A DNA stretch of 63,695 nucleotides from Patescibacteria group bacterium. Lineage in GTDB: Bacteria > Patescibacteriota > Minisyncoccia > 2-02-FULL-40-12 > GWA2-44-9. The notes beneath the pieces are model-generated. The model was not told where the DNA came from, made no database searches, and saw nothing but the letters and a program-made list of their open reading frames with translations. This document shows, piece by piece, positions 1-63,695 of this stretch. The translations under genes were made by a program, and so were the position numbers. The stretch spans positions 2,893-66,587 of the forward strand of contig JBBTTB010000004.1 in assembly GCA_038064455.1 (NCBI GenBank), written 5' to 3'. Positions within the stretch are counted from its first letter, which is position 1; every line of letters starts with the position of its first letter.

Positions 1-265
1 CGTGACACCAACCGTGTCACCAAAAACATCCGTGACACCAACCGTGTCACCAACCGTGTCACCAACCAGCACACCATTGGTGACACCAACACAAAAAACA
101 CCATACAGTACGCCAACTATTTTGGCGTCACCTCGCGTGACACCAACCGTGACGCCTACACCAAGAGTCGTGACACCAACCGTGTCACCAAAAACATCCG
201 TGACACCAACCGTGTCACCAACCAGCACACCATTGGTGACACCGACGCCCTCGGTGACAATGACA
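1..265 (+). repeat. In-frame tandem and block repeats encoding VTPTVSP(KTS)
   Basis: 1-87 recurs at 169-243, lacking one 12-nt unit (AACCGTGTCACC). The core GTGACACCAACCGTGTCAC is repeated several times. Confidence 0.9.
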
Positions 266-823
266 CCAATCACCGCCGAAGGCGGGACCCCGCAAGATGC
301 GGTGGCCGTGACACCTGGGCATACGCCATCGGGCGACGCAGTATTCATATCAGAGATTGCATGGGCGGGGACGCGCCACTCTGCATCCGATGAATGGATT
401 GAGTTGGGGAATGACGGCGACTCCCCCGTGTCTTTAAGTGGCTGGCGCCTGCGGTCTGACGACGGAAGTCCAGATATTGCCCTTTCTGGTACCATTCCCG
501 CTCATGGAAGCTTTCTTATCGAGCGCACAAACGACGATACGCTTCCTAGCGTTACTGCTGATCTTGCAACGAGCTTCGGCCGAGGGGGTATTAAAAATGA
601 TGGGGAGCGGATGGCGCTTATAAGCCCCGATGGAAGCGAAAAAGACGCTGTAAGCTGTGCTTCTGGGTGGTTCGCGGGCGACGCGACAGCTTATGCCTCT
701 ATGGAGCGTATTTCGGGGGCCACGGAAGGCTCCCAAGGCTCTTCGTGGCGTACCTATTCGGGCTCTGGAAATGGGGCTGACGGGGGTGGAAATGTGGTGC
801 TTGGGAGCCCAAAAACAAGGTAA
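2..823 (+). CDS. 5'-truncated surface protein: Thr/Pro/Val/Ser repeat linker followed by a lamin-tail (LTD) domain
   Basis: The frame is open from the window edge. VTPTVSP repeats are followed by LTD motifs VFISEIAWAG, SDEWIEL, SLSGWRL, KNDGE and SMER. Confidence 0.8.
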   Translation: MTPTVSPKTSVTPTVSPTVSPTSTPLVTPTQKTPYSTPTILASPRVTPTVTPTPRVVTPTVSPKTSVTPTVSPTSTPLVTPTPSVTMTPITAEGGTPQDAVAVTPGHTPSGDAVFISEIAWAGTRHSASDEWIELGNDGDSPVSLSGWRLRSDDGSPDIALSGTIPAHGSFLIERTNDDTLPSVTADLATSFGRGGIKNDGERMALISPDGSEKDAVSCASGWFAGDATAYASMERISGATEGSQGSSWRTYSGSGNGADGGGNVVLGSPKTR

Positions 824-848
824 AACGGGCATATCCACACCTTTTCTG

Positions 849-876
849 TTGCTTCCCCTTTTATAAGTTCTATAAT
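849..876 (+). promoter_or_regulatory. Putative sigma70 promoter P1 upstream of the S-layer gene
   Basis: TTGCTT-16 nt-TATAAT. Confidence 0.5.
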
Positions 877-924
877 GAGTGTATTCGCTCCTGAAAACCG
901 TCGGGGACGAATGTCGGGAAAGTG

Positions 925-952
925 TTGACTTTTCTAGCCTTTTTGCTATCAT
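925..952 (+). promoter_or_regulatory. Putative sigma70 promoter P2 (extended -10) upstream of the S-layer gene
   Basis: TTGACT-16 nt-TATCAT, with TG one base before the -10. Confidence 0.7.
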
Positions 953-956
953 TTAA

Positions 957-1463
957 GGCGGTAAGTCTGCCCGAAGCATAGGGAAGCGCACCCGTGGAAC
1001 GCGCAACCTCACGCAATGGGAACTATCTACACATAGCAGGGAAAAACGAGCAACCATAGCCCATGGTTGCGTTTTGCCGTCTGAACCCTCTCCCCTTACA
1101 GTGCCACCCCGGTGACACGTAGCGGGAGGGAGTGCAGAAAGATCGTTGACAACCACGAACGAAAGCAATGGCTAAAGAGATGATTGAGACGAACGGTGCA
1201 TTCCCCATTTTCCATTGCAATGGTTAGCTCGCATTCATAAAAGGTCTTGGCGTCGAAGATTCACTCGAGCCACGTATTCGGTCGAAAGAACGAGTACAAC
1301 GCACCTAGTGGGGATTTATTCCCGTTAGTGTATGAGCAGAATCCATCAAGGCCTCGCCCTCCATAGGGCATCGTTAGTGTTCGTATTACTACCACTGCTC
1401 CCGTATATACTCCACCGTTATGGCGGCGTATGACGTGAAGTGTGGTTCTGAAAGGTTTAAGCC
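957..1463 (+). ncRNA. Candidate long structured 5' leader or cis-regulatory RNA (family not recognised)
   Basis: No credible + strand ORF lies between promoter P2 and ATG 1464. Hairpins seen at 957-971, 1050-1070, 1088-1130, 1274-1297 (GAAA loop), 1305-1328, 1356-1369 and 1402-1435. Confidence 0.5.
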
Positions 1464-4400
1464 ATGTTAACTTCAAAAAACCTTGTGACACTCAAACGAG
1501 TTGTCGCAGGACTCACAACCGTAGCGACAGCATTGTCGTTCACGGGCATGGCGCTGGTTCTTTCCTCTGGTGTAGCGCTCGCAGCCGCAAGGCCTGCAGA
1601 CTACGGTCTTAGGGAAGGAAACACCATCAGCGCTGCTGGATCCTCGGATCCTGATGTGTACATTGTGAATGATCTCGGGTACAAGCGTTTGTTCTTGAAC
1701 CCAGCAATCTTCAACATGTATGGTCACCTTGGCGGTTTCGCCAACGTGAAGACAGTTACACCAGCAACTCGCGATGCATTCGGCACTTCTGGCCTCTTCC
1801 GCAACTGTGAAACAGGCGATCAGAAGGTGTATGGTCTCGATGTGACTGGTGAAGACACCGCGATTCTCCGTTGGGTAAACACCACCGGCGCACAGGCAGT
1901 CGCAGATGACTCGAACTTCTTTGCGAAGGTCTTCTGTATCAACACGAACGAATTCAACTCTTACAACAAGGGTTCTGATTTCACTTCCGTGTTGCAGGTT
2001 CCTGTGTACGTTCGTGGTGGCGTAGCAAGCCCTTCATCCACTCCAGTCTCTGGATCGGTGAACTTCAGCTTAGCTTCGAACAACCCAGCATCAGCAACTC
2101 TCACCACGAATGCACAGGGTGTTGAGTTCCTCCGCTTTAAGGTTATGGGCACAGGCACATTGAGCGAAGTAACGTTCAAGCGCTTGGGCGCAGGTTCGAC
2201 GAATGATTTCGACAACCTGTACGTGTACGATGGTGCACGTCGCTTGACCTCAGGCAAGTCGCTCTCATCTTCCACGGGTGAAGTGACGTTTGCGAACCTT
2301 AACCTCTCGGTAAGCGGTACCAAAGAACTCTCGTTGGTTGGTGATCTTTCAGCAACGGCTGGAAACGTCAACTACTTTGAGTTGAAGGGTGCAATGCTTG
2401 CAAGTGGTTCTGTCGGTGGTTTGCCAGTCACGGGCAACACAATGTCTGTCTCTGGTGCAACCAGCGGTGGTATCACGATGAACAAGGTTGGTTCTATCCC
2501 GAACCCGACGGTTGGTCAGAAGGGCGCACAGATCTCGGAATTCAAGCTTACGGCAAACACCGAAGCAGCTTCCGTGAAGCGCATCACGGTGTTCCAGGGT
2601 GGCACAGTCAAGCCATCGGACATCACGAACATCAAGCTCAAGGCAGGCACGAACGAATGGGCTGGCTCGATGACGAGCGACAGCTATCTCGTGTTTGATC
2701 TTGGTTCTGGTTTCTCGATCGTGAAGGGTGGCGAGCAAGTCTTCAAGGTCTATGCAGATCTTGGCGGCAAGAAGGATGAGGATATAAACCTCTACTTCGA
2801 AAACTCGACCGATATCCTTGCAATCGGCGATCAGTACGGCTTCGGTATGGCCGCAACGATCACTGATATGGACACCGCAGCAGAATCGTTTGACGTAACC
2901 CTTCAGGGTGGCGTTCTCACGATCTCTTCGGGCACACTTGGCTCGGCAAACATTGGTACGGACACATCCGACACCACATTGCTTGAGTACTCAGTGGTTG
3001 CAGCAAGCAACATCGAAGTTCGCAAGACGGAGTTCACGCTCTGTCATGATCCTGCCGGTAATGGTTCTTACGCAAACGCGGCAGACGCCACCAACGGTTG
3101 GGCAGACCTCGATGACTTCAAAGTCACGAACAAGGACACCGGTGTCACCATCATGGGTCCTCAAGATGGTTCTGCCTTCACCACGTCCGATGCCGGCACG
3201 TGTGAAGATGCGGCAACAGGTGCACAGAAGTCCTTTACTGACACCTATGACCTCGTTGCAGGTAAGACCTACAACTTCAAGGTTACCGCAGATATCAAGA
3301 CGGCAAACAGCCGTTCTGGTACGGCGCTCGCAGCTGCTGATGCAATCCAAGTATTCTTGGATAACTTCACAGATGATACTCCTGACATCACTGTCATGAA
3401 GTATGCTGGCACCAACACCGCAGTAGCAGATGCAGACATTGTTCCGCAATCTGATATGGCGGGCCCAGCGTTGACGATCCAGGCCTCTTCCCTCTCATTG
3501 GGTTTGAGCTCTTCAGTCAACGATCAGTCGTTTGTTCGCGGAACCAAGAATGTTGATGCCGTTGGTATCACATTCAAGGCGGCGCAGGCATCGGATCTTA
3601 AGGTCACTGATATTACCCTTACGGGATACATTAGTGATTTGGGCTCGACCTTCTCCGTAGGTTCTGACACTGAAATCACCGTCGCAGACCGCGTCTCGGC
3701 AGTGAAGATCTATGAAGCGGAATCAGGCACACTATTGTCTGGTGCTCCGTCTTCGAACCAGCTCTCCAACACCACTGGTACCGTTACGTTCAACAACTTG
3801 AACTGGAACATTCCAGCGGGCGCAACCAAGACCCTTTTGGTTCGCGTAGACTTGGGCAGTAACCCAACCAGCGCTTCTGGTAGCGACTACTTCGCGTTCG
3901 ATATCAACGCAACATCTGACGTCACCGCATTGGACAGCTCGTCCCGTACGGTCAACGCAGGTACTGCAGATCCGAACGGTGCGACGACTCCGTCAACGGT
4001 AGTAACCGTCATGAACTCTGGTTCATTGGCAGTTGCGCTCAACACGGCTGACTCACCACAGAAGCACTCCGTCTACTGGGGCCAGACAGGTGATGTGGCA
4101 GGCGTATGGCGCTTCACAGCGACCAACGAAGCCCAGTACCTCGAAAAGGTCCAGTTTGGTGAAGATGATATTGGTGGCACACAAGAGACCGACTTCGCAA
4201 CGAACTCGAAGTTGGTACACATCCAGTATAAGAACAAGGCTGGCACCATGCTTACTAAGTCTGGTACGGTCAGTTCTGCTGGTACGGTATCCTTTGGCTT
4301 CTCTGGCGAAGATCGCCCGTACGTACCAAAGGACAGCTCCCTTGACATGAAAGTGATGGTGGATTACAAGACCAAGGCTGAAGGTGCAACCTCCGGCAAG

Positions 4401-5105
4401 GTCTGGGATCTCGCCTTCATTGGTGACTCGGGTACTGGCACCGATACGTTTAAGGCAGTCGGTGAAGGTTCTGGCGTTGTCCTTCAGGGCGACAGCACAG
4501 GTATCGCGGACAGCGACTTGGCAGATGCCAGTCGCAACACGCGTATCTACCGCGTGTTCCCAGAATTCGCACTTGTTGCTCCAACGGCAACGAAGCTCTC
4601 AACGGTTGATCCAGTCTTGACCTTTACCATCACGGCAAAAGGTCTCTCGGATTCCCGCTTGTTCTTCGATAACACCGCGGTTGCATCGGGTTCGATTAAA
4701 TTCGACACCGTTGCATCAGGTGTTGGTCTCACTGCAGATCCGGCATTCACCGTTCGCGATGAAGTCGGAACGATTGTTGACTCAAGTACGATCACGAATG
4801 CTACAAACCCATCCGTGGGCGCGAGCTTGACGATCGACTTCACGAGCTTGGATATTGAAGTAACGGGCGGAACCTCGAAGACCCTCAAGGTCTACTTGGA
4901 CTCCATCACGGACTTCAACACGCCGACCAACACCAGTTCTGGCGTTGCATCGGACTACTTCCAAATCGTATTGCGTGACAACGAGAATAGCTTAATTCAG
5001 TGGGTTGATAACTCAACGAACGCATCTTCGGATGCTGACGTTGCGTCAACGCAAGGCTTCTTGCGCAACCTGCCGATGAGTGGCTATCAGTTCACCGCGC
5101 AGTAA
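1464..5105 (+). CDS. Large secreted S-layer-like/major surface protein, 1213 aa
   Basis: It has an N-terminal signal peptide (ends ...GVALA) and Ser/Thr/Gly/Ala-rich repeated beta-rich modules. Codon bias is strong and high-expression type (TTC, AAC, ATC, GGT), and the gene has its own promoters and terminator. Confidence 0.8.
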   Translation: MLTSKNLVTLKRVVAGLTTVATALSFTGMALVLSSGVALAAARPADYGLREGNTISAAGSSDPDVYIVNDLGYKRLFLNPAIFNMYGHLGGFANVKTVTPATRDAFGTSGLFRNCETGDQKVYGLDVTGEDTAILRWVNTTGAQAVADDSNFFAKVFCINTNEFNSYNKGSDFTSVLQVPVYVRGGVASPSSTPVSGSVNFSLASNNPASATLTTNAQGVEFLRFKVMGTGTLSEVTFKRLGAGSTNDFDNLYVYDGARRLTSGKSLSSSTGEVTFANLNLSVSGTKELSLVGDLSATAGNVNYFELKGAMLASGSVGGLPVTGNTMSVSGATSGGITMNKVGSIPNPTVGQKGAQISEFKLTANTEAASVKRITVFQGGTVKPSDITNIKLKAGTNEWAGSMTSDSYLVFDLGSGFSIVKGGEQVFKVYADLGGKKDEDINLYFENSTDILAIGDQYGFGMAATITDMDTAAESFDVTLQGGVLTISSGTLGSANIGTDTSDTTLLEYSVVAASNIEVRKTEFTLCHDPAGNGSYANAADATNGWADLDDFKVTNKDTGVTIMGPQDGSAFTTSDAGTCEDAATGAQKSFTDTYDLVAGKTYNFKVTADIKTANSRSGTALAAADAIQVFLDNFTDDTPDITVMKYAGTNTAVADADIVPQSDMAGPALTIQASSLSLGLSSSVNDQSFVRGTKNVDAVGITFKAAQASDLKVTDITLTGYISDLGSTFSVGSDTEITVADRVSAVKIYEAESGTLLSGAPSSNQLSNTTGTVTFNNLNWNIPAGATKTLLVRVDLGSNPTSASGSDYFAFDINATSDVTALDSSSRTVNAGTADPNGATTPSTVVTVMNSGSLAVALNTADSPQKHSVYWGQTGDVAGVWRFTATNEAQYLEKVQFGEDDIGGTQETDFATNSKLVHIQYKNKAGTMLTKSGTVSSAGTVSFGFSGEDRPYVPKDSSLDMKVMVDYKTKAEGATSGKVWDLAFIGDSGTGTDTFKAVGEGSGVVLQGDSTGIADSDLADASRNTRIYRVFPEFALVAPTATKLSTVDPVLTFTITAKGLSDSRLFFDNTAVASGSIKFDTVASGVGLTADPAFTVRDEVGTIVDSSTITNATNPSVGASLTIDFTSLDIEVTGGTSKTLKVYLDSITDFNTPTNTSSGVASDYFQIVLRDNENSLIQWVDNSTNASSDADVASTQGFLRNLPMSGYQFTAQ

Positions 5106-5143
5106 TCTGAATTGAGCGCTCGTAAGAGCACTCTGAAGAAGCC

Positions 5144-5175
5144 AACCCCGCCCGAAAGGGCGGGGTTTGGTTTTG
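5144..5175 (+). terminator. Intrinsic terminator after the S-layer gene
   Basis: AACCCCGCCC-GAAA-GGGCGGGGTT followed by TGGTTTTGTT; preceded by a second hairpin at 5114-5133 (GTAA loop). Confidence 0.85.
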
Positions 5176-5204
5176 TTGCATCGAGGTGTGTCTTTGCATA
5201 GAAT
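5176..5204 (+). promoter_or_regulatory. Putative promoter for a leaderless mRNA
   Basis: TTGCAT-17-TAGAAT, 6 nt before ATG 5211. Confidence 0.6.
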
Positions 5205-5210
5205 GGCGAT

Positions 5211-6482
5211 ATGCACAAAAAGCTTCTCATGGGCGTTGGTGGTTTTGCGGTACTCGTTGCCGCGGTTTTTATGGTGGGTCCCGTGCGTATTGCGTATTGG
5301 GCTGGGTATCGCGTGCCTGAACCAACGCCAATCCCCGCCGATGGTTCTGCTGATTTTCTGACGCTTCCTCAATCTTTGGGCGCCCGTGCATTTGCACAAG
5401 GGCTTGAAGGGCCACGCGTGATCGTCTTTGACCCACGCGGGCGCATGGTGGTGAGCGAGATGGAGGCGGGTCGCATTACGCGCCTTGATGACGCAAACCG
5501 TGACGGGAGCGCTGAATCACGTGTGGTACTTATGGCCGGCCTCACAAACCCCCATGGAATTGCGTTCTACACCGATGATGCAAAGCGTACCTACATATAC
5601 ATTGCAGAAGAGCGTGGCGTGTGGCGCTATCCCTATGATCTTGCAACGGGAAGTATTACCAATACGGCAAAGCGTGAGCAGACCATGTCGTTTCCAGCTG
5701 GTGGAAGGCACGTTACGCGCACGATCGCCTTTGGTCCAAAGCTGCGCAAAAATGAAATTGTAAGCGGGCCCGGTGCGCCAAAACTTGCGGGTTTTTTGAG
5801 TGATATAAAACTCTATGCAACAGTAGGGTCTTCATGTGACGTATGCGTTGAAGAAGAAACGTGGAAATATGGGTCATTACTGGAATCAGATCCAGAGGGC
5901 ACCTACACCGCAGAGTTCGGCGGAGGCTTGCGGAACACGGTCTTTTTTACCTTCCACCCAACTACTAAAGAAATCTGGGGCACAGATATGGGTCGCGATA
6001 GCTTAGGAGATAATCTCCCACCCGATGAAGTAAACATCATTCGTTCAGAGCAGAGTTATGGGTGGCCGTTCTGCTATGGCGATCGAGTACGAGATACAAA
6101 GTTCAACCCAGGCTCTTTTTCCCGTACTGATATCCAAACAGATTGTGCTAAAACAATTCCTGCAACGATCGAACTTCCTGCACATTCAGCACCTTTAGGC
6201 ATTGCGTTTGTGCCCACCAAGGGGTGGGGTTCGTTGGGCGGGCAGTTGCTCGTGGCATATCATGGCTCTTGGAACCGAAGCACGCCGACGGGGTATAAAG
6301 TGGTGCGATTTTCCGTAGATGCAAAAGGGAACGTAACTGATTCAGGTGACTTTATCACAGGGTGGCTTCAAGATGGAAAGCTCTTTGGTCGCCCAGTTGA
6401 TCTGAAATTTGGCCCCGATGGGGCGTTGTATATCTCTGATGATTCAGCTGGCGCCATCTGGCGCATTGCCCCACAATCATGA
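5211..6482 (+). CDS. PQQ-dependent sugar dehydrogenase (glucose/sorbosone dehydrogenase, beta-propeller) family, membrane-anchored
   Basis: N-terminal hydrophobic anchor; motifs GLEGPR, PHGIAF, GGRHVTR, GLRNT, GTDMGRD, YGWPFCYG, HSAPLG, HGSWN, GRPVD. Confidence 0.85.
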   Translation: MHKKLLMGVGGFAVLVAAVFMVGPVRIAYWAGYRVPEPTPIPADGSADFLTLPQSLGARAFAQGLEGPRVIVFDPRGRMVVSEMEAGRITRLDDANRDGSAESRVVLMAGLTNPHGIAFYTDDAKRTYIYIAEERGVWRYPYDLATGSITNTAKREQTMSFPAGGRHVTRTIAFGPKLRKNEIVSGPGAPKLAGFLSDIKLYATVGSSCDVCVEEETWKYGSLLESDPEGTYTAEFGGGLRNTVFFTFHPTTKEIWGTDMGRDSLGDNLPPDEVNIIRSEQSYGWPFCYGDRVRDTKFNPGSFSRTDIQTDCAKTIPATIELPAHSAPLGIAFVPTKGWGSLGGQLLVAYHGSWNRSTPTGYKVVRFSVDAKGNVTDSGDFITGWLQDGKLFGRPVDLKFGPDGALYISDDSAGAIWRIAPQS

Positions 6483-8248
6483 TGTCGTTCCGTCAGCGCA
6501 TGGGTGTGTATGTAGTTGGCGCGCTCCTTGGTGCGGCGATGTTGGTTCCCTTGGTTCCTGATGCGGATACATGGTTTCACGTACGTATCGGTGAAGAGCT
6601 ACTGACACACGGGTCATTCCTACGCACCGAAGTATTCTCTTTTACGCAGCTCGATACGCCGTGGGAGAACCACGAGTGGTTATTCCAAGTTATAGCGGCG
6701 TTTGTCTGGCGCGTAGGTGAGTGGCCTCTCTTGGCGTGGTTCTCTGCGCTCTGTGGCGTCACGGCACTTGCGCTCTCGTGGCGTGGCGGGCGATTGTCCG
6801 GCCACGCAGTTTTCTTTTTCGTGCTGGTTGCTGGCGCACTTTCTCCTTTCATCACTCCCCGCCCACAGCTTTTTGCGTATCTAGGACTGGCCGGTATGTT
6901 GTTGGTACTAGAGCGGCTGCTTATGCGTCCGTCATGGCGTTCGGGCGCATTGCTCGCGGGGGTGCTTCTCTTTTGGGCAAATACACACGCTTCCATTATT
7001 TTGGCGCTTGGTGTAGGCGCGGCTTATCTTCTCGATGCGGTGTGGGGGAATCTATCGCATGTATCCCCGACTATTAAAAAGATATTAGCATCATCTCTTG
7101 GCGCTGGATTTTTAGTGACGCTCGTAAATCCGTTAGGGCTTTCGATCTACACATACGCCCTCCAGCCATTTAGGAATACCGAAGTGTTTGCAGCGCTGTT
7201 AGAGACAATGCCGCTTACTGCCCATATGGGCACAAGTCAGGGGCTCTTTATTCTCGTGATGCATCTCGTGTTGGGGGCGCTTGCGCTCTGGTATGCTATG
7301 CGTCTTGATGTACGCACTTTCCGGACTCTAGGACTTACGGTTGGTTTTTGGCTCATGCCGTGGATATCTATGAAGTACATACCCTTTGCGTGGATGGTGT
7401 TATTGCCCATGGCATCGCGTGCGCTTTCACGCATGCGTATTTCGGTGCGATGGGAATGGGCGTGCGCTGTGTTTGCGGTGGGCGCAGTATTCTTTTTTGG
7501 ATGGCGAGCGGGAGCGGGGTTACGAGACCCCTATGCGGTGTGGCCACAAGATCTTATGCGTTTTATAGATACACACATTTCTGCGGAAGTTCACATGTAT
7601 CACACGATGACATGGGGGAATTATATACTCGCGCACTATCCGGAGCGCAAAGTCTTTCTATGGGGCGGGTGTGAATGTTTCTATGACGGTGTATTTCAAG
7701 ATTCTGTAGCTTTTGCGAAAGGTGAGCGTGTTGATGAGATACAAGAAAGGTACCACTTCACGGTTGCGCTTGTGCGCCCGTGGGAATCACTCGCCTACAT
7801 GCTTTCGACACAGCCAGATTGGGCGCTTATCTATTGGGATAATTTTGGCATGATCTTTGTGAAGCGCACCGCAGAGCACGTATCACTCATAGCGCAGTAT
7901 GAGCTTCCCATCACCCACATAAATGACACTACCGACGCGACGCTTCGCAAGGTTCCTGAAGCTCGCATTCCTGCGCTCTTGAGCGGGTATACACAAGCGA
8001 TAGAGCGCGCGCCCGGTGTCGTATTGCCTCGCATGCGCTTGGGAATGTTCTTTCAAGCCCTGGGGCGCTGTGATCTTGCTCGAGATACGTGGCTGCCACT
8101 CACCGGAGCGAGTATTGCGCGCGGTATCGCATATCGGAAGCTTGCAGAGTGCTACGAAACTCTTGGGGATATACCTGCGCATGACTATGCTCAAAGAATG
8201 GCTCACAAACATGCCGGGCAAAGCGCGCTTTGGTTAGGGCGTCCTTAG
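6479..8248 (+). CDS. Polytopic membrane protein, probable GT-C-fold glycosyltransferase, with a C-terminal TPR-like region
   Basis: About 11-13 hydrophobic segments; first loop DTWFHVRIGE; PRPQLF, WANTH, NPLG motifs; paralog of 12390..13859. Confidence 0.6.
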   Translation: MMSFRQRMGVYVVGALLGAAMLVPLVPDADTWFHVRIGEELLTHGSFLRTEVFSFTQLDTPWENHEWLFQVIAAFVWRVGEWPLLAWFSALCGVTALALSWRGGRLSGHAVFFFVLVAGALSPFITPRPQLFAYLGLAGMLLVLERLLMRPSWRSGALLAGVLLFWANTHASIILALGVGAAYLLDAVWGNLSHVSPTIKKILASSLGAGFLVTLVNPLGLSIYTYALQPFRNTEVFAALLETMPLTAHMGTSQGLFILVMHLVLGALALWYAMRLDVRTFRTLGLTVGFWLMPWISMKYIPFAWMVLLPMASRALSRMRISVRWEWACAVFAVGAVFFFGWRAGAGLRDPYAVWPQDLMRFIDTHISAEVHMYHTMTWGNYILAHYPERKVFLWGGCECFYDGVFQDSVAFAKGERVDEIQERYHFTVALVRPWESLAYMLSTQPDWALIYWDNFGMIFVKRTAEHVSLIAQYELPITHINDTTDATLRKVPEARIPALLSGYTQAIERAPGVVLPRMRLGMFFQALGRCDLARDTWLPLTGASIARGIAYRKLAECYETLGDIPAHDYAQRMAHKHAGQSALWLGRP

Positions 8249-8250
8249 GA

Positions 8251-8279
8251 TTGCGCTGTTACGCTTCCCTTGGCATACT
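8251..8279 (+). promoter_or_regulatory. Putative promoter
   Basis: TTGCGC-17-CATACT with extended TG; favours ATG 8291 over TTG 8270 as the start. Confidence 0.4.
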
Positions 8280-8290
8280 TATCGTTACGT

Positions 8291-10057
8291 ATGTTTGGAT
8301 CTTCTGCACAGCAACGCGCTCGAACACTTATGCTTCTCGGTCTTTGCGTCTCGGTGTTCTTTGTGTACGCTACCAATTTGCAGAACCCTCTTTTTTGGGA
8401 TGATACCGATTGGATCGTAAACAACCCCGCGGTACATAGCATCTCATGGGACACTATTCGGTTTTGGTTTTCACACAATACACTTGCGGGCGTCGGATTA
8501 CAGAGTAACTACTATCGCCCATTTCTATTCTTTACGTTTGCTATAAACTACGTGCTTCATGGCATCGCGCCGCTAGGATATCACCTTATTAATAATCTGC
8601 TCCATATTGCGAATGTGGTATTCGTATTTCTTTTGCTTGAGCGAGCGTTCAAACAACGCTTTATTCCGTTCGTGGTTGCGGCTATTTTCGGGCTGCACCC
8701 GCTTCAGACAGAGGCTATAACGTATGTTGCGGGAAGAGGTGATCCTTTGCATGTATTTGGCATGTTGGCGGCGCTGTGGATGGTCCTCAAGGCTCACGAA
8801 ACGCACGCTCGGCATTGGTACATTGGTGCCATGGTAGCGAGCGCACTAGCTCTGTTGAGCAGAGAGACGGCAGTTATCTTCCCATTGCTGGCTTCGGTGT
8901 ACTTCCTTTCTTTTGTAGTAATAGGAACGGTGCGCCAAGCGATTATGAGTACGGCGCGTTACCTGTGGCCATTCTTCGGTATCTCGTTGGTGTATGGCAT
9001 CTTGCGTCTTACGATTTTGAACTTTGAAAATACCCTTAACTTTTTTGCGCATAGCAATCCATACACAGAAAGTATCTTTGTCCGGTTGATGACGTTCGCA
9101 TCGCTTCTCACTGAATATGCATCGATGCTGGTGATGCCGCTAGGATTGCATATGGAGCGCTCGGCCGTGGTGTATACAAACCTCTTCCAGGTTCCCGTGC
9201 TTGCCCCAGTGCTTATTCTAGGTGTGCTCGTTGGAGCTCTTATTGTATTTGTACGCCGTATGCGCTTCGTGGAAGAAGGCCGCCCACGCGGTGCGCATAT
9301 ATTATTCTTTGCGCTCGGATGGTTCTTCTCTTGTATGGCGCTGACATCAGGAATCACCCCCGTGAACGCGCTGATTTATGAGCATTGGCTCTATCTTGCG
9401 ATGGTTGGGCCACTTACTGCTGTAGCGTGGCTTGCGTGGCGTGCATGGGAGCGCAATGCGTTCGCGTGGGTTCGTCCACTATTTGGGATTGCTTTTGCCG
9501 CAGTGCTTATTGCGTTCAGTATCCTTTCTATTCAACGAAATCGACTGTGGGGCGATTCACTCGCTTTCTACTTAGACATTCTTCGCTATGAGCCACAAAG
9601 CGCTCGTATTAACAATAATGTAGGCAATATTTATTACGACCGGGGCGAATACGCACGCGCCGAAGAATATTACTGGAAAGCCGTCGCTGCTGAAGATACA
9701 TTTCCTCAACCACATTATAATATCGGCAGTATTCTCTTAGCGAGAAACGATGTGTACGGCGCGCGGATTGAATTTGAAAAAGCGATCGCTATTGATCCAG
9801 CGTTTCCGTATGCCTATGAAGGCCTTGCGAGCATTGCTGCAAAGGAAGGTGATTTGGTACTTGCTCGAACGATGATACAAAAATGGGTTGAGCTTCTCCC
9901 ATCGCACCCTATAGGGTATCTCAATCTTGGGCGTGTTGAAGCAAAAATAGGGAATAACGCAGAAGCTCGTGCGGCGTTAGAGAAGGGCATACAACTCGCG
10001 GCTCCTGGAAGTGATATCCGAGCACTACTGGAAAAGGAGTTGAGCTCTCTTGAGTAG
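8291..10057 (+). CDS. TMTC-like (DUF1736/GT-C + TPR) protein O-glycosyltransferase
   Basis: Motifs FWDD, YYRP, YHLINNLLH, HPLQTEAITYVAGR, SRETA, YEHWLYL; C-terminal TPRs (NNNVGNIY, HYNIG, YLNLG). Confidence 0.8.
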   Translation: MFGSSAQQRARTLMLLGLCVSVFFVYATNLQNPLFWDDTDWIVNNPAVHSISWDTIRFWFSHNTLAGVGLQSNYYRPFLFFTFAINYVLHGIAPLGYHLINNLLHIANVVFVFLLLERAFKQRFIPFVVAAIFGLHPLQTEAITYVAGRGDPLHVFGMLAALWMVLKAHETHARHWYIGAMVASALALLSRETAVIFPLLASVYFLSFVVIGTVRQAIMSTARYLWPFFGISLVYGILRLTILNFENTLNFFAHSNPYTESIFVRLMTFASLLTEYASMLVMPLGLHMERSAVVYTNLFQVPVLAPVLILGVLVGALIVFVRRMRFVEEGRPRGAHILFFALGWFFSCMALTSGITPVNALIYEHWLYLAMVGPLTAVAWLAWRAWERNAFAWVRPLFGIAFAAVLIAFSILSIQRNRLWGDSLAFYLDILRYEPQSARINNNVGNIYYDRGEYARAEEYYWKAVAAEDTFPQPHYNIGSILLARNDVYGARIEFEKAIAIDPAFPYAYEGLASIAAKEGDLVLARTMIQKWVELLPSHPIGYLNLGRVEAKIGNNAEARAALEKGIQLAAPGSDIRALLEKELSSLE

Positions 10058-10074
10058 CTTGGTATGATGGCTAT

Positions 10075-10635
10075 ATGCAGAAATCACTCATTGTAGGCTC
10101 AATTATTGCTGGGGCGGTGCTCGCGTTGGCGTGGGGAGTCGTCCGTTGGGATGATGCACGCCAAGTAGCTTCGCCATCTCCGAGTATTGTAGTAAGTCCG
10201 AATGTGTCAGTCTCACCACTACCCAGTGGTTCCGCGCTTCCCAGCACGAAACCTCGCCCAACCGTAACGCCGTTTGCTGGCCCAACGGGGCTTACGGCCC
10301 CCGCCTCTTGTAAGCTAGAAGGGTCTGTGCGGTTTATTAGCAAAGATACGTACGAATCTCGAAACGCACGCATTTCATGGGAGAATGTCGACAGCCGCGG
10401 GCGCAATATCGTGTGGAAAACACTCCCCTCTGGCGGGTTGAACATCGGGCCAAACATTTTTGAGTCTATTGGTATCCCGAAAGGATCTTCAGACATTACC
10501 GTTGCGTTACCGGCGAATCCCGCAAAGCGCTATACGTTGAGCGCGGAGATCGGGTACGGGCAAATTGTTGACGGTAATGTGGTGGTGAAGCAGGCGAAAT
10601 GTTCTGGTTCTATTGTGGTTGACGTGGCATTTTAG
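10075..10635 (+). CDS. Exported/anchored protein with a Ser/Pro/Thr-rich linker and a small two-Cys C-terminal domain
   Basis: N-terminal hydrophobic segment; linker SPSPSIVVSPNVSVSPLPSGSALPSTKPRPTVTP; TG-G-TATGAT lies 6 nt before the ATG. Confidence 0.7.
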   Translation: MQKSLIVGSIIAGAVLALAWGVVRWDDARQVASPSPSIVVSPNVSVSPLPSGSALPSTKPRPTVTPFAGPTGLTAPASCKLEGSVRFISKDTYESRNARISWENVDSRGRNIVWKTLPSGGLNIGPNIFESIGIPKGSSDITVALPANPAKRYTLSAEIGYGQIVDGNVVVKQAKCSGSIVVDVAF

Positions 10636-10638
10636 TGT

Positions 10639-12393
10639 ATGGCATCTCTTGAGCGCGCACTGAACGCACGCACTCCCTGGGCTGTCTTTCTGACAGCCCT
10701 CGTGCTTTCTGCGGTTCTTTTCGCACCAAGCATTGGCGGGGCGTTTGTATTTGATGACGGCATTGTGATTGTCGGCAACCCGCTCATTGGAGGTGTCCCT
10801 GATGTGGGAAGTATTTTTAGCACCTCATATCACGCATACCAACCTCGCACCGGATTGTATCGACCGCTTGTTATTCTTTCCTATGCGCTCAATGCGTGGC
10901 TCTTTGGTGATGGGCCCGTTTCGTTTCATATCGTAAACATTGTCTTGCATGCGGGAGTTATTGCCGCAGTATTCGTATTGGTTCGCATGCTTTTGACGCC
11001 GCGTATTGCTGGAACGGCTGCGCTACTCTTTGCGGTGTTGCCAATACATGTAGAGGCAGTTGCTTCTATTGTGGGGCGCGCAGAGCTTATGATGGCGCTT
11101 GGTTTTCTTGGCGCAGTGATTGCGGGACTTTCAGGAAGATCACTGCTCTCTGCGGCTTTGTTATTCGCGGGGCTCCTTTCAAAAGAAACAGCTATTGCGG
11201 CTATTCCTGTGCTTGGTGTGTTGTTGTGGTATCGAGGAGCTGGGATGAAAGAAGTCATGCGTGTCTTGCGTTGGCATGCGCTTTCGCTTGTATCTTTTCT
11301 TGCGCTTCGTGTATGGGTATTAGGCGAGCATGCATTCTCTACGGATGCTTCGATGGTATATAACCCCATCGCGCACGCGTCCTCATGGCTCGCGGGGCTT
11401 GGAATGGCTCTTCGCGTAGTATGGGAGGGGTTTTTGCGAGTGTGGGCGCCGCTTTCGCTCTCGTCAGATTATTCGTATAGCGTTTTTTCCGGCACGCCGT
11501 TGTGGAGCGTCGCCATCGGCGCGGCCATTCTTCTTACAGCACTCTATGCAATAGTTCGTTATCGCAACGATCTCCGCGGATATGCGGGAGTATTGTTTCT
11601 TTTCCCTCTTTTAGTTATCGCGAATATTATACTTCCTATCGGCACAATCTTTGCGGAGCGGCTATGGTATGTGCCGTCTATTGGTCTTGCTATACTTGCT
11701 GCTGGCATTTTTGTTCGCATACATGAACGATGGCAGAGGATGGTGCAGGTGAGTGGCGTGCTTCTCGTGGTGATATATGCACTCGTTTCCTTCCAGCGTT
11801 CTGGGGCATGGGTTTCTGAAGAGGCGCTTTTCCAAAGCGCGTTTGCAGCGCAACCAGATAGTGTGGTGAACCAAACGAACATGGCGTACCTCGATCTGAA
11901 GAATGAGCGGCTTACAGATGCTCGTGCGCGTATTGACGCGGTGCTCTCCCTGACTCCGGAGCATGCCCCAGCACTCAATCTTGCGGGGGCCATTGCGCAA
12001 CGCCAAGGCGATCATGCCGCCGCCGAGGCATTCTGGAAGCGAGCGATTAAGGCGCGACCTGACTATCTTAATGCATACCGAGGGCTTGGCGCGCTCTATT
12101 ATGATGCGGGCTATTTTGCTGATGCACATGCAGTGCTTTCAGATGCGCTTGCGATATATCCGCGATGGAGTGAGGTGTGGTACCTTTCCCTTGTTGATAT
12201 TGCCCTTGGGAAAACTGCGGACGCGAAGGTATTATTAGATGCGTATGCGTCAAAGGCCGTGCCTGATGAATTCCTCTTTGCGCACGCACTGTTAGCGCAC
12301 GCAGAAGGCCGTAACATAGAAGCGCAGGCTCTTAGGGAGCAAGTTGTTACTCCGCGATTGCGTCGCGCCCTCGATGATGTGATGTCACAATGA
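10639..12393 (+). CDS. TMTC-like (DUF1736/GT-C + TPR) protein O-glycosyltransferase, second copy
   Basis: Motifs FVFDD, LYRPL, FHIVNIVLH, PIHVEAVASIVGRAELM, LSKET, LSSDYS, FAERLWYVPS; C-terminal TPRs. Confidence 0.85.
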   Translation: MASLERALNARTPWAVFLTALVLSAVLFAPSIGGAFVFDDGIVIVGNPLIGGVPDVGSIFSTSYHAYQPRTGLYRPLVILSYALNAWLFGDGPVSFHIVNIVLHAGVIAAVFVLVRMLLTPRIAGTAALLFAVLPIHVEAVASIVGRAELMMALGFLGAVIAGLSGRSLLSAALLFAGLLSKETAIAAIPVLGVLLWYRGAGMKEVMRVLRWHALSLVSFLALRVWVLGEHAFSTDASMVYNPIAHASSWLAGLGMALRVVWEGFLRVWAPLSLSSDYSYSVFSGTPLWSVAIGAAILLTALYAIVRYRNDLRGYAGVLFLFPLLVIANIILPIGTIFAERLWYVPSIGLAILAAGIFVRIHERWQRMVQVSGVLLVVIYALVSFQRSGAWVSEEALFQSAFAAQPDSVVNQTNMAYLDLKNERLTDARARIDAVLSLTPEHAPALNLAGAIAQRQGDHAAAEAFWKRAIKARPDYLNAYRGLGALYYDAGYFADAHAVLSDALAIYPRWSEVWYLSLVDIALGKTADAKVLLDAYASKAVPDEFLFAHALLAHAEGRNIEAQALREQVVTPRLRRALDDVMSQ

Positions 12394-13859
12394 TGATGTC
12401 GAAAACCCGCTATACCATCTTATTAGTTTTCCTCGGAGCGCTTATGGCGCTCTCAAGCGTACATACGCTTACTTCCATAAATCAAGACATTGGCAGGCAC
12501 CTCCGTCTAGGAGAAATTATTACAACGACAAAAGCTGTCCCTGATACTAATCTTTTTTCCTATACACATCCTGATGAGCCATTTCTCAACCACCACTGGC
12601 TTGGTGAAGTATTCTTCTATGTGCTTTCCCGCATTGACGGCGTCGCAGGGCTCATTCCTATAAAGGCGATTATATTAGCAGGAGCTTTTATGCTTGCCGT
12701 TGCAAGTACATGGCGGCGAGAGGGCGCGTACCTTATGGGCTTTGCTGGTCTTGTTGCGTGGGGAGTGATGATCGAGCGCACTGACGTGCGCCCCGAAGTA
12801 TTCAGCTATCTCTTTATGGGATGGTTTCTGTTTGTGCTGTTTCGCTATCCGCAGAGCTCACTGCGGTGGACGCTGCCTTTTGTGCAGGCGGTGTGGGTGA
12901 ATACACACATTACGTTTTTCATGGGGCCGTTGATATATCTCTGCGCGGCGTTTGGCGATGGCATGCGAACCTTTCCCTTGTGGCGCGAGACGTTACATCG
13001 ATGGTTGCCGTTGGGCGTAGTGTTAGCGCTTTCGTTGCTGGTGAATCCGTGGGGCTTTGCTGGTGCTACCTATCCGCTCCAGATTATGTCCGGATATGGC
13101 TACTCGGTACTTGAGAACAAGGGGCCATTCTTTCTTCTTGCATGGGGGTATCCGCTGGTGACTACCGCGATGGTGTTCGTGCTTGCGGGGTGTATTGTGC
13201 TCTACGGCTTTATTACGGGGAGTCGCATGCGTCAGGTTACTGGACCAATAGTGTTAGCACTTATAACATTTATATTCGCGCAGATCATGGTTCGCAATTA
13301 CGCTTTGTTTGCGCTGAGCGGCGTCGCGGCTCTCGGAGCGCTTGCACAGCAACATCCTATTCGATTACGACAAGGATTCTGGATCTCTGGTGCGCTTGTC
13401 GCGCTCCTTGGCGCTAGTGTGGTAAGCGGGCAATTCTTCCCACTCGTTGGCCTTCCACAGCAGTTCGGCGTCCATGTGCCCGCTGGCGCTCAAGCGTCCA
13501 TTGATTTTATTCGAGCGCACGAGCTTCGAGGTCCGATATTTAATAATTTTGATATTGGCAGTTTCCTGATCTGGAAACTCCCGGAAGAAAAAGTATTCGT
13601 TGACGGGCGCCCCGAAGCATATCCTTCTAACTTCGCATCATCCGTGTACATCCCCATGCAAGAAGATGTGGTTGTATGGGAGCGCGAGCGAGCTCGGTGG
13701 AACATTCAAATGATCGTGTGGTCGCACCGAGATCTTACACCGTGGTCGCGCACGTTTTTAGAGCGAATGGAAAAAGACGCTGATTGGAAAGAGGTATACC
13801 GCGATGGCTCTACGCTGATTTTGCTTCCGAAAGAGGTTGCTCGCGTAAAAGGGTTATAA
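12390..13859 (+). CDS. Polytopic membrane protein, probable GT-C-fold glycosyltransferase (paralog of 6479..8248, without TPR)
   Basis: DIGRHLRLGE, NHHWL, RPEVFS, WVNTH, NPWG, FNNFDIG, FVDGRPEAY. Confidence 0.6.
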   Translation: MMMSKTRYTILLVFLGALMALSSVHTLTSINQDIGRHLRLGEIITTTKAVPDTNLFSYTHPDEPFLNHHWLGEVFFYVLSRIDGVAGLIPIKAIILAGAFMLAVASTWRREGAYLMGFAGLVAWGVMIERTDVRPEVFSYLFMGWFLFVLFRYPQSSLRWTLPFVQAVWVNTHITFFMGPLIYLCAAFGDGMRTFPLWRETLHRWLPLGVVLALSLLVNPWGFAGATYPLQIMSGYGYSVLENKGPFFLLAWGYPLVTTAMVFVLAGCIVLYGFITGSRMRQVTGPIVLALITFIFAQIMVRNYALFALSGVAALGALAQQHPIRLRQGFWISGALVALLGASVVSGQFFPLVGLPQQFGVHVPAGAQASIDFIRAHELRGPIFNNFDIGSFLIWKLPEEKVFVDGRPEAYPSNFASSVYIPMQEDVVVWERERARWNIQMIVWSHRDLTPWSRTFLERMEKDADWKEVYRDGSTLILLPKEVARVKGL

Positions 13860-15012
13860 AAAGACGCTCGTACGCAGTGATCATGGTTTGCAGTGAAAAG
13901 CGAGTCACAATGCGCTGGTGCGCCGCCATGGTGATATCGTGGGCGAGTCGCGTATCTGAAATGAGTGCATGTACCCGTTGCGCCAACGCTGCTGGATTTT
14001 GTGGCTCGATGAGAAAGCCATCTTCGCCGTGGGTCAGAATTTCTGGAATGCCACCAACTCGAGTTGCGATACTGGGGACCTTTGCCGCCATCGCTTCAAG
14101 GAGCGCCCACGGGAACCCCTCTTTCATGGAAGTGAGCGCAAAGACATCGAATGCGGGAAGGAGCATCTTAGCATCTTGCCGCTGGCCGATCATATGCACT
14201 CGTGATTGGAGCTCAAGGCGCCGGATCAGTTGTTCGAGTGCTGGGCGTTCGGGCCCGTCACCGATAATGATCCACTGGGCCTCTGGGCCGAAATGTGCCG
14301 CTGCGCGAATGAACGTTTGAAGATCTTTTGCGGGATATGCATTTGCAATAGTGCCAATAACGATGGCGTCATCAGCAATGGGTATGTGGATTGCTTCCGC
14401 GATATGCGCGCGAGCTTCCGCCTTTGTATAGGTTGTAGGGTACGGATCGATACCATTGTGAATCGCGATGAGCTCTCTCCGTGGAATAATGTGGTGTGCG
14501 ATGCCTGCGGCGCGATCTGATTCACTGTTTACGACGATAATGTCTTTCCAGTGCGCAGACCAACGCTCCAGCGTTCGGTAAAGTGCTTGTAATGATGGAT
14601 GAATGGGGTCATGAAATTGCCAGCCGCCGATACGATACACAACGCGTAAGTTGGGTAACGCTTTTTTACACCAGCGTGCAGCTATGGCGCCAAGAAACCC
14701 AGCCTTTGAACTATTGAGGAATACAATATCAGGCTTCTCTGCAAGAATGCGTTCGCGGATATCTCGAACACACTGTAGGTCATGCCAAGGAGCGATAGCT
14801 CGACGCAATGAAGAGATCGTGTGATAGGTGGTTCGTTCGGGGAGTGCGTCGCGAAGTGCATGATTTCCATCGGGTCCAGCGGCAATGGAGAAAGAAAAAC
14901 GTTGCGCATCACTATGCGTGACGAGTTCACTCATGAAACGCTGTGCTCCACCCATATCTGATTGAGTAATAATGCAGAGAATGTGCGTGAGGGCTTGGGA
15001 TTCGTGAGGCAT
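13810..15012 (-). CDS. Glycosyltransferase family 4
   Basis: GGAQRF at the N-terminus; SMKEGFPWALLEAMAA (E-x7-E) and GGIPE. Confidence 0.9.
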   Translation of the reverse strand: MPHESQALTHILCIITQSDMGGAQRFMSELVTHSDAQRFSFSIAAGPDGNHALRDALPERTTYHTISSLRRAIAPWHDLQCVRDIRERILAEKPDIVFLNSSKAGFLGAIAARWCKKALPNLRVVYRIGGWQFHDPIHPSLQALYRTLERWSAHWKDIIVVNSESDRAAGIAHHIIPRRELIAIHNGIDPYPTTYTKAEARAHIAEAIHIPIADDAIVIGTIANAYPAKDLQTFIRAAAHFGPEAQWIIIGDGPERPALEQLIRRLELQSRVHMIGQRQDAKMLLPAFDVFALTSMKEGFPWALLEAMAAKVPSIATRVGGIPEILTHGEDGFLIEPQNPAALAQRVHALISDTRLAHDITMAAHQRIVTRFSLQTMITAYERLFITLLREQPLSEAKSA

Positions 15013-15059
15013 GAGGGCGTTGTTTTACGTTGCTATGCGCGCTATGATAGTACCAATCT

Positions 15060-16181
15060 GTGACCCATTCAGCAAGCAATATTCTCATCTTTTCTCCCGC
15101 GTTCCGACCCCTTATTGGTGGGTCGGAACTGGCACTTGAGGCGCTTATGCGACACATGCCGGGGCGCTCTTTTGTAGTGCTGACGCCGCGTTACTCCACC
15201 GCCTTTCCCGCAAGGGAGTCGCATGAAAACGTGCGCATCCGTCGTATCGGTTTTGGTGTTCCGTGGCTCGATAAATATCTCTTCCTTGTCTTTGGGGCCA
15301 CCATTGGTCTCCGCGAGGCTCGTCATGCCGCCGTGCTTCATGCATACCAAGCATCGTATGCTGCACTTGCTGCATTAGTAGTGCGATTTTTTTCGAGGGT
15401 TCCCCTCATTGTAACGCTTCAAGAGGGTGCTCATTTTCAAAAGCAATCTTTGTTAGTTCGCGCTGGGCGCTGGCTTGCGGTGCGATATGCGGATAGGGTG
15501 ACAGCGATTAGCTCTCCCTTAGAGATATATGCACGTCACGTACGGCGTGGCGTCGGGGTAACGCTCGTACCGAATGGCGTTGATCCGGCGCACACATGCA
15601 CTTCTGAAGAGCGCTCTCGTTTGCGTACTGCGTGGGGCATTCGTGCCGATGAGGTGTGCATCTACTCTGCAAGTAGGCTCGTTTCAAAGAATGGCATTGA
15701 TGCGCTTGTTCGTGCCTGTGCCGCGCTCTCATTTCCGTGGCGTCTTGTGGTTGCGGGCGCTGGAGAGCGGGCGCGCATGTTACAGCAATTAGCTGTGGAG
15801 CTTGGGGTGAGTGATCGTGTCGTGTGGCGGGGATCAGTTTCTCATGGCGAAGTATTAAAAGAGCTTGGCGCCATAGATGTGTATGCGCGTCCTTCGCGAT
15901 CGGAGGGGCAGGGCATCGCATTTCTTGAAGCAATGGCCGCGGGTGTTCCTGTTGTCGCGTCGCGTCGCGGAGGTTTGCGCGATTTTATGCGCGATGGCGA
16001 GACGGGCTTTGTATGCGATCCTGATGACATTCCTTCCATAGTGGATGCGCTGACGCGTGCATCGCGACCTGGCGCCGAACGAGATACTGTGGTTACTACT
16101 GCGGGGGATATGATCTCTCGGGAGTACTTGTGGAGCCTTATTGCCCCTCGCATGGCCGCAGTGTACGATACACTGGCATGA
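15060..16181 (+). CDS. Glycosyltransferase family 4
   Basis: IGGSE; SRLVSKNG; SRSEGQGIAFLEAMAAG. Confidence 0.9.
   Translation: MTHSASNILIFSPAFRPLIGGSELALEALMRHMPGRSFVVLTPRYSTAFPARESHENVRIRRIGFGVPWLDKYLFLVFGATIGLREARHAAVLHAYQASYAALAALVVRFFSRVPLIVTLQEGAHFQKQSLLVRAGRWLAVRYADRVTAISSPLEIYARHVRRGVGVTLVPNGVDPAHTCTSEERSRLRTAWGIRADEVCIYSASRLVSKNGIDALVRACAALSFPWRLVVAGAGERARMLQQLAVELGVSDRVVWRGSVSHGEVLKELGAIDVYARPSRSEGQGIAFLEAMAAGVPVVASRRGGLRDFMRDGETGFVCDPDDIPSIVDALTRASRPGAERDTVVTTAGDMISREYLWSLIAPRMAAVYDTLA
16141..16169 (+). promoter_or_regulatory. Putative internal promoter for the GT2 gene
   Basis: TTGCCC-17-TACGAT, 8 nt before ATG 16178. Confidence 0.4.
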
Positions 16182-16879
16182 AAAAGCTTTCTATTGTTAT
16201 TCCCGTATTTAATGAGGCGGCAACTCTGCCGAAGCTTTTCGCGGCTATTGATGCTGTAGTCTTGCCTGAATGGGAGAAAGAGCTGGTTATTGTTGATGAT
16301 GCCTCAAGCGACGGCACCGCTGAAGTCGTTGCCACGCACCTGCGCCCGGGGTGGGTTTCGGTGCGTCACGCGCAAAACCTGGGGAAGGGTTCTGCGGTAC
16401 GCACTGGTTTCGCAAAAACTTCCGGAGATATCGTGCTTATTCAAGATGCAGATCTAGAGTACAGCCCGAAAGAGTATCCACTCTTACTCGAGCCCATTCT
16501 TTCTGGCGATGCTGATGTGGTATATGGTTCACGCTTTATTTCTGCTTTTCCACGCCGCGCGCTTTATTTCTCCCACTATGTTGCGAACGTGCTTCTCACC
16601 TTTCTTTCAAATATGTGTACCGGTCTGAATCTCTCTGATATGGAAACGGGATATAAGGTTTTTACTCGTGATGCACTTGCGCGCATTTTACCTCATTTGA
16701 GTGCGGCGCGTTTTGGCATTGAACCAGAAATAACTGCGCGCGTAGCACAGCAAAAACTTCGTATATACGAGGTGGGCATTTCCTATCGAGGGCGCACGTA
16801 TGCGGAGGGAAAGAAAATTCAATGGGCTGATGGTATTGCAGCTGTGTGGCATATTATCCGTGCGTCATTTTTTTCATGA
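16178..16879 (+). CDS. Glycosyltransferase family 2, DPM1/polyprenol-phosphate sugar synthase-like
   Basis: SIVIPVFNE, VDDASSDGT, NLGKG, QDADLEY, DMETGYK, RFGIEPE, EGKKI; ATG overlaps the upstream TGA. Confidence 0.9.
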   Translation: MKKLSIVIPVFNEAATLPKLFAAIDAVVLPEWEKELVIVDDASSDGTAEVVATHLRPGWVSVRHAQNLGKGSAVRTGFAKTSGDIVLIQDADLEYSPKEYPLLLEPILSGDADVVYGSRFISAFPRRALYFSHYVANVLLTFLSNMCTGLNLSDMETGYKVFTRDALARILPHLSAARFGIEPEITARVAQQKLRIYEVGISYRGRTYAEGKKIQWADGIAAVWHIIRASFFS

Positions 16880-18033
16880 ACGACCACAAGAAACCACTTC
16901 TTGTTATTGCAACTGGCATTTACCCACCTGACATAGGGGGGCCTGCAACGGTTGCGCACGCTGTGGCACGAGCATTTCGTGATCGTGGGATGCGCGTGCG
17001 AGTGGTGACGTTTGGGCGAGGTGGAAACGAGCAGGGTATCGATGTATATCGCGTTTCGCGGTGGTGGCCATGGATGCTGCGACACGTGGTGTATATACTT
17101 CGTGTGTTACGAGCGAGCGCTGGGGCAACTCATATCCTTGCCCTATCAGCAAAAACGCCCGGTATCGCAGCGCACATTGCGGGCACGATGCGTCGCATTC
17201 CTGTAACGGTGCGCATCGCTGGGGATTACGCATGGGAGTACGCCATACAGAAACGCCACACACATCTACTCATTGATGATTTTCAGAGCATACAGATAGG
17301 TGGATGGGCAGGGATGCTTCGTCGTATGCAACGATGGGTAGTGCGACGCAGTGCTCGCGTGATCGTTCCATCGCAGTACCTGCGATCTATCGTGCAGGGC
17401 TGGGGATATGATGCCGAACGTATCATGATCGTTCCAAACGCGGTTACTTTTTCACCATCCGATCTATCACATCAGGATGCGCGTACACACATTGGTATTC
17501 CGGGTACGCTCATTGTCTCTGTTGGGCGACTCGTACCGTGGAAGGGGTTTCGTATGCTCATCAAAATTATGCCCCAACTCCTTGAGCTGAATCAGTTTTT
17601 CCGACTCGTGATTGTGGGCGATGGACCTGAGCGTGACGTGCTTCGCACAATGGCGAAGAATCTTGGTCTTGAGAAGAAAGTATTCATTGTCGGCGCAAAA
17701 TCGCATGAAGAGTTGCCGATATATCTCGCTGCCGCGGATCTTTTTGTGCTGAACACGGGATACGAAGGGTTTTCACATCAGATTATTGAGGCGATGGCTG
17801 CAGGAGTTCCTGTTATTACAACAACGGCTGGAGGTAATCGCGAAGTTATTTCGCAAGGTGAGAATGGTTTGATGGTGAAATATAATGATGAGTTTAATCT
17901 ACGAGAAGCTATCCGCGCGCTCTGGGATATGCCAGAATTGCGGGAACAGATGAGTGAGGCGGGAAGAGTAACGGCGCGCACGTATCATGAAGAGCGCATG
18001 CGTGAGGCATGGGTTGAGGCACTGCACCTATGA
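16876..18033 (+). CDS. Glycosyltransferase family 4
   Basis: GIYPPDIGGPA; GRLVPWKG; YEGFSHQIIEAMAAG. Confidence 0.9.
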   Translation: MNDHKKPLLVIATGIYPPDIGGPATVAHAVARAFRDRGMRVRVVTFGRGGNEQGIDVYRVSRWWPWMLRHVVYILRVLRASAGATHILALSAKTPGIAAHIAGTMRRIPVTVRIAGDYAWEYAIQKRHTHLLIDDFQSIQIGGWAGMLRRMQRWVVRRSARVIVPSQYLRSIVQGWGYDAERIMIVPNAVTFSPSDLSHQDARTHIGIPGTLIVSVGRLVPWKGFRMLIKIMPQLLELNQFFRLVIVGDGPERDVLRTMAKNLGLEKKVFIVGAKSHEELPIYLAAADLFVLNTGYEGFSHQIIEAMAAGVPVITTTAGGNREVISQGENGLMVKYNDEFNLREAIRALWDMPELREQMSEAGRVTARTYHEERMREAWVEALHL

Positions 18034-19145
18034 ACAAAACACTTCTCATGGTGAGTGGGGACCGCATGCTCGCCGCAGGAATGGATGGAGCATTCTTTCA
18101 GATGCTTTCAGAATTTCACACGCATTGGGATCGTATTGATATTATCGTGCCTCGCGTATCACGCGGCCATGCTGTGCGACAGAACCCGTTTCCTAATGTG
18201 TTTGTGCATGCATCTTCGTGGCCACTCTTTTTGCAGTGGGCTCATATTGTGCGTACTGGGCTACGCCTTGGTCGTGAACGCGCATATGCGGGCGTGACGA
18301 TTCACGAATACCCCCCATTCTATAATGGAATTGGCGGACTCTTTCTTGCAAGGCGTCTGGGCATCCCTGCGCTTCTTGAAATCTTTCATATTCCGGGGCT
18401 CCCTCGTGCTAGTTCATTGCGCGAGACGATATATCGTTTGCTTGCCAGGATCATCCTACCCATCGAAGCTCGTTTTGCCACCGGCGTGCGCGTCATGAAT
18501 ATGGGGGAGGCGGGGAAATGTTTAGAAGCGTGGGGGGTGCCAGTGAAGAAAATTCATCTTATTCCAGCGCTCTTTCTACCACCTATCCCTGAACGCGGCC
18601 ACGTGGTCCCTACGCATGATTTTATCTTTGTAGGGCGCATAGAGCGGAATAAGGGCATTCAGCGTGCTATAGAGGCTCTTGCACGCCTTGAGCACGCAAC
18701 GATGCGTGTTATTGGCACAGGATCCCTTCTTACGTGGGCCCAGCACTATGCTCGACAGCAAGGAGTCAGTAGCCGTATCACGTGGAGTGGGTGGGTTGCT
18801 TCGGCGCACGAGGTTCTCGAGGCCATACAGGGCACGCGAGCTCTGGTGATGCTTTCAGATAATGAAGGAGGGCCACGCGTTGCCGTAGAAGCACTTGCGT
18901 GCGGTGTTCCTGTGCTTGCAACCCCAGTTGGAGTGATCCCAGACCTTGAGCGTGATGGCGCGGCGATACGTGTAGTCCACTGGTCACCAGAGGAGATCGC
19001 GCAGGGGATGAGAGATGTACTTGAAGATCCTTCGTGGCAGATTCGTGCCGAGGAGGGGTCAGATATTATCTGCGAGCGTTATGCGCGACAGGCAGTTATT
19101 AGCGCGCAGGCGAAAATAGTAAAAGATGTTTTCTCTCATGCATAG
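18030..19145 (+). CDS. Glycosyltransferase family 4
   Basis: GRIERNKG; NEGGPRVAVEALACG. Confidence 0.88.
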   Translation: MNKTLLMVSGDRMLAAGMDGAFFQMLSEFHTHWDRIDIIVPRVSRGHAVRQNPFPNVFVHASSWPLFLQWAHIVRTGLRLGRERAYAGVTIHEYPPFYNGIGGLFLARRLGIPALLEIFHIPGLPRASSLRETIYRLLARIILPIEARFATGVRVMNMGEAGKCLEAWGVPVKKIHLIPALFLPPIPERGHVVPTHDFIFVGRIERNKGIQRAIEALARLEHATMRVIGTGSLLTWAQHYARQQGVSSRITWSGWVASAHEVLEAIQGTRALVMLSDNEGGPRVAVEALACGVPVLATPVGVIPDLERDGAAIRVVHWSPEEIAQGMRDVLEDPSWQIRAEEGSDIICERYARQAVISAQAKIVKDVFSHA

Positions 19146-20172
19146 ACTCCTCATTATCACCCAGAAGGTTGACGAGTCTGATCAACTGCTTGGATTTTTT
19201 ATCGCTTGGATCCAGCGATTTGCTCAACAGTTTGCTCATGTACACGTACTGTGTCTTCAAAAGGGCTCCTACAAGCTTCCAAACAATGTGAGCGTTGAAA
19301 GTATGGGGAAGGATCGTGGATACTCGAAAGCTCGTCAGCTGTTTGAATTTTATCGTTTCATTATCGCGCAAAGACGTGAATATGATGTCGTATGTGTGCA
19401 CATGAATCCTATCTGGGCCGCATTGGGTGGTCTCGTGTGGCGCATAATGCATAAGCGCGTATATCTGTGGTATACGCACAAAGCAGTGACGATGCGATTG
19501 CGTATTGCCCATGCTATGGTGCATCGCGTATTTTCCGCATCGCCTGAAAGTTTCCGTCTCCCGTCTACAAAAGTTATGTTCACAGGGCATGGCATCGATA
19601 CGGATGTGTTTAGCCCCGGTGACGAGCAGCTTCGATCCAAGGACTCACTTCTCACCGTTGGGCGCATCGCACCCGTGAAGAATCTCGAGGTACTCGTCGA
19701 TGCGATGAGTTTACTCGCACAACAGGGAAGTTTACTTCGCGTCGTTGTGGTTGGAGAAGCGGCGCTTGATGTAGATAGAGCATACGAAGATTTAATCCGA
19801 AAGAGAATCAATAACGCAGGCATAGTAGGGCGGTTTGTGTTTGCGGGAAAGCATAAGAACGATGAGGTTCGGACGTTTTATCGTGAGTGTGCTTTGTTTG
19901 TACATATGAGTCGCACGGGAAGTCTCGATAAGACGCTTCTGGAGGCGATGGCGTGTGGAGCCCGCGTGGTGAGCTCGAATGATGCCGCTCGTGCGTTCCT
20001 CCCCCCTGAGCTTATCTTCGACGGCGCAAATCAAGGCGATTTGGCGCGAGGCATTAATCGAGCGCTCTCCGAATTGCCGGCTCCCTCACTTCGAGCGTAT
20101 GTTGTGGAACACCACAATCTAGACACCTTGATTCAAAAGCTTAGCAAGGAAATGATTTCTGTATGTCGATAA
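19138..20172 (+). CDS. Glycosyltransferase family 4
   Basis: GRIAPVKN; GSLDKTLLEAMACG. Confidence 0.88.
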   Translation: MHRLLIITQKVDESDQLLGFFIAWIQRFAQQFAHVHVLCLQKGSYKLPNNVSVESMGKDRGYSKARQLFEFYRFIIAQRREYDVVCVHMNPIWAALGGLVWRIMHKRVYLWYTHKAVTMRLRIAHAMVHRVFSASPESFRLPSTKVMFTGHGIDTDVFSPGDEQLRSKDSLLTVGRIAPVKNLEVLVDAMSLLAQQGSLLRVVVVGEAALDVDRAYEDLIRKRINNAGIVGRFVFAGKHKNDEVRTFYRECALFVHMSRTGSLDKTLLEAMACGARVVSSNDAARAFLPPELIFDGANQGDLARGINRALSELPAPSLRAYVVEHHNLDTLIQKLSKEMISVCR

Positions 20173-20951
20173 AACACATCATAAAATATTGCCTTCTGGC
20201 TGTACTCATTCCACTTCATGCGGTGGCGCGGACGCTTGGCATTGCAAAGCCAGGAGTTGCTGTGCTTATGTATCACGGCGTTGGAGATGATGTATGGGAG
20301 TTCGCAGTTTCTTTGCAGACGCTGAAGCGCCAGCTCGACATGCTTCATCGGAAGGGATTTCAATTTATTTCACTTGCAGAATTTGAGCAGATTCTTCGAG
20401 GCGCGCGACCCATGCCTCGGCGGAGCGCGTTCATCACATTCGACGATGCGTATCAATCTGTGGCCGATAATGCTCTTCCCGAATTGCGCGCGCGCAACAT
20501 TCGTTCCGCCTTGTATGTGCACACATCTCGAATTCAAGAACCCCTTGGAAACTCATGTGCGCTCATGCTGTGGCATACTATCCGAGAATCTGCGAAGTTT
20601 ATGGATATCGGGAGCCACTCGCACAAGCACCCTGTCTTAAAGGAATTGAGCGACGCTGAACTGGATGATGATATCCAGAAGTCCATCGCGGCGTGCCATC
20701 AAGAAGTTGGGATTACGCCTACGACATTTGCATATCCAGGAGGAAAATTCAGTGAGCGAGTCATTTCTGCACTTCGACGCCACGGATTTACGACTGCGTT
20801 CACAATAAACCAAGGACTTGTACGCCAGAACGACAACCACTTTCAATTGCGAAGAATTGGTGTCACATCCCATACGACAGATCTCGAATTGTACGCACAC
20901 GCAGTTGGGGTGGGAGAGTGGTACGGCCGGATAATAAAACTGTTCAAATAA
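20163..20951 (+). CDS. Polysaccharide deacetylase (NodB/IcaB-like)
   Basis: VLMYHGV, TFDDAY, SHSHKH, FAYPGG. Confidence 0.88.
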   Translation: MSIKHIIKYCLLAVLIPLHAVARTLGIAKPGVAVLMYHGVGDDVWEFAVSLQTLKRQLDMLHRKGFQFISLAEFEQILRGARPMPRRSAFITFDDAYQSVADNALPELRARNIRSALYVHTSRIQEPLGNSCALMLWHTIRESAKFMDIGSHSHKHPVLKELSDAELDDDIQKSIAACHQEVGITPTTFAYPGGKFSERVISALRRHGFTTAFTINQGLVRQNDNHFQLRRIGVTSHTTDLELYAHAVGVGEWYGRIIKLFK

Positions 20952-20958
20952 TTTCACC

Positions 20959-21606
20959 ATGCTTCCTCATATCATCAGGCAATCCCTCCAAGGAAAAACA
21001 ATCAACCGACTTCTTATGAATGCGAGCCTGCAGTCAATTTCTTTGCATGGCGACGTACTCGATCTTGGCGCGGGGAATAAGCGCTCGTCATATTTTCAGT
21101 TTTTCAAAAACACGTCCGGATATGCGGTGACGTCGGTCGATATTTCCTCGGAGCGCAATCCTGATGTTATCGCAAACATTGAAGAGGGGTTGCCGTTGTC
21201 CGATGCCGCATACGATAGCGTGCTTTGCTTTAATCTTCTTGAGCACTTGAGTAATCCAGCGCGAGCATTGGCTGAAGTGCATCGTGTGCTCCGGCCAGGG
21301 GGGTTGTTTATTGGGTATGTGCCGTTTCTGGTGAAATACCACGCCGATCCTCACGATTATTTCCGATATACGCATCAGGGGCTCCGTGTGCTATTTGAGC
21401 GCGCTGGATTCTCGGATATTTCCATTCAATTCATCGGGCGAGGTCCGTTCGTAGCCGCATGGTCACAGATTGAGTTTATACTGCCAGGATTTCTGCGCTG
21501 GCTCATCACCTATGCTGTCATAGGTCTCGATGCTATGCTTCTCAAGCTGAAGCCTGTGTTTGCGCGTACCTACGCGCTCGGATTTACCTTTACTGCAAAG
21601 AGATGA
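20959..21606 (+). CDS. Class I SAM-dependent methyltransferase
   Basis: VLDLGAG; YDSVLCFNLLEH; LRPGG; PHDYFRYT. Confidence 0.88.
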   Translation: MLPHIIRQSLQGKTINRLLMNASLQSISLHGDVLDLGAGNKRSSYFQFFKNTSGYAVTSVDISSERNPDVIANIEEGLPLSDAAYDSVLCFNLLEHLSNPARALAEVHRVLRPGGLFIGYVPFLVKYHADPHDYFRYTHQGLRVLFERAGFSDISIQFIGRGPFVAAWSQIEFILPGFLRWLITYAVIGLDAMLLKLKPVFARTYALGFTFTAKR

Positions 21607-22691
21607 GAATACTCTATATTGGAAATTATGATCCTGGATATGGTCGCAATCGAGTGATTGTGAAGGGGCTCGCGGAGAATGGCGCTGAAGTTGTGCAGTG
21701 CAACGGGGGTGTCGCGGGCGGAATTATGAAGTTCATCCGCCTTATCGCGAGATACGCGGCAGCCGCTCGCGGTAGATTTGATCTTGTTATCGTTGCGTTC
21801 CCTGCGCAGGAATCTATGTTTTTGGTGCGCCTTCTTTTGATGTATCGACGTCTCGCGCATCACACTCCCATCGTTATTGATATGCTCACGTCGCATTACG
21901 AGGGATATATTCTCGACCGGCAAAAATATACTCCCGAGAGTATGCATGCAATGTGGTATAAGTGGATTGACCGCATGGCGATGAGGCTCGCAGATATCTC
22001 CATCGTCGATAGCTACGCGGCTCGCAGATTTTTAGCGAAGGAGATGCGGATGCCCATCGAGAATGTTATTGCGGTATTTATCGGCACCGATGACAGCGTC
22101 TTAAAGCCGCTTCCTGCGGATGGCCACGCGGGGTTCCTAGTTCATTTTCACGGAAACTTTATTCCGCTTCAGGGGCCATCGTATATTGTAGAGGCGGCGA
22201 ACTTTCTGAAGCATGATTTGGATATTCGTTTTCAGATTATCGGCAAGGGTCAGCTCTACGATGCGTGCAGGAGTGCGGCGCAGGAGTATGGGCTTACTAA
22301 TATCAATTGGATAGACCGAATCCCATACGAGGATTTACCGAAATACATCAATGCCGCAGACGTGTGTCTTGGCACATTTGGGGGAACGGGAAAGTTCCAT
22401 CGGTGTGCGCCCAACAAGGTCTACGAATATATGGCATGCGGGAAAGCGATTATTACGGGGCGCTCTGATGCGCTCGAGAAGATTTCGAATGACGGGGTAA
22501 ACATGGTACTCTGCAATGCAGCGGACGGGAGGGATCTTGCTGATAAAATCGTACTACTGAAGCACAACGAAGCACTTCGAATTCGATTAGGAGAACAAGC
22601 GCGTCGAGAGTTCCTTGATCGATATAATCCGAAGCAACTCATGGGCCACTTGCTTCAAGAGCTACGTGATAAAAAGTTATTATTGCTATGA
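21603..22691 (+). CDS. Glycosyltransferase family 4
   Basis: FHGNFIPLQG; PNKVYEYMACGK. Confidence 0.88.
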   Translation: MRILYIGNYDPGYGRNRVIVKGLAENGAEVVQCNGGVAGGIMKFIRLIARYAAAARGRFDLVIVAFPAQESMFLVRLLLMYRRLAHHTPIVIDMLTSHYEGYILDRQKYTPESMHAMWYKWIDRMAMRLADISIVDSYAARRFLAKEMRMPIENVIAVFIGTDDSVLKPLPADGHAGFLVHFHGNFIPLQGPSYIVEAANFLKHDLDIRFQIIGKGQLYDACRSAAQEYGLTNINWIDRIPYEDLPKYINAADVCLGTFGGTGKFHRCAPNKVYEYMACGKAIITGRSDALEKISNDGVNMVLCNAADGRDLADKIVLLKHNEALRIRLGEQARREFLDRYNPKQLMGHLLQELRDKKLLLL

Positions 22692-23173
22692 AAAAAGAAA
22701 AACACATCGTAACAACTCACCCGTGTAAGCGCGTTGAGACGAAGAGCCACCTAGGAAAGGTGAACGGCTGGCTTCTCGAGCTGTTTAGTGACAAAGATGG
22801 ATTCACGAAGCATATCAAGGGGCAGGTATATCTCACTGTGGCGAAACCCGGCGTATTGAAGGTGTATCATCTTCACGCGCAATCCGATTATTTCGTGACA
22901 TGCATTAAGGGTACCGTGAAAGAAATCATATATAAGAGTAAAACCGAAAAAGAAGAGGTGCACATGGGCGATGGTGACTTTAAGACGGTCTTTCTACCGA
23001 AGGGGCACCCACATGCCATTCAAAACGTTGGCAAAACGCCTGCGTATGTGTTGGTGTATCGCTACCCTGCGTGGGATCCTAAGAAGCCTGAGCAACTCGA
23101 CATTGCTCCAGAGGCAATTGAAACTGATGCGGCATGGAAGAGGATCAGGGCATTTATAAAAATATTTAAATAA
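22688..23173 (+). CDS. RmlC-like cupin (NDP-sugar epimerase/isomerase-like)
   Basis: Cupin motifs YHLHAQSDYF and PKGHPHAIQN, within a sugar locus. Confidence 0.7.
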   Translation: MKKEKHIVTTHPCKRVETKSHLGKVNGWLLELFSDKDGFTKHIKGQVYLTVAKPGVLKVYHLHAQSDYFVTCIKGTVKEIIYKSKTEKEEVHMGDGDFKTVFLPKGHPHAIQNVGKTPAYVLVYRYPAWDPKKPEQLDIAPEAIETDAAWKRIRAFIKIFK

Positions 23174-23181
23174 ACTCCTCT

Positions 23182-23829
23182 ATGGATCAGGCACAACGTG
23201 CATATGAAGAAAAGAGCGTCACATATGGAATTAGCACCACTCGACGCAATAATATCATGAAGCTTATTGGCGGGCCGAATCTACGCGTTATTGATATTGC
23301 GTGTTCGCGGGGATATCTGGGGAAGCTGATTAAAGAGAAAGGAAACTACGTTGTCGGTGTTGACGTATCGCATGCGGCAGTTGGGTATGCAAAACAAGTA
23401 CTCGACGATGCATACGAACTTGATATTCAGGGGGATTGGCCCGAGTATCTCGCAAATCAGTCCTTTGATCTTGCGGTTGCCGCCGCAGTGATCGAGCACG
23501 TGTTTGACCCGGTAACATTCCTCAAGAGTGTCGCGTCTACACTTCGTCCGGGCGGGCACGTCATTGTAACAACGCCAAATTTCTTTTCATGGCGAAATCG
23601 ACTCACATTTCTTTTTGGAAGATTCAGATACACAGAGCAAGGCGATTTCGATTTCGGGCACATCCGCTGGTTCGATTATCGCTACCTACGAGAGGTGTTG
23701 GGCGAGGCCGGATTCTCAATTATTCAGGAGAATCATTACTATTTTCCCGGAAAGTTGACACGTTTATTAAAATATTGGCCGAGCCTCTTTGCAACGCACT
23801 TTATCATTGAAGCGAGGAAGATCGCCTAA
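23182..23829 (+). CDS. Class I SAM-dependent methyltransferase
   Basis: VIDIACSRG; VIEHVFDP; LRPGG; TTPN; GHIRWF. Confidence 0.85.
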   Translation: MDQAQRAYEEKSVTYGISTTRRNNIMKLIGGPNLRVIDIACSRGYLGKLIKEKGNYVVGVDVSHAAVGYAKQVLDDAYELDIQGDWPEYLANQSFDLAVAAAVIEHVFDPVTFLKSVASTLRPGGHVIVTTPNFFSWRNRLTFLFGRFRYTEQGDFDFGHIRWFDYRYLREVLGEAGFSIIQENHYYFPGKLTRLLKYWPSLFATHFIIEARKIA

Positions 23830-23887
23830 AGGCATTCTTTGCGGCACACTTGACGGTCAGATATAGGCGTGAATAATGAGTCATCAC

Positions 23888-25582
23888 ATGTATATTCTCG
23901 GAATCAATTTTTCTTCGCATGATACTTCTGCTTGTCTTGTGCGAGACGGCGAGCTCGTTGCGTTCATTGAAGAGGAGCGCCTCACTCGTATAAAGCACAC
24001 GAGTGCGTTTCCAGAGCGGGCTATCGCAAAAATTCTTGCAGATGCGCATATCACGCTCAAAGATATTGATTATATAGCGCTTCCTACTACGCATGCGATG
24101 CCGATAGGGACCGTTTTGTCATTCCATATGAGCTTTGGGATACGGAACTTCATTCCACTCCTCATGAAGCATGTGCGATATCGCTTTAAGTTCTATCGAG
24201 CGTTGCGACGCTTCCAGTCTCGGGTGGACAAAAAAAAGACGAAGATTGTATTTGTGGAACACCATATGTCACATATGGCGAATGCTTTTCTGGTTTCCCC
24301 TTTTCAAAAAGCGGCTATCTTCACGGTAGATAATAACGGTGACGGCCTCTCAAGTCGCCTGGGTGTCGGTGAAGGGAATACAATCACGACCCTTCGCACG
24401 TTTCCGATTTCAGAATCCATCGGGAATGTGTATTACCTCACCACGCAATTTCTCGGTTTTAGCGAAGAGGGCGGAGAGGGGAAAGTCATGGGACTTTCCT
24501 CGTACGGTGATCCAGAAACATTCATTCATGTATTCCGAGACATGGTACGCCTACGTGATGACGGATCGTACACACTGAATAAGAGCTATTTTTCTGCCAT
24601 ACCAAAAGGACTCTTAAATTGCGACGTACAATTATCCGAACTTTTTATTCATCAAGTCGGTCCGGCGCGTAAACACAGTGAGCCGCTTACGCAGGTTCAT
24701 TATGATATTGCCGCGGCACTTCAGAAAATAACCGAGGAAACTATCGTACACGTATTAAAACATCTCCATGCGCGAACACAGCTAGATACGCTTGTATTGG
24801 CTGGTGGCGTAACGCTGAATAGCGTGATGAATGGTAAACTACACCGCCTTACTCCATTTAAAGAAATTTTCATTCAGCCGCTATCGTACGATGGAGGAAA
24901 CGCCATTGGGGCCTCGTTCTATGTATGGAATGTATTGTTGGGCAACACAAAACGTTTCCAATTTACCTCATGTTATCTCGGGCCAGCATTCTCAACCGAA
25001 CAGATTCGTGCAGAGCTTCAGGAAATGAAACTTCCCTTTGAAGAGGTTGATGATCCATCGTCGTGCGCCGCGGACCTGATTGCCAACGGCAAAATCATCG
25101 GATGGTTCCAGGGGCGCATGGAGGCTGGGGCGCGTGCGTTGGGCAATCGCAGTATTCTTGCGAATCCTCGCATGGCAGAGATGAAAGATATTGTGAATGC
25201 ATACGTAAAGCATCGAGAGCCGTTCCGTCCGTTTGCTCCGGCGATTTTAGTTGAAAGGGTCGGGGCCTATTTTGACGACACGCTTCCCGTGCCATTTATG
25301 GAGCGCGTTTTTGATGTTCGTAAAGAGCGTCGAGCTGATATCCCCGCTGTAACACATGTGGACGGGACGGGGCGTCTCCAAACCGTCTCCCAAGAGCAAA
25401 ATCCGCGCTTTTATAAGTTGATACAAGCATTCGAGCAGCGCACTGGTGTTCCTGTGGTGCTCAACACCTCGTTTAATATACGGGGTGAGCCAATTGTCTG
25501 CACGCCTGCGGATGCAATTCGCTGTTTTTATAGCACGGGCATGGATGCGCTTATTCTCGATAGGTTTTTATTAAAGAAATAA
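23888..25582 (+). CDS. O-carbamoyltransferase, NodU/CmcH family
   Basis: HDTSA, EEERLTRIKH, EHHMSH, EGKVMGLSSYG, AGGVTLN, GARALGNRSI, REPFRPFAP, THVDGTGRLQ, LNTSFN. Confidence 0.95.
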   Translation: MYILGINFSSHDTSACLVRDGELVAFIEEERLTRIKHTSAFPERAIAKILADAHITLKDIDYIALPTTHAMPIGTVLSFHMSFGIRNFIPLLMKHVRYRFKFYRALRRFQSRVDKKKTKIVFVEHHMSHMANAFLVSPFQKAAIFTVDNNGDGLSSRLGVGEGNTITTLRTFPISESIGNVYYLTTQFLGFSEEGGEGKVMGLSSYGDPETFIHVFRDMVRLRDDGSYTLNKSYFSAIPKGLLNCDVQLSELFIHQVGPARKHSEPLTQVHYDIAAALQKITEETIVHVLKHLHARTQLDTLVLAGGVTLNSVMNGKLHRLTPFKEIFIQPLSYDGGNAIGASFYVWNVLLGNTKRFQFTSCYLGPAFSTEQIRAELQEMKLPFEEVDDPSSCAADLIANGKIIGWFQGRMEAGARALGNRSILANPRMAEMKDIVNAYVKHREPFRPFAPAILVERVGAYFDDTLPVPFMERVFDVRKERRADIPAVTHVDGTGRLQTVSQEQNPRFYKLIQAFEQRTGVPVVLNTSFNIRGEPIVCTPADAIRCFYSTGMDALILDRFLLKK

Positions 25583-26766
25583 TGCGCATCGTTATTTCAG
25601 GCTATACGTACACGCGTCAGAATCTATTTGATGTATTCGAGTCATATCCTGAGCGGGAGCGTCTCTATTTTATTTTACCGAGCAACTGGACCGCAAAGCA
25701 TGGAAAAGTTGTGTTCAAGCCATTCACTAGGAAGGGGTTTCATATCTATCACTCGCCGGCGCTCTTTACGCATTCGCAGTATCCGGTGATTGGCGGACTC
25801 TTGAAGGGGTGGATGCCATTCTTCGTTATTCGACTCGCGTGGGTTCGATTCACAAAGGGGGCAGACATCCTCTTCACTACAGGGGAGCCAAACGTGCTCT
25901 CAACGCTCTATAATGCTTTCTGGGCGAAGCTATTTGGCATGAAGCATGTATTCCACTACTGGGAGAATATTCCCTATGAAGAGAAAGATAGGGGTCTGAA
26001 GTACCAGCTAAAGCAATGGATTATACGTGCAACACTCGCCTTATCTGACGGTGCGATTTGTGGTATGTACAAAGCCGAGCGTATTCTAAAGTCGTTTGGG
26101 TCAGATATTAAAATAGGTACGTTTTTGCATGCAGGGTTTGACGCGCAACGATTTCGTCCGGGCATCCACCATGAGGATGTCTCCCAGCAGTATGGTTTGG
26201 CGGGGAGCAAGGTGTTTCTCTTTATCGGTGCTCTCGGAAAGCGTAAGGGCATCCATATCGCACTACGCGCGCTGGCGCGTATGAAGGGCGAGTATCCTGT
26301 AAAATTCTTGATTGTGGGAAGCGGGGAATATGAATCGGAGTTACGAGTACTCGTGAGTGCCCTCGGACTGCAATCTGAAGTTATATTCGTTCCTTGGATT
26401 ACCGAGAATGAGAAATTGCCAGCGCTGTATAACGCAGCGGATGTATTTCTGTATCCAAGCATTCCGCTTGATGGGTGGGAGGAGCAGTTTGGGTATTCAA
26501 TCGCTGAAGCTTCGCTATGTGGCGTTCCTGTGATTTCCACTCGTACGGGGTCTATCGATGAAGTTCTTATTGATCAAAGAACGGGCATCATGGTTCCACC
26601 AAACGATGAGAATGCGCTCTATGAGGCAATGGTCGCGTTGGTGGAGAATCCGGAAAAAGCATATCAGTACGGAGTGAATGGAAGGGAATACATCGCCGCT
26701 CACTACAGCAACGAGGTTATTAGTAAGAAAATGTTTTCACTATTCCATGATGTCATCAAGCAATAA
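25582..26766 (+). CDS. Glycosyltransferase family 4
   Basis: GALGKRKG; EEQFGYSIAEASLCG. Confidence 0.9.
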   Translation: MRIVISGYTYTRQNLFDVFESYPERERLYFILPSNWTAKHGKVVFKPFTRKGFHIYHSPALFTHSQYPVIGGLLKGWMPFFVIRLAWVRFTKGADILFTTGEPNVLSTLYNAFWAKLFGMKHVFHYWENIPYEEKDRGLKYQLKQWIIRATLALSDGAICGMYKAERILKSFGSDIKIGTFLHAGFDAQRFRPGIHHEDVSQQYGLAGSKVFLFIGALGKRKGIHIALRALARMKGEYPVKFLIVGSGEYESELRVLVSALGLQSEVIFVPWITENEKLPALYNAADVFLYPSIPLDGWEEQFGYSIAEASLCGVPVISTRTGSIDEVLIDQRTGIMVPPNDENALYEAMVALVENPEKAYQYGVNGREYIAAHYSNEVISKKMFSLFHDVIKQ

Positions 26767-27619
26767 TAAAATACCGTGTACGGTACAGGTGTTTACGCTC
26801 AATTCGGAGCGCGTGATTCGTCGATGTCTCGAGAGCCTTAAGGAATTTGATGATATCCTTATTCTCGATGGTAATAGCACCGATGACACGCTCGCGATTG
26901 CTCGGGAGTATACGAATCACATTGTGAAGCAGGCAGACACTGACCAGCCGAATTACCGACTCAAAGATGTTGCGGCGCTCCGGAATAAGGCTATTGATGA
27001 GGGGCGCTATGACTGGAATTTTTACCTTGATACAGATGAAGAGCTTCCTTCAAGAACCGCTGAAGAAATCCGGGCAATCGTAACGACGAATCCTATCAAG
27101 CACGACATCTATCAATTGCCTGGGCATATTAACTACAACGGTTGTGAGATTAGATACTCAACGGCATACCCGGGCTATCAAATGCGACTCGTGAATCGAG
27201 CATCTGGGGTGCGACATGAACGTACGCCGCACTCTCGGCTCACGTTTGATCCGGCAACGGTGAGCGTGGGGACTATGAAGAACCCCTGGTATGTTATTCT
27301 GGAACCAGGATTAGGTATCAAGGCCTATGAGCCGGCGATCAATCGTGGTCATATTCAGATACAGATCCGTGAGGCAACGAAGATCTCTGCGGGCGCATTC
27401 TGGTATTGGATCGTGTGGAGAAATGTTGCCGGCCTTATCAAAACATCCATGCGTATGGCGTGGATGTATGCTCGGCACGGGTTCAAAGAAACACTTCCGC
27501 CATCTATTGAAATGAAGCGCCTTCAGTACAAGGCGTCGCTTCTTTTCGGCGCGGTAAAGTTTAGAATTCGTATAGCATTATTCGGCGAGTCATCTCATGA
27601 AAAAGGTACTTCTCATTAG
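26747..27619 (+). CDS. Glycosyltransferase family 2 (LgtF/WaaE-like)
   Basis: TLNSE, ILDGNSTDDT, LRNKAI, LDTDEE. Confidence 0.85.
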   Translation: MMSSSNNKIPCTVQVFTLNSERVIRRCLESLKEFDDILILDGNSTDDTLAIAREYTNHIVKQADTDQPNYRLKDVAALRNKAIDEGRYDWNFYLDTDEELPSRTAEEIRAIVTTNPIKHDIYQLPGHINYNGCEIRYSTAYPGYQMRLVNRASGVRHERTPHSRLTFDPATVSVGTMKNPWYVILEPGLGIKAYEPAINRGHIQIQIREATKISAGAFWYWIVWRNVAGLIKTSMRMAWMYARHGFKETLPPSIEMKRLQYKASLLFGAVKFRIRIALFGESSHEKGTSH

Positions 27620-28610
27620 CCAGCGACATTCAATCTTCACCGAACCAATCACGCGAGCCTTACAACAACTCGAGTGCGAGGTTCGGTTTGCTGATTATTT
27701 AGGGACGACACTCCTGATGACGAATACGCTTTCCCAGCGAGTATTCGATAAACTCCCGAGCGTTATCCGTGAGCCGCTTTACCGAAGAGAGCTTCAAAAG
27801 GTGGATCGTCACATTCTCGATGTTGCCAATAATTTTCAGCCTGATCTCGTCTTCGTATCAAAGGGAAAGACGCTCGGACTCGATATGCTTGATGAACTTC
27901 GCCAAAAGGCGGTTGTCGTGAATTGGTACCCGGAAACAATGGACCACATCCAACGGATGTTGCATATAGCACCGCATTATTCTCATTTTTTTAACTTTGA
28001 TCCACTGGTTGTTTCCACGCTTACTGATTCTGGATATCAGCAAGCCCATTATCTGCCGTTCTGTGCCGATATTGCCAAGGATGCGGTATTCCCAGACACC
28101 AACTACGAGTACCCAATCTCCTTTATTGGTTCGTATGATCGCGTGCGATACGCGGACCGTGAGCATATCCTTGCGCGCGTAAAAGACCTAGGCTTGCATG
28201 TGTGGGGGAATAAAGCCTGGAAGGACACAAGTCTCCATGACGTGTATCATGGGTACCCCTCACCTCTAGAGATGGCAAATATTTACGCTCGCAGTAAGGT
28301 GGTAATCAGTATGCACGTATCCGACGTGCCCGGCACGGGTGTGAATGTGCGTCCCTTTGAGATTACCGGTGCTGGTGGATTTCTGCTGAATCGAGACGAT
28401 AAGAAGGAGATATTCAACCTTTTTAAGGAAGGTGAAGAATTTATACCGTTCCATAACGGAGACGATATACGAGAAAAAGTAGAGTATTATCTCACCCACG
28501 ATGAGGAGCGTATGCGGATTGCGAGGGCTGGATTTGAGCGCACGCGAGCGTTACATACGTATCTCGATAGAATGTCCGAGATCCTTCGAATAACGGGAAT
28601 AAACACATGA
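27597..28610 (+). CDS. CgeB-like glycosyltransferase
   Basis: ISFIGS, NVRPFEITGAGGFLL, ARAGFERT, HTYLDR. Confidence 0.85.
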   Translation: MKKVLLISQRHSIFTEPITRALQQLECEVRFADYLGTTLLMTNTLSQRVFDKLPSVIREPLYRRELQKVDRHILDVANNFQPDLVFVSKGKTLGLDMLDELRQKAVVVNWYPETMDHIQRMLHIAPHYSHFFNFDPLVVSTLTDSGYQQAHYLPFCADIAKDAVFPDTNYEYPISFIGSYDRVRYADREHILARVKDLGLHVWGNKAWKDTSLHDVYHGYPSPLEMANIYARSKVVISMHVSDVPGTGVNVRPFEITGAGGFLLNRDDKKEIFNLFKEGEEFIPFHNGDDIREKVEYYLTHDEERMRIARAGFERTRALHTYLDRMSEILRITGINT

Positions 28611-29734
28611 AGCTCTACTATATCGCCAATAATCAACTGCCAACGCCAAAGGCGCACGGTCTTCAGATTATGAAGATGTGCGAAGCATTTGCATCGCTTG
28701 GCATTGAGTGTGAGCTCATTATCCCCGATCGCCGCACCTATCCTTCAATTACTGAGCGCAACCCGCTCGCATACTATGGAGTGAAGCATCCATTTAAACT
28801 GACCCGACTGCCTTCTGCGGACTTCATTACTGTAACGACATACGCGCCCCTCGCAAAACTCTTTTTTTGGCTTCAACAGTTAGCCTTTGGTTTTTCGGTG
28901 AAGAGGTATCTCTCCAGAAGGCAGGGTGTTATATATTCTCGCGATCCATTTTCACTTTTTGTGTTGCGGTCGCTTGGGCTCCCTATGTATTGGGAGATGC
29001 ATTCAATGCCGAAGAATATCCGATCATATATATATAGAAAAGTGCTCCGTGCAATTCGCGGTGTCATCACTATATCAAATGGATTGCGCGAGGATATCGC
29101 GAGGGTGTACGCGGGGCGGGTGCTGGTGGCTCCCGACGGTGTTGATTTGGAGATGTTCCAAAATGTGCCACATCGTGTCGATGCTCGGACTGCGCTCGAT
29201 TTGCCGCAAGATAAAAAAATAGTTGTATACGCAGGTCACCTCTACGGATGGAAGGGGGTCGATACGCTTCTGGGGGCTGCAGCAAAACTTCCCGACATGC
29301 TTTTTGTGCTTGTCGGCGGAACGCCGGAAGATATTCAAGCATACAAGCTGAAGCATGGGGCTGGTACCAACATTATGTTTAGGGGATTCGTTCCGCATCA
29401 ACGGGTGCCATTGTATTTGTCGGCGGGCGACGTTGTCGCACTCCCGAACTCACAGAAGGAAAAGATTTCAAGTCACTATACTTCGCCGTTAAAGTTATTT
29501 GAATACATGGCGTCGGGCACGCCTATTGTCGCGTCGGACTTACCGTCACTGCGTGAGGTGTTATCTGATGAGTGTGCGGTGCTGGTGGCTCCCGATGATA
29601 GTGAGTCAATGGCGCAAGGCATTCGCATCGCGCTGACTGATGGCGCACGCCGCGCACTTCACGCTCGCGAACAGGTTCAGAAGTATTCTTGGGCTAAGCG
29701 AGCCGGAAAGATTTCTATATTTATAGAGGAGTAG
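28607..29734 (+). CDS. Glycosyltransferase family 4
   Basis: KAHGLQI; YAGHLYGWKG; TSPLKLFEYMASG. Confidence 0.9.
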   Translation: MKLYYIANNQLPTPKAHGLQIMKMCEAFASLGIECELIIPDRRTYPSITERNPLAYYGVKHPFKLTRLPSADFITVTTYAPLAKLFFWLQQLAFGFSVKRYLSRRQGVIYSRDPFSLFVLRSLGLPMYWEMHSMPKNIRSYIYRKVLRAIRGVITISNGLREDIARVYAGRVLVAPDGVDLEMFQNVPHRVDARTALDLPQDKKIVVYAGHLYGWKGVDTLLGAAAKLPDMLFVLVGGTPEDIQAYKLKHGAGTNIMFRGFVPHQRVPLYLSAGDVVALPNSQKEKISSHYTSPLKLFEYMASGTPIVASDLPSLREVLSDECAVLVAPDDSESMAQGIRIALTDGARRALHAREQVQKYSWAKRAGKISIFIEE

Positions 29735-29815
29735 TTGTCTTTCTTTATATTTCATGGCATAAAGGGCTAGCTCTTTTGTACGTGTGGCAACATGTGTTGC
29801 AGAAAGAAGGGTACA

Positions 29816-31222
29816 GTGAAGATTTGTCTGGTCTTCCCAGAGACGACGATTTTCGAAGATCCAATGGTGTTCCCTCCGCTCGGCCTCTTCTACCTGAAAG
29901 CAGCTCTCCAAGAGCGTGGCCACGAGGTCGATTACGTAGATATGTCCGAATATCTCGTGGATGCGACAGGTTCGCGTACCAAGAAGTACGCAGTCCCGCC
30001 TTCGCGCGGATATGACGCATATCTCGTTTCAGGGACATCGCCGCAGGCGCGAGAAATTAGGCGCCTCGGCGCGTATCTTCGTGAACGTGGATGCACGACC
30101 ATCGTGGGCGGGCCTCACGTCACGAACTACGCCGGGCCCGTCACATTGGGCCCTGATGTCCCAATAATCGGTGAGACCGAGCCGATCGACCAACAGCTGT
30201 TGAGCGTGTACCACGTCGCGGTAAAGCGCGAAGGTGAGCGCGCTGTCCTTCAGGCGTTGGCTCGGCTCGACGAGGCACACGATTACATGGCTCGCCATGG
30301 GCGAGGTCTGGTCATCCAAGAGCCGAACATCGCAGATCTTGGCTCGATTCCGATTCCCGACCGATCCGAAGCGCACAAGTACCACTACCTGCTGGACGAC
30401 GAGCACGGCAACAAGCATCGTGGCACGACCATGTCCTCATCTCGTGGGTGTCCAGAGCGCTGTGCGTTCTGTGACAGTCCCGCGCTGTGGGGGCGTGCCG
30501 TGCGCTACATTCCCATCCCGCGCGTCGTGGAAGAGTTCGAGCAAATCCGAGACCTCGGGTTCTCCGCGATTCACTTCTTCGACGACATCCTTCCGCTCGC
30601 ACAGCCACGCATGGTGGAAATCTGCAAGCATCTCAAGTCGTTCGGATTCTACTGGCGGTGCTTCGTTCGTGTCGACATCATGACGCATCCGAAATACGGA
30701 AAGCCGTTCATGCAGATGATGTACGACCATGGACTGCGTGAAGTCCTCGTGGGGGTCGAGTCAGGCGATCAGCGTATTCTCGATACCATCCATAAGGGCA
30801 CAACCGTAGGGCAGAATACGCTCGTGCGTCAGTGGTGTCGTGAAATCGGCATTCGATTCAAAGCATCAGTCATCCTTGGCCTTCCAAGCGAAGATATGGC
30901 GAGCATGATTGCAACGCGAAAATGGGTGCTCGAAAATCGACCCGATCGCGTGAACATCTGCACGTATATCCCGTTCCCCGGCACGCCCATCTCGAAAGGT
31001 ACTGACCCGCGGCGCGCTGCCGAGTACGGCCAAGATGCAGTGCATGGCTACGACATCACGATGGAGATTGATACGGCTCTTCTGGACGGCGACTACTTCT
31101 ACGCCGGCTCTCGCGACAAGTTGAGCGTGGTCACGTCGACATCAGCATTGAGTCGGGAGCAGATCCAGGCATTCTGGCAGGAGTTTTGTCAGGAAGTCCT
31201 CGATGCCGGTATCCCGTACTAG
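29816..31222 (+). CDS. B12-binding-domain radical SAM protein
   Basis: PPLGLFYL and VGGPH (B12-binding-like N-domain); SRGCPERCAFC (CxxxCxxC); GVESG; GTG start after a GAAGG RBS. Confidence 0.9.
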   Translation: MKICLVFPETTIFEDPMVFPPLGLFYLKAALQERGHEVDYVDMSEYLVDATGSRTKKYAVPPSRGYDAYLVSGTSPQAREIRRLGAYLRERGCTTIVGGPHVTNYAGPVTLGPDVPIIGETEPIDQQLLSVYHVAVKREGERAVLQALARLDEAHDYMARHGRGLVIQEPNIADLGSIPIPDRSEAHKYHYLLDDEHGNKHRGTTMSSSRGCPERCAFCDSPALWGRAVRYIPIPRVVEEFEQIRDLGFSAIHFFDDILPLAQPRMVEICKHLKSFGFYWRCFVRVDIMTHPKYGKPFMQMMYDHGLREVLVGVESGDQRILDTIHKGTTVGQNTLVRQWCREIGIRFKASVILGLPSEDMASMIATRKWVLENRPDRVNICTYIPFPGTPISKGTDPRRAAEYGQDAVHGYDITMEIDTALLDGDYFYAGSRDKLSVVTSTSALSREQIQAFWQEFCQEVLDAGIPY

Positions 31223-31224
31223 TG

Positions 31225-31260
31225 AGGCGCCCCACCCCGGGGCGCCTTCTTTTTGTTTTT
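31225..31260 (+). terminator. Intrinsic terminator
   Basis: AGGCGCCCC-ACCCC-GGGGCGCCT followed by TCTTTTTGTTTTT. Confidence 0.85.
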
Positions 31261-31290
31261 CTGCGAGCGTGGTATCGTGGCGAGCAAGAT

Positions 31291-32343
31291 ATGAAAATCT
31301 GTATCCTCACGCACAGCATGGATGTATCAGCGGGCTGGGGGCGCTATAGCAATCAGCTTATCTCTGGTCTTCGGGAGCGTGGACATGATGTTTTAGTCCT
31401 TACCGAGCGCGGTGGAGAGTACCCTATCCTACGCCGTGGGTTCGGTATGTTTTTGTCTGCTATTCGCACCATCCCATACATTCGAAGATGTGATGTCATT
31501 CATGCGCTTGACGTGTATCCATTTGGCATTATCGTATGGTTGGCAACGCGCTTTATTCGGCGGCCATATTTTGTGTCGGGTGTGGGAACGTACTCCGTTG
31601 CTCCTCTTAAGAATAAAGCTACATCATGGATGGCACGCGCGGCTTGCCGAAATGCCGTCACTGTTCTGGCGATTAGCTCACATACCGCCAGTCAGATGAA
31701 GGAATGTGCTCCAGACATAAGAATTCGCGTCGTCAATCCGGGAATTTCGATTCATACTTGTACTGTCAAGGTTGGGCCTATGTCTTCTCGTATTATTTCA
31801 GTGGGCGCTCTCAAGGAGCGAAAAGGATACCATATCGCATTGGAAGCGTTTTCTCGAGCGCGAAAAAAGCTTTCCGATCTTACCTATACTATCATTGGCG
31901 ATCAGCGAGATAAGCGATACTTTAAACAACTTCAACAGCAGGCTGTGGATCTTGGGATTGCTGATTTGGTTACATTCAAGCAGCACCTTAGCGAAGATGA
32001 ACTTCTTAAAGAATATGAGAGCGCAGGGCTATTCCTTTTGCCCTCAATAAATTCCGAGGGCCACTTTGAAGGATTTGGTCTCGTATTTCTTGAAGCCGCA
32101 TCCTTCGGTCTTCCCGTCATTGGAACGACACATAATGGAATCGCAGATGCCGTGGGTCGCGATAATGGCATCCTTGTGCCCCAGGAGGATATTGACGCGA
32201 CTACAGATGCCATAGTGAAAATATTCTCCGATGACTCCCAGTGGCACAAGATGTCAGACGCGAGTATTGCATGGGCTGGACTTCATCCATCTAGTCACAT
32301 GATCGATGCATATGAGCGTGCTTATCAATCTGAACTTTCATGA
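31291..32343 (+). CDS. Glycosyltransferase family 4
   Basis: GWGRY; GALKERKG; EGFGLVFLEAASFG. Confidence 0.9.
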   Translation: MKICILTHSMDVSAGWGRYSNQLISGLRERGHDVLVLTERGGEYPILRRGFGMFLSAIRTIPYIRRCDVIHALDVYPFGIIVWLATRFIRRPYFVSGVGTYSVAPLKNKATSWMARAACRNAVTVLAISSHTASQMKECAPDIRIRVVNPGISIHTCTVKVGPMSSRIISVGALKERKGYHIALEAFSRARKKLSDLTYTIIGDQRDKRYFKQLQQQAVDLGIADLVTFKQHLSEDELLKEYESAGLFLLPSINSEGHFEGFGLVFLEAASFGLPVIGTTHNGIADAVGRDNGILVPQEDIDATTDAIVKIFSDDSQWHKMSDASIAWAGLHPSSHMIDAYERAYQSELS

Positions 32344-33047
32344 AAACGGTTGTTATCTTACCTACCTATAACGAGCGAGGGAATATCTCTTTTCTGATTG
32401 AGGAGATTCTTCGAAGCGTGCCTGATGTGGGCATCTTGGTGATTGACGATAATTCTCCCGACGGCACGGCGGATGCGGTTCGGGCGAGTATGCAGAAGCA
32501 TGCATCGGTTCGATTGATGTCTCGTACCGGCAAGCAAGGGCTCGGCACTGCATATATTGCTGCATTCAAAGAGGTGCTCAAAGATGAATTAGTTGAGCGC
32601 GTTATCACAATGGATGCCGATTTTTCACATCATCCCCGATATCTGCCGGAACTCATCTCGACAGCGAAGAGCGTTGATCTTACAATAGGGTCTCGCTACG
32701 TAAAGGGAGGGGGAATCGCGAAGTGGGAATTGTGGCGCCGACAGTTGAGTTATTGGGCGAATGTATATGTGCGGATGATTTTACGCTATCCCATTCGGGA
32801 TTGGACAACTGGATATCAGTGCATCACCACTCGCGCGCTCCGTGCAATCGATTTGAATACTATCGATTTATCCGGCTACGCATTTCTTCAGGAGCTCAAA
32901 TACGCGCTCTTATCATCTGGGGCGACCTTTCGCGAGATTCCCATCATATTCCAAGCTCGACGCGAGGGTGAGTCAAAAATATCCGGATTCATCATTCGGG
33001 AGGGCATTACAGGACCATGGAAAATACGAAAAACAACGAAATCATAG
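32340..33047 (+). CDS. Polyprenol monophosphomannose synthase (Ppm1/DPM1-like GT2)
   Basis: PTYNE, DDNSPDGT, GLGTAY, MDADFSH, GSRY, DWTTGY, GYAFLQE, REGESK. Confidence 0.9.
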   Translation: MKTVVILPTYNERGNISFLIEEILRSVPDVGILVIDDNSPDGTADAVRASMQKHASVRLMSRTGKQGLGTAYIAAFKEVLKDELVERVITMDADFSHHPRYLPELISTAKSVDLTIGSRYVKGGGIAKWELWRRQLSYWANVYVRMILRYPIRDWTTGYQCITTRALRAIDLNTIDLSGYAFLQELKYALLSSGATFREIPIIFQARREGESKISGFIIREGITGPWKIRKTTKS

Positions 33048-33853
33048 TATCGGTTCTCACCCCGGCTTTTAATGAGGAGCAATACATTTGTGAGACCATT
33101 GAGAGCATTCTTAACCAGACGTATAAGAATTTCGAGTATATTATTTGCGATGATTGCTCGACCGATCGGACGTGGGAGATCATCCAACGATACGCATCAA
33201 TTGATGACCGGATTATTGCTATACGAAATGATAGAAATCTCGGTATTGCTGGGATAAAAAATCGGTTAATATCCATGTCGCGCGGGAGGTATGTTGTGTG
33301 GTAATCTGCCGATGACATATCAATGCCGGAAAGGATTGAACATCAGCTTGCATTTATGGAGTCTCACCCTGAAGTGGGCGTATGTGGCAGTTACTTGCTT
33401 ATGTTTGATGACCGAGGGGATGCATGTGTCAGGAAATACCCCCTAGAAGACAGCGCTTTGAGGAAAATAATTTATCGATATATGCCCGTTTCGGAGGCGG
33501 TTGCAATAACCAGACGAGAGTGCTACAAAGAGCTTGGCAGATATGCTGAAGGTGTTTCAATTGCTGACGATTTAGAATTTATCCTTAGGATTGGGACTAC
33601 ATATAAGCTGGCGAATATGCCAGAAATATTGCTGAAGTCAAGAGTACACCCAGGAGGAGAAACACCGAAAAAACTGAAGGCTCTGGAACGCGCCACGCTT
33701 GATATCCGAAAGAAATACAGCGAGAACCCGAGCTATCCAAAGCCCAATATATACGATTGGATGTATAACATTGCCCAATACATCTCAATGCACGTCATGT
33801 CCCCCAATTTCAGGATACAACTGTTTCGAAAGATGCGAGATACTTCCCTCTAA
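33017..33853 (+). pseudogene. Glycosyltransferase family 2 interrupted by an in-frame TAA (33302-33304)
   Basis: ORFs 33017..33304 and 33323..33853 share a frame and read through as ...GRYVVW*SADDISMPERIE, the GT2 DxD region. Confidence 0.8.
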
Positions 33854-33912
33854 GCCTTGGGCTTACACGACCTATGAGACCCGGAGAACTAACGCATAAG
33901 AATTTACTAAAC

Positions 33913-34845
33913 ATGTCAAATTATGGCCACTCTATTTTGGTGACCGGTGGCGACGGTGTTATTGGGACTGCTCTCGTGGCAGAGCTACGAAGACGGGGTC
34001 ACAAGGTATGGGTTGCTGAACCGTACCACACGAACCATCCGATGCATCTTCGGTGTGATGTGGGTGATTTCCAGCAAGTTGAGGATATCTTCAAGAAGCA
34101 CGCGTTTGATTACGTGTACCATCTTGCTGCAGAATTTGGAAGAAAGAATGGTGAGGAATTCTATTCTGCGCTTTGGCGCACAAATGCCAGCGGAACGAAA
34201 CATATCTTGCGAATGCAGGAGAAGTACAGATTCCGATTGATATTCCCCAGTAGCTCCGAAGTGTATGGAACGAATTTGACCGGGGTGCTCACTGAAGAAG
34301 CCCCACAGCAGGTTGCTGTTCGGTTGGGCAATGATTATGCTATTTCTAAATGGGTGAATGAGATGCAGATTATGAACTCTATGGACCAGTATGGCACCGA
34401 GACGGTGAGGTTCCGGTTCTCGAATGTGTATGGGCCTGGCGAGTACTACTCGGATTACCGAAGCGCGATTTGTTTGTTTGTGTACCGGGCCCTTCATAAT
34501 ATGCCATATACGGTGTACACAAATAGCGGCAGGGCATTTATCTATATCCGCGATGCCATTGAATGTGTCGCCAACATTTGTGAGAACTTTGTTTCTGGCG
34601 AAGTCTACAATATTGCCAACAGAGATTTGGTAGGCATGAAAGAGGTTTCAGATAAGATACTGCAGTTAGTTGGAGTAGACGATAGGCTCGTGAGCTACGT
34701 TGAAAACGATGCTACCGCAACAACCTCTAAGTGTCTTGACTGCACGAAGGCTACTCGCGATCTAGGATTGCGACAGACGGTGACCCTTGATGCTGGTTTG
34801 GCGCTGACCGTTGAGTGGTTTAAGAAGACCTACGGCATTATATGA
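33913..34845 (+). CDS. NAD-dependent epimerase/dehydratase (extended SDR)
   Basis: ILVTGGDGVIG, HLAA, SSSEVYG, YAISK, NVYGPG. Confidence 0.9.
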   Translation: MSNYGHSILVTGGDGVIGTALVAELRRRGHKVWVAEPYHTNHPMHLRCDVGDFQQVEDIFKKHAFDYVYHLAAEFGRKNGEEFYSALWRTNASGTKHILRMQEKYRFRLIFPSSSEVYGTNLTGVLTEEAPQQVAVRLGNDYAISKWVNEMQIMNSMDQYGTETVRFRFSNVYGPGEYYSDYRSAICLFVYRALHNMPYTVYTNSGRAFIYIRDAIECVANICENFVSGEVYNIANRDLVGMKEVSDKILQLVGVDDRLVSYVENDATATTSKCLDCTKATRDLGLRQTVTLDAGLALTVEWFKKTYGII

Positions 34846-36116
34846 TAAGGTCAGATAATGAAAACCTCGTTTATACTGCGATTGATGAGTTTTTTCGCGG
34901 TAGCACTCCTGCAAGTAGAAAAAATCCGAAGTGGCGAGTTCCTATTGGCATGGGGTACTTTGATGAACGAGAGGTTAAGGCTGCTGTAGAATGCTACCTC
35001 AATGGATGGCTCTCAACACAAAATAAAGTAAAGGAGTTTGAGGCAGCATTTGCCAACTATCTTGGAGTAACATATGCGATTGCTACGAATTCAGGTTCTT
35101 CGGCGAACCTTTTAGCGCTCGATGCGCTCATGCAGTCGGGCGCTCTTGTCCGTGGTGACGAGGTTATTGTTCCTGCGACTACTTTCGTGACCGTTGTGAC
35201 CCCAATTATTCAGCTCGGTCTTATCCCAGTGTACGTTGATATTGATCCCCATACTCTCAACATAGACCCGAAGCTGATTGAGTCCGCTATCGTCAAAGGG
35301 AAAACGAAGGCGATTATGGTGGTCCACACGTTGGGGAATCCCGCACCCATGAAGGAAATTATGGATATTGCAAATCGAGAGGGTCTCGTGGTTATTGAAG
35401 ATTGCTGTGAAGCTCATGGCGCGATGGTTGGCGACAGGAAGGTGGGTAGTTTCGGCGATTTGGCGACATTTAGTTTTTATGTCGCGCACAACATGACAAC
35501 CGGTGAGGGGGGGATGGTAGTCACAAATTCCAGTACGTATGCCCGCTTAGTTGCTCAATTGAGGGAGTTTGGTAGGCATCTGGCATACCTTGGAAACAGG
35601 TATGGCTACTCTGATGGCTTTCTGACAAATTTTGATGAAAGATATGTTTTTAGCGCGCTCGGGTATAATTTTAGAATGGCGGATCCCCCGGCCGCTTTCG
35701 GTATGGTTCAGCTGCAGAGACTTGATGATACAAACAGTAAGCGCATTATGAACGCCACAGCGTACATGGAGCGACTGAATATACTTCGACGGGTTCTTTA
35801 TATACCCGAGATCCGTCCCGATACTCGCCATGTATTTTACGGTTTCCCGATCGTTATAAAGCAGGAGTCTGGCATACCACGTACATCTCTCGTTCGTTAC
35901 CTTGAGGCGCATAAAATAGAAACTCGTGCTATTTTCTGTGGCACATTACCTGATCAGCCCTGTTTCCGAGATGCTCCTGGTAGATCGAGTGGTTTGCTGA
36001 ATGAAAGCCGGATGGTGAGGGACAACGGCTTCTTTATCGGATGTCACCCTGGCTTGAACGATGAGGATATCGTGTATGTCGTGGATAAGTTAATTGATTT
36101 TTGTGCGGTTTACTAA
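34842..36116 (+). CDS. DegT/DnrJ/EryC1/StrS family, RfbH/ColD-like NDP-4-keto-6-deoxysugar 3-dehydratase
   Basis: NSGSSAN, EDCCEAHG, SFYVAHNMTTGEGG (His where aminotransferases have Lys), GYNF. Confidence 0.8.
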   Translation: MIRSDNENLVYTAIDEFFRGSTPASRKNPKWRVPIGMGYFDEREVKAAVECYLNGWLSTQNKVKEFEAAFANYLGVTYAIATNSGSSANLLALDALMQSGALVRGDEVIVPATTFVTVVTPIIQLGLIPVYVDIDPHTLNIDPKLIESAIVKGKTKAIMVVHTLGNPAPMKEIMDIANREGLVVIEDCCEAHGAMVGDRKVGSFGDLATFSFYVAHNMTTGEGGMVVTNSSTYARLVAQLREFGRHLAYLGNRYGYSDGFLTNFDERYVFSALGYNFRMADPPAAFGMVQLQRLDDTNSKRIMNATAYMERLNILRRVLYIPEIRPDTRHVFYGFPIVIKQESGIPRTSLVRYLEAHKIETRAIFCGTLPDQPCFRDAPGRSSGLLNESRMVRDNGFFIGCHPGLNDEDIVYVVDKLIDFCAVY

Positions 36117-36196
36117 AGAAAAGATCGCCATGTATTCTTTGTCATGTCTCTATGCAATAGCATGGTGAATAAGAGAATACTCAAGCGCCTATCAGC

Positions 36197-38635
36197 ATGA
36201 ACGTGAAAATGATTCCGCAAAGAATCCATACTGCTTTAGCTGGACTCGGTATCTTGCTGGTGAGTTTTATTCCACAATTTATATTAGGAAAAGCGTACAG
36301 TCACGGAGACTGGCTTGTTGGATATTTTTCCGGGTTTACCTTTTTTAAGGAGCAGATTTTGAGCGGAGGGAGTTTTTTGTGGGCGGGGAGTATCGGAAGT
36401 GGATTCCCAATTTACCTTGATCCTTCGTTCGGATTCTCTTCTCTTTCAAGTTACGTACTATTTAGATATTTGCCGGTAATTGATGCATATCATGCTGCAA
36501 TTTTCTTGGGCACCTCGATGCTTTTTCTCTTTTCGTACTTATGTGCGCGTGAATTTGCTACTTCTAGGGCGGGGTCACTTCTCGCGGCATTGGTATTTAC
36601 ATTTGGGTATCACAACAGCCCGTGGAGTAATAATATTTCTGTAGTTGCTGCCCTCTTTACGCTACCACTTATGCTTCTGTCTCTCGCGAAGATAAGCAGA
36701 GGTTCTTTTTTTTGGATACTTATTGGAGGTGTTGGCACGGGGTACGCCCTTATGATGAGCCAACCCCAATGGGTTCTCATGGCATTTGTTGGCGGGGGCC
36801 TCTACGCTTTGTACCATCTCGGGATTCGCTATATCCGTCACACAACAGATGGGGCGTGGCTTAGGGCGCTGCTTGGCTTGCTTGCGATACTCTGTGTGAG
36901 CGCGGCAATCTCGTGGCCTCAAATATCGGCAATACATCAGTTCGCATCGTTGAGCACGCGCGCGGGTGGGTTGAGTTTTTCTTCCGCGCAGATTAGTAGC
37001 ATCACTCCTGTAGATTTAATCTGGTTTATACTCCCGGAATTAGGGATAAAGTATGTGAACGCATCTGAACCCTCGCTATACGTTGGTGTGCTCCCACTTG
37101 TTTTTGCGCTCATCGGTATCGCCCATAGTGTGAGAAGCAGGAGTGCTCCGGGATACTTTCTGATCGGACTTTTCATATTCGGGTTACTATCTGCAGTTAA
37201 ATTCTCTCCCATTTTCTGGCTTCTCCATCAACTTCCCATATTTTCCTATTTCCGGGGTTCAAATCGGTGGATGTATATTGGAAATTTTGGGCTTTCAATG
37301 CTAGCGGGCATTGGTTTTGATCATGCGCTAGCGGGCAGAGTTACGATAGGCGCTTGGAAGAGAATCCAAAAATACATTGCATGGATTTTTGGGGTGATCG
37401 TGGTTTTTGCTGGTTTTGTGCAGGGTGTGTGGGCGATGTATTCACAGCGCATCATGAGCGTGCTTCAGAGCTATTTTGACCGCGTGTATTACCCGCGTAC
37501 CGTGGGGCAGTTACCACTCGAGCACTATCACAACGCACTTTCGTCCCTGATTGATTCGACGTTATATCAGATAGATTTTAGAAATCCTAAATTTGGACTC
37601 CCACTTCTCTTTTTAGCCATCTCGTACACGTTCTTCTCCAAACTCAAGAAAGATGGCACACACACTCAACGCTCCATAATTATCTTTGGCTTATGCATTT
37701 CTTTTCTCAACATTATCTCCCTGCACCCTAATTACTATCAAGTAATATCACGATCAATATTAGAGGCCACGCCAGCCACGGCTCACTTTTTGAGCTCGTT
37801 GGAAGATGTTCGGGGTGACCGAGCCAGGATATATTCTTATTTAGTAGGGGATGCCATTGACCAAAAATTGCGGACACCATTCCATGGGGCATTTAATGAA
37901 TCTGATTATATTGAATTTCGTAGAGACCTACTTCAGGTAAATATGAATATGGCGTGGCACATCAGCTCCATCGATGGGGCGAGCAATTTGATGCCTGCAA
38001 GGTCTCTCCAGATTCTCGACGTCCTCGGAGGAGATTCAACAGCGGCTGGTGGAGGATTTATAGCCGGAGCTCGTCCATTGAGTATGGCCGAAAAGGTTAA
38101 TTTTATCTCTTCGCGCATCCCACTGCTCTCAATGATGAATACAAAGTATGTGCTATCAGCCTTCGTGTTACCTGAAAGCGTCGATCTTCGTCTTATTCGA
38201 ATTATATCTTCAACCCGATTTAATATCCCAATCTATCTTTACGAAAACAAAAAAGTTTTGCCAAGATTATATTTCGCGAACGCGATTACATACTTACGCG
38301 AGCATGATGAGCGTGAGAGCTTTGAGGTTATCACAGACTCCGATAATGATTTTTCTAAGACCACATTTATTGAATGCCAAGAGTGTAGCGATCAAGCTAA
38401 CGTCCCATCACGAACTGATTTTCTGACGATGGTTGACCACGCTGACGGCTATATGCGCATACAAGCCAAGACGGCAAGGGGGAGATGGCTTATTTTCTCC
38501 GAGCTTAATGTCCCTGGTTGGGATATTAAGATTAATGGAGAGCCAGCCTATTCACGAATGGCAAATTATCTCTATCATGGCATTTTTATTTCGCCAGGGA
38601 TCCACGATATAGTGTTTAAGTACACGGGTATATGA
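36197..38635 (+). CDS. YfhO-like polytopic membrane protein (GT-C)
   Basis: Many TM segments; LYVG, FRGSNRW, SIDG; C-terminal soluble domain with PGW and ANYLYHG. Confidence 0.8.
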   Translation: MNVKMIPQRIHTALAGLGILLVSFIPQFILGKAYSHGDWLVGYFSGFTFFKEQILSGGSFLWAGSIGSGFPIYLDPSFGFSSLSSYVLFRYLPVIDAYHAAIFLGTSMLFLFSYLCAREFATSRAGSLLAALVFTFGYHNSPWSNNISVVAALFTLPLMLLSLAKISRGSFFWILIGGVGTGYALMMSQPQWVLMAFVGGGLYALYHLGIRYIRHTTDGAWLRALLGLLAILCVSAAISWPQISAIHQFASLSTRAGGLSFSSAQISSITPVDLIWFILPELGIKYVNASEPSLYVGVLPLVFALIGIAHSVRSRSAPGYFLIGLFIFGLLSAVKFSPIFWLLHQLPIFSYFRGSNRWMYIGNFGLSMLAGIGFDHALAGRVTIGAWKRIQKYIAWIFGVIVVFAGFVQGVWAMYSQRIMSVLQSYFDRVYYPRTVGQLPLEHYHNALSSLIDSTLYQIDFRNPKFGLPLLFLAISYTFFSKLKKDGTHTQRSIIIFGLCISFLNIISLHPNYYQVISRSILEATPATAHFLSSLEDVRGDRARIYSYLVGDAIDQKLRTPFHGAFNESDYIEFRRDLLQVNMNMAWHISSIDGASNLMPARSLQILDVLGGDSTAAGGGFIAGARPLSMAEKVNFISSRIPLLSMMNTKYVLSAFVLPESVDLRLIRIISSTRFNIPIYLYENKKVLPRLYFANAITYLREHDERESFEVITDSDNDFSKTTFIECQECSDQANVPSRTDFLTMVDHADGYMRIQAKTARGRWLIFSELNVPGWDIKINGEPAYSRMANYLYHGIFISPGIHDIVFKYTGI

Positions 38636-41600
38636 AACAGGAGAACGGATTTGATGTCTCGATTATTATTCCTGCTCTCAATGAGGAGCTGACTATTGCG
38701 TCATCGGTTCAAAAAATATCCAGGTATCTTCAGTCGCGGAACATGTCGTACGAGATTCTCATCGTAGATGACGGCTCAACAGATGCAACGGTTGCTCGGG
38801 TTGAAAGACTACACGATGCTCATATTCGTCTCTTGCGGCATGAAAAGAATCTTGGGAAGGGGGCCGCGGTAAAGAGCGGTATGCTCGCGGCACGTGGGGC
38901 TGCGCGTGTATTTATTGACGCCGATCTACAAATTCACATAGAAAATCTCGATCGATTTTGGGAGCCGTTGCATAAGGGTGCTGATGTTATTATCGCGTCA
39001 TCGCCTGACGCACCAAGCGGAGCTCGTTTTTGGGCGCGGGGTATATTGGGGTTTCTCGCAAAGAAGCTCATTCGTTTTGTCATGGGTTGGGACATCCCAG
39101 ATACGCAGCGTGGCTTAAAGATGTTCCGCGATGTGGCGGCGGTAGACATATTCAGCAGTATAAAGGTTTGTGGATGGGGTTTTGATATTGAGGTGTTGGC
39201 AATCGCTATGGCTCGAAAATATAAGATTGAACAGATCCCAGTTTCTTATGATAGGCCAATAGTGACAAGAGTGTCGATGTGGTCGTATCTCCGTTCTTTA
39301 TGGGAGCTGGTGGTTATACGTACACGACTTTTATTCGGTGTATATAAAGGTGGCGGTGTTCGTAGTCCGAGATTTTTTATTCTATTCATACTTTCTTCTA
39401 TTGTTTTTTTAGTGATCTTGTTTTTAAAATTTATCTTTTTTGACGGTGATGTAATTGGATTGTTTTACCCCAATTACACGAGCACTCACCATCTATGGAA
39501 TTCTGGAATTTTATCCGGATTTCCTACCCCGGCGTCGTTTCAATGGGGGCTCTTTCACCCAATCTATCGCATATTTTCCGGAAGCTATAACGCACTCATA
39601 GCATTTTTTGTTTTCCTTGCAGGATATTTGAGCTACGTATTTGCTCGGCAATTGTTCTCGAGCCGACTCGTAAGCGTGTTTGCCGCAACTACCTTTATCC
39701 TAGGCCAATTCACCATGCATTGGCTCGGAAATATCGCCGTTGTTTCCGCGATATACGTGTTGCCCGCATCGTTGCTGCTGGTCAGCAGTATGGTGAGGGG
39801 GTCGTGGGGGTTGGCGCTGTTTTATTCAGCACTTATTGGACTTTCGTTCTTGGGTTCGCATCAACAATTTGTGATTATGGCGCTCGTGGTGGCGGCACTC
39901 TATTGGGTGTGGCTTGAATATGTGGCGCGCAAGGCGGGAAAGAGTCTAGGGGGCATTATCTGGGATGGTGGGCGTGGGCTTGGTGCGCTTGCAGTGGCGT
40001 TTATTATCGGACTGCCACAGTTTATATATGTGGCGGTGTTCACTCCGCTTTCAACCAGGATTGGTGGCCTTACGCTTGCGCAAGCGAGTGTTGATGCGGC
40101 AACGCCATTGGATTTGATAAAGTTTATATTCCCATATTTTTCATTTCGATACGGTGTTTCTGGTGAGTTCTTGCCGTATATTGGCATCTTTGGTCTCGCA
40201 TTCGCATTCATTGCTATAGTGAAGACATACAAGAACGAATCTCATGTTAGGTTCTTTACCCTGTTGAGCGTGGGCGCGATTCTGACCTCATTTCAATTCT
40301 CTCCGATATTTTGGGTACTCCACAAGCTTCCTGTGTTGGAGTATTTTCGTGGGCCAGCCCGATGGACGTTTGCCCTTAATTTTTCGATGGCAATTCTGGC
40401 TGGCTATGGGATGAAATGGACAGCAGAACACTGGGAGAGTGTGAGGATGAGCATCCAGCTATATTCAAGGCGTGCATTGCTCGGCGTACTTGGCGTTGCT
40501 TCAGTAATGACTCTGATATTTGCGATGGCGGGCGAGAGTATCATCCGATACGTTCAGCATCAATTCACAGAGAAGATGTATCAGAGCACAACAGGGCTTC
40601 CTCTTGAGTACTACCACACACTCATTGAACGAATTGTGAAAAGCTCTTTTGATAATTTTTCGCTTGGAGATGCAAGCTTCCTTATTGCCCTAGTTTCCAT
40701 TGTTGCGGTTTACGTTGTGGCTCGATATACAAGAGGTGGGAGGACGTTTACGGTAGCATCTGTGACTTCTTCATGTGTGTTACTTGGCATATCAGGAATG
40801 ATAGGCCATACGTTTGCGCGATCTGACGCGCTCTTCTCGTCACCTCCAATCGCGGGCTCTATTCTTTCGAGGAGCGATGACCCGATGAGCTTTCGCACAT
40901 TCAGTTTTCTCTATGGTTCCGCGGGATCGCAGCGTATATCGGCGACTCATGAGGGCGCATCCAGAGACGCGATGATGTATGGCATTGATTCGCTTATGCC
41001 GAACACAGGCCTCTTGCGAGGTATTGCGACCATAGACGGTTACGAACCAATGGCACCACGAAGAGGGCAGCGAGTCCTTGCGTTTGTGGGAAGTGAGGTG
41101 AGCCAGCGGTTCGCGTCGCTCGCACATGAGGCCGTCCCACTACCCGAAAAGCTCTTTGTCTTCTCCTCCCGCCTCCCCCTCCTCTCCATGCTGAACGTGA
41201 AGTACCTCATCTCCGCCTACGAGCTCCCCCCAACCCCCGGTCTTCAATTGTCCGAGGAAGTATCATCTACCCGCTTTAATATCCCTATCTATCTCTACGA
41301 GAACAAGCAGGTTATGCCTCGCATCTATTTCGCACGAGGCGTCACGTACGTATCTGAAACTGATGAAGAGAAGAATTTCAAAACAATCATTGAGTCAAAC
41401 ACAAATTTCGCACATACCACATTCATCGAATGCGCAGATTGTGAAACAATGAAAAACCAACCCACCCCTTCTGATACTCTAACCATCGAAGCATATCGTG
41501 ACGGATATCTCCGCCTCACCACAAAAACAGCTCGTGATCGCTGGCTCGTCTTTTCTGAATCGAATCTTCCCGGATGGCGCATCACCATTGATGGCGCCCC

Positions 41601-41721
41601 TGCGCAATCCTACATGGCAAACTATCTTTTTCACGGACTTCCTATCCCAGCGGGTGAGCATACGGTGCTGTTTGAGTATGAGGGGGTGCTGACGTGGGGA
41701 TATGTAAAGTCACTATTTTAG
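38632..41721 (+). CDS. Fusion of a dolichyl/polyprenyl-phosphate glycosyltransferase (GT2, ALG5-like) and a YfhO-like GT-C
   Basis: N-terminus PALNEE, DDGSTD, NLGKG, FIDADL, DTQRGLK, WGFDIE; then a YfhO-like body with FRGPARW, IDGYEP, PGW, ANYLFHG; no stop at the junction. Confidence 0.8.
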   Translation: MKQENGFDVSIIIPALNEELTIASSVQKISRYLQSRNMSYEILIVDDGSTDATVARVERLHDAHIRLLRHEKNLGKGAAVKSGMLAARGAARVFIDADLQIHIENLDRFWEPLHKGADVIIASSPDAPSGARFWARGILGFLAKKLIRFVMGWDIPDTQRGLKMFRDVAAVDIFSSIKVCGWGFDIEVLAIAMARKYKIEQIPVSYDRPIVTRVSMWSYLRSLWELVVIRTRLLFGVYKGGGVRSPRFFILFILSSIVFLVILFLKFIFFDGDVIGLFYPNYTSTHHLWNSGILSGFPTPASFQWGLFHPIYRIFSGSYNALIAFFVFLAGYLSYVFARQLFSSRLVSVFAATTFILGQFTMHWLGNIAVVSAIYVLPASLLLVSSMVRGSWGLALFYSALIGLSFLGSHQQFVIMALVVAALYWVWLEYVARKAGKSLGGIIWDGGRGLGALAVAFIIGLPQFIYVAVFTPLSTRIGGLTLAQASVDAATPLDLIKFIFPYFSFRYGVSGEFLPYIGIFGLAFAFIAIVKTYKNESHVRFFTLLSVGAILTSFQFSPIFWVLHKLPVLEYFRGPARWTFALNFSMAILAGYGMKWTAEHWESVRMSIQLYSRRALLGVLGVASVMTLIFAMAGESIIRYVQHQFTEKMYQSTTGLPLEYYHTLIERIVKSSFDNFSLGDASFLIALVSIVAVYVVARYTRGGRTFTVASVTSSCVLLGISGMIGHTFARSDALFSSPPIAGSILSRSDDPMSFRTFSFLYGSAGSQRISATHEGASRDAMMYGIDSLMPNTGLLRGIATIDGYEPMAPRRGQRVLAFVGSEVSQRFASLAHEAVPLPEKLFVFSSRLPLLSMLNVKYLISAYELPPTPGLQLSEEVSSTRFNIPIYLYENKQVMPRIYFARGVTYVSETDEEKNFKTIIESNTNFAHTTFIECADCETMKNQPTPSDTLTIEAYRDGYLRLTTKTARDRWLVFSESNLPGWRITIDGAPAQSYMANYLFHGLPIPAGEHTVLFEYEGVLTWGYVKSLF

Positions 41722-41756
41722 TTTATTTTCCTGTTATTCCGTGCTAGCATGCGCGC

Positions 41757-43088
41757 ATGTCGATTGCGCAGATTCGAGAGAAAATCGAGTATTTTCGCAC
41801 CCATACATTCGTCCGAAATACCGCCATTCTTCAGGCGGGGAATATGTTTGGAAACGTATTCCAAGCATTCGCCGGCATTATCATGGCCCGGATCCTCCAG
41901 CCTGAAGCGTTCGGCGTGTACGCTCTTTCTTTCAGTCTAGCAGGCTTCATCTCCATATTTCTTGGTGTGGGAGCGCAGGATGCGGTCACCACTATTCTCG
42001 GTGGAGCGTATGCTCGGAACGATGCTCGGGAGATTCGTAACGCACTCGCATTTCTTGCAAAGATTACCGTTATCATGAGCTTTGTAACGCTGGTGGGCGC
42101 GGCACTTGCCCCTCTTGTCGCCTACAAGCTCTACGGTACTACGGCCATTGGTTGGTTTGCGGCAGTTGTCATCTGTGCGTCTATCATTTCGACGACAGCC
42201 TATTCGTTCTCTACCATTGGCTCACAGGTCGTTGGACGCATTCGCCAGATGACTATTTTGGGGTTGAGCGACCAAATGCTTCGCACGACCCTTGCCTTAT
42301 CGCTAGTGATCGCTGGACTTGGCGTCGGCGGCATTGTGACGGGGCACTTCATCGGTGCAAGTCTTTTGAGCGTAGCATCGGTTTTTGTGTGGAAGCGACT
42401 TCAGCGCGATTTCCCGATTCTTCCCAGGATTCGCGATCTACTTGCACATATGCGGGAGGTATCTATTAGGAAGTATCTTCGATACAGCTTTTGGATCGCC
42501 GTCGATAGAAACCTTTCAAACCTCTACAATATTCTCCCAATATTGCTTACGGGTATTTATGTGTCGGCGTCCGAAGTTACCTTTTTTAAGCTCGCATTCG
42601 CATATATTAATCTCGCACTCGGATTTCTTGGACCGATTGGCACCATGCTCAACGTTGAATTTCCAAAAATGAAAGTGCAGGGTGTAGAGCGGTTATCTCG
42701 CAACTTCACTCGGGTAACGCTCTATGCCATTGGTATTTCGACAGCGCTCACGCTTGGAGCGGCTCTCGTTGCCCCTATCGCATTTAATATATTCTACGGC
42801 CCAGAATTCTCTCAGAGTGTTCGATATGTGTATGCGCTTATTCCCTATGGTGCGCTCATGGGTCTTGGCGTAGGCCTAGGATCGATTCTACGCGCGATTA
42901 ATAAAGTACACATCTCCATCATGATGCACGTGTTCAATCTTGTGATTGGTGTTCCGCTTGGATTGCTGGCGATCAAGCACTTTGGTGCGTGGGGCACCAT
43001 AGGAATCGTAACGGCGTGGTATGTTATCGCTCACGCTACGATATTCTTGTATACGCGCCGCCATCTACGCACGGCATCAGCTGCATAA
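41757..43088 (+). CDS. Wzx/MOP-type oligosaccharide flippase
   Basis: About 12 TM segments; ARILQPEAFGVY; FYGPEF; TG-C-TAGCAT lies 6 nt before the ATG. Confidence 0.85.
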   Translation: MSIAQIREKIEYFRTHTFVRNTAILQAGNMFGNVFQAFAGIIMARILQPEAFGVYALSFSLAGFISIFLGVGAQDAVTTILGGAYARNDAREIRNALAFLAKITVIMSFVTLVGAALAPLVAYKLYGTTAIGWFAAVVICASIISTTAYSFSTIGSQVVGRIRQMTILGLSDQMLRTTLALSLVIAGLGVGGIVTGHFIGASLLSVASVFVWKRLQRDFPILPRIRDLLAHMREVSIRKYLRYSFWIAVDRNLSNLYNILPILLTGIYVSASEVTFFKLAFAYINLALGFLGPIGTMLNVEFPKMKVQGVERLSRNFTRVTLYAIGISTALTLGAALVAPIAFNIFYGPEFSQSVRYVYALIPYGALMGLGVGLGSILRAINKVHISIMMHVFNLVIGVPLGLLAIKHFGAWGTIGIVTAWYVIAHATIFLYTRRHLRTASAA

Positions 43089-43092
43089 CGCT

Positions 43093-43737
43093 ATGCACAT
43101 ATTCCAAATTGATCGCATGTTGCTTGATCAACATATTAAAGAGCACGCATCGCATATCGTGGGCGCGGTACTTGATGTTGGGGCTGGCTCGGTTGCGCGT
43201 TACCGACACTACTTTACATTTGATTCGTATATTCGGATGGATATTCAAAAAGAGGATGGCATCGATGTCGTCGGTTCGGCTGAACGTATTCCATTTCCCG
43301 ATACGTCATTCGATGGAATTGTGTGTACGCAGGTACTTGAGCACGTTGTGCATCCCGAGCAAGCAATGCGTGAAATGAGTAGAGTGCTCCGACCAGGCGG
43401 TACTATGCTACTCACTGTTCCGCAGGCATGCGAATTACACGAGGAGCCATATGATTTTTCTCGGTTCACAAAATATTGGATTGAGAGCATTGCGCGCGAG
43501 TGCGGTCTTACGGTTGCGCGAGTCGTTCCTCGTGGCGGGATGTTTTCTATGATGACGCAATTCTGTATCAGATATCTCATTGATCGAGGCGGGCTCTACC
43601 GACATAGAATGATTGGCGCCATCGCGAGTCGATGCTTTTCTGTCGTGGGGCGCTGCGCGATATTCTTAGATAGGATTGATACAAGTACCGCAAATAAAAA
43701 GCATACGATGGGCTGGCTTGCCATTCTCAAGAAATGA
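43093..43737 (+). CDS. Class I SAM-dependent methyltransferase
   Basis: VLDVGAG; CTQVLEH; LRPGG; EEPYDFSRFT. Confidence 0.88.
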   Translation: MHIFQIDRMLLDQHIKEHASHIVGAVLDVGAGSVARYRHYFTFDSYIRMDIQKEDGIDVVGSAERIPFPDTSFDGIVCTQVLEHVVHPEQAMREMSRVLRPGGTMLLTVPQACELHEEPYDFSRFTKYWIESIARECGLTVARVVPRGGMFSMMTQFCIRYLIDRGGLYRHRMIGAIASRCFSVVGRCAIFLDRIDTSTANKKHTMGWLAILKK

Positions 43738-44351
43738 AGAGCATCCACACAACGCGAGATGTATTAGCGCATGCACGCGCGTATATTTCTGGGCGCGTGC
43801 TTGATGCGGGTGGCGGCTCGGCGACAAAGTACAAATCTTTTATTCTTCAACACGCTACGTCGTACACATGCATCGATGCATCCACAGGTGGTGGCGTCGA
43901 TGTTGTGGGTGATGTTTTGCACATGCCATTCGAGGAGGGTGCATTTGATACAGTCATTTGTAATCAAGTATTTGAACACGTCCCACATCCCGAACAGCTT
44001 ATGAGTGAGATTTCGCGTGTATTACGGCCTGGCGGCCACGCGATTATTACTGCGCCATTCACTCAGCCCGTGCATGCGGATCCGGGAGACTTTTTCCGAT
44101 ATACTCCTGAAGGATTGAGTGCCATCGCTCAACGTCATCAATGCAACGTCGTAGAGAAGGGGCTGTATGGAGGCGTGTGGGCGCTCGCGTCTTCATATCT
44201 GAAGTTTCTCGTGTTTGATCCTTACCAAAAACAATCGCGTATACGGAGGGGGCTGATGCGACGAATCGAGGGCGCACTTCTTTGGCTGGATCAGTGGGCG
44301 CATCCCCGGAAAGTGTTTTCAGACAGCTTCATCATTATTAAAAAGAAATAA
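43734..44351 (+). CDS. Class I SAM-dependent methyltransferase
   Basis: VLDAGGG; CNQVFEH; LRPGG; DPGDFFRYT. Confidence 0.88.
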   Translation: MKSIHTTRDVLAHARAYISGRVLDAGGGSATKYKSFILQHATSYTCIDASTGGGVDVVGDVLHMPFEEGAFDTVICNQVFEHVPHPEQLMSEISRVLRPGGHAIITAPFTQPVHADPGDFFRYTPEGLSAIAQRHQCNVVEKGLYGGVWALASSYLKFLVFDPYQKQSRIRRGLMRRIEGALLWLDQWAHPRKVFSDSFIIIKKK

Positions 44352-45613
44352 TGAAGATTGTATATATTACCGATTCGTTTGCGCCTGAAAGTGTAGGCGG
44401 TGCAGGACAGGTTGTCCTTGATTTAGCTCGAGGTATGATGGATCAAGGGCATCAGGTCGCGGTAGTGACTACTACACAGTATGGCGAAAGGGCCGGCGAT
44501 GATACTTTTGAAGGCATCCAAGTTATTCGCATTTTTTCAAAACAAAAATCAGCATTCATGCGCTCCTATCTTTCTGCGGTGAACCCATATATCCGCGGTG
44601 CGCTTATTACAGCCTTAGAGAAGATACGTCCCGATATAGCTCATACGCACAATGTACATGAGCATTTTTCGTTTGCATCGCTTCGCTGGGTGCGATCGCT
44701 CGGAATTCCGGTGTACATTACATTACATGACACATTGAGCTTCTCGTATACTCGGTTGTACAGTTTTATTGATCGTGAAGACGTACACCAATCTCCTCCT
44801 TTTGATTATCGTATATCTACGATGCACACTATTCGTGAAGTTGGTAAAGCCTTCAATCCTTTTAGAAAACGAAGTATACAAAAATCCCTATCGTATGCCA
44901 CGATGATCTTTGCCGTATCACGCGCGCTCAAAGATGCTTTACAGCAGAATGGCATTACCGGTGTTTCGGTACTCTATAATGGGGTGAGAGAAGATGAATT
45001 TCAGGCAACACCAGAGGAGGTCGCCCGTATGCGCGCGGTATTGAGCACACATGATCGACAGGTTATTTTGTTTGGTGGCCGCGCGCTTCAAGACAAGGGC
45101 GCCGAGGTGCTTCTGGATGCTATGCCAATGGTGATGGCACAGTGTCCTCGTGCGCATATTGTTATGGCAATTGAGCGAGGGGCCTATCGGGAGAGATTAT
45201 TGCGCATCGCTACGCAGAAGGGTGTTGCGGGTGCCGTGTCATGCATTGATCTCGTACATGGACGAGAGCGGGCTGCGCTTTTTTCATCAGCAGACGTTGT
45301 AGTTGTTCCATCAATTTATTTCGACCCAGCTCCGCTGATGGTTCTACAAGCAATGGCGGCAGGAAGGCCGGTTATCGGCACCTGCTTTGGTGGATCATCT
45401 GAATTAATAGATGATGGGGTGACTGGCTTTGTATGCAACCCCTTTAACACATCGCTGATGGTCAATCGTCTTATAGAGCTACTATGCGACAAAGAGAGCG
45501 CCCGCACCATGGGGGCTGCGGGTCTTCAGCGTATGCGCGCGCACTTCTCTCACGCGGCGCAGATTGAACATACGCTCGCGATGTATTCATTAGCGTTGAT
45601 AAAAGAAGCGTAA
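44351..45613 (+). CDS. Glycosyltransferase family 4
   Basis: VGGAG; GRALQDKG; PLMVLQAMAAGRP. Confidence 0.88.
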   Translation: MKIVYITDSFAPESVGGAGQVVLDLARGMMDQGHQVAVVTTTQYGERAGDDTFEGIQVIRIFSKQKSAFMRSYLSAVNPYIRGALITALEKIRPDIAHTHNVHEHFSFASLRWVRSLGIPVYITLHDTLSFSYTRLYSFIDREDVHQSPPFDYRISTMHTIREVGKAFNPFRKRSIQKSLSYATMIFAVSRALKDALQQNGITGVSVLYNGVREDEFQATPEEVARMRAVLSTHDRQVILFGGRALQDKGAEVLLDAMPMVMAQCPRAHIVMAIERGAYRERLLRIATQKGVAGAVSCIDLVHGRERAALFSSADVVVVPSIYFDPAPLMVLQAMAAGRPVIGTCFGGSSELIDDGVTGFVCNPFNTSLMVNRLIELLCDKESARTMGAAGLQRMRAHFSHAAQIEHTLAMYSLALIKEA

Positions 45614-45634
45614 TATTCTAGGATATACTGCGGC

Positions 45635-47908
45635 ATGAAGACACCTCTTTTAGCAAAAATTTCTCGTGTACTTATCTATTTAACGGCATTGGTGCCGCTT
45701 ATTATTTTTGCACAATACATTTCCCCGTTTCATTTCGGAAAGGCGATCGTCTTTCGTTCGATTATAGAGCTTTTAGTGGTGGTATATGGCATGCTCGTGA
45801 TTACTGATCGCTCCTATGCACCGCGCATGCATGGACTTACGTGGGCGATACTCGCATTTACTGCAGCGTTTGGCATTGCAACCGCGACAAGTGTTGTGCC
45901 GTGGGCAAGCTTCTGGGGATCGCTTGAGCGTATGGGAGGGTTTTTCAGCTTCCTGCACTTTACTGCGTTTGTGCTGATTGTACCTGCGGTGCTTCGTGAG
46001 CGGGCTCATTGGACATTCTTTTTAAATCTTCTCATTGCTGGCGGCATGCTCTCGGCGCTTTACGGCTTTGGACAAAAACTTCCCATGTGCACGCCCGGTG
46101 CTTCTGGCATCTGTGCGCTTTCGTCGTGGTTTATCGGCGGCGGCGGGCGTGAGCGTATCTTTGGCACCATAGGAAACGCAGCTCTTTTTGCTGGGTATCA
46201 GATCTCTATGGTGTCTTTGGCGCTTGCGCTATTCGTACGCGGACAAGGAGCCGTGTGGGAGCGGCGCCTATATCAAGCCATGGTTGGGCTTGGTCTCCTT
46301 GCCATTACTATGACAGTGGTCCGTGGCTCGTTGCTTGGCGTTGGTGTCGCGACCCTCATGTTTACTGCAGGTATGTGGTGGAAGTTTCGCGAGACATGGT
46401 CGCGTAATATTCTCATCAGCGTTCTTAGTCTCGCGACGCTTCTCGGGTTTCTCATCTTTGTACCCGCGTTAAAAGACTCGTCGCTTGCGCAGGGTTCTCG
46501 TTTTATGAGGCGCCTGACCGATACGTCGTTTGATTCATACACTGCAAAAACGCGTTTTTGGGCGTGGGACGCCGGTATCCAGGGATGGCAAGAATCACCA
46601 AAGACTATCATGCTTGGGTGGGGTCCAGAAAATTTCAATATTCCCTTTGCACAACATTTCAACCCACAATTCTTCCGCGGGTATGGATCGGAAACTTTTT
46701 TTGATCGCGCACACAATATGTTTGTTGAGGTATTGGTCACCATGGGTCTTTTGGGGTTTGGAAGCTATATAGCATTATTCGCGACTCTCTTTTGGGCGCT
46801 GTATTACATTTCGCAACGCGATGATGCGTCGTGGCGCATGGCGTGGGCGCTGGGAAGTGGCACAGTGGCATACATGATTCATAGTGCATTCATCTTTGAT
46901 ACTACAGTGAATTGGCTCCTTTTCTTTATTATCTTCTCATTCGTTGCATGGGAACGTTTCGGATCGAGTCTCATTGTGCCGCGGCGGCTTTTTGCGGCTC
47001 ATTGGGCGGCTCCCACTGCCGGTGTCTTATTAAGTATTATCGCGTGTGCGCTTGTATGGACGACAGCAATTGTCCCCGCGAAAGCAAACCGTGCTATTAC
47101 GTGGGGGATCGTGTACGGATGGAATGATGATTTTCCTCGCGCAGTGAGCTCATTTAAAGAGGGTATTGGGTACGATACAATTGGGCTCTATGAGTACCGT
47201 CACCGCTTCGCTCAATTTCTCCTTGATAACGTGAGCCGCTTCTCGCCACTTGGCACACAATTTACCGACGCAATGCTTTATGCTGTTACCGAAGTAGAAA
47301 AAAATAAAATCAAAAATAAGCACGACTATCTGCCGCTCCTCTATCTTTCTCGCTTATATGTAACGCTCGGCAAAGATGATCCCGCTTCGCCATGGAATGA
47401 TAAAGCCATTGAGAACGCAACCGCAGCACTCGAACTTTCAGAAACATTTGTACGCACGTATTATGAGATTGGGCAGGCATATCTCAATAAGAATGATTAC
47501 GAGACAGGAGTCGCATGGTTTAAAAAGGCAGCGGAGCTGAATCCGGATGTTGCAGTCTCGTATTGGTACGTTGGCGCAGTTGAGTTAGAGCGTGGCAATA
47601 AGAATGTTGCACTGGAATATTTCGAAGAGGCGTTTAATCATGGCTACGTTGGCGCCGAACTTGATTATAACCGTGTTGTGCCGCTGTATAATGAATTTAA
47701 AAACTACGACCGTCTGGTGCAGATTTTTGAAGAGTTGGTAAAACTTCAACCCACTGATGCTCAATATCGTGTTTCTCTCTCTGCGGCCTATGCCAGCGCT
47801 GGGCGCATCGATGATGCACTACAAGCTGCGCGTGAGGCGGTGAAGCTCAACCCAGAGCTTATCGATGAGGCGCGCGCATTCGCACGAAGTCTTGGCCGAG
47901 AACTCTAG
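45635..47908 (+). CDS. O-antigen ligase/O-oligosaccharyltransferase family (Wzy_C) protein with C-terminal TPRs
   Basis: GTIGNA, VVRGS, TRFWAW, GWGPENF, DRAHN...VTMGLLG; several TPRs at the C-terminus. Confidence 0.85.
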   Translation: MKTPLLAKISRVLIYLTALVPLIIFAQYISPFHFGKAIVFRSIIELLVVVYGMLVITDRSYAPRMHGLTWAILAFTAAFGIATATSVVPWASFWGSLERMGGFFSFLHFTAFVLIVPAVLRERAHWTFFLNLLIAGGMLSALYGFGQKLPMCTPGASGICALSSWFIGGGGRERIFGTIGNAALFAGYQISMVSLALALFVRGQGAVWERRLYQAMVGLGLLAITMTVVRGSLLGVGVATLMFTAGMWWKFRETWSRNILISVLSLATLLGFLIFVPALKDSSLAQGSRFMRRLTDTSFDSYTAKTRFWAWDAGIQGWQESPKTIMLGWGPENFNIPFAQHFNPQFFRGYGSETFFDRAHNMFVEVLVTMGLLGFGSYIALFATLFWALYYISQRDDASWRMAWALGSGTVAYMIHSAFIFDTTVNWLLFFIIFSFVAWERFGSSLIVPRRLFAAHWAAPTAGVLLSIIACALVWTTAIVPAKANRAITWGIVYGWNDDFPRAVSSFKEGIGYDTIGLYEYRHRFAQFLLDNVSRFSPLGTQFTDAMLYAVTEVEKNKIKNKHDYLPLLYLSRLYVTLGKDDPASPWNDKAIENATAALELSETFVRTYYEIGQAYLNKNDYETGVAWFKKAAELNPDVAVSYWYVGAVELERGNKNVALEYFEEAFNHGYVGAELDYNRVVPLYNEFKNYDRLVQIFEELVKLQPTDAQYRVSLSAAYASAGRIDDALQAAREAVKLNPELIDEARAFARSLGREL

Positions 47909-49203
47909 CGACCTTTTCCGAAGAGAACGAGTGCGATGGTTCGCAAGAGAATGCCTACATCGAGAACGAGAGAGCGATGCTTAATGTAGTACAGGTCGTA
48001 TTGTAACTTCTCTGCGGCATCACGCACCGAGGCGCCGTAATCATACAGAATCTGCGCGAGCCCCGTGAGGCCTGGGGTAACAAGGTAGCGCTCATTATAA
48101 AACGGAATAGCGTCCCCTAGCATCCCATGAAATTCTGGGCGTTCAGCGCGAGGCCCGACAAATGAGAGTTCTCCCGTGAGTACATTCCATAACTGTGGCA
48201 ATTCATCGATACGAGTTTTGCGCATAAAGCGTCCGAAGCGGGTAGCGCGAGGATCCCCTTTTTGCGCCCACACGGCGCCAGTGTCAGCTTCTGCGTTTGC
48301 AATCATTGAACGGAATTTAAGTAGTGTGAATGGTTTTAGCCCTCGCCCAACGCGCACTTGGCGGTATAAAAGCGGTCCCGGAGAAGAAAGCTGGATCACT
48401 GCCGCGATAAGTGGAAGGGCGAATAGTGTTGGAATGCCAAGAGCTACCGCGAAAGCGATATCGATCGTGCGTTTCGCAATGGCGTAGCCGCGCTGTGAGG
48501 TGGTGGGAATATTACTCGTGACCCACTCGTTATCTACGGCGCCGAGCACCACTTTACCGAGAGTTGCTTCAGCAAAGTCAGAGAGCCGCATAAAGCGTAC
48601 GTTGCTTCCCATGCATGCATAGAAGATGTCGCGCACACGATGCGTGGTGTGTGCTTGTGGGCCCACGACAATTATGTCATAGGCGCCTTCAGTGATAGCG
48701 GGGAGTACGTCTACACCGTCGGGCATTCGTACGGGCGTATATCCAAGGTATGGGTTAGCAATGAGTGCGGCCATAACTTCTCCAGAAGCTGTATCGGTAC
48801 CGATAAAGAGCGTACGGAGTGCAATGCGGGCAGATGCGCGAATCACCAGCATGCGCATCGTAATCAGTAAGCAGGTCGCGATGGTGATGAAGAGAAATAG
48901 GTTTGTTTTCGGAGTGATATCGAAGAATGGAGAGAGATAAAAGAGTGCGATTGATGCCGCTGAAGCAAGCACGGCACCTTGGATAACGCCGCTGGCGATG
49001 CGCGCAGAGGTATTTTGCGCAGTGAGATCGTATAAGTTTGCAACGTAGAGGCCAATGATCCAGGCTGCTCCGATAAGCAAGAAAGGAACTCCGTGGAGTA
49101 AGAGCTGTGCCTCAAAAGTATCCGGATAGCGTGCCCAGATAGTGAGTACAAGCGCGCCGGAGAGGGCGAGAATATCTGCGCATAAGATAAGAAAACGGCG
49201 CAT
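47905..49203 (-). CDS. Initiating polyprenyl-phosphate glycosylphosphotransferase (WcaJ/WbaP-like, Bac_transf)
   Basis: KRTID, YRQVRVG, KFRSM, DPRATRFGRFMRKTRIDELPQLWNVLTGELSFVGPR, PGLTGLAQ, YDLYY. Confidence 0.93.
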   Translation of the reverse strand: MRRFLILCADILALSGALVLTIWARYPDTFEAQLLLHGVPFLLIGAAWIIGLYVANLYDLTAQNTSARIASGVIQGAVLASAASIALFYLSPFFDITPKTNLFLFITIATCLLITMRMLVIRASARIALRTLFIGTDTASGEVMAALIANPYLGYTPVRMPDGVDVLPAITEGAYDIIVVGPQAHTTHRVRDIFYACMGSNVRFMRLSDFAEATLGKVVLGAVDNEWVTSNIPTTSQRGYAIAKRTIDIAFAVALGIPTLFALPLIAAVIQLSSPGPLLYRQVRVGRGLKPFTLLKFRSMIANAEADTGAVWAQKGDPRATRFGRFMRKTRIDELPQLWNVLTGELSFVGPRAERPEFHGMLGDAIPFYNERYLVTPGLTGLAQILYDYGASVRDAAEKLQYDLYYIKHRSLVLDVGILLRTIALVLFGKGR

Positions 49204-49215
49204 AAGGATTAATTA

Positions 49216-49244
49216 ATAATACAGTTTTTAGCGCATTTTGTCAA
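49216..49244 (-). promoter_or_regulatory. Sigma70 promoter for the sugar transferase gene
   Basis: Minus strand TTGACA-17-TATTAT, 12 nt before ATG 49203. Confidence 0.7.
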
Positions 49245-49265
49245 TTTATAGCGTGTGGCATGCTG

Positions 49266-49274
49266 TGCTATACT
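49266..49274 (+). promoter_or_regulatory. Extended -10 element for the peptidase gene
   Basis: TG-C-TATACT, 9 nt before ATG 49284. Confidence 0.55.
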
Positions 49275-49283
49275 GCAAAGAAC

Positions 49284-51011
49284 ATGTCACCACGCTTGTT
49301 TGCTCGCTTTTTTGCAGTTTTCGTTGTGGGCGCGACTTTCTGGGCACCACACGCATCCGCAGACATTCTCGGCCAACGCGAGGCATTTTTTGTAAATGCT
49401 GGCTTCGATGTTACGCATCGCCAAGGCCTTGATGCTACGTTACATCGCGTCAGTGAGCGCGCGTACTGGTATCTTGAAGACGCGGCATGGAATGAGCTCT
49501 CATCCGTAGATCGAACACGCGTTTCTGAAGCGCTTCTCGCCCTCGCGACCGAATTTGATACTCGCATATACCCCATTACGACGGCAACGTGGGGGTCTGA
49601 AGCTCGCCCAGGCGTCGATGGCGATCCGCGCGTTACCATTCTCTTGCATCGATTAAACCAAGGCGCTGGGGGATACTTTGATACCATCCACAGCTATAGT
49701 GTACAGCAAGCTCAAGGTACTAATGCGCGAGAGATGGTGGTGGTGAATTTCGACGCGCTGCTTTCCCGCCAGTCGCATATTTTTCTCGCACATGAATTCC
49801 AGCACCTCATTTCTCTGAATCAAAAAGAATTTACTTCTGGCATTTCAGAGGATGTGTGGCTGAATGAGTTGCGCGCAGAATATACGGTGTCGCTTATGGG
49901 CTACAACACGCCATTTGAGGGATCGAGTTTAGAAAGTCGAGTGGACACATTGAAGCGATTTCCCACGGATAGTGCGCTTGTGTGGGTCGGTGCTCGCGCA
50001 GACTATGGGCAGGTCGCGCTTTTTGCTGAATATCTTGTGGGGCGATATGGAGAAGGCATCTTACGCGATACCTTACATTCAAACTCTTCAGGCACCGCAT
50101 CTCTTGATGCATGGCTAGTAAGTCGCGGATATCGTGAACGATTTACTGATGTTATTACTGACTGGTGGATCGCAAACATGGTAAATAATGCTGTTGCGGA
50201 CCCTCGATTTGGATATACGCGTCTGGAACTTGCCAATATACGCGTACAGCCATCATTTGTGGCACTTGCGCGTCAAGATACTGAACACGTTGCTGTTGCC
50301 GAGATTGAAAGTTGGGAGCCGGTCACCCACGATTTTCGAGTAGCTGATGTGCTGGCCTCTGGAGAGTCTGCTGTGCGTATTACTATGAATGGCGATCCTC
50401 GTGGCGTTTGGAAAGTGCGCGTGGTGACGGAAAGCAGTGACGGTGTGCTTCGTGCTTATGACGTGCCTATAGGAAACGCAACGGCAACATTTGTGGTGGA
50501 ACCAGGCCACGACATCGAGCGCATCTTGTTGGCCGGCGCGCATATTGGACAGCAGGGGAACTGGGAGCAGTCTCTGGTGTTGCAATGGGAGGCACGTATG
50601 CGAACTATACCTATTTCTGAAATTGGGTCGAGCGAGCTCGTTATTCCGGGAACGCCGACAGATTTAGAAGGTGCCCTCGTGAAGCGCAACAACGCGGAAA
50701 CAGAGATGTATGTTATCACGCGCGGATATAAGCGTTATCTGCGCCCAGAGATTATCGCACTCTATGGACACCTTGATCCATCAAAGGTTATTCCGCTCGA
50801 TGGTGCGGCGTTTGATGGCTATCAGACGGCAAGCTATATTCGCGTCGATGGAGACCAGAAGGTGTATGCCGTATGGCCCGATGGCACGAAGCACTGGTTG
50901 CGCATGTCTGGGGCCCAATTTGGAGCTTCTGGACGTGATTGGAACGCGATCTTTACCGTTTCTACAGCTGAAGCGGCGGCATACAAAACGGGAGCAGATA
51001 TTACGCAATAG
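49284..51011 (+). CDS. Secreted zinc metallopeptidase (M30-like) with a C-terminal domain shared with the S-layer protein
   Basis: Signal peptide (...PHASA); VDGDPRV, GGYF, AHEFQH, WLNE...AEY; C-terminal GYKR...LYGHL...GDQKVY domain. Confidence 0.75.
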   Translation: MSPRLFARFFAVFVVGATFWAPHASADILGQREAFFVNAGFDVTHRQGLDATLHRVSERAYWYLEDAAWNELSSVDRTRVSEALLALATEFDTRIYPITTATWGSEARPGVDGDPRVTILLHRLNQGAGGYFDTIHSYSVQQAQGTNAREMVVVNFDALLSRQSHIFLAHEFQHLISLNQKEFTSGISEDVWLNELRAEYTVSLMGYNTPFEGSSLESRVDTLKRFPTDSALVWVGARADYGQVALFAEYLVGRYGEGILRDTLHSNSSGTASLDAWLVSRGYRERFTDVITDWWIANMVNNAVADPRFGYTRLELANIRVQPSFVALARQDTEHVAVAEIESWEPVTHDFRVADVLASGESAVRITMNGDPRGVWKVRVVTESSDGVLRAYDVPIGNATATFVVEPGHDIERILLAGAHIGQQGNWEQSLVLQWEARMRTIPISEIGSSELVIPGTPTDLEGALVKRNNAETEMYVITRGYKRYLRPEIIALYGHLDPSKVIPLDGAAFDGYQTASYIRVDGDQKVYAVWPDGTKHWLRMSGAQFGASGRDWNAIFTVSTAEAAAYKTGADITQ

Positions 51012-51030
51012 GGCACTCTTTTGTGAAGCA

Positions 51031-51058
51031 TTGCCCGTGTCCGCGGGTGTGCTACCAT
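51031..51058 (+). promoter_or_regulatory. Putative promoter for leaderless hpf
   Basis: TTGCCC-16-TACCAT with extended TG, 6 nt before ATG 51065. Confidence 0.55.
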
Positions 51059-51064
51059 ACACGT

Positions 51065-51388
51065 ATGAAACTCGATATTACCTGTAAAATGATCGAGCTC
51101 ACAAGCTCGCTTCGCGCGTTTGTGGAAGAAAAGATCGGCACGTTAGATCGAGGAGTCCCTGAATTGAAAGAGGGGTACGCGATGGTAGAAATTGGCAAGC
51201 CATCTCGGCATCACAAGAGTGGTGAGGTCTTTTACGCCGAAGCGATGTTGAAGATGGGGCGCACAACACTTCGCGCCGAAAGTACACATCATGATTTGCG
51301 TTCTGCAATCATTGATGTTCGTGAGGCGCTGAAGACGCAGCTTACCAAGCGTAAAGAAAAGTCTCTCGCTCGCAGGGCAAAGAAGTAG
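51065..51388 (+). CDS. hpf: Ribosome hibernation factor HPF/RaiA (short form)
   Basis: IELTSSLRAFVEEKI, FYAE, LRAES, DLRSAID-like segment, QLTKRKEK. Confidence 0.88.
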   Translation: MKLDITCKMIELTSSLRAFVEEKIGTLDRGVPELKEGYAMVEIGKPSRHHKSGEVFYAEAMLKMGRTTLRAESTHHDLRSAIIDVREALKTQLTKRKEKSLARRAKK

Positions 51389-51402
51389 CGATCTCATCTG
51401 AC

Positions 51403-54042
51403 ATGTCTTTATTCTCACGCATATTTGGCGACGCCAATGAGCGCGCGATTCGCGCGCTTTCTCCGCTTGTTGCACAAGTGAACGCTCTTGAAGAAGAGGT
51501 GCAGGCACTTTCTGATGCTGATCTTCGCGCAAAGACAAGTGAATTTCGTGCGCGACTTGCGAATGGCGCAACGCTCGATGACTTGATGCCAGAAGTATTT
51601 GCGGCGATTCGTGAAGCATCACGTCGCACACTAAACAAGCGCCACTTTGATGTGCAAATAATAGGAGGTGCAGTGTTGCACCGCGGCGCGATTACTGAAA
51701 TGCGTACGGGTGAAGGAAAGACGCTTGCCGCCACGCTCCCAACCTATCTCAATGCACTCGATGGAAAAGGTGCACACGTGGTCACGGTAAACGATTATCT
51801 CTCTCGTCGTGACGCAGTGTGGATGGGTCAGGTATATGATGCACTCGGCATGACCGTTGGGTGTATTAACCACGATGCAAGCTACCAATACGATGCGACG
51901 CACCAGAACGCGAAGTCAGAGTCTGGTGATGCGGCAGATACTGCACGCGATGTGACCGGCGGATTTCGTGTGGTGCATGAATTCCTGCGCCCCGTAGAAC
52001 GCAAGGAAGCATACGCGGCAGATATTACCTACGGCACGAATAACGAATATGGATTCGATTATCTTCGTGACAACATGGCGTATCGCGCCGAAGACATGGT
52101 CCAGCGTGGGCACCACTTCGCGCTTGTAGATGAAGTAGACTCTATCCTTATTGATGAAGCGCGTACGCCATTGATTATTTCTGCGCCAGATCAGGAAAGC
52201 ACGCAACTGTACGAAACATTTTCACGCATTGTGCCAGAGTTACAGCAGGAATCCGATTTTACGATTGATGAAAAGCTCAAGGCGGTGAGTATCACCGAAA
52301 CGGGCATTGAAAAAGTAGAGAAGCGGTTAGGGATTGGAAACATTTATGATGAAGGTGGCGTGCGGTACGTGCACCACCTTGAAGAGGCACTACGGGCGCA
52401 CGTCTTTTTCAAGCGTGATCGCGACTACGTTATCCGCGAAGGAGAAATTGTGATCGTTGATGAATTTACTGGCCGTCTCATGCCGGGTCGCCGCTGGTCG
52501 GGTGGGTTGCATCAAGCGGTAGAAGCAAAAGAAGGTGTGCGCATTCAACGTGAGCAACGCACGCTTGCAACGGTTACATTCCAAAACTACTTCCGGCTTT
52601 ATAAGAAGCTTTCAGGCATGACGGGTACCGCGCGCACCTCTGGTGAAGAGTTTCACAAGGTCTACAACATCGATGTCATCTCGGTGCCGACGCACCGGCC
52701 GATGATTCGCGCGGATCAGCCAGATCGTGTCTATAAAACAGAAGCAGGGAAATTCCGCGCAGTGGTTCGTGAAGTGCGCGAGCGCATTGCGCAGGGCCAG
52801 CCGATACTCATTGGTACATCTTCCATCCAGAAAAACGAGCTCATGGACCAGCTTCTCACGCAGGAGGGTATCCCTCACAACACCCTGAACGCGAAGAACC
52901 ATGAAAAAGAAGCCGAAATTATTGCACAAGCAGGAAAAAGCGGCGCAGTAACGGTGGCAACCAACCTTGCCGGCCGTGGGGTCGACATTCTCCTCGGTGG
53001 CAATCCGCCAACGCCAGAAGATGCAGAAAAAGTCCGCGCGGCGGGTGGCTTGCATGTGATTGGCACAGAACGCCACGACTCTCGTCGCGTTGATGATCAG
53101 CTGCGTGGGCGCGCAGGTCGCCAAGGTGATCCGGGCTCTTCTCAATTCTTCGTATCGCTCGACGATGAACTCGTACGCATTTTTGCTGGAGATCGCATTA
53201 AGGGCCTTTTAGAGCGCCTTGGGCTGGGAGAAGATGACGTGATTGAGCACTCTATGCTTACCTCTGCAATCGCGCAGGCGCAAACGCGCGTGGAGGGCCA
53301 CCATTTTGATAACCGCAAATACGTCTTGGAATACGACGACGTCATGAACAAGCATCGCGAAGCAATCTACGGTCTTCGCCGCAGGGCCCTCATGGGTGAG
53401 GATCTCAAAACCTACGTGCGCGATGCGATCCAAGAGGCAATTGAAACCATAGTGCGCACGCACATGAGCGTCGAAACGGGTGCGTGGGATACAAAACAGA
53501 TCGCCGAGTCATTTGCTGCGCTTGTCCCCGGAGCCTCTGTACAGAAAACGCTGGAAGAAAAGAGCGAGTCAGGATCTCCCGAAGATATCATCACCTTCCT
53601 TTCCGAAGAAGCGGCCAGTGCTTATGCTATAAAAGAAGAAAAAGTAGGCGTCGATTCCATGCGCCAAGTAGAGCGCATGGTGCTGCTACGCACTATTGAT
53701 ACGCTCTGGATGGATCACCTTGAGCTCATGGAGCACTTGCGTGACTCCGTGCGCCTGCGCGCCTACGGCCAACGTGAGCCACTCGTAGAGTATAAACTTG
53801 AAGCACAGCGCATGTTCAACGAACTCCTTGCAGGAGTCCGTGGCCAGCTTGCGCACGTGATCTACAAGGTAGAAGTAACACAACAGCCTCGCCCAACTCC
53901 TATGCAAGAAACAATGACCCTGCAAAAAGGACAGGAGGCGGTTGCTTCGCCGTCGGCGCAACCAGCACATGGGAATATTGGCCGCAATGACCCATGCCCG
54001 TGCGGCTCCGGCAAGAAATATAAGAAGTGTCACGGGGCGTAA
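51403..54042 (+). CDS. secA: Preprotein translocase ATPase SecA
   Basis: EMRTGEGKT, VVTVNDYL, VDEVDSILIDEARTPLIIS, TNLAGRG, QLRGRAGRQGDPG; SEC-C motif GRNDPCPCGSGKKYKKCHG. Confidence 0.99.
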   Translation: MSLFSRIFGDANERAIRALSPLVAQVNALEEEVQALSDADLRAKTSEFRARLANGATLDDLMPEVFAAIREASRRTLNKRHFDVQIIGGAVLHRGAITEMRTGEGKTLAATLPTYLNALDGKGAHVVTVNDYLSRRDAVWMGQVYDALGMTVGCINHDASYQYDATHQNAKSESGDAADTARDVTGGFRVVHEFLRPVERKEAYAADITYGTNNEYGFDYLRDNMAYRAEDMVQRGHHFALVDEVDSILIDEARTPLIISAPDQESTQLYETFSRIVPELQQESDFTIDEKLKAVSITETGIEKVEKRLGIGNIYDEGGVRYVHHLEEALRAHVFFKRDRDYVIREGEIVIVDEFTGRLMPGRRWSGGLHQAVEAKEGVRIQREQRTLATVTFQNYFRLYKKLSGMTGTARTSGEEFHKVYNIDVISVPTHRPMIRADQPDRVYKTEAGKFRAVVREVRERIAQGQPILIGTSSIQKNELMDQLLTQEGIPHNTLNAKNHEKEAEIIAQAGKSGAVTVATNLAGRGVDILLGGNPPTPEDAEKVRAAGGLHVIGTERHDSRRVDDQLRGRAGRQGDPGSSQFFVSLDDELVRIFAGDRIKGLLERLGLGEDDVIEHSMLTSAIAQAQTRVEGHHFDNRKYVLEYDDVMNKHREAIYGLRRRALMGEDLKTYVRDAIQEAIETIVRTHMSVETGAWDTKQIAESFAALVPGASVQKTLEEKSESGSPEDIITFLSEEAASAYAIKEEKVGVDSMRQVERMVLLRTIDTLWMDHLELMEHLRDSVRLRAYGQREPLVEYKLEAQRMFNELLAGVRGQLAHVIYKVEVTQQPRPTPMQETMTLQKGQEAVASPSAQPAHGNIGRNDPCPCGSGKKYKKCHGA

Positions 54043-54050
54043 AAGAATGA

Positions 54051-54072
54051 GGCCCCCTATTGCGAGGGGGCC
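54051..54072. terminator. GC-rich hairpin between converging secA and a small ORF
   Basis: GGCCCCCT-ATTGCG-AGGGGGCC; contains the TAG of the minus-strand ORF; no long U-tract. Confidence 0.55.
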
Positions 54073-54215
54073 ACGCGATCCAGAAATCTCCACCCTACGA
54101 AGAGGATGACCAGCCCAGTAATGAGGGTTGGCCATTGTGGCGTGATTTGGTGGGTTGCTAGGTATATGGTGATCGCCCCAACCACGGGCGTGAACATTCG
54201 TTTAAAGATCTTCAT
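54057..54215 (-). CDS. 52-aa small membrane protein (two hydrophobic segments), unknown family
   Basis: MKIFKRMFTPVVGAITIYLATHQITPQWPTLITGLVILFVGWRFLDRVAPSQ; GGAGG/AGAGG RBS upstream of ATG 54215. Confidence 0.55.
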   Translation of the reverse strand: MKIFKRMFTPVVGAITIYLATHQITPQWPTLITGLVILFVGWRFLDRVAPSQ

Positions 54216-54302
54216 TCCTCTCTTGCCTCCTAATACCACGGTGATATCATAAGGCAACATCACTGTAAAGGATCTCCAGATTTTGATCTCTTGTGGGCAT
54301 GC

Positions 54303-54336
54303 AAAAAAACAGTGCGGGCTTGTCAATACCCCGCAC
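54303..54336 (-). terminator. Possible minus-strand intrinsic terminator
   Basis: GTGCGGG/CCCGCAC stem, followed on the minus strand by TGTTTTTTT. Confidence 0.4.
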
Positions 54337-54438
54337 CCAAAAATGTAGGCTATGAAGACGCTAAAATTCAGACACTTTCTTGTTACGGGCACTTTTCTTT
54401 TTGTTTTGCACAGGGTGCACTCGCATAGAAGGTAGGAA

Positions 54439-54447
54439 TGGTATACT
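54439..54447 (+). promoter_or_regulatory. Extended -10 element for the DUF378-like gene
   Basis: TG-G-TATACT. Confidence 0.5.
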
Positions 54448-54508
54448 AGTGACAAGTAGTTGCCGGGCGGATCTCCGCAGACGGCGATAAAAAGAAAGGG
54501 GGTGTCGC

Positions 54509-54682
54509 ATGTATAAACTCACCTTCTGGTTGTTGATCATTGGAGGCTTGAACTGGCTCTTGCTGGGCTTGTTCAACTGGGAAATCGGATATTTCCTCGT
54601 AGATATCGCTTCGTGGCTTCCAAGAGTCATCTATGTTGCTGTCGGTCTCTCGGCAATATACCAGTTGCTTCGTCGTTCATAA
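54509..54682 (+). CDS. DUF378-family small membrane protein, 57 aa (below the ORF-track cutoff)
   Basis: Hand translation MYKLTFWLLIIGGLNWLLLGLFNWEIGYFLVDIASWLPRVIYVAVGLSAIYQLLRRS; IIGGLNW and IY-x-x-VGLSA motifs; AAAGGGGGTG RBS. Confidence 0.85.
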   Translation: MYKLTFWLLIIGGLNWLLLGLFNWEIGYFLVDIASWLPRVIYVAVGLSAIYQLLRRS

Positions 54683-54692
54683 GGCGACACCA

Positions 54693-54726
54693 ACAAAAAC
54701 GCCTCTCATACGTGGGGCGTTTTTGT
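54693..54726. terminator. Bidirectional intrinsic terminator
   Basis: ACAAAAACGCCTC-TCATACGT-GGGGCGTTTTTGT, followed by TTTG. Confidence 0.8.
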
Positions 54727-54766
54727 TTTGCGTGGACTGTGGATGGTGATGCTGGTACGATTGGGC

Positions 54767-55510
54767 ATGGCATTTATACGTCCCATGCGTATCTCTCGGA
54801 GCGGCCTGAAGCTCTTTTTAGATTGCCCGCGATGTTTTTGGCTCGACACGCACCACAAGATAAAGCGCCCACCAAGCTACCCGTATACCCTTGCGTCGGC
54901 GGTAGATTATCTCGTGAAGCAAGAATTTGATACGTACCGTGTCCGTGGTGCACTCCCTGAAGTGCTTGTCCGCGCCGGTGTTGAAGCAAAACTGTACGAT
55001 GGTCCCGATCTGGAGACATGGCGAAATAACTTTAAGGGCATTGCGTATACCGATGAAGATCTGCAGGCAACGCTCTATGGAGCCGTAGATGATGTTCTCA
55101 GGTTTGCTGACGGCTCTCTTGCAGTAGTGGACTACAAATCAACGGGTGCGCGTGAAATTACTATCTACGCGGACTATCAAAAACAGATGGATACGTATAC
55201 CTACATTCTCCAGCGTATGGGATACGCTACCCAATCGCACGCATACTTTGTATTCTACATGGTGGATAAGACGGGCGGCGGATTTAAAGACGCACTTCCA
55301 TTCACGAGTGACGTGCGTCGTGTAGCTGTTGACCCTACGTGGGTGCCCAATGTGTTTGAGCGTGCGGTGGTCACGTCGCGCCAGAGTAGGGCACCGGCAC
55401 CTGCGCCGCAGTGCGTACACTGTCACTATGTCGCCAACGCCGCAGCGCATGGGGTGCCAGAGCTTGCCGCAACAGATCGTGACGCCGATTATGTGATTGT
55501 CCCAGAATAA
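54767..55510 (+). CDS. PD-(D/E)XK nuclease (Cas4/AddB-like fold with Cys ligands)
   Basis: ISRSGL...CPRCF, GAVDD, VVDYKSTG, YQKQMDTY, CVHC; TG-G-TACGAT 5 nt upstream supports ATG 54767. Confidence 0.85.
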   Translation: MAFIRPMRISRSGLKLFLDCPRCFWLDTHHKIKRPPSYPYTLASAVDYLVKQEFDTYRVRGALPEVLVRAGVEAKLYDGPDLETWRNNFKGIAYTDEDLQATLYGAVDDVLRFADGSLAVVDYKSTGAREITIYADYQKQMDTYTYILQRMGYATQSHAYFVFYMVDKTGGGFKDALPFTSDVRRVAVDPTWVPNVFERAVVTSRQSRAPAPAPQCVHCHYVANAAAHGVPELAATDRDADYVIVPE

Positions 55511-55512
55511 TT

Positions 55513-56955
55513 ATGAACAAACCACTTACCGCAGAACATTTTTATAAATTCTTCCAGTGCCCCCACTGGATCTGGTATGACATCTATGGAGACCAGTCGA
55601 AGAAAGGCGCTGTGCCAGCGCTCTTAGAATTGATCAATCGAGGAAAATCATCTGCAACCAGCTCTGCGCTTGGATCCCACAAGAAGTTTGAAGAGCTTAA
55701 GCCTGACGTTTACAAAGATTTGGAAGAGGCACACCGTGCCACGCTGGAGCTCATGAAGCAGGGGAAGAATATTTACCACGGGGTGCTTATGCATAATGAA
55801 TGGGTCGGTATGCCCGATTTACTCGAAGCGCGCCCGGGATCGTCTCGTTTTGGGCCGTGGCAGTATGTGGTATATGACGCCCAGCGCTCTTTAGAGCTTC
55901 GCGATGAGCATAAATTCCCGCTCGTGTTTTATAGCCTCATCTTGGAGACAATCCAGGGCGTGCGGCCAACAGAAGCATACATGATCGACCCTGCAGGCAA
56001 CGAGCGTTCGTTTGCGATTGCTGACTTCGTCGACCAGTTCCACCTGACGCGTGAAGAAATCGAGCGCGTGCTTGATGGAGAAAAGCCCGCACCGTTTTTA
56101 AAGTCAACGTGTAAGCGCACGCCGTGGTACTCACTGTGTCTTGAAGAGACTGAAGGGTGTAATGATGTGTCGCTGGTGTATCGTCTTTCTCAATCCGACC
56201 AACGTCGTTTGTATGACATTGGCATTCACACGGTGCGTGATCTCGCAGAAGCGAATCCGGAAGCGCTTCGCACACAGCTTGAGGATTGGCCATACGATAA
56301 AATTATTCGCTTCTCAAATCAGGCGCGGGCGCTCCATTCAGGCCAACCACTTGTGTTGCGCACGACATCATTCCCTGAAGTCGCTACCGAGCTCTACTTT
56401 GATATTGAGAGTGACCCCATCAGAGACACTGATTATCTCCTGGGCGTCTTACAGGTTGATGTTGCAACGGGAAAAGACACATATCATTCCTTCATGGCGA
56501 AGGATACATCTGGAGAAGAGGCCATGTGGCGTGCATTCCTTGATTTTCTGGCGCCGTTGGGAAGTTACGCGGTCTATCACTACGCAGGATATGAGCGGCA
56601 GGTGTTTGATCGCCTAGCGTTGAAATACAGCGCGCCCCATGCGATCGTAGACGCGTTTCGCGAGCGATCTATTGATGTACACCAGCGCGTATTGGATGCG
56701 GTGATTTTTCCGCTCTACTTCTACACGCTCAAAGATGTAGCAAAGTTCCTTGGATTTTCGTGGCGTGACCCGCGTGCAGGGGGTGCTGAATCTGTACTGT
56801 GGTTCGATAAATACATAAGTACGGGTGACCCATCAATCTTGGAGCAACTGTTGGCCTATAACGAAGATGATGTACGAGCTACGCGGCTCGTGAAGGAGTG
56901 GCTTGCGGCGCAAAAACCCCAGAAGGGGGAGCAGGAGATGCTCGACGCATCGTAG
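55513..56955 (+). CDS. TM0106-family RecB-like nuclease with a C-terminal RNase H-like domain
   Basis: FFQCPH, GMPDLLE; C-terminal YFDIES, YHYAGYE, YTLKDVAKFLGFSW, YNEDDVRAT. Confidence 0.85.
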   Translation: MNKPLTAEHFYKFFQCPHWIWYDIYGDQSKKGAVPALLELINRGKSSATSSALGSHKKFEELKPDVYKDLEEAHRATLELMKQGKNIYHGVLMHNEWVGMPDLLEARPGSSRFGPWQYVVYDAQRSLELRDEHKFPLVFYSLILETIQGVRPTEAYMIDPAGNERSFAIADFVDQFHLTREEIERVLDGEKPAPFLKSTCKRTPWYSLCLEETEGCNDVSLVYRLSQSDQRRLYDIGIHTVRDLAEANPEALRTQLEDWPYDKIIRFSNQARALHSGQPLVLRTTSFPEVATELYFDIESDPIRDTDYLLGVLQVDVATGKDTYHSFMAKDTSGEEAMWRAFLDFLAPLGSYAVYHYAGYERQVFDRLALKYSAPHAIVDAFRERSIDVHQRVLDAVIFPLYFYTLKDVAKFLGFSWRDPRAGGAESVLWFDKYISTGDPSILEQLLAYNEDDVRATRLVKEWLAAQKPQKGEQEMLDAS

Positions 56956-57016
56956 GTTATTGACTTTCAAGGCCAGTGTGGTTGAATGACGAGCGTTGCG
57001 CGGGAGCGCATTTTCT

Positions 57017-58345
57017 ATGAACTCACAACGGACACGAATCATCGCGTTGCTTGTCCTTTCGTTGGCGCTTTTTGTCTACATTGCGCCCGGAGTTATGAAC
57101 CAAGGGATCGCATGGCTCGATGGAAAAGTGGGAGCTTCTCTACCTCGTATTCCCGAATCTGATTTCCACCTCGGGCTCGATCTGGTCGGTGGTGCACACC
57201 TTCTCTATCAGGCAGATCTTTCGCAAATCTCGGGCATTGATCCCGATGATGCCATGGAAGGCATCCGTGATGTTATTGAGCGTCGCGTGAATGCGTTTGG
57301 CGTCGCTGAACCGTTGGTGCAGGTCAGTGGAAGTGATCGTCTTATTGTTGAGCTCGCGGGCATTACTGATATCAACCAAGCCATTCGCCTTATTGGTGAA
57401 ACACCCTTTTTGGAATTTAAAGAATTAGCGCCAGTACCATCGGTCGTACCGGGAAAGGCAACACCAACACCAGATCCACTCGATGATGGTTTTGTCGCTA
57501 CCGGTTTAAACGGTCGCCACCTCGCTCGCGCACAAGTTATTTTCGATCCAAACACGGGTCGTCCGCTGGTGAGCCTAAACTTAAACGCAGAGGGGACGAA
57601 GCTCTTTGCTGAAATTACAAAGCGGAACCTCGGGAAGATCGTTGCCATTTATCTTGATGGGCAAATCATTTCTGCACCTGTCGTAGAGTCTGAAATTCCA
57701 AACGGTGAAGCGGTTATTTCCGGCGTCTTTACTCCTGCAGAAGCAAAGATGCTTGCAACTCGTTTAAATTCAGGTGCACTACCTGTGCCAATTTCTCTCA
57801 TTTCACAGCAGACCGTTGGGGCTTCGCTGGGCGCCGTCTCGTTGGCACAAAGCTTGCGCGCAGGCCTCTTTGGATTCCTCTTCGTCGCGCTCTTCATGAT
57901 GCTGTTCTATCGCGTTCCCGGCGTTATGGCGGTGCTTGCCCTTGGCGTGTACACACTCATCGTGCTCGCGTTGTATAAATTTATTCCCGTAACGTTGACA
58001 TTGGCAGGTATTGCGGGGTTCATCCTTTCCATCGGCATTGCGGTTGATGCAAACGTGCTTATCTTTGCGCGTATGCGCGAAGAGCTCGCACAAGGTAAGG
58101 CTCTCTCACTCGCGCTCACGGAAGGGTTCTCTCGCGCATGGCTTTCTATTCGTGATGGCCACATGACCACCCTCATCGGCGCTGCAGTGCTCTACGGGTT
58201 TACTTCTTCAGTGGTGAAGGGGTTCGCACTTACCCTTGGTCTTGGCGTGCTCACAAGCTTATTTACCGCGATATTTGTAACTCAAACATTCTTGCGTGGC
58301 GTAGCGAATACGCGACTTGGCAAGATCCGCCGGCTTTTTTCATAG
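57017..58345 (+). CDS. secD: Protein translocase subunit SecD
   Basis: LGLDLVGG, ERRVNAFGVAEP, AIYLDG, LNSGALPVP, GIAVDANVLIFARMREE. Confidence 0.97.
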   Translation: MNSQRTRIIALLVLSLALFVYIAPGVMNQGIAWLDGKVGASLPRIPESDFHLGLDLVGGAHLLYQADLSQISGIDPDDAMEGIRDVIERRVNAFGVAEPLVQVSGSDRLIVELAGITDINQAIRLIGETPFLEFKELAPVPSVVPGKATPTPDPLDDGFVATGLNGRHLARAQVIFDPNTGRPLVSLNLNAEGTKLFAEITKRNLGKIVAIYLDGQIISAPVVESEIPNGEAVISGVFTPAEAKMLATRLNSGALPVPISLISQQTVGASLGAVSLAQSLRAGLFGFLFVALFMMLFYRVPGVMAVLALGVYTLIVLALYKFIPVTLTLAGIAGFILSIGIAVDANVLIFARMREELAQGKALSLALTEGFSRAWLSIRDGHMTTLIGAAVLYGFTSSVVKGFALTLGLGVLTSLFTAIFVTQTFLRGVANTRLGKIRRLFS

Positions 58346-58346
58346 C

Positions 58347-59249
58347 ATGAACATCCGACATATTCTCACTATCGGTTTCGTCTTCTCGGTCATTCTCATG
58401 GTGCTGGCGACCGGTTCATTCCTTCGCTATGGCCTACTCTTCGGCGTTGATTTTACGGGAGGCACAGTTATGGATGTTTCATTTACTGCAGAACGTCCCG
58501 ATGTGGCAACGATGCAAAAAGTGCTTGCTGCGCGGGTAGACGCTCCATGGGTATCTGCTACGGTAACACCCGCAAATGATGCGGGGATGATTATCCGTAC
58601 CGCACCGCTCACGGAAGCCGAGCACCAGCTTTTGTTACAGGCATTGCGGGCGGGGCTCCCACAAAACCCGTTTGTTGAGGCAAAGTTTGATTCTATTGGT
58701 CCTACTATTGGCGGAGAGCTCAAGACGAAGAGTGTGCAAGCAATTATTGTCGTGCTCGTACTTGTGGGCCTCTATATTGCATGGGTGTTTCGTCGTGTTG
58801 GCCCCGTGCTCTCGTCATGGACAATGGCATTCGCTACACTGGTCGGTTTGATCCATGATCTCATCATTCCTGTCGGAATCTTCGCATACCTTGGGCACGT
58901 GGCTCATGTAGAGATCGGCGCAGTCTTTGTGGCCGCACTGCTGACTATATTGGGGTATTCTATTTCTGACACGGTGGTGGTGTTTGACCGGGTTCGCGAG
59001 AACATTATTCGTAGTAGTGGTCGCAGCTCACTGAATGAGATTATCCCGTTGAGTATTCGCCAAACACTGGTACGCTCATTGAACACAACCCTTACCACAC
59101 TCCTCTCGCTCTTCGCGGTGTATTTCTTTGGAGGGGAGAGTGTGAAGTATTTCGCACTGGCGTTAATCTTGGGGATCGGTCTTGGCGCATATTCTTCCGT
59201 CTTTGTGGCCTCGCCGCTCCTGTTATGGCTTTCGCCCAAAAAGCGGTAG
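58347..59249 (+). CDS. secF: Protein translocase subunit SecF
   Basis: GVDFTGG, IGPTIG, GYSISDTVVVFDRVRE, RSLNT, GAYSS. Confidence 0.97.
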   Translation: MNIRHILTIGFVFSVILMVLATGSFLRYGLLFGVDFTGGTVMDVSFTAERPDVATMQKVLAARVDAPWVSATVTPANDAGMIIRTAPLTEAEHQLLLQALRAGLPQNPFVEAKFDSIGPTIGGELKTKSVQAIIVVLVLVGLYIAWVFRRVGPVLSSWTMAFATLVGLIHDLIIPVGIFAYLGHVAHVEIGAVFVAALLTILGYSISDTVVVFDRVRENIIRSSGRSSLNEIIPLSIRQTLVRSLNTTLTTLLSLFAVYFFGGESVKYFALALILGIGLGAYSSVFVASPLLLWLSPKKR

Positions 59250-59250
59250 G

Positions 59251-59259
59251 TTATCCACA
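59251..59259 (+). promoter_or_regulatory. Perfect DnaA box
   Basis: TTATCCACA, 6 nt upstream of a -35 element. Confidence 0.6.
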
Positions 59260-59265
59260 TTATAA

Positions 59266-59294
59266 TTGACAGTATGTAAAGAAAGTGATATCCT
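59266..59294 (+). promoter_or_regulatory. Near-consensus sigma70 promoter
   Basis: TTGACA-17-TATCCT with extended TG. Confidence 0.8.
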
Positions 59295-59311
59295 AAAACA
59301 TCAGAAATTCT

Positions 59312-60376
59312 ATGGCACGTTCATCACTTACCGGTATTCAAAAACTCGTTACCCGCCTCGTGCGTGAAGTAGCACCTCGAAATCGCGACATTATTGCGCG
59401 TCGCTTTGGTTTTGCATCTGGTCGCCGCGAAACCCTTGAAGCTATTGGCTCTAGTTATGGCATTACCCGTGAGCGCGTTCGTCAAATTGAAGAAGCAACG
59501 GTAGCGGCAGTCTCTAAGATTGCGCAACGCGATGCCGACGTGAACGCCGTGGTAGCTTCTGTGATTGATGCATTACAACGTGAGGGTGGCGTGATGCGCC
59601 AAGATCTCATGTTCCAAGAAATGAGTGGCACGCCAATGCTTTCTACTACAAACGCGGCTCTTGTGTTTGTGCTTACGGTGAGTAACCAAGTATTCCACGC
59701 CCCCGAGGGAGATCATTTCCATGCATTTTGGGCAGCGCATCGCGCGCAGGCCGACGCCTTTCGCTCGGGCATCCAAGCTCTCTCTCAAGCACTCAAGTCT
59801 CATGCAGAGCCCATGGAGTGGGAGTCTTTCTGTGGTATCGCAAAGTCTACAAGCGCTGTGCTTGCAACAGGTATGCCAGTAAATGAAAAGCACCTTGTTG
59901 CCGCACTCGCTATTTCTAAGGACATCGGCAAAAACATCTATGGCCAGGTTGGTCTTTCTGCGTGGCCACAGGTAAATCCAAAAGGCATTCGCGATAAAGC
60001 ATATTTAGTACTCAAACGTGAAGCACAGCCACAACATTTTTCGGTGATTACAAAACTCATCAGCACGGCCGCATTTCCAGACGGAAAGCGTGTGAACATG
60101 CAGACAGTACACAACGAACTTATTAAAGATAAGCGATTTATTTTAGTTGGCCGCGGTCTCTATGCGCTTTCCGAGTGGGGGTATCAAGCGGGCACCGTAA
60201 AAGATGTGCTCGTGCATACGTTGAGGGAGGCAAAAGCACCTCTTCTCAAGGCAGAGCTCATTTCTCGTGTGCTCGCGAACCGCATGGTGAAAGAGAGTAC
60301 TATTGTTCTCAATCTTCAAGACAGCGCGACATTCGCCAAACAAGAAGACGGTACGTACACGCTTCGCAAAGCTTAG
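59312..60376 (+). CDS. Sigma70 region-4 HTH + HARE-HTH (RNAP delta-like) multi-HTH protein
   Basis: RRFG...ETLEAIG...GITRERVRQIE; IRDKAYLVLK...HF...TVHNELIKDKRFILVGRGLYALSEWG; no sigma region 2 seen. Confidence 0.8.
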   Translation: MARSSLTGIQKLVTRLVREVAPRNRDIIARRFGFASGRRETLEAIGSSYGITRERVRQIEEATVAAVSKIAQRDADVNAVVASVIDALQREGGVMRQDLMFQEMSGTPMLSTTNAALVFVLTVSNQVFHAPEGDHFHAFWAAHRAQADAFRSGIQALSQALKSHAEPMEWESFCGIAKSTSAVLATGMPVNEKHLVAALAISKDIGKNIYGQVGLSAWPQVNPKGIRDKAYLVLKREAQPQHFSVITKLISTAAFPDGKRVNMQTVHNELIKDKRFILVGRGLYALSEWGYQAGTVKDVLVHTLREAKAPLLKAELISRVLANRMVKESTIVLNLQDSATFAKQEDGTYTLRKA

Positions 60377-60431
60377 TCCACACACCCACGGCGCCACAGG
60401 CGCCGTCGTGGTATGATACAGGGGATCTTGT

Positions 60432-61742
60432 ATGCTCTCGATTCTCTCTCAGACGCTTTCTGCATTTGAACCACTTCTCCCCGTAGCTCGTGTTATTGTG
60501 GGGGTCCTTTTCAGCGTGTGGTGGTTGTGGCTACCTATAGTTCTTGCCGCACTCGCAATACGTCAGTGGCAAGAATATACACGCACTCGATATCTTCGAG
60601 GCATGAAGTGGGTTCTCCTCGAAATAATTCCGCCTCCTGAAGTACAGCGGAGTCCAAAAATCGCCGAGAATTTTTTTTCAGGTCTTCACGGCGTGTACGG
60701 AAGCTCTTTAAAGTGGAAAAAGATGTTTTTTGATGGCAAGGTTCCTGATTGGTTTACCTGTGAAATTGTAGGCGACGCGCAGGGCATGCGCTTTTATATA
60801 CGCACACCGGCCGGCCACCGTAATCTTTTGGAATCACATATTTTTGCACAATGGCCCGAAGCAGAAATTCGTGAAGCAGAAGACTACACGTCGCGTCTTC
60901 CAAAAGACATTCCCAGTGAGCAGTATGATCTCTTTGGCACGGAGCTTATTTTTACCAAGGAGCACGCATACCCCATCCGCACCTATCCATTCTTTGAAGA
61001 GCAAAGTGGGAAAGATGAATATGTGCGCACTGATCCCATGGCGTCTCTTGCCGAAGTGATGAGCTCGCTGAAGCCCGGAGAGCACGTGTGGCTCCAACTC
61101 ACATTACGTCCTACAGGTGGTGACTGGGTCAAAGAGGGGCAGAAGGTCGTTGATAAAATCATGGGCAAGGAGCCAAAAGTAGAGCAAACGATGGGGCAAA
61201 AGATCATTGCCTTGATAGATGCCATAATTCCTAATTCGAGTGGGGGCAGTGAAGAAAAGAAAGAGAAAAAAGATTTTAACGTGATGGCGCTCTCGCCTGG
61301 CCAACGCTCGGCGCTGGAGCAAATAGAGATAAAACTCTCCAAGCTTGCGTTCAAGGCAGGTTTTCGTTTTGTGTATCTTGCAGAGAAAGCGGCATTTAAC
61401 CGCGCGCGTATTGCGGGGGTTATTGGATACTTTAAACAATTCTATGCGAATGACCTCAACTCCTTTAAACCAAATGGTGAAGTTACTACTTCTTCAGATG
61501 GAAAGCTTGCGTGGCTTTTTCCTTCAAATCGTGGCTTTGGCGCGGCGGAGGCTGAATTTAAAAAGAAAGTTGATTTACTTGAGAAGTATCGTGGCCGCGA
61601 ATTTGTAAAAGATTTCTGCGTGTTGAATATCGAAGAGCTCGCGACCCTGTGGCACTTGCCGGGCCTTAACGTGAAGGCCGCTGGCTTACCTCGCGTCGAA
61701 GCAAAGAAGAGTACGCCACCAGCGAACCTTCCTGGGTTCTAG
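60432..61742 (+). CDS. Membrane-anchored protein of unknown function, partner of the downstream ATPase
   Basis: N-terminal TM; LLEIIPP, FTCEI, AQWPEAEI, YPIRTY, QLTLRP, ILNIEELATLWHLP-like segment; upstream TG-G-TATGAT and AGGGGA RBS. Confidence 0.7.
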   Translation: MLSILSQTLSAFEPLLPVARVIVGVLFSVWWLWLPIVLAALAIRQWQEYTRTRYLRGMKWVLLEIIPPPEVQRSPKIAENFFSGLHGVYGSSLKWKKMFFDGKVPDWFTCEIVGDAQGMRFYIRTPAGHRNLLESHIFAQWPEAEIREAEDYTSRLPKDIPSEQYDLFGTELIFTKEHAYPIRTYPFFEEQSGKDEYVRTDPMASLAEVMSSLKPGEHVWLQLTLRPTGGDWVKEGQKVVDKIMGKEPKVEQTMGQKIIALIDAIIPNSSGGSEEKKEKKDFNVMALSPGQRSALEQIEIKLSKLAFKAGFRFVYLAEKAAFNRARIAGVIGYFKQFYANDLNSFKPNGEVTTSSDGKLAWLFPSNRGFGAAEAEFKKKVDLLEKYRGREFVKDFCVLNIEELATLWHLPGLNVKAAGLPRVEAKKSTPPANLPGF

Positions 61743-61764
61743 TTTCGTGATACACTAACACTAT

Positions 61765-63411
61765 ATGGCGTTGCCTCCGGAAAATCCTGTAGTTCTCTTT
61801 GGGCAAACAACGTTCCGCAATGAGTTGCGGCCTTTTGGCGTTAAAATGGATGACCGTCGTCGGCACATGTATGTCATTGGAAAGACGGGCATGGGTAAGT
61901 CTGAATTACTTAAGAACCTTGCCATTCAGGATATGCGCGATGGTCGCGGTCTCGCGTTCATTGATCCGCACGGAGATCCTGTAGAAGATCTCCTTGATTT
62001 CATTCCCGCGCATCGCGTGAAGGATGTGATTTATTTCAATCCTGCAGATTTAGAGCACCCCATTGGGTTCAACGTTATGGAGCAGGTGAGCTTCGATAAC
62101 CGCCACCTCGTGGCCGATGGCATGATGGCAGTGTTTAAGAAGCTCTGGGTAGACCAATGGTCTGCGCGTATGGAGTACATTCTTAATAACACAATCCTTG
62201 CTCTCCTTGAGGCGCCCGGTTCTACACTCCTTGGCATTAACCGCATGCTTGCCGATAAGACGTATCGCAAGTCTGTGGTGGATCAAGTGTCCGACACTGA
62301 AGTAAAGGCGTTCTGGACGCAGGAGTTTGCAAAATACAATGAGCGCTACGCCGGAGAGGCGACGGCTGCCATCCAGAACAAAATTGGACAATTCGTATCG
62401 AATACACTCATCCGTAATATTGTTGGGCAGGAGAAATCCGCATTCGACATGCGTAAGGCGATGGATGAAGGAAAGATTGTGCTCGTAAATATTTCGAAGG
62501 GACGCGTAGGCGAAGATGCGAGTCGTCTCCTTGGCGCCATGCTGATCACGAAGATCCAGCTTGCCGCCATGTCACGTGTTGATATCGCAAAGAACGAGCG
62601 CAATGACTTTGTGCTCGTGGTAGATGAGTTCCAAAACTTTGCCACCGCTTCGTTCGCAAATATTCTCTCGGAGGCTCGTAAATTTAACTTGAGCCTCGTG
62701 ATCGCCAATCAATACATCGCACAGATGGAGGACGAAGTGCGTGATGCTGTTTTTGGAAACGTCGGCACCATTATTTCATTCCGTGTTGGCGCAGAGGATG
62801 CAGAGATGCTCGAGAAAGAATTCGCTCCCGAATTCGTCGCACAAGACATCGTGAACCTTGGTAAGCGCCAGATTTATCTCAAGCTCATGATCGACGGCGT
62901 TGCCTCAAAGGCGTTTTCTGCCATGACTATGGATACGTTGCCCCCTGAACAAAATACCGAGCGGTTCAACGCAATCGCGGCATCTCGTGCAACCTACGGT
63001 CGCGATCGTGCAGAGGTGGAAAAAAGTATTGGAGATTGGCGGGAGGCTGGTGTTGCGCGCGATGATCGAGAGCCGGAAGATCGTCCACCGATGCGCGAAC
63101 AATCTGCAGAGCCGCGGCGCCCCCAAGGAGATCGTCCACCCCGTCGTCCCCGTGGCGGAGGCGGTGGAGGGCGTGGTGGGCAACAAGAGCGTCCGGCACC
63201 AAGTGGAAAAATCACTGTTTCCGTAGGAGGCAAGGAGCTTTCGCTTGCAGAAGCGATGCGCCAGGGCGTTATGCCGTTCACATCGCAGAAAACGGGGCCA
63301 AGCCAACCTCAAGAACCACGGCAACACATGAATAACGAAGAACTTCGCAAAGTGCTCGCGGTTGCGCTTGGAAAAGATGCTCCCGTTGCTTCCACTGCGG
63401 ACGAACGTTGA
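61765..63411 (+). CDS. VirD4/TrwB-like (type IV secretion DNA-binding domain/DUF87) P-loop ATPase
   Basis: DDRRRHMY, Walker A GKTGMGKS, IDPHGD, Walker B VVDEFQNF, SEARKF, ANQY; charged low-complexity C-terminal tail. Confidence 0.88.
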   Translation: MALPPENPVVLFGQTTFRNELRPFGVKMDDRRRHMYVIGKTGMGKSELLKNLAIQDMRDGRGLAFIDPHGDPVEDLLDFIPAHRVKDVIYFNPADLEHPIGFNVMEQVSFDNRHLVADGMMAVFKKLWVDQWSARMEYILNNTILALLEAPGSTLLGINRMLADKTYRKSVVDQVSDTEVKAFWTQEFAKYNERYAGEATAAIQNKIGQFVSNTLIRNIVGQEKSAFDMRKAMDEGKIVLVNISKGRVGEDASRLLGAMLITKIQLAAMSRVDIAKNERNDFVLVVDEFQNFATASFANILSEARKFNLSLVIANQYIAQMEDEVRDAVFGNVGTIISFRVGAEDAEMLEKEFAPEFVAQDIVNLGKRQIYLKLMIDGVASKAFSAMTMDTLPPEQNTERFNAIAASRATYGRDRAEVEKSIGDWREAGVARDDREPEDRPPMREQSAEPRRPQGDRPPRRPRGGGGGGRGGQQERPAPSGKITVSVGGKELSLAEAMRQGVMPFTSQKTGPSQPQEPRQHMNNEELRKVLAVALGKDAPVASTADER

Positions 63412-63435
63412 AAATTGGGCCACATCTGATACACT
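63408..63435 (+). promoter_or_regulatory. Putative tRNA promoter
   Basis: TTGAAA-16-TACACT with extended TG. Confidence 0.55.
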
Positions 63436-63448
63436 AGGCCCTGCATTT

Positions 63449-63524
63449 GCCCCTATAGCTCAGCTGGTAGAGCAGCTCCCTTTTAAGGAGACGGTCCCAG
63501 GTTCGAGTCCTGGTGGGGGCACCA
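63449..63524 (+). tRNA. trnK: tRNA-Lys (UUU)
   Basis: Acceptor GCCCCTA/TGGGGGC, D arm GCTC/GAGC, anticodon loop CTTTTAA, T arm CCAGG-TTCGAGT-CCTGG, encoded CCA; 76 nt. Confidence 0.97.
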
Positions 63525-63693
63525 GAATCTGACTTTCAGAAAATTGACCGACTTTTTCGTTGGCGGCGCAAAGCGCCGCCCAAGCATTTCCCCCCGACAA
63601 ATCCTCTCCGCTCGGCGCGGTGAGCCGCGCCTCGCGGTTGGCCAAGACGAGGTTCGAGCCAAAGATTTCTTTGGCAGTAACCTTTTTCGCAAA
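63460..63693 (-). CDS. 5'-truncated ORF, possibly the C-terminus of a site-specific (serine) recombinase running antisense into tRNA-Lys
   Basis: The frame is open from the window edge: FAKKVTAKEIFGSNLVLANREARLTAP...WAALCAANEKVGQFSESQILVPPPGLEPG. This resembles, from recall and unverified, the C-termini of tRNA-adjacent CPR recombinases. Confidence 0.45.
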   Translation of the reverse strand, partial: FAKKVTAKEIFGSNLVLANREARLTAPSGEDLSGGNAWAALCAANEKVGQFSESQILVPPPGLEPGTVSLKGSCSTS

Positions 63694-63695
63694 AA

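Follow-up and report, generated by a model that had tools for sequence, protein, structure and literature searches.

A long 5' leader, probably processed, ahead of a putative S-layer gene in a groundwater Patescibacteria genome

The interval 957-1463 of the DNA analysed here is probably the long 5' leader of a very highly expressed mRNA for a putative S-layer protein, and we infer that this leader is processed and that it acts to stabilise and regulate the mRNA. The DNA originates from a groundwater Patescibacteria genome (Paceibacteria / "Yanofskybacteria"-like), and the runs that hold its sequence are groundwater metagenomes. All positions refer to the window, by which we mean the whole stretch of 63,695 nucleotides. 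The modules common to the leaders of this gene family occur in one order on the + strand, namely a promoter, a GCAACC/GGUUGC hairpin with a U-run, the ACGUUGACAAUC block, a GGUCGA domain and the ATG.

When the 63.7-kb window was scanned for long ORFs (stop-to-stop, at least 110 codons), the stretch 953-1460 (508 nt) was the sole one of at least 150 nt that lay outside them. When the two closest relatives are compared, indels of 1-2 nt disrupt the short ORFs of the leader on both strands. These results bear out the preliminary description, which had found no credible ORF in the interval. Among the candidates that we rejected as coding sequence, the ORF at 1169-1228 loses its stop in the related locus L078, a TTG-started ORF at block B (described below) has TTA in L080 and L083, and the minus-strand ORFs of the leader are frameshifted by indels. 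The upstream neighbour of the leader is a gene for a lamin-tail-domain (LTD) protein (2-823). Within it, positions 1-260 hold degenerate 12/24-nt tandem repeats (CGTGTCACCAAC and related), which encode a repetitive N-terminal segment and align poorly with L001 and L078.

Downstream of the leader is the gene for a 1213-aa secreted protein (1464-5105, + strand), preceded by a Shine-Dalgarno-like GAAAGG (1450-1455). Both this element and the ATG (1464-1466) were read directly from the + strand sequence and are invariant in three relatives. The protein has an N-terminal signal-like segment and belongs to an uncharacterised family that is conserved across Paceibacteria with an identity of ~50% or more. 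Pfam and PDB searches with the 1213-aa protein gave no match and no recognisable S-layer domain, and its relatives showed sporadic Ig/Fn3-like matches only. We presume that it is the major protein of the cell surface or S-layer. Predictions of S-layer proteins in Patescibacteria have been published (bioRxiv 10.1101/2024.05.28.596244). Within the gene, the first 1000 nt are 85-97% identical to L078, and at 3500-4500 the identity goes down to 55-77% with many indels. RNA contigs also 'skip' blocks of 65-415 nt in the central part of the gene. Judged by this alignment, the central 3500-4500 is a hypervariable and putatively exposed region, as expected of a surface or phage-receptor protein. At loci L068-L077 and L097-L127 the match is restricted to residues ~20-200 of the protein (50-75% identity). 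As many loci match these residues only, the conserved N-terminal domain also occurs in proteins of other kinds and may serve them all as an anchoring module.

The promoter that had been noted ahead of the leader was found again at 925-952 (+ strand). It is an extended -10 promoter of the sigma-70 type, made up of TTGACT, a 16-nt spacer that includes TG, and TATCAT (TGCTATCAT). With 10 of 12 consensus matches and the TG present, it was the single promoter-like site found by the leader-region scan, and from its position and conservation transcription is predicted to start at ~958-960. When the pattern TTG[ACT][ACT]-N13-16-TGnTAnn[AT]T was searched in 65 orthologous loci, with the rest of the same loci as control, a promoter was present in 43 of the 65, versus 0.03 expected per 750 nt. 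The distance from promoter to ATG in these 43 loci, the window's promoter included, is 288-631 nt (median 440), and most species have a single consensus promoter in the whole gap. The ORF-free gap ahead of the orthologue is mostly 460-1280 nt in ~50 species-representative genomes and, according to gene calls, 545-755 nt in closer relatives. A long leader with its promoter far upstream is, by this comparison of sequences, a family trait of the orthologous loci.

Tandem extended -10 consensus promoters, ~30-160 nt apart, were observed in L080 (1903-1932 and 2022-2050), L081 and L087, and the second promoter of L080 is directly followed by the long hairpin located ahead of block B. Two promoter sites each were also seen in L010, L021, L024, L029, L050, L064 and L084. 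In the window itself there are only three other matches to the relaxed pattern, at 51031-51058 (+), 54223-54250 (+) and 15048-15075 (-), and all three are poorer than 925-952 (TTGCC or TTGCT versus TTGAC).

When the window's leader was compared with 77 GTDB loci using blastn, it aligned to L001 (93%) and L078 (92%) only. Because these matches are at the level of the same species, homology to other clades was found via motifs. Against L078 the leader is 88-97% identical (150-nt windows), versus 79-83% for the LTD gene and 72-83% for the downstream dehydrogenase-like gene, and the indels that separate the window's leader from the two close relatives are few and located in loops. The leader is conserved more strongly than its neighbouring genes, which points to selection on the leader. 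The variation within it is concentrated, among three relatives, at 1263-1383; the segment 957-1134 is ~96-97% identical in the window's clade, too uniform for covariation to show.

The interval had previously been called densely structured. The minimum free energy of 957-1463 is -161.7 kcal/mol (z = -1.54), with 7 of 100 shuffles folding as well, and the minus strand of the leader gives z = -1.99. Single-sequence folding energy was thus discarded as evidence of structure, and dense structure is not claimable from one sequence with such values. The support for structure comes from the comparison with relatives, in which helices covary, and in that form the idea of a structured leader stands. 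The consensus fold of three relatives contains six of the eight stems that had been listed, i.e. 1050-1070, 1088-1130 (in 1081-1137), 1274-1297, 1305-1328, 1356-1369 and 1402-1435 (in 1392-1445). The two others fail: U968G disrupts the stem at 957-971 in each of the two relatives, 958-965 being paired with 1073-1080 in the consensus fold, and a long-range GAGCAG/CTGCTC stem is absent from the fold. What had been taken for a GAAA tetraloop is actually part of a conserved loop motif (GGUCGAAA).

The Rfam 15 models (4227 in total), applied to the whole window at the gathering score, matched nothing in the leader interval. A tRNA gene at 63449-63521 (67.8 bits) was the sole match in the window. 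At E<=10, positions 800-1600 gave a single chance match to a snoRNA (12.7 bits). Fifteen related loci had 0 matches at the gathering score, and the leaders of L014 and L080 had chance matches only at E<=10. The preliminary description had recognised no known RNA in the interval, and the database agrees with it beyond chance matches. The leader represents an RNA family missing from the catalogue, and its putative function is of a known kind.

The GGUCGA domain (1242-1354, + strand) is a three-way arrangement of the helices P1, P1b, P2 and P3 with compensatory and G-U-mediated changes. P1 (1242-1250/1346-1354) is the closing helix and is followed by the junction GUCGAA (1252-1257), and both P1 and P1b (1258-1267/1333-1343) change through G-U intermediates. 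The P2 hairpin (1273-1298, with the stem 1273-1280/1291-1298) carries GGUCGA (1280-1285) in its loop, and its changes among three relatives are A-U to G-C as well as a C-G / U-A pair. The P3 hairpin (1305-1328, with the stem 1305-1314/1319-1328) exists in three versions, AGUGG/CCGUU, CAUGG/CCAUG and AGCGG/CCGCU, all of which pair, and a fourth version (CUUGCAGGA/UCCUGUGAG) was found in a DNA run. Four double-change pairs were observed among only three close relatives, all of them within 1242-1354 (P1b, P2 and P3). Since G-U pairs are A-C mismatches on the other strand, the constraint acts on the + strand RNA.

GGTCGA was by far the most enriched hexamer, being present in 33 of 37 non-redundant leaders versus 2.9 expected (z ~21). 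Per kb, it occurs 2.78 times on the + strand, versus 0.12 times on the - strand and 0.07 times elsewhere. In the RNA the motif is located in a hairpin loop, and the stem below it differs from species to species. When 18 GGUCGA hairpins were aligned by a covariance model, 81.9% of the cells in this model-fitted alignment were paired, versus 61.0 +/- 2.5% after shuffling (0/500) and 30-47% in slid controls. Double changes were seen in all 10 stem pairs of the same model-fitted alignment. The hairpin covariance model R2, which has an 8-nt loop, finds extra species and not the window's version with its 12-nt loop. Many leaders have a second copy of the motif at the closing-helix junction (GAGUCUUAAAUU-GGUCGA ... 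GACUCUAGUUUAAGAC), and the P1 / P2(GGUCGA) / P3 arrangement recurs with different helix sequences in L080, L082 and clade 2. At the level of aligned sequences, the GGUCGA-capped hairpin and the helices of 1242-1354 covary. The regions upstream of the orthologues, in which the preliminary description had proposed to look for covariation, yielded several covarying helices in an interval conserved above the neighbouring genes.

Upstream of the domain lies block B (1143-1154, + strand; UCGUUGACAACC), i.e. the ACGUUGACAAUC block, with the family consensus ACGUUGAMAAUC and a purine-rich run before it. Allowing up to two mismatches, we found it at 21 loci that represent many clades, where the distance to the downstream ATG is 180-357 nt, and in the consensus fold it falls within a small hairpin (1143-1147/1158-1162). 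Two roles considered for block B were rejected. As the -35 box of an internal promoter it has no consistent -10 box, and the block is itself transcribed; a pairing between loop and block (GUCGA with UUGAC, 5 bp on paper) has no supporting covariation, as clades with UUGAAA keep GGUCGA. The consensus fold pairs alignment columns 32-41 with 329-337, which amounts to a predicted long-range pairing of 1164-1173 (+ strand) with the start-codon region at 1460-1468, all positions of which are invariant. The fold also contains the + strand hairpins P4 (1356-1369), P5 (1375-1391) and P6 (1392-1445). Their stems are invariant or change from C-G to U-G only, their loops vary, and in P6 two C-to-U changes give G-U pairs.

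A different role for 1242-1354 would be that of a sensor that mainly switches translation or decay rather than stabilising the mRNA passively. It would be the aptamer of a riboswitch or else the operator at which an RNA-binding protein acts, and this protein might be the surface protein. The three-way junction and the covarying helices, with near-invariant nucleotides only in the junction GUCGAA and the loop GGUCGA, resemble the pattern of ligand- or protein-binding RNAs, and the predicted pairing of 1164-1173 with the start codon could be the expression platform. However, ~6 conserved nucleotides per site are few for a small-molecule aptamer, the domain ends ~110 nt before the ATG with three hairpins between, and no alternative-structure switch, candidate ligand or candidate protein was identified. 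We therefore regard a sensor as unlikely, although it deserves to be taken seriously.

Transcripts were found in 14 metatranscriptome runs from at least eight studies, which hold a relative ~91% identical to the window (L078-like) and not the window's strain. These data are assembled contigs and not reads, with approximate ends in which primary and processed 5' ends are indistinguishable. The 5'-most RNA contigs start at 1135, 1137, 1141, 1153, 1154, 1158, 1161, 1200, 1236, 1246, 1254, ~1283, ~1311 and ~1316. A cluster of starts at 1135-1161 (+ strand) is the candidate 5' end of a long mature mRNA, and the start at 1154 abuts an Illumina adapter. A second cluster at 1236-1254 (1236, 1246 and 1254; + strand) falls in the A-rich segment before P1 and is a candidate second processing site or weak internal start. 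The end at 1246 could stem from a weak promoter-like sequence inside the leader (TTGCAA-15-CATAAA, 1215-1241). Contigs that run from the leader into the gene were found at 1153-2913 (X21) and 1154-2156 (X23), together with one at 1141-1452 (X31). In one run a single contig of 3819 nt at 325x spans 1246-5049, and none of the four runs examined showed the upstream or the downstream genes. From ~1135 onwards, the leader belongs to a monocistronic and very abundant mRNA. Its steady-state 5' UTR is about 325 nt long, and about 220 nt in one run, a shorter form of the mRNA starting at about 1246, at the foot of P1.

No RNA contig was found for 957-1134 in the 14 metatranscriptome runs. DNA contigs of comparable depth (3-8x) span 861-1433, 905-1510 and 1031-1306, and because they cross ~1135 the break at this point is not an assembly artefact. 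Since the RNA contigs start at or after 1135 whereas the DNA contigs extend across this point, 957-1134 has probably been removed or is subject to attenuation. Thus, of the ~500-nt leader first proposed, 1135-1463 is contiguous with the coding sequence in RNA and 957-1134 is uncovered. One further run, X14, is labelled 'METAGENOMIC RNA-Seq' and may be DNA or RNA; it holds contigs of depth 2 (994-1142 and 1118-1266) that cross 1135 and that would, if RNA, be the only trace of a read-through precursor.

The main rival to a single processed leader is that the interval holds two units. The promoter at 925-952 would then drive a short RNA (~958 to ~1076 or ~1137), either as a small RNA or, for other clades, as the transcript of a very small peptide gene that ends at the GGUUGC hairpin and U-run, and the mRNA would start separately at ~1135 and/or ~1246. 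This would fit the lack of any RNA contig joining 957-1134 to the mRNA, and RNA-seq libraries often lose short RNAs. It would also fit the GUUUUG after 1050-1070, the proper U-run and Shine-Dalgarno mini-ORF of other clades, and the second consensus promoter just before the long hairpin in L080, L081 and L087. However, nothing promoter-like lies upstream of 1135 (1100-1134 is G+C-rich and variable), most species have a single consensus promoter per gap, and the 5' module is always syntenic with the 1213-aa gene. The short RNA has no clear terminator and was never seen in the 14 runs, an absence that is weak evidence as the libraries may under-sample short RNAs. We consider the two units improbable. 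The preliminary description had left the choice between a cis-regulatory RNA and a co-transcribed non-coding RNA; a cis-acting structured leader agrees with the data, and a free-standing non-coding RNA is unsupported.

The segment missing from the RNA contigs begins with the attenuator-like 5' module (957-1080, + strand), closed by the 958-965/1073-1080 helix of the consensus fold. It contains two copies of GCAACC (1003-1008 and 1050-1055). The latter belongs to the 1050-1070 hairpin (GCAACCAU-AGCCC-AUGGUUGC), which is followed by GUUUUG (1071-1076), and the copy at 1003-1008 may pair alternatively. A + strand terminator scan gave nothing at the 1050-1070 hairpin, where the U tract is GUUUUG only and that of relatives is UUUGUUGUUUUU. 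Other clades have a homologue of the window's module, GCAACC...UAGCCA...GGUUGC-UUUGUUGUUUUU, and in them it overlaps with a mini-ORF of 10-13 codons. Next comes a long imperfect hairpin (1081-1137, with the arms 1081-1108/1111-1137; + strand), with indels and substitutions at its apex only. The 3' base of this hairpin coincides with the upstream limit of RNA coverage, and analogous long hairpins stand ahead of the same conserved block in L080 and L082.

In clade 1 (ten species), the promoter is followed by GCAACC(C)UGUUUA and then by AGGAAAAAU-AUG and an ORF of 12-13 codons. This ORF holds the second GCAACC and has its stop in UAGCCA, after which UUUUGGUUGC-UUUGUUGUUUUU is found. The frame from ATG to stop is intact in 10/10 loci despite indels, one locus having a +1 and a compensating -1. 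Clade 2 has a different ORF of 10-11 codons that ends at UAG-CCA...UGGCUGC-UUUGUGUUU. The mini-ORFs (10-13 codons) lie ~45-125 nt past the -10 box, have a Shine-Dalgarno sequence and stop in or at a hairpin with a U-run. They were observed in L016 (547-612), L031 (2443-2508), L044, L021, L025, L046, L041, L020, L056 and L036, and further in L002, L005, L007, L008, L018 and L027. When a covariance model of the clade-1 mini-ORF/hairpin block (R1) was applied elsewhere, it gave weak matches only, though at the expected position. The mini-ORF and hairpin of the relatives look like a leader-peptide attenuator, of which the window's clade appears to have lost the ORF.

A conserved short ORF with a ribosome-binding site, as present in clades 1 and 2, was not found in the window's leader. 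Leader-peptide attenuation in the window itself would have to use a GTG-initiated ORF of 21 codons (994-1059), with the ribosome controlling the 1050-1070 hairpin. In its favour, its TAG falls within the hairpin loop, which is also where the stop codons of clades 1 and 2 are found, its GTG is preceded at a distance of 7 nt by an AGGGAAG run, and the clade-1 frame survives in all ten loci. Nevertheless, GTG994-TAG1059 was rejected as coding sequence. It is not conserved in L078, where the loss of a single nucleotide abolishes the TAG and lengthens the frame, three of its four substitutions among three relatives are non-synonymous, and the window has ACG where clade 1 has ATG. We consider this form of attenuation highly unlikely.

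An ordinary spacer or a DNA-level regulatory region with stems arising by chance would suit the unremarkable folding z-score and the failure of two of the earlier stems, but it is hardly credible for an interval that is conserved above the neighbouring coding sequence, has covarying helices and strand-specific GGUCGA enrichment, and is transcribed with the gene.

Under the preferred reading, a long processed leader that stabilises and regulates the mRNA, transcription would start at ~958-960 from the 925-952 promoter and the first ~175 nt would act as an attenuator-like entry module. This module would be without an ORF in the window's clade and, in other clades, would be read by a leader ORF of 10-13 codons with its stop codon in the hairpin. 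Either termination or an endonuclease cutting at ~1135-1141, where the long hairpin has its 3' foot, would account for the loss of the first ~175 nt, and a second cut may occur at ~1240-1246, in the A-rich segment that leads up to P1. The 5' end of the surviving mRNA would consist of the small hairpin or, directly, of the folded GGUCGA domain, which would protect it from 5'-end-dependent decay, and two GUCGA sites would be offered to a putative binding partner that tunes expression.

We tentatively entertain, as a possibility still short of probable, a more far-reaching proposal in which the main surface protein of Paceibacteria is under a lineage-specific riboregulator of several modules, i.e. 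a conserved promoter, an attenuator based on a leader peptide or a hairpin, a processing site and a new three-way-junction domain whose two invariant GUCGA sites bind a dedicated protein or ligand. Such a riboregulator, if real, would establish a new class among cis-regulatory RNAs and be among the first described for the large uncultured CPR radiation. The CPR/Patescibacteria represent a large share of bacterial diversity, are mostly uncultured and have very compact genomes, and to our knowledge almost nothing is known of their gene regulation. That a long leader is kept across dozens of species before a surface-protein gene whose mRNA outnumbers those of the neighbouring genes by far in metatranscriptomes suggests that it matters to these bacteria how their surface coat is controlled. 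As concrete RNA elements to test, the leader offers the GGUCGA domain, the ACGUUGACAAUC block and the module of mini-ORF and hairpin. In addition, the promoter and leader are a possible marker of highly expressed genes and could provide parts for genetic tools in cultivable relatives.

Among known systems, the leader resembles the orphan motifs of the Rfam class 'Cis-reg; leader' in having covarying helices, few invariant loop and junction nucleotides and a position always upstream of one gene family, and none of the 4227 models in Rfam 15 recognises it. Long stabilising mRNA 5' UTRs and tandem promoters are recognised for Lactobacillus S-layer genes (PMC3666127). The present locus is like slpA of Lactobacillus acidophilus and L. 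crispatus in that an abundant surface-protein gene has a strong promoter, with tandem promoters in some relatives, and a long folded leader contiguous with the coding sequence in a monocistronic abundant mRNA. There is no sequence or structural homology to the slpA 5' UTR, and stabilisation is suggested here by analogy. The present leader has 3-5 times the length of that UTR (a median of 440 nt counted from the promoter; ~220-325 nt mature). It also differs in having several conserved modules in a class-level lineage and in being apparently trimmed at its 5' end.

The related clades share with the trp/pyrBI attenuators a short Shine-Dalgarno ORF near the 5' end of the leader that overlaps the 5' arm of a hairpin with a U-run behind it, and in these clades two GCAACC copies compete for one GGUUGC. 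In contrast to the trp/pyrBI attenuators, the peptides are without a regulatory codon run and the hairpin loop contains the stop codon; the ORF is gone from the window's clade, and termination is putative. The leaders of E. coli ompA and B. subtilis aprE are mRNA stabilisers that consist of a single short 5'-terminal stem-loop. The present leader is similar to them in that the mature 5' end would lie a few nucleotides from a stable helix (1143-1162 in the long form; P1 at 1242 in the short form), and it differs in that this place is taken by a three-way domain of 113 nt in which loop and junction motifs are conserved.

Follow-up and report, generated by a model that had tools for sequence, protein, structure and literature searches.

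A reading frame over a tRNA-Lys gene

This study investigated what is encoded by a reading frame that enters the antisense strand of a tRNA gene from the end of a contig, and whether this frame marks an integrated element. The window, that is, the whole stretch of DNA that was analysed, comprises 63,695 nucleotides from the genome of a Patescibacteria group bacterium (G000), and its end is also the end of contig C4 (C4:66587). The sole tRNA that ARAGORN called in the window was tRNA-Lys(UUU) (anticodon ttt), at 63449-63524 on the plus strand. The first-pass annotation, made from the letters alone, had claimed a minus-strand frame that is open from the window edge, runs 65 nt into this tRNA and stops at 63460. 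The ORF listing reproduced this claim exactly: the frame extends from 63693 to 63460, comprises 77 codons and is open at the window edge, overlaps the tRNA gene by 65 nt, and has its stop at 63460-63462. It reads FAKKVTAKEIFGSNLVLANREARLTAPSGEDLSGGNAWAALCAANEKVGQFSESQILVPPPGLEPGTVSLKGSCSTS, with the terminus ...SQILVPPPGLEPGTVSLKGSCSTS before the stop. The accompanying caveat, that a further minus frame is open, also stood, as every minus frame and two of the plus frames are open over the final ~160 nt of the window. With five of six frames open, the openness of the minus frame was no better than chance and was given no weight; the frame was read as a recombinase on the basis of homology.

The frame as the 3' end of a large serine recombinase gene

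When the window's genome was searched by tblastn with a 527-aa protein of a related genome (G036), only the minus frame matched (55% over 75 aa, E 6e-17). At the G036 locus L013, the same sequence forms the 3' end of this protein, which runs antisense into tRNA-Lys(CUU). The L013 protein carries the Pfam domains Resolvase (residues 5-150; PF00239, 2e-22), Recombinase (173-260; PF07508, 7e-17), and Zn_ribbon_recom (273-336; PF13408, 2e-8), and by this domain set it is a large serine recombinase (LSR). Pfam detected nothing in the 77-aa window frame alone.

The closest relative was L056, a locus on a metagenome contig identified by an exact-pattern scan. Its LSR ends in ...FAKKVTAKEIFGSNLVLANREARLAAPSGEDLSGQNAWAALCAANGKVGQFSESQILV, followed across the junction by PLAGIEPAFQPSQGRVPRLP and the stop, and overruns tRNA-Arg(GCG), a different tRNA from the tRNA-Lys of the window. 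The tail DNA of the window is 94% identical to that of L056, and 53 of 56 residues of the window frame are identical to the C-terminus of the full-length L056 LSR up to ...SQILV. Past ...ILV the two proteins are unrelated, because the remainder is read from two different tRNAs. The DNA past the tRNA (63519-63695) is 70-94% conserved and occurs in several copies in relatives of other families, often at contig ends. On this homology, the window frame is assigned as the 3' end of an LSR gene, of which the last 58 element-encoded codons are visible. The resemblance to the ends of CPR serine recombinases, which the annotation had noted, was borne out by the full-length homologues with Resolvase, Recombinase, and Zn_ribbon_recom domains and by the 53/56 match to L056.

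The features at the end of the window are as follows, with the basis of each in parentheses.

63408..63435, plus strand: promoter-like site of the tRNA-Lys gene, TTGAAA-16-TG-TACACT (TGxTACACT), 13 nt upstream of the tRNA start (consensus match only)
63449..63524, plus strand: tRNA-Lys(UUU), the host target and B arm of attL (ARAGORN)
63460..63462, minus strand: stop codon of the fused recombinase frame, within the tRNA D-arm region (ORF listing)
63463..63519, minus strand: 19 host-encoded recombinase codons, PPPGLEPGTVSLKGSCSTS, from the tRNA antisense strand, replacing the native tail (ORF listing)
63520..63521, strand not applicable: inferred crossover dinucleotide C72-A73, the last acceptor-stem base and the discriminator (42-locus comparison)
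63522-63524, plus strand: tRNA bases 74-76 (CCA), supplied by the element (comparison with G002)
63520..63656, minus strand: 137-nt P' arm, encoding FGSNLVLANRE...SQILV (repeat boundaries q72-208 recur in many loci)
63562..63580, strand not applicable: hairpin 1, GGCGGCGC-AAA-GCGCCGCC, encoding WAALCAA (pairing and covariation)
63614..63631, strand not applicable: hairpin 2, GGCGCGG-TGAG-CCGCGCC (pairing and covariation)
63657..63695, minus strand: recombinase body codons FAKKVTAKEIFGS, past the arm (protein identical to L056 just before the arm)
63658..63675, strand not applicable: palindrome or hairpin 3, GCCAAAGATTTCTTTGGC, encoding AKEIFG, just inside the inner boundary of the arm (pairing)

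The crossover dinucleotide sits within a Val codon, GTG, the reverse complement of 63520-63522. The best match of the P' arm of the window was the upstream arm of L065 (98.5%). Orphan arms in relatives run on into non-coding promoter DNA, unlike 63657-63695 of the window; as this segment encodes body residues, the gene body is attached here in the tRNA-facing orientation and the arm is not an orphan. The tRNA-encoded part of the protein varies in relatives with the tRNA species, yet it always includes G-[ILVF]-E-P, which is read from the T-loop. Outside the element, two genes lie upstream of the tRNA (60432-63411), encoding a membrane protein of 436 aa and an ATPase of 548 aa whose tail is rich in Gly and Arg; both are conserved in the same-genus genomes G001 and G002.

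One tRNA gene with and without the element

The LSR family was present in 41 of 61 related genomes and in neither G001 nor G002. These two genomes, of which G002 is closed, keep the tRNA-Lys and its upstream gene (81-84% identity) without the recombinase tail; the tRNA-Lys genes of the window and G002 are 97% identical. Homology among the same-genus loci ends right after ...GGGGGCAC, beyond which the three genomes read as follows.

Window's genome (G000): ...GGGGGCAC, then CAGAATCTGAC
G002: ...GGGGGCAC, then TAGATTTTTTCC
G001: ...GGGGGCAC, then TAGTATTAC

In the empty tRNA-Lys genes of G002 and G001, A73 is followed by CTA and not CCA. The proposal of an integrated element at tRNA-Lys was upheld by these two genomes, in which the same locus lacks the element and the break falls after GGGGGCAC.

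In G002, a region homologous to contig C5 of the window's genome (589-655 and 1088-5802) lies within ~740 nt past the tRNA-Lys. This synteny indicates that the end of C4 and the start of C5 are neighbours and that the gap between them contains the rest of the element. C5 starts with a segment of ~52 nt (TTCGTTCAGGAGTTTCGGATAAAATGAGTTCGAGCCAAACTGTAAAGACA-CA), hereafter X, which matches the X segments adjoining recombinase arms in L056 and L052 at 94.5-100% identity. The core CA of X (51-52) is followed by CCA (53-55) and unique DNA, CCAAAATGAATG..., and then by msrA. On the minus strand of X, the frame continuous with ...ILV reads V-CLYSLARTHFIRNS-stop; when X of C5 is joined in frame to the window tail, the product ends in VCLYSLARTHFIRNS and the stop. 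The internal, spare copy of the attachment site in L056 reads ...SQILVCLYSLARTHFIKNC before its stop, and the uninterrupted version, also present in L056, reads ...QKVGQFSESQILVCLYSLARTHFIKNC and the stop. Three other readings of X were dropped: an extended -10 promoter, a decayed tRNA 3' half, and the FGSNSFYPK frame, all in favour of the conserved LYxxxRT(Y/H)F ending that the frame continuous with ...ILV gives.

From these junctions, C5 1-52 is identified as attR, consisting of the P arm with 14 native C-terminal codons, followed by the displaced CCA and trailer. The window from 63520 on (its last 176 bases) is correspondingly identified as the attL end of the element. The attL (63520-63521) and attR (C5 51-52) share the core CA, and the sites in G001 and G002 are empty. 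The msrA DNA to the right of attR has no counterpart at the G002 or G001 locus, so we infer the pre-insertion attB of this lineage. Occupied and empty sites were thereby found at one tRNA within one genus, with both junctions identified. Taken together, we consider it highly probable (about 0.85) that 63520-63695 is the attL of a small LSR element whose attP lies in the LSR's own frame and which inserted at the tip of tRNA-Lys(UUU).

The annotation had also placed the att core inside the recombinase gene, with the tail swapped on integration. This claim held, as the L056 tail at another tRNA diverges after ILV and the native ending CLYSLARTHFIRNS is found at attR; comparing the tails, as it had advised, set this native ending at the C5 junction against the tRNA-encoded PPPGLEPGTVSLKGSCSTS in the window. 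The second copy of the tRNA 3' end that it had advised looking for was not found as a direct repeat in the genome; X, which resembles a T-arm, together with the displaced CCA and trailer, occurs instead. The annotation's further idea, that the swap could govern stability or directionality, is speculative.

As a separate observation, the interval between attR and a conserved terminator (C5:~90-590) holds msrA in G000, a small membrane-protein ORF in G002 (L014), and another gene in G001 (L004). What follows tRNA-Lys thus differs from genome to genome in this genus, and earlier traffic of cassettes is a possible cause.

Probable position of the crossover and putative recognition of the tRNA

To place the crossover, the tRNA-arm junction of each locus was aligned with its X-arm junction at 42 related loci. 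Across these loci, attL and the internal attP copy start to match at tRNA position 72, and N72-N73 co-vary between the tRNA and X (CA, CT, TA, and CG). The residue at the junction tracks the core, being V where the codon is GTG or GTA, E where it is GAG, and A where it is GCG. The start of identity at N72 and the co-variation of N72-N73 place the inferred crossover at 63520-63521 of the window, with C74 onward, including the CCA, as element DNA. The shared core is ~2-5 nt. This pattern fits the rule for serine integrases, which require a match only at the central dinucleotide (PMC3783163, with its references 43 and 44).

At all 42 loci, GTTCGA lies in X 23 nt from the core, and the T-loop GTTCGA of every tRNA lies 19 nt from N72. 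In the LI integrase, the zinc-ribbon (ZD) motif is 5 bp nearer the centre in attB than in attP (PMC3783163); the ZD-like offset here is in the same direction and amounts to 4 nt, not 5. These positions suggest that the T-arm serves as a B-type half-site, X as its P-type mimic, and GTTCGA as the ZD site. The peptide motif of X, [LI]-[YF]-x3-[AVI]-R-T-[YHF]-F, is kept, with either CGA or AGA as the Arg codon; where it is AGA, the plus strand of X reads GTTCTA. The usual tRNA T-loop consensus has a purine at position 57. The AGA form departs from this consensus while the peptide motif is kept by a synonymous change, which indicates that X is under coding constraint. The filter on the X motif that was used to pick the sequences biases the entropy figures of X.

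The contig end, read depth, and the state of the element

No other contig overlaps the end of the window, and tblastn with the G036 LSR found no LSR body in the 13 contigs of the 95%-complete assembly. A public unitig of 70 nt covers 63477-63546 with no mismatch at a depth of 9.25, compared with 12.3 for the organism; as it spans the junction of tRNA and tail at the organism's depth, the junction is not an assembly chimera. Over the LSR body, the public unitigs sum to 60-2300x, compared with 12-20x for the genome, and over the tRNA and tail they are fragmented, at 100-300 times the organism's depth. The contig therefore breaks where the LSR gene forms a repeat common across the community.

The missing LSR body raises the explanation that the locus is a dead remnant, in which a decayed recombinase gene has left nothing but its P' arm and a few adjoining codons and mobility has been lost. 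Remnant arms and truncated, frameshifted, or interrupted copies do occur in relatives, for example L016. Nevertheless, the LSR body residues encoded by the 39 nt past the arm boundary are still those of L056, the window arm is 94-98.5% identical to the arms of intact elements, an intact attR with an in-frame native tail is present, and the contig break is expected from the depth of the community-wide repeat. We consider a dead remnant unlikely.

Junction reads of a circular form had been proposed as a check. No excised circle was seen; the sole attP-type unitig (X, CAGAAT, and CTGACTTTCAGAAAATTGACC) has a depth of 17.5, compared with 12.5 for the genome, and is ambiguous, as it could represent a single-copy spare attP, a circle, or the element of another organism. 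No empty-site read or unitig was seen in the public unitigs. Separately, a ~50-nt GC-rich repeat (GACTCCCGTCGCGGTCCCAGCGGGACCGCGCGGTCTCACTCGCCCTCGCTCG) at C4:1-52, the end of C8, and the end of C1 constitutes a second repeat family that breaks the assembly; within C4, a scaffold gap of 100 N lies at 2793-2892, and the first 51 bases of C8 are all C.

The family in related genomes

A scan of species-representative genomes identified 179 relatives, and the best 80 of the 179 span many CPR classes: Magasanik-, Uhr-, Nomura-, Kaiser-, and Moran-bacteria and Parcubacteria. Protein identity to L056 reaches 94% across distant CPR classes, a level that points to recent horizontal spread. The 3' end of the LSR gene overlaps a convergent tRNA in ~56 of 81 loci, involving at least 24 anticodon species.

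An inverted repeat was found in 64 of the 73 assessable loci, with the last 137-172 nt of the LSR gene repeated just upstream of the gene start, so that the repeat brackets the promoter and the LSR gene; in about half of the cases the arms are 100% identical. The outer flank of the upstream arm is X in nearly all cases, which makes it a complete, inverted (spare) attP. Nine loci have a further X, inverted and with the same core, at a distance of 1.3-2.7 kb past the spare attP; CCA or other non-arm DNA follows it. The shared plan is therefore tRNA / arm - LSR - arm' / X' - cargo - X / CCA-trailer, of ~3-5 kb in total. By analogy, the element of the window probably also has a spare inverted attP upstream of the LSR gene and 1-3 kb of cargo.

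Such an inverted repeat would also fit a cassette that is primarily invertible, a flip-flop switch of the Hin/Gin kind for which contact with a tRNA is incidental. Both orientations of the cassette exist in nature: a native-ended LSR is joined to X in L124 and L139 (and in L085, where it is frameshifted), and the upstream arm adjoins the tRNA in L085, L099, L113, and L134. However, presence and absence at one tRNA in one genus shows integration, as do the attR junctions with a displaced CCA and the at least 24 different tRNA targets. Moreover, the orientation with the LSR running into the tRNA is commoner, at roughly 50 to 3 and not 1:1, and the repeat itself is absent from the assembly of the window's genome. 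Inversion as the primary function is improbable, and it is compatible with the integration that we favour.

The AF2 model of the L139 protein gave confident recombinase, zinc-ribbon, and coiled-coil parts and an arm-encoded beta-hairpin (464-473); pLDDT was below 40 for the swapped tail, for whose role the model is uninformative.

Several further observations were made on the family. In elements of G036 (L018 2311-2383, L013 ~371-455, and L019), a promoter TTGACA-17-TATACT and a tRNA-like gene, followed by a terminator, lie between the spare attP and the LSR start. The tRNA-like gene was called as tRNA-Ala by ARAGORN and as tRNA by Rfam (38.7 bits), and it has the acceptor end ...GGTCCAC-A-CCA; possible explanations are a tRNA carried by the element or an internal decoy that resembles attB. 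In L018, a group I intron (4028-4261; Rfam RF00028, 50 bits) lies directly past the LSR 3' end, and the target there appears to be an intron-containing tRNA missed by ARAGORN. Near-identical LSR elements lie on MAG contigs labelled Syntrophaceae, Gammaproteobacteria, Bdellovibrionales, or archaeon (L067, L088, L096, L107, L129, and L133); either these are mis-binned CPR contigs or the host range is wider.

Elsewhere in the window's genome, contigs C1 and C12 start with attR-type X junctions (C1:1-60 and C12:1-60), ...GTATAAATA / CT / CCAAATTAC in C1 and ...TAATACACAC / CG / CCAGATTACC in C12, where X encodes ..KVRMYFEQNPDE. This suggests up to two more elements of the family in G000. C7 ends at C75 of a tRNA-Ser(GGA) with C72-G73, which fits the core CG of C12; for the pairing of the C7 end with the C12 start, the core fits, but the synteny of G002 joins the C7 end to the C3 start.

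Conserved hairpins in the arm

Among 39 distinct arms, 87.7% of the cells pair, and 14 of 22 pairs show compensatory changes. The covariation score of the arm was 0.283, compared with 0.117 in shuffles (none of 500 reached it) and at most 0.10 in slid controls. Hairpin 1 is the strongest, with 96.8% of cells paired and compensatory double changes in six of its eight pairs across the 39 sequences; the peptide over it varies (WAALCAA, WDALRAS, and WRFLQIA) while the stem is kept. In hairpin 2, 78% of cells are paired and six of seven pairs are compensated, in a part of the alignment that is indel-rich. Hairpin 3 (87% of cells paired, little covariation) coincides with the most conserved stretch and with the peak of community depth. 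Both arms of L056 have a hairpin 1 that scores as terminator-like (intrinsic) on the tRNA strand; in the window, the terminator scan did not flag hairpin 1, and the T-tract is weak. Hairpin 1 may plausibly act as a putative stop to read-through from the tRNA into the convergent recombinase gene. Rfam searches of the arms and X returned no family, the only hits being tRNAs and one group I intron in a relative.

The three covarying hairpins, the five open frames, and the empty Pfam result for the 77 aa would also be expected if there were no gene, that is, if a chance open frame crossed a GC-rich, hairpin-rich tRNA trailer with terminators. Against this, only the minus frame matches LSR C-termini, congeners lack the stretch downstream of this tRNA, and the hairpins sit within the coding arms of full-length LSR genes; a chance frame is accordingly very improbable. 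The location at a tRNA 3' end recalls a classical tyrosine-integrase island flanked by a direct repeat of that end, a reading that can be dismissed since the genome holds no direct copy of the tRNA-Lys 3' end (only the conserved arms of other tRNAs match), the adjoining gene is a serine recombinase, and the shared core is ~2-5 nt.

Proposed mechanism and significance

Under integration through an in-gene site, the attP would lie within the LSR reading frame, 14 codons before the native stop, with the layout P arm (X), core, and P' arm, the last of these being the last ~46 codons of the LSR. The LSR would recombine this attP with the tip of tRNA-Lys(UUU), with the crossover at tRNA positions 72-73. 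The sequence comparisons show the outcome at the locus: the tRNA-Lys is intact, with its CCA from the element, and the LSR frame continues on the tRNA antisense strand, with PPPGLEPGTVSLKGSCSTS in place of the native CLYSLARTHFIRNS. The native ending, together with the tRNA's own CCA and trailer, is found at the far junction, attR, at the start of C5. Through recognition of the T-arm, almost any tRNA could serve as a target for the family, provided that its N72-N73 matches the core dinucleotide of the element.

We tentatively suggest, as a possibility that we rate well below even, that the attP inside the gene and its inverted spare copy together act as a self-contained switch of state, with no need of a directionality factor, and that the LSR is also a naturally retargetable integrase. 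As a switch, integration through the in-gene site would re-tail the LSR with residues from the tRNA antisense strand and leave the gene converging on a strongly transcribed tRNA from behind a conserved hairpin; a flip of the cassette on the 137-nt arms, or integration through the spare site, would restore the native RT(Y/H)F tail and make the gene co-directional with the tRNA. As regards retargeting, two changed bases would redirect the LSR to nearly any tRNA gene.

Serine integrases are major genome-engineering tools, for which target choice and one-way behaviour are central questions. In this family, the universal T-arm of tRNAs appears to serve as a B-type half-site and the two-base core N72-N73 as the sole target-specific element. 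If the tail swap or the cassette flip alters activity, this would be a new control of integrase directionality. For CPR, the family represents a highly abundant means of gene flow in tiny genomes and accounts for assembly breaks at tRNAs. A full-text literature search returned no report of LSRs that combine an attP inside their own gene, used at tRNA N72-N73, with a spare attP in inverted orientation.

Comparison with known systems

The Resolvase, Recombinase, and zinc-ribbon domains with a coiled coil that were seen in relatives are those of the integrases of Listeria A118 (LI Int), Bxb1, phiC31, and SPbeta (SprA). The large serine integrases of phages and ICEs share the logic by which attP and attB yield attL and attR and by which a short core must match. 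Unlike in those systems, the attP here lies in the integrase ORF, so that the last ~14 residues depend on the integration state; the targets are the tips of many tRNA genes and not one locus; and most members have a second, inverted attP with long arms that are often perfectly identical. In mycobacteriophages with integration-dependent immunity, which the annotation had named as an analogue, the attP also lies in a coding sequence and integration changes the C-terminus of the protein and with it the protein's behaviour; the gene there encodes a repressor, whereas here it encodes the recombinase itself. Broussard and colleagues are said to have shown in 2013, for mycobacteriophages of clusters G, N, and P, that integration removes the C-terminal degradation tag of the repressor, with proven function.

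The Mu G and P1 C segments (Gin and Cin), Hin, and the R64 shufflon likewise have inverted repeats in coding sequence, whose inversion swaps the 3' end of a gene. In those systems, the enzymes are small serine invertases or a tyrosine recombinase, and the ends exchanged are those of tail fibres or pilins, whereas here the recombinase itself would be re-tailed and the inversion is putative. An invertase of the Hin/Gin type is small (~190 aa) and acts on short inverted hix or gix sites with an enhancer, whereas the recombinase of the present family has ~520 aa with RD and ZD domains, and its arms are 137-172 nt. Insertion sequences and transposons have terminal inverted repeats at both ends and a target-site duplication. 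In this family, the inverted arms bracket only the LSR module, the ends are the tRNA-arm and X-CCA junctions, and no duplication was seen.

In the Myxococcus phage Mx8 (IntP/IntX), the attachment site lies in the integrase gene, and IntP has a changed C-terminal region after integration (Tojo et al. 1996, J Bacteriol 178:4004, cited in PMC4509775). In archaeal integrases of the SSV type, the att site also lies in the gene, and the SSV1 gene is interrupted on integration (PMC5861418). Integration alters the coding sequence of the integrase in both systems, as it does here; unlike the present family, they employ tyrosine recombinases with longer segments of identity, the gene is split into two parts in SSV, and no spare inverted attP is reported for either. 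The criteria of a tyrosine-integrase island do not apply to the locus of the window, as the genome lacks a direct repeat and the adjoining gene encodes a serine recombinase.

Prochlorococcus tycheposons are small cargo elements at tRNA genes in streamlined genomes, and 27 of 937 encode an LSR (bioRxiv 10.1101/2020.12.28.424599). Most tycheposons use tyrosine recombinases, and they occur in another host phylum; the passages of that paper on 'serine recombinase' make no mention of an in-gene attP or an inverted spare site. In LI Int, the distal half-site motif is farther from the core in the P arm by 5 bp (PMC3783163), and the corresponding shift here is +4 nt. By its domain set and att logic, the family belongs with the phage-type serine integrases, and it is best described from its sequences as a variant of serine integrase elements.
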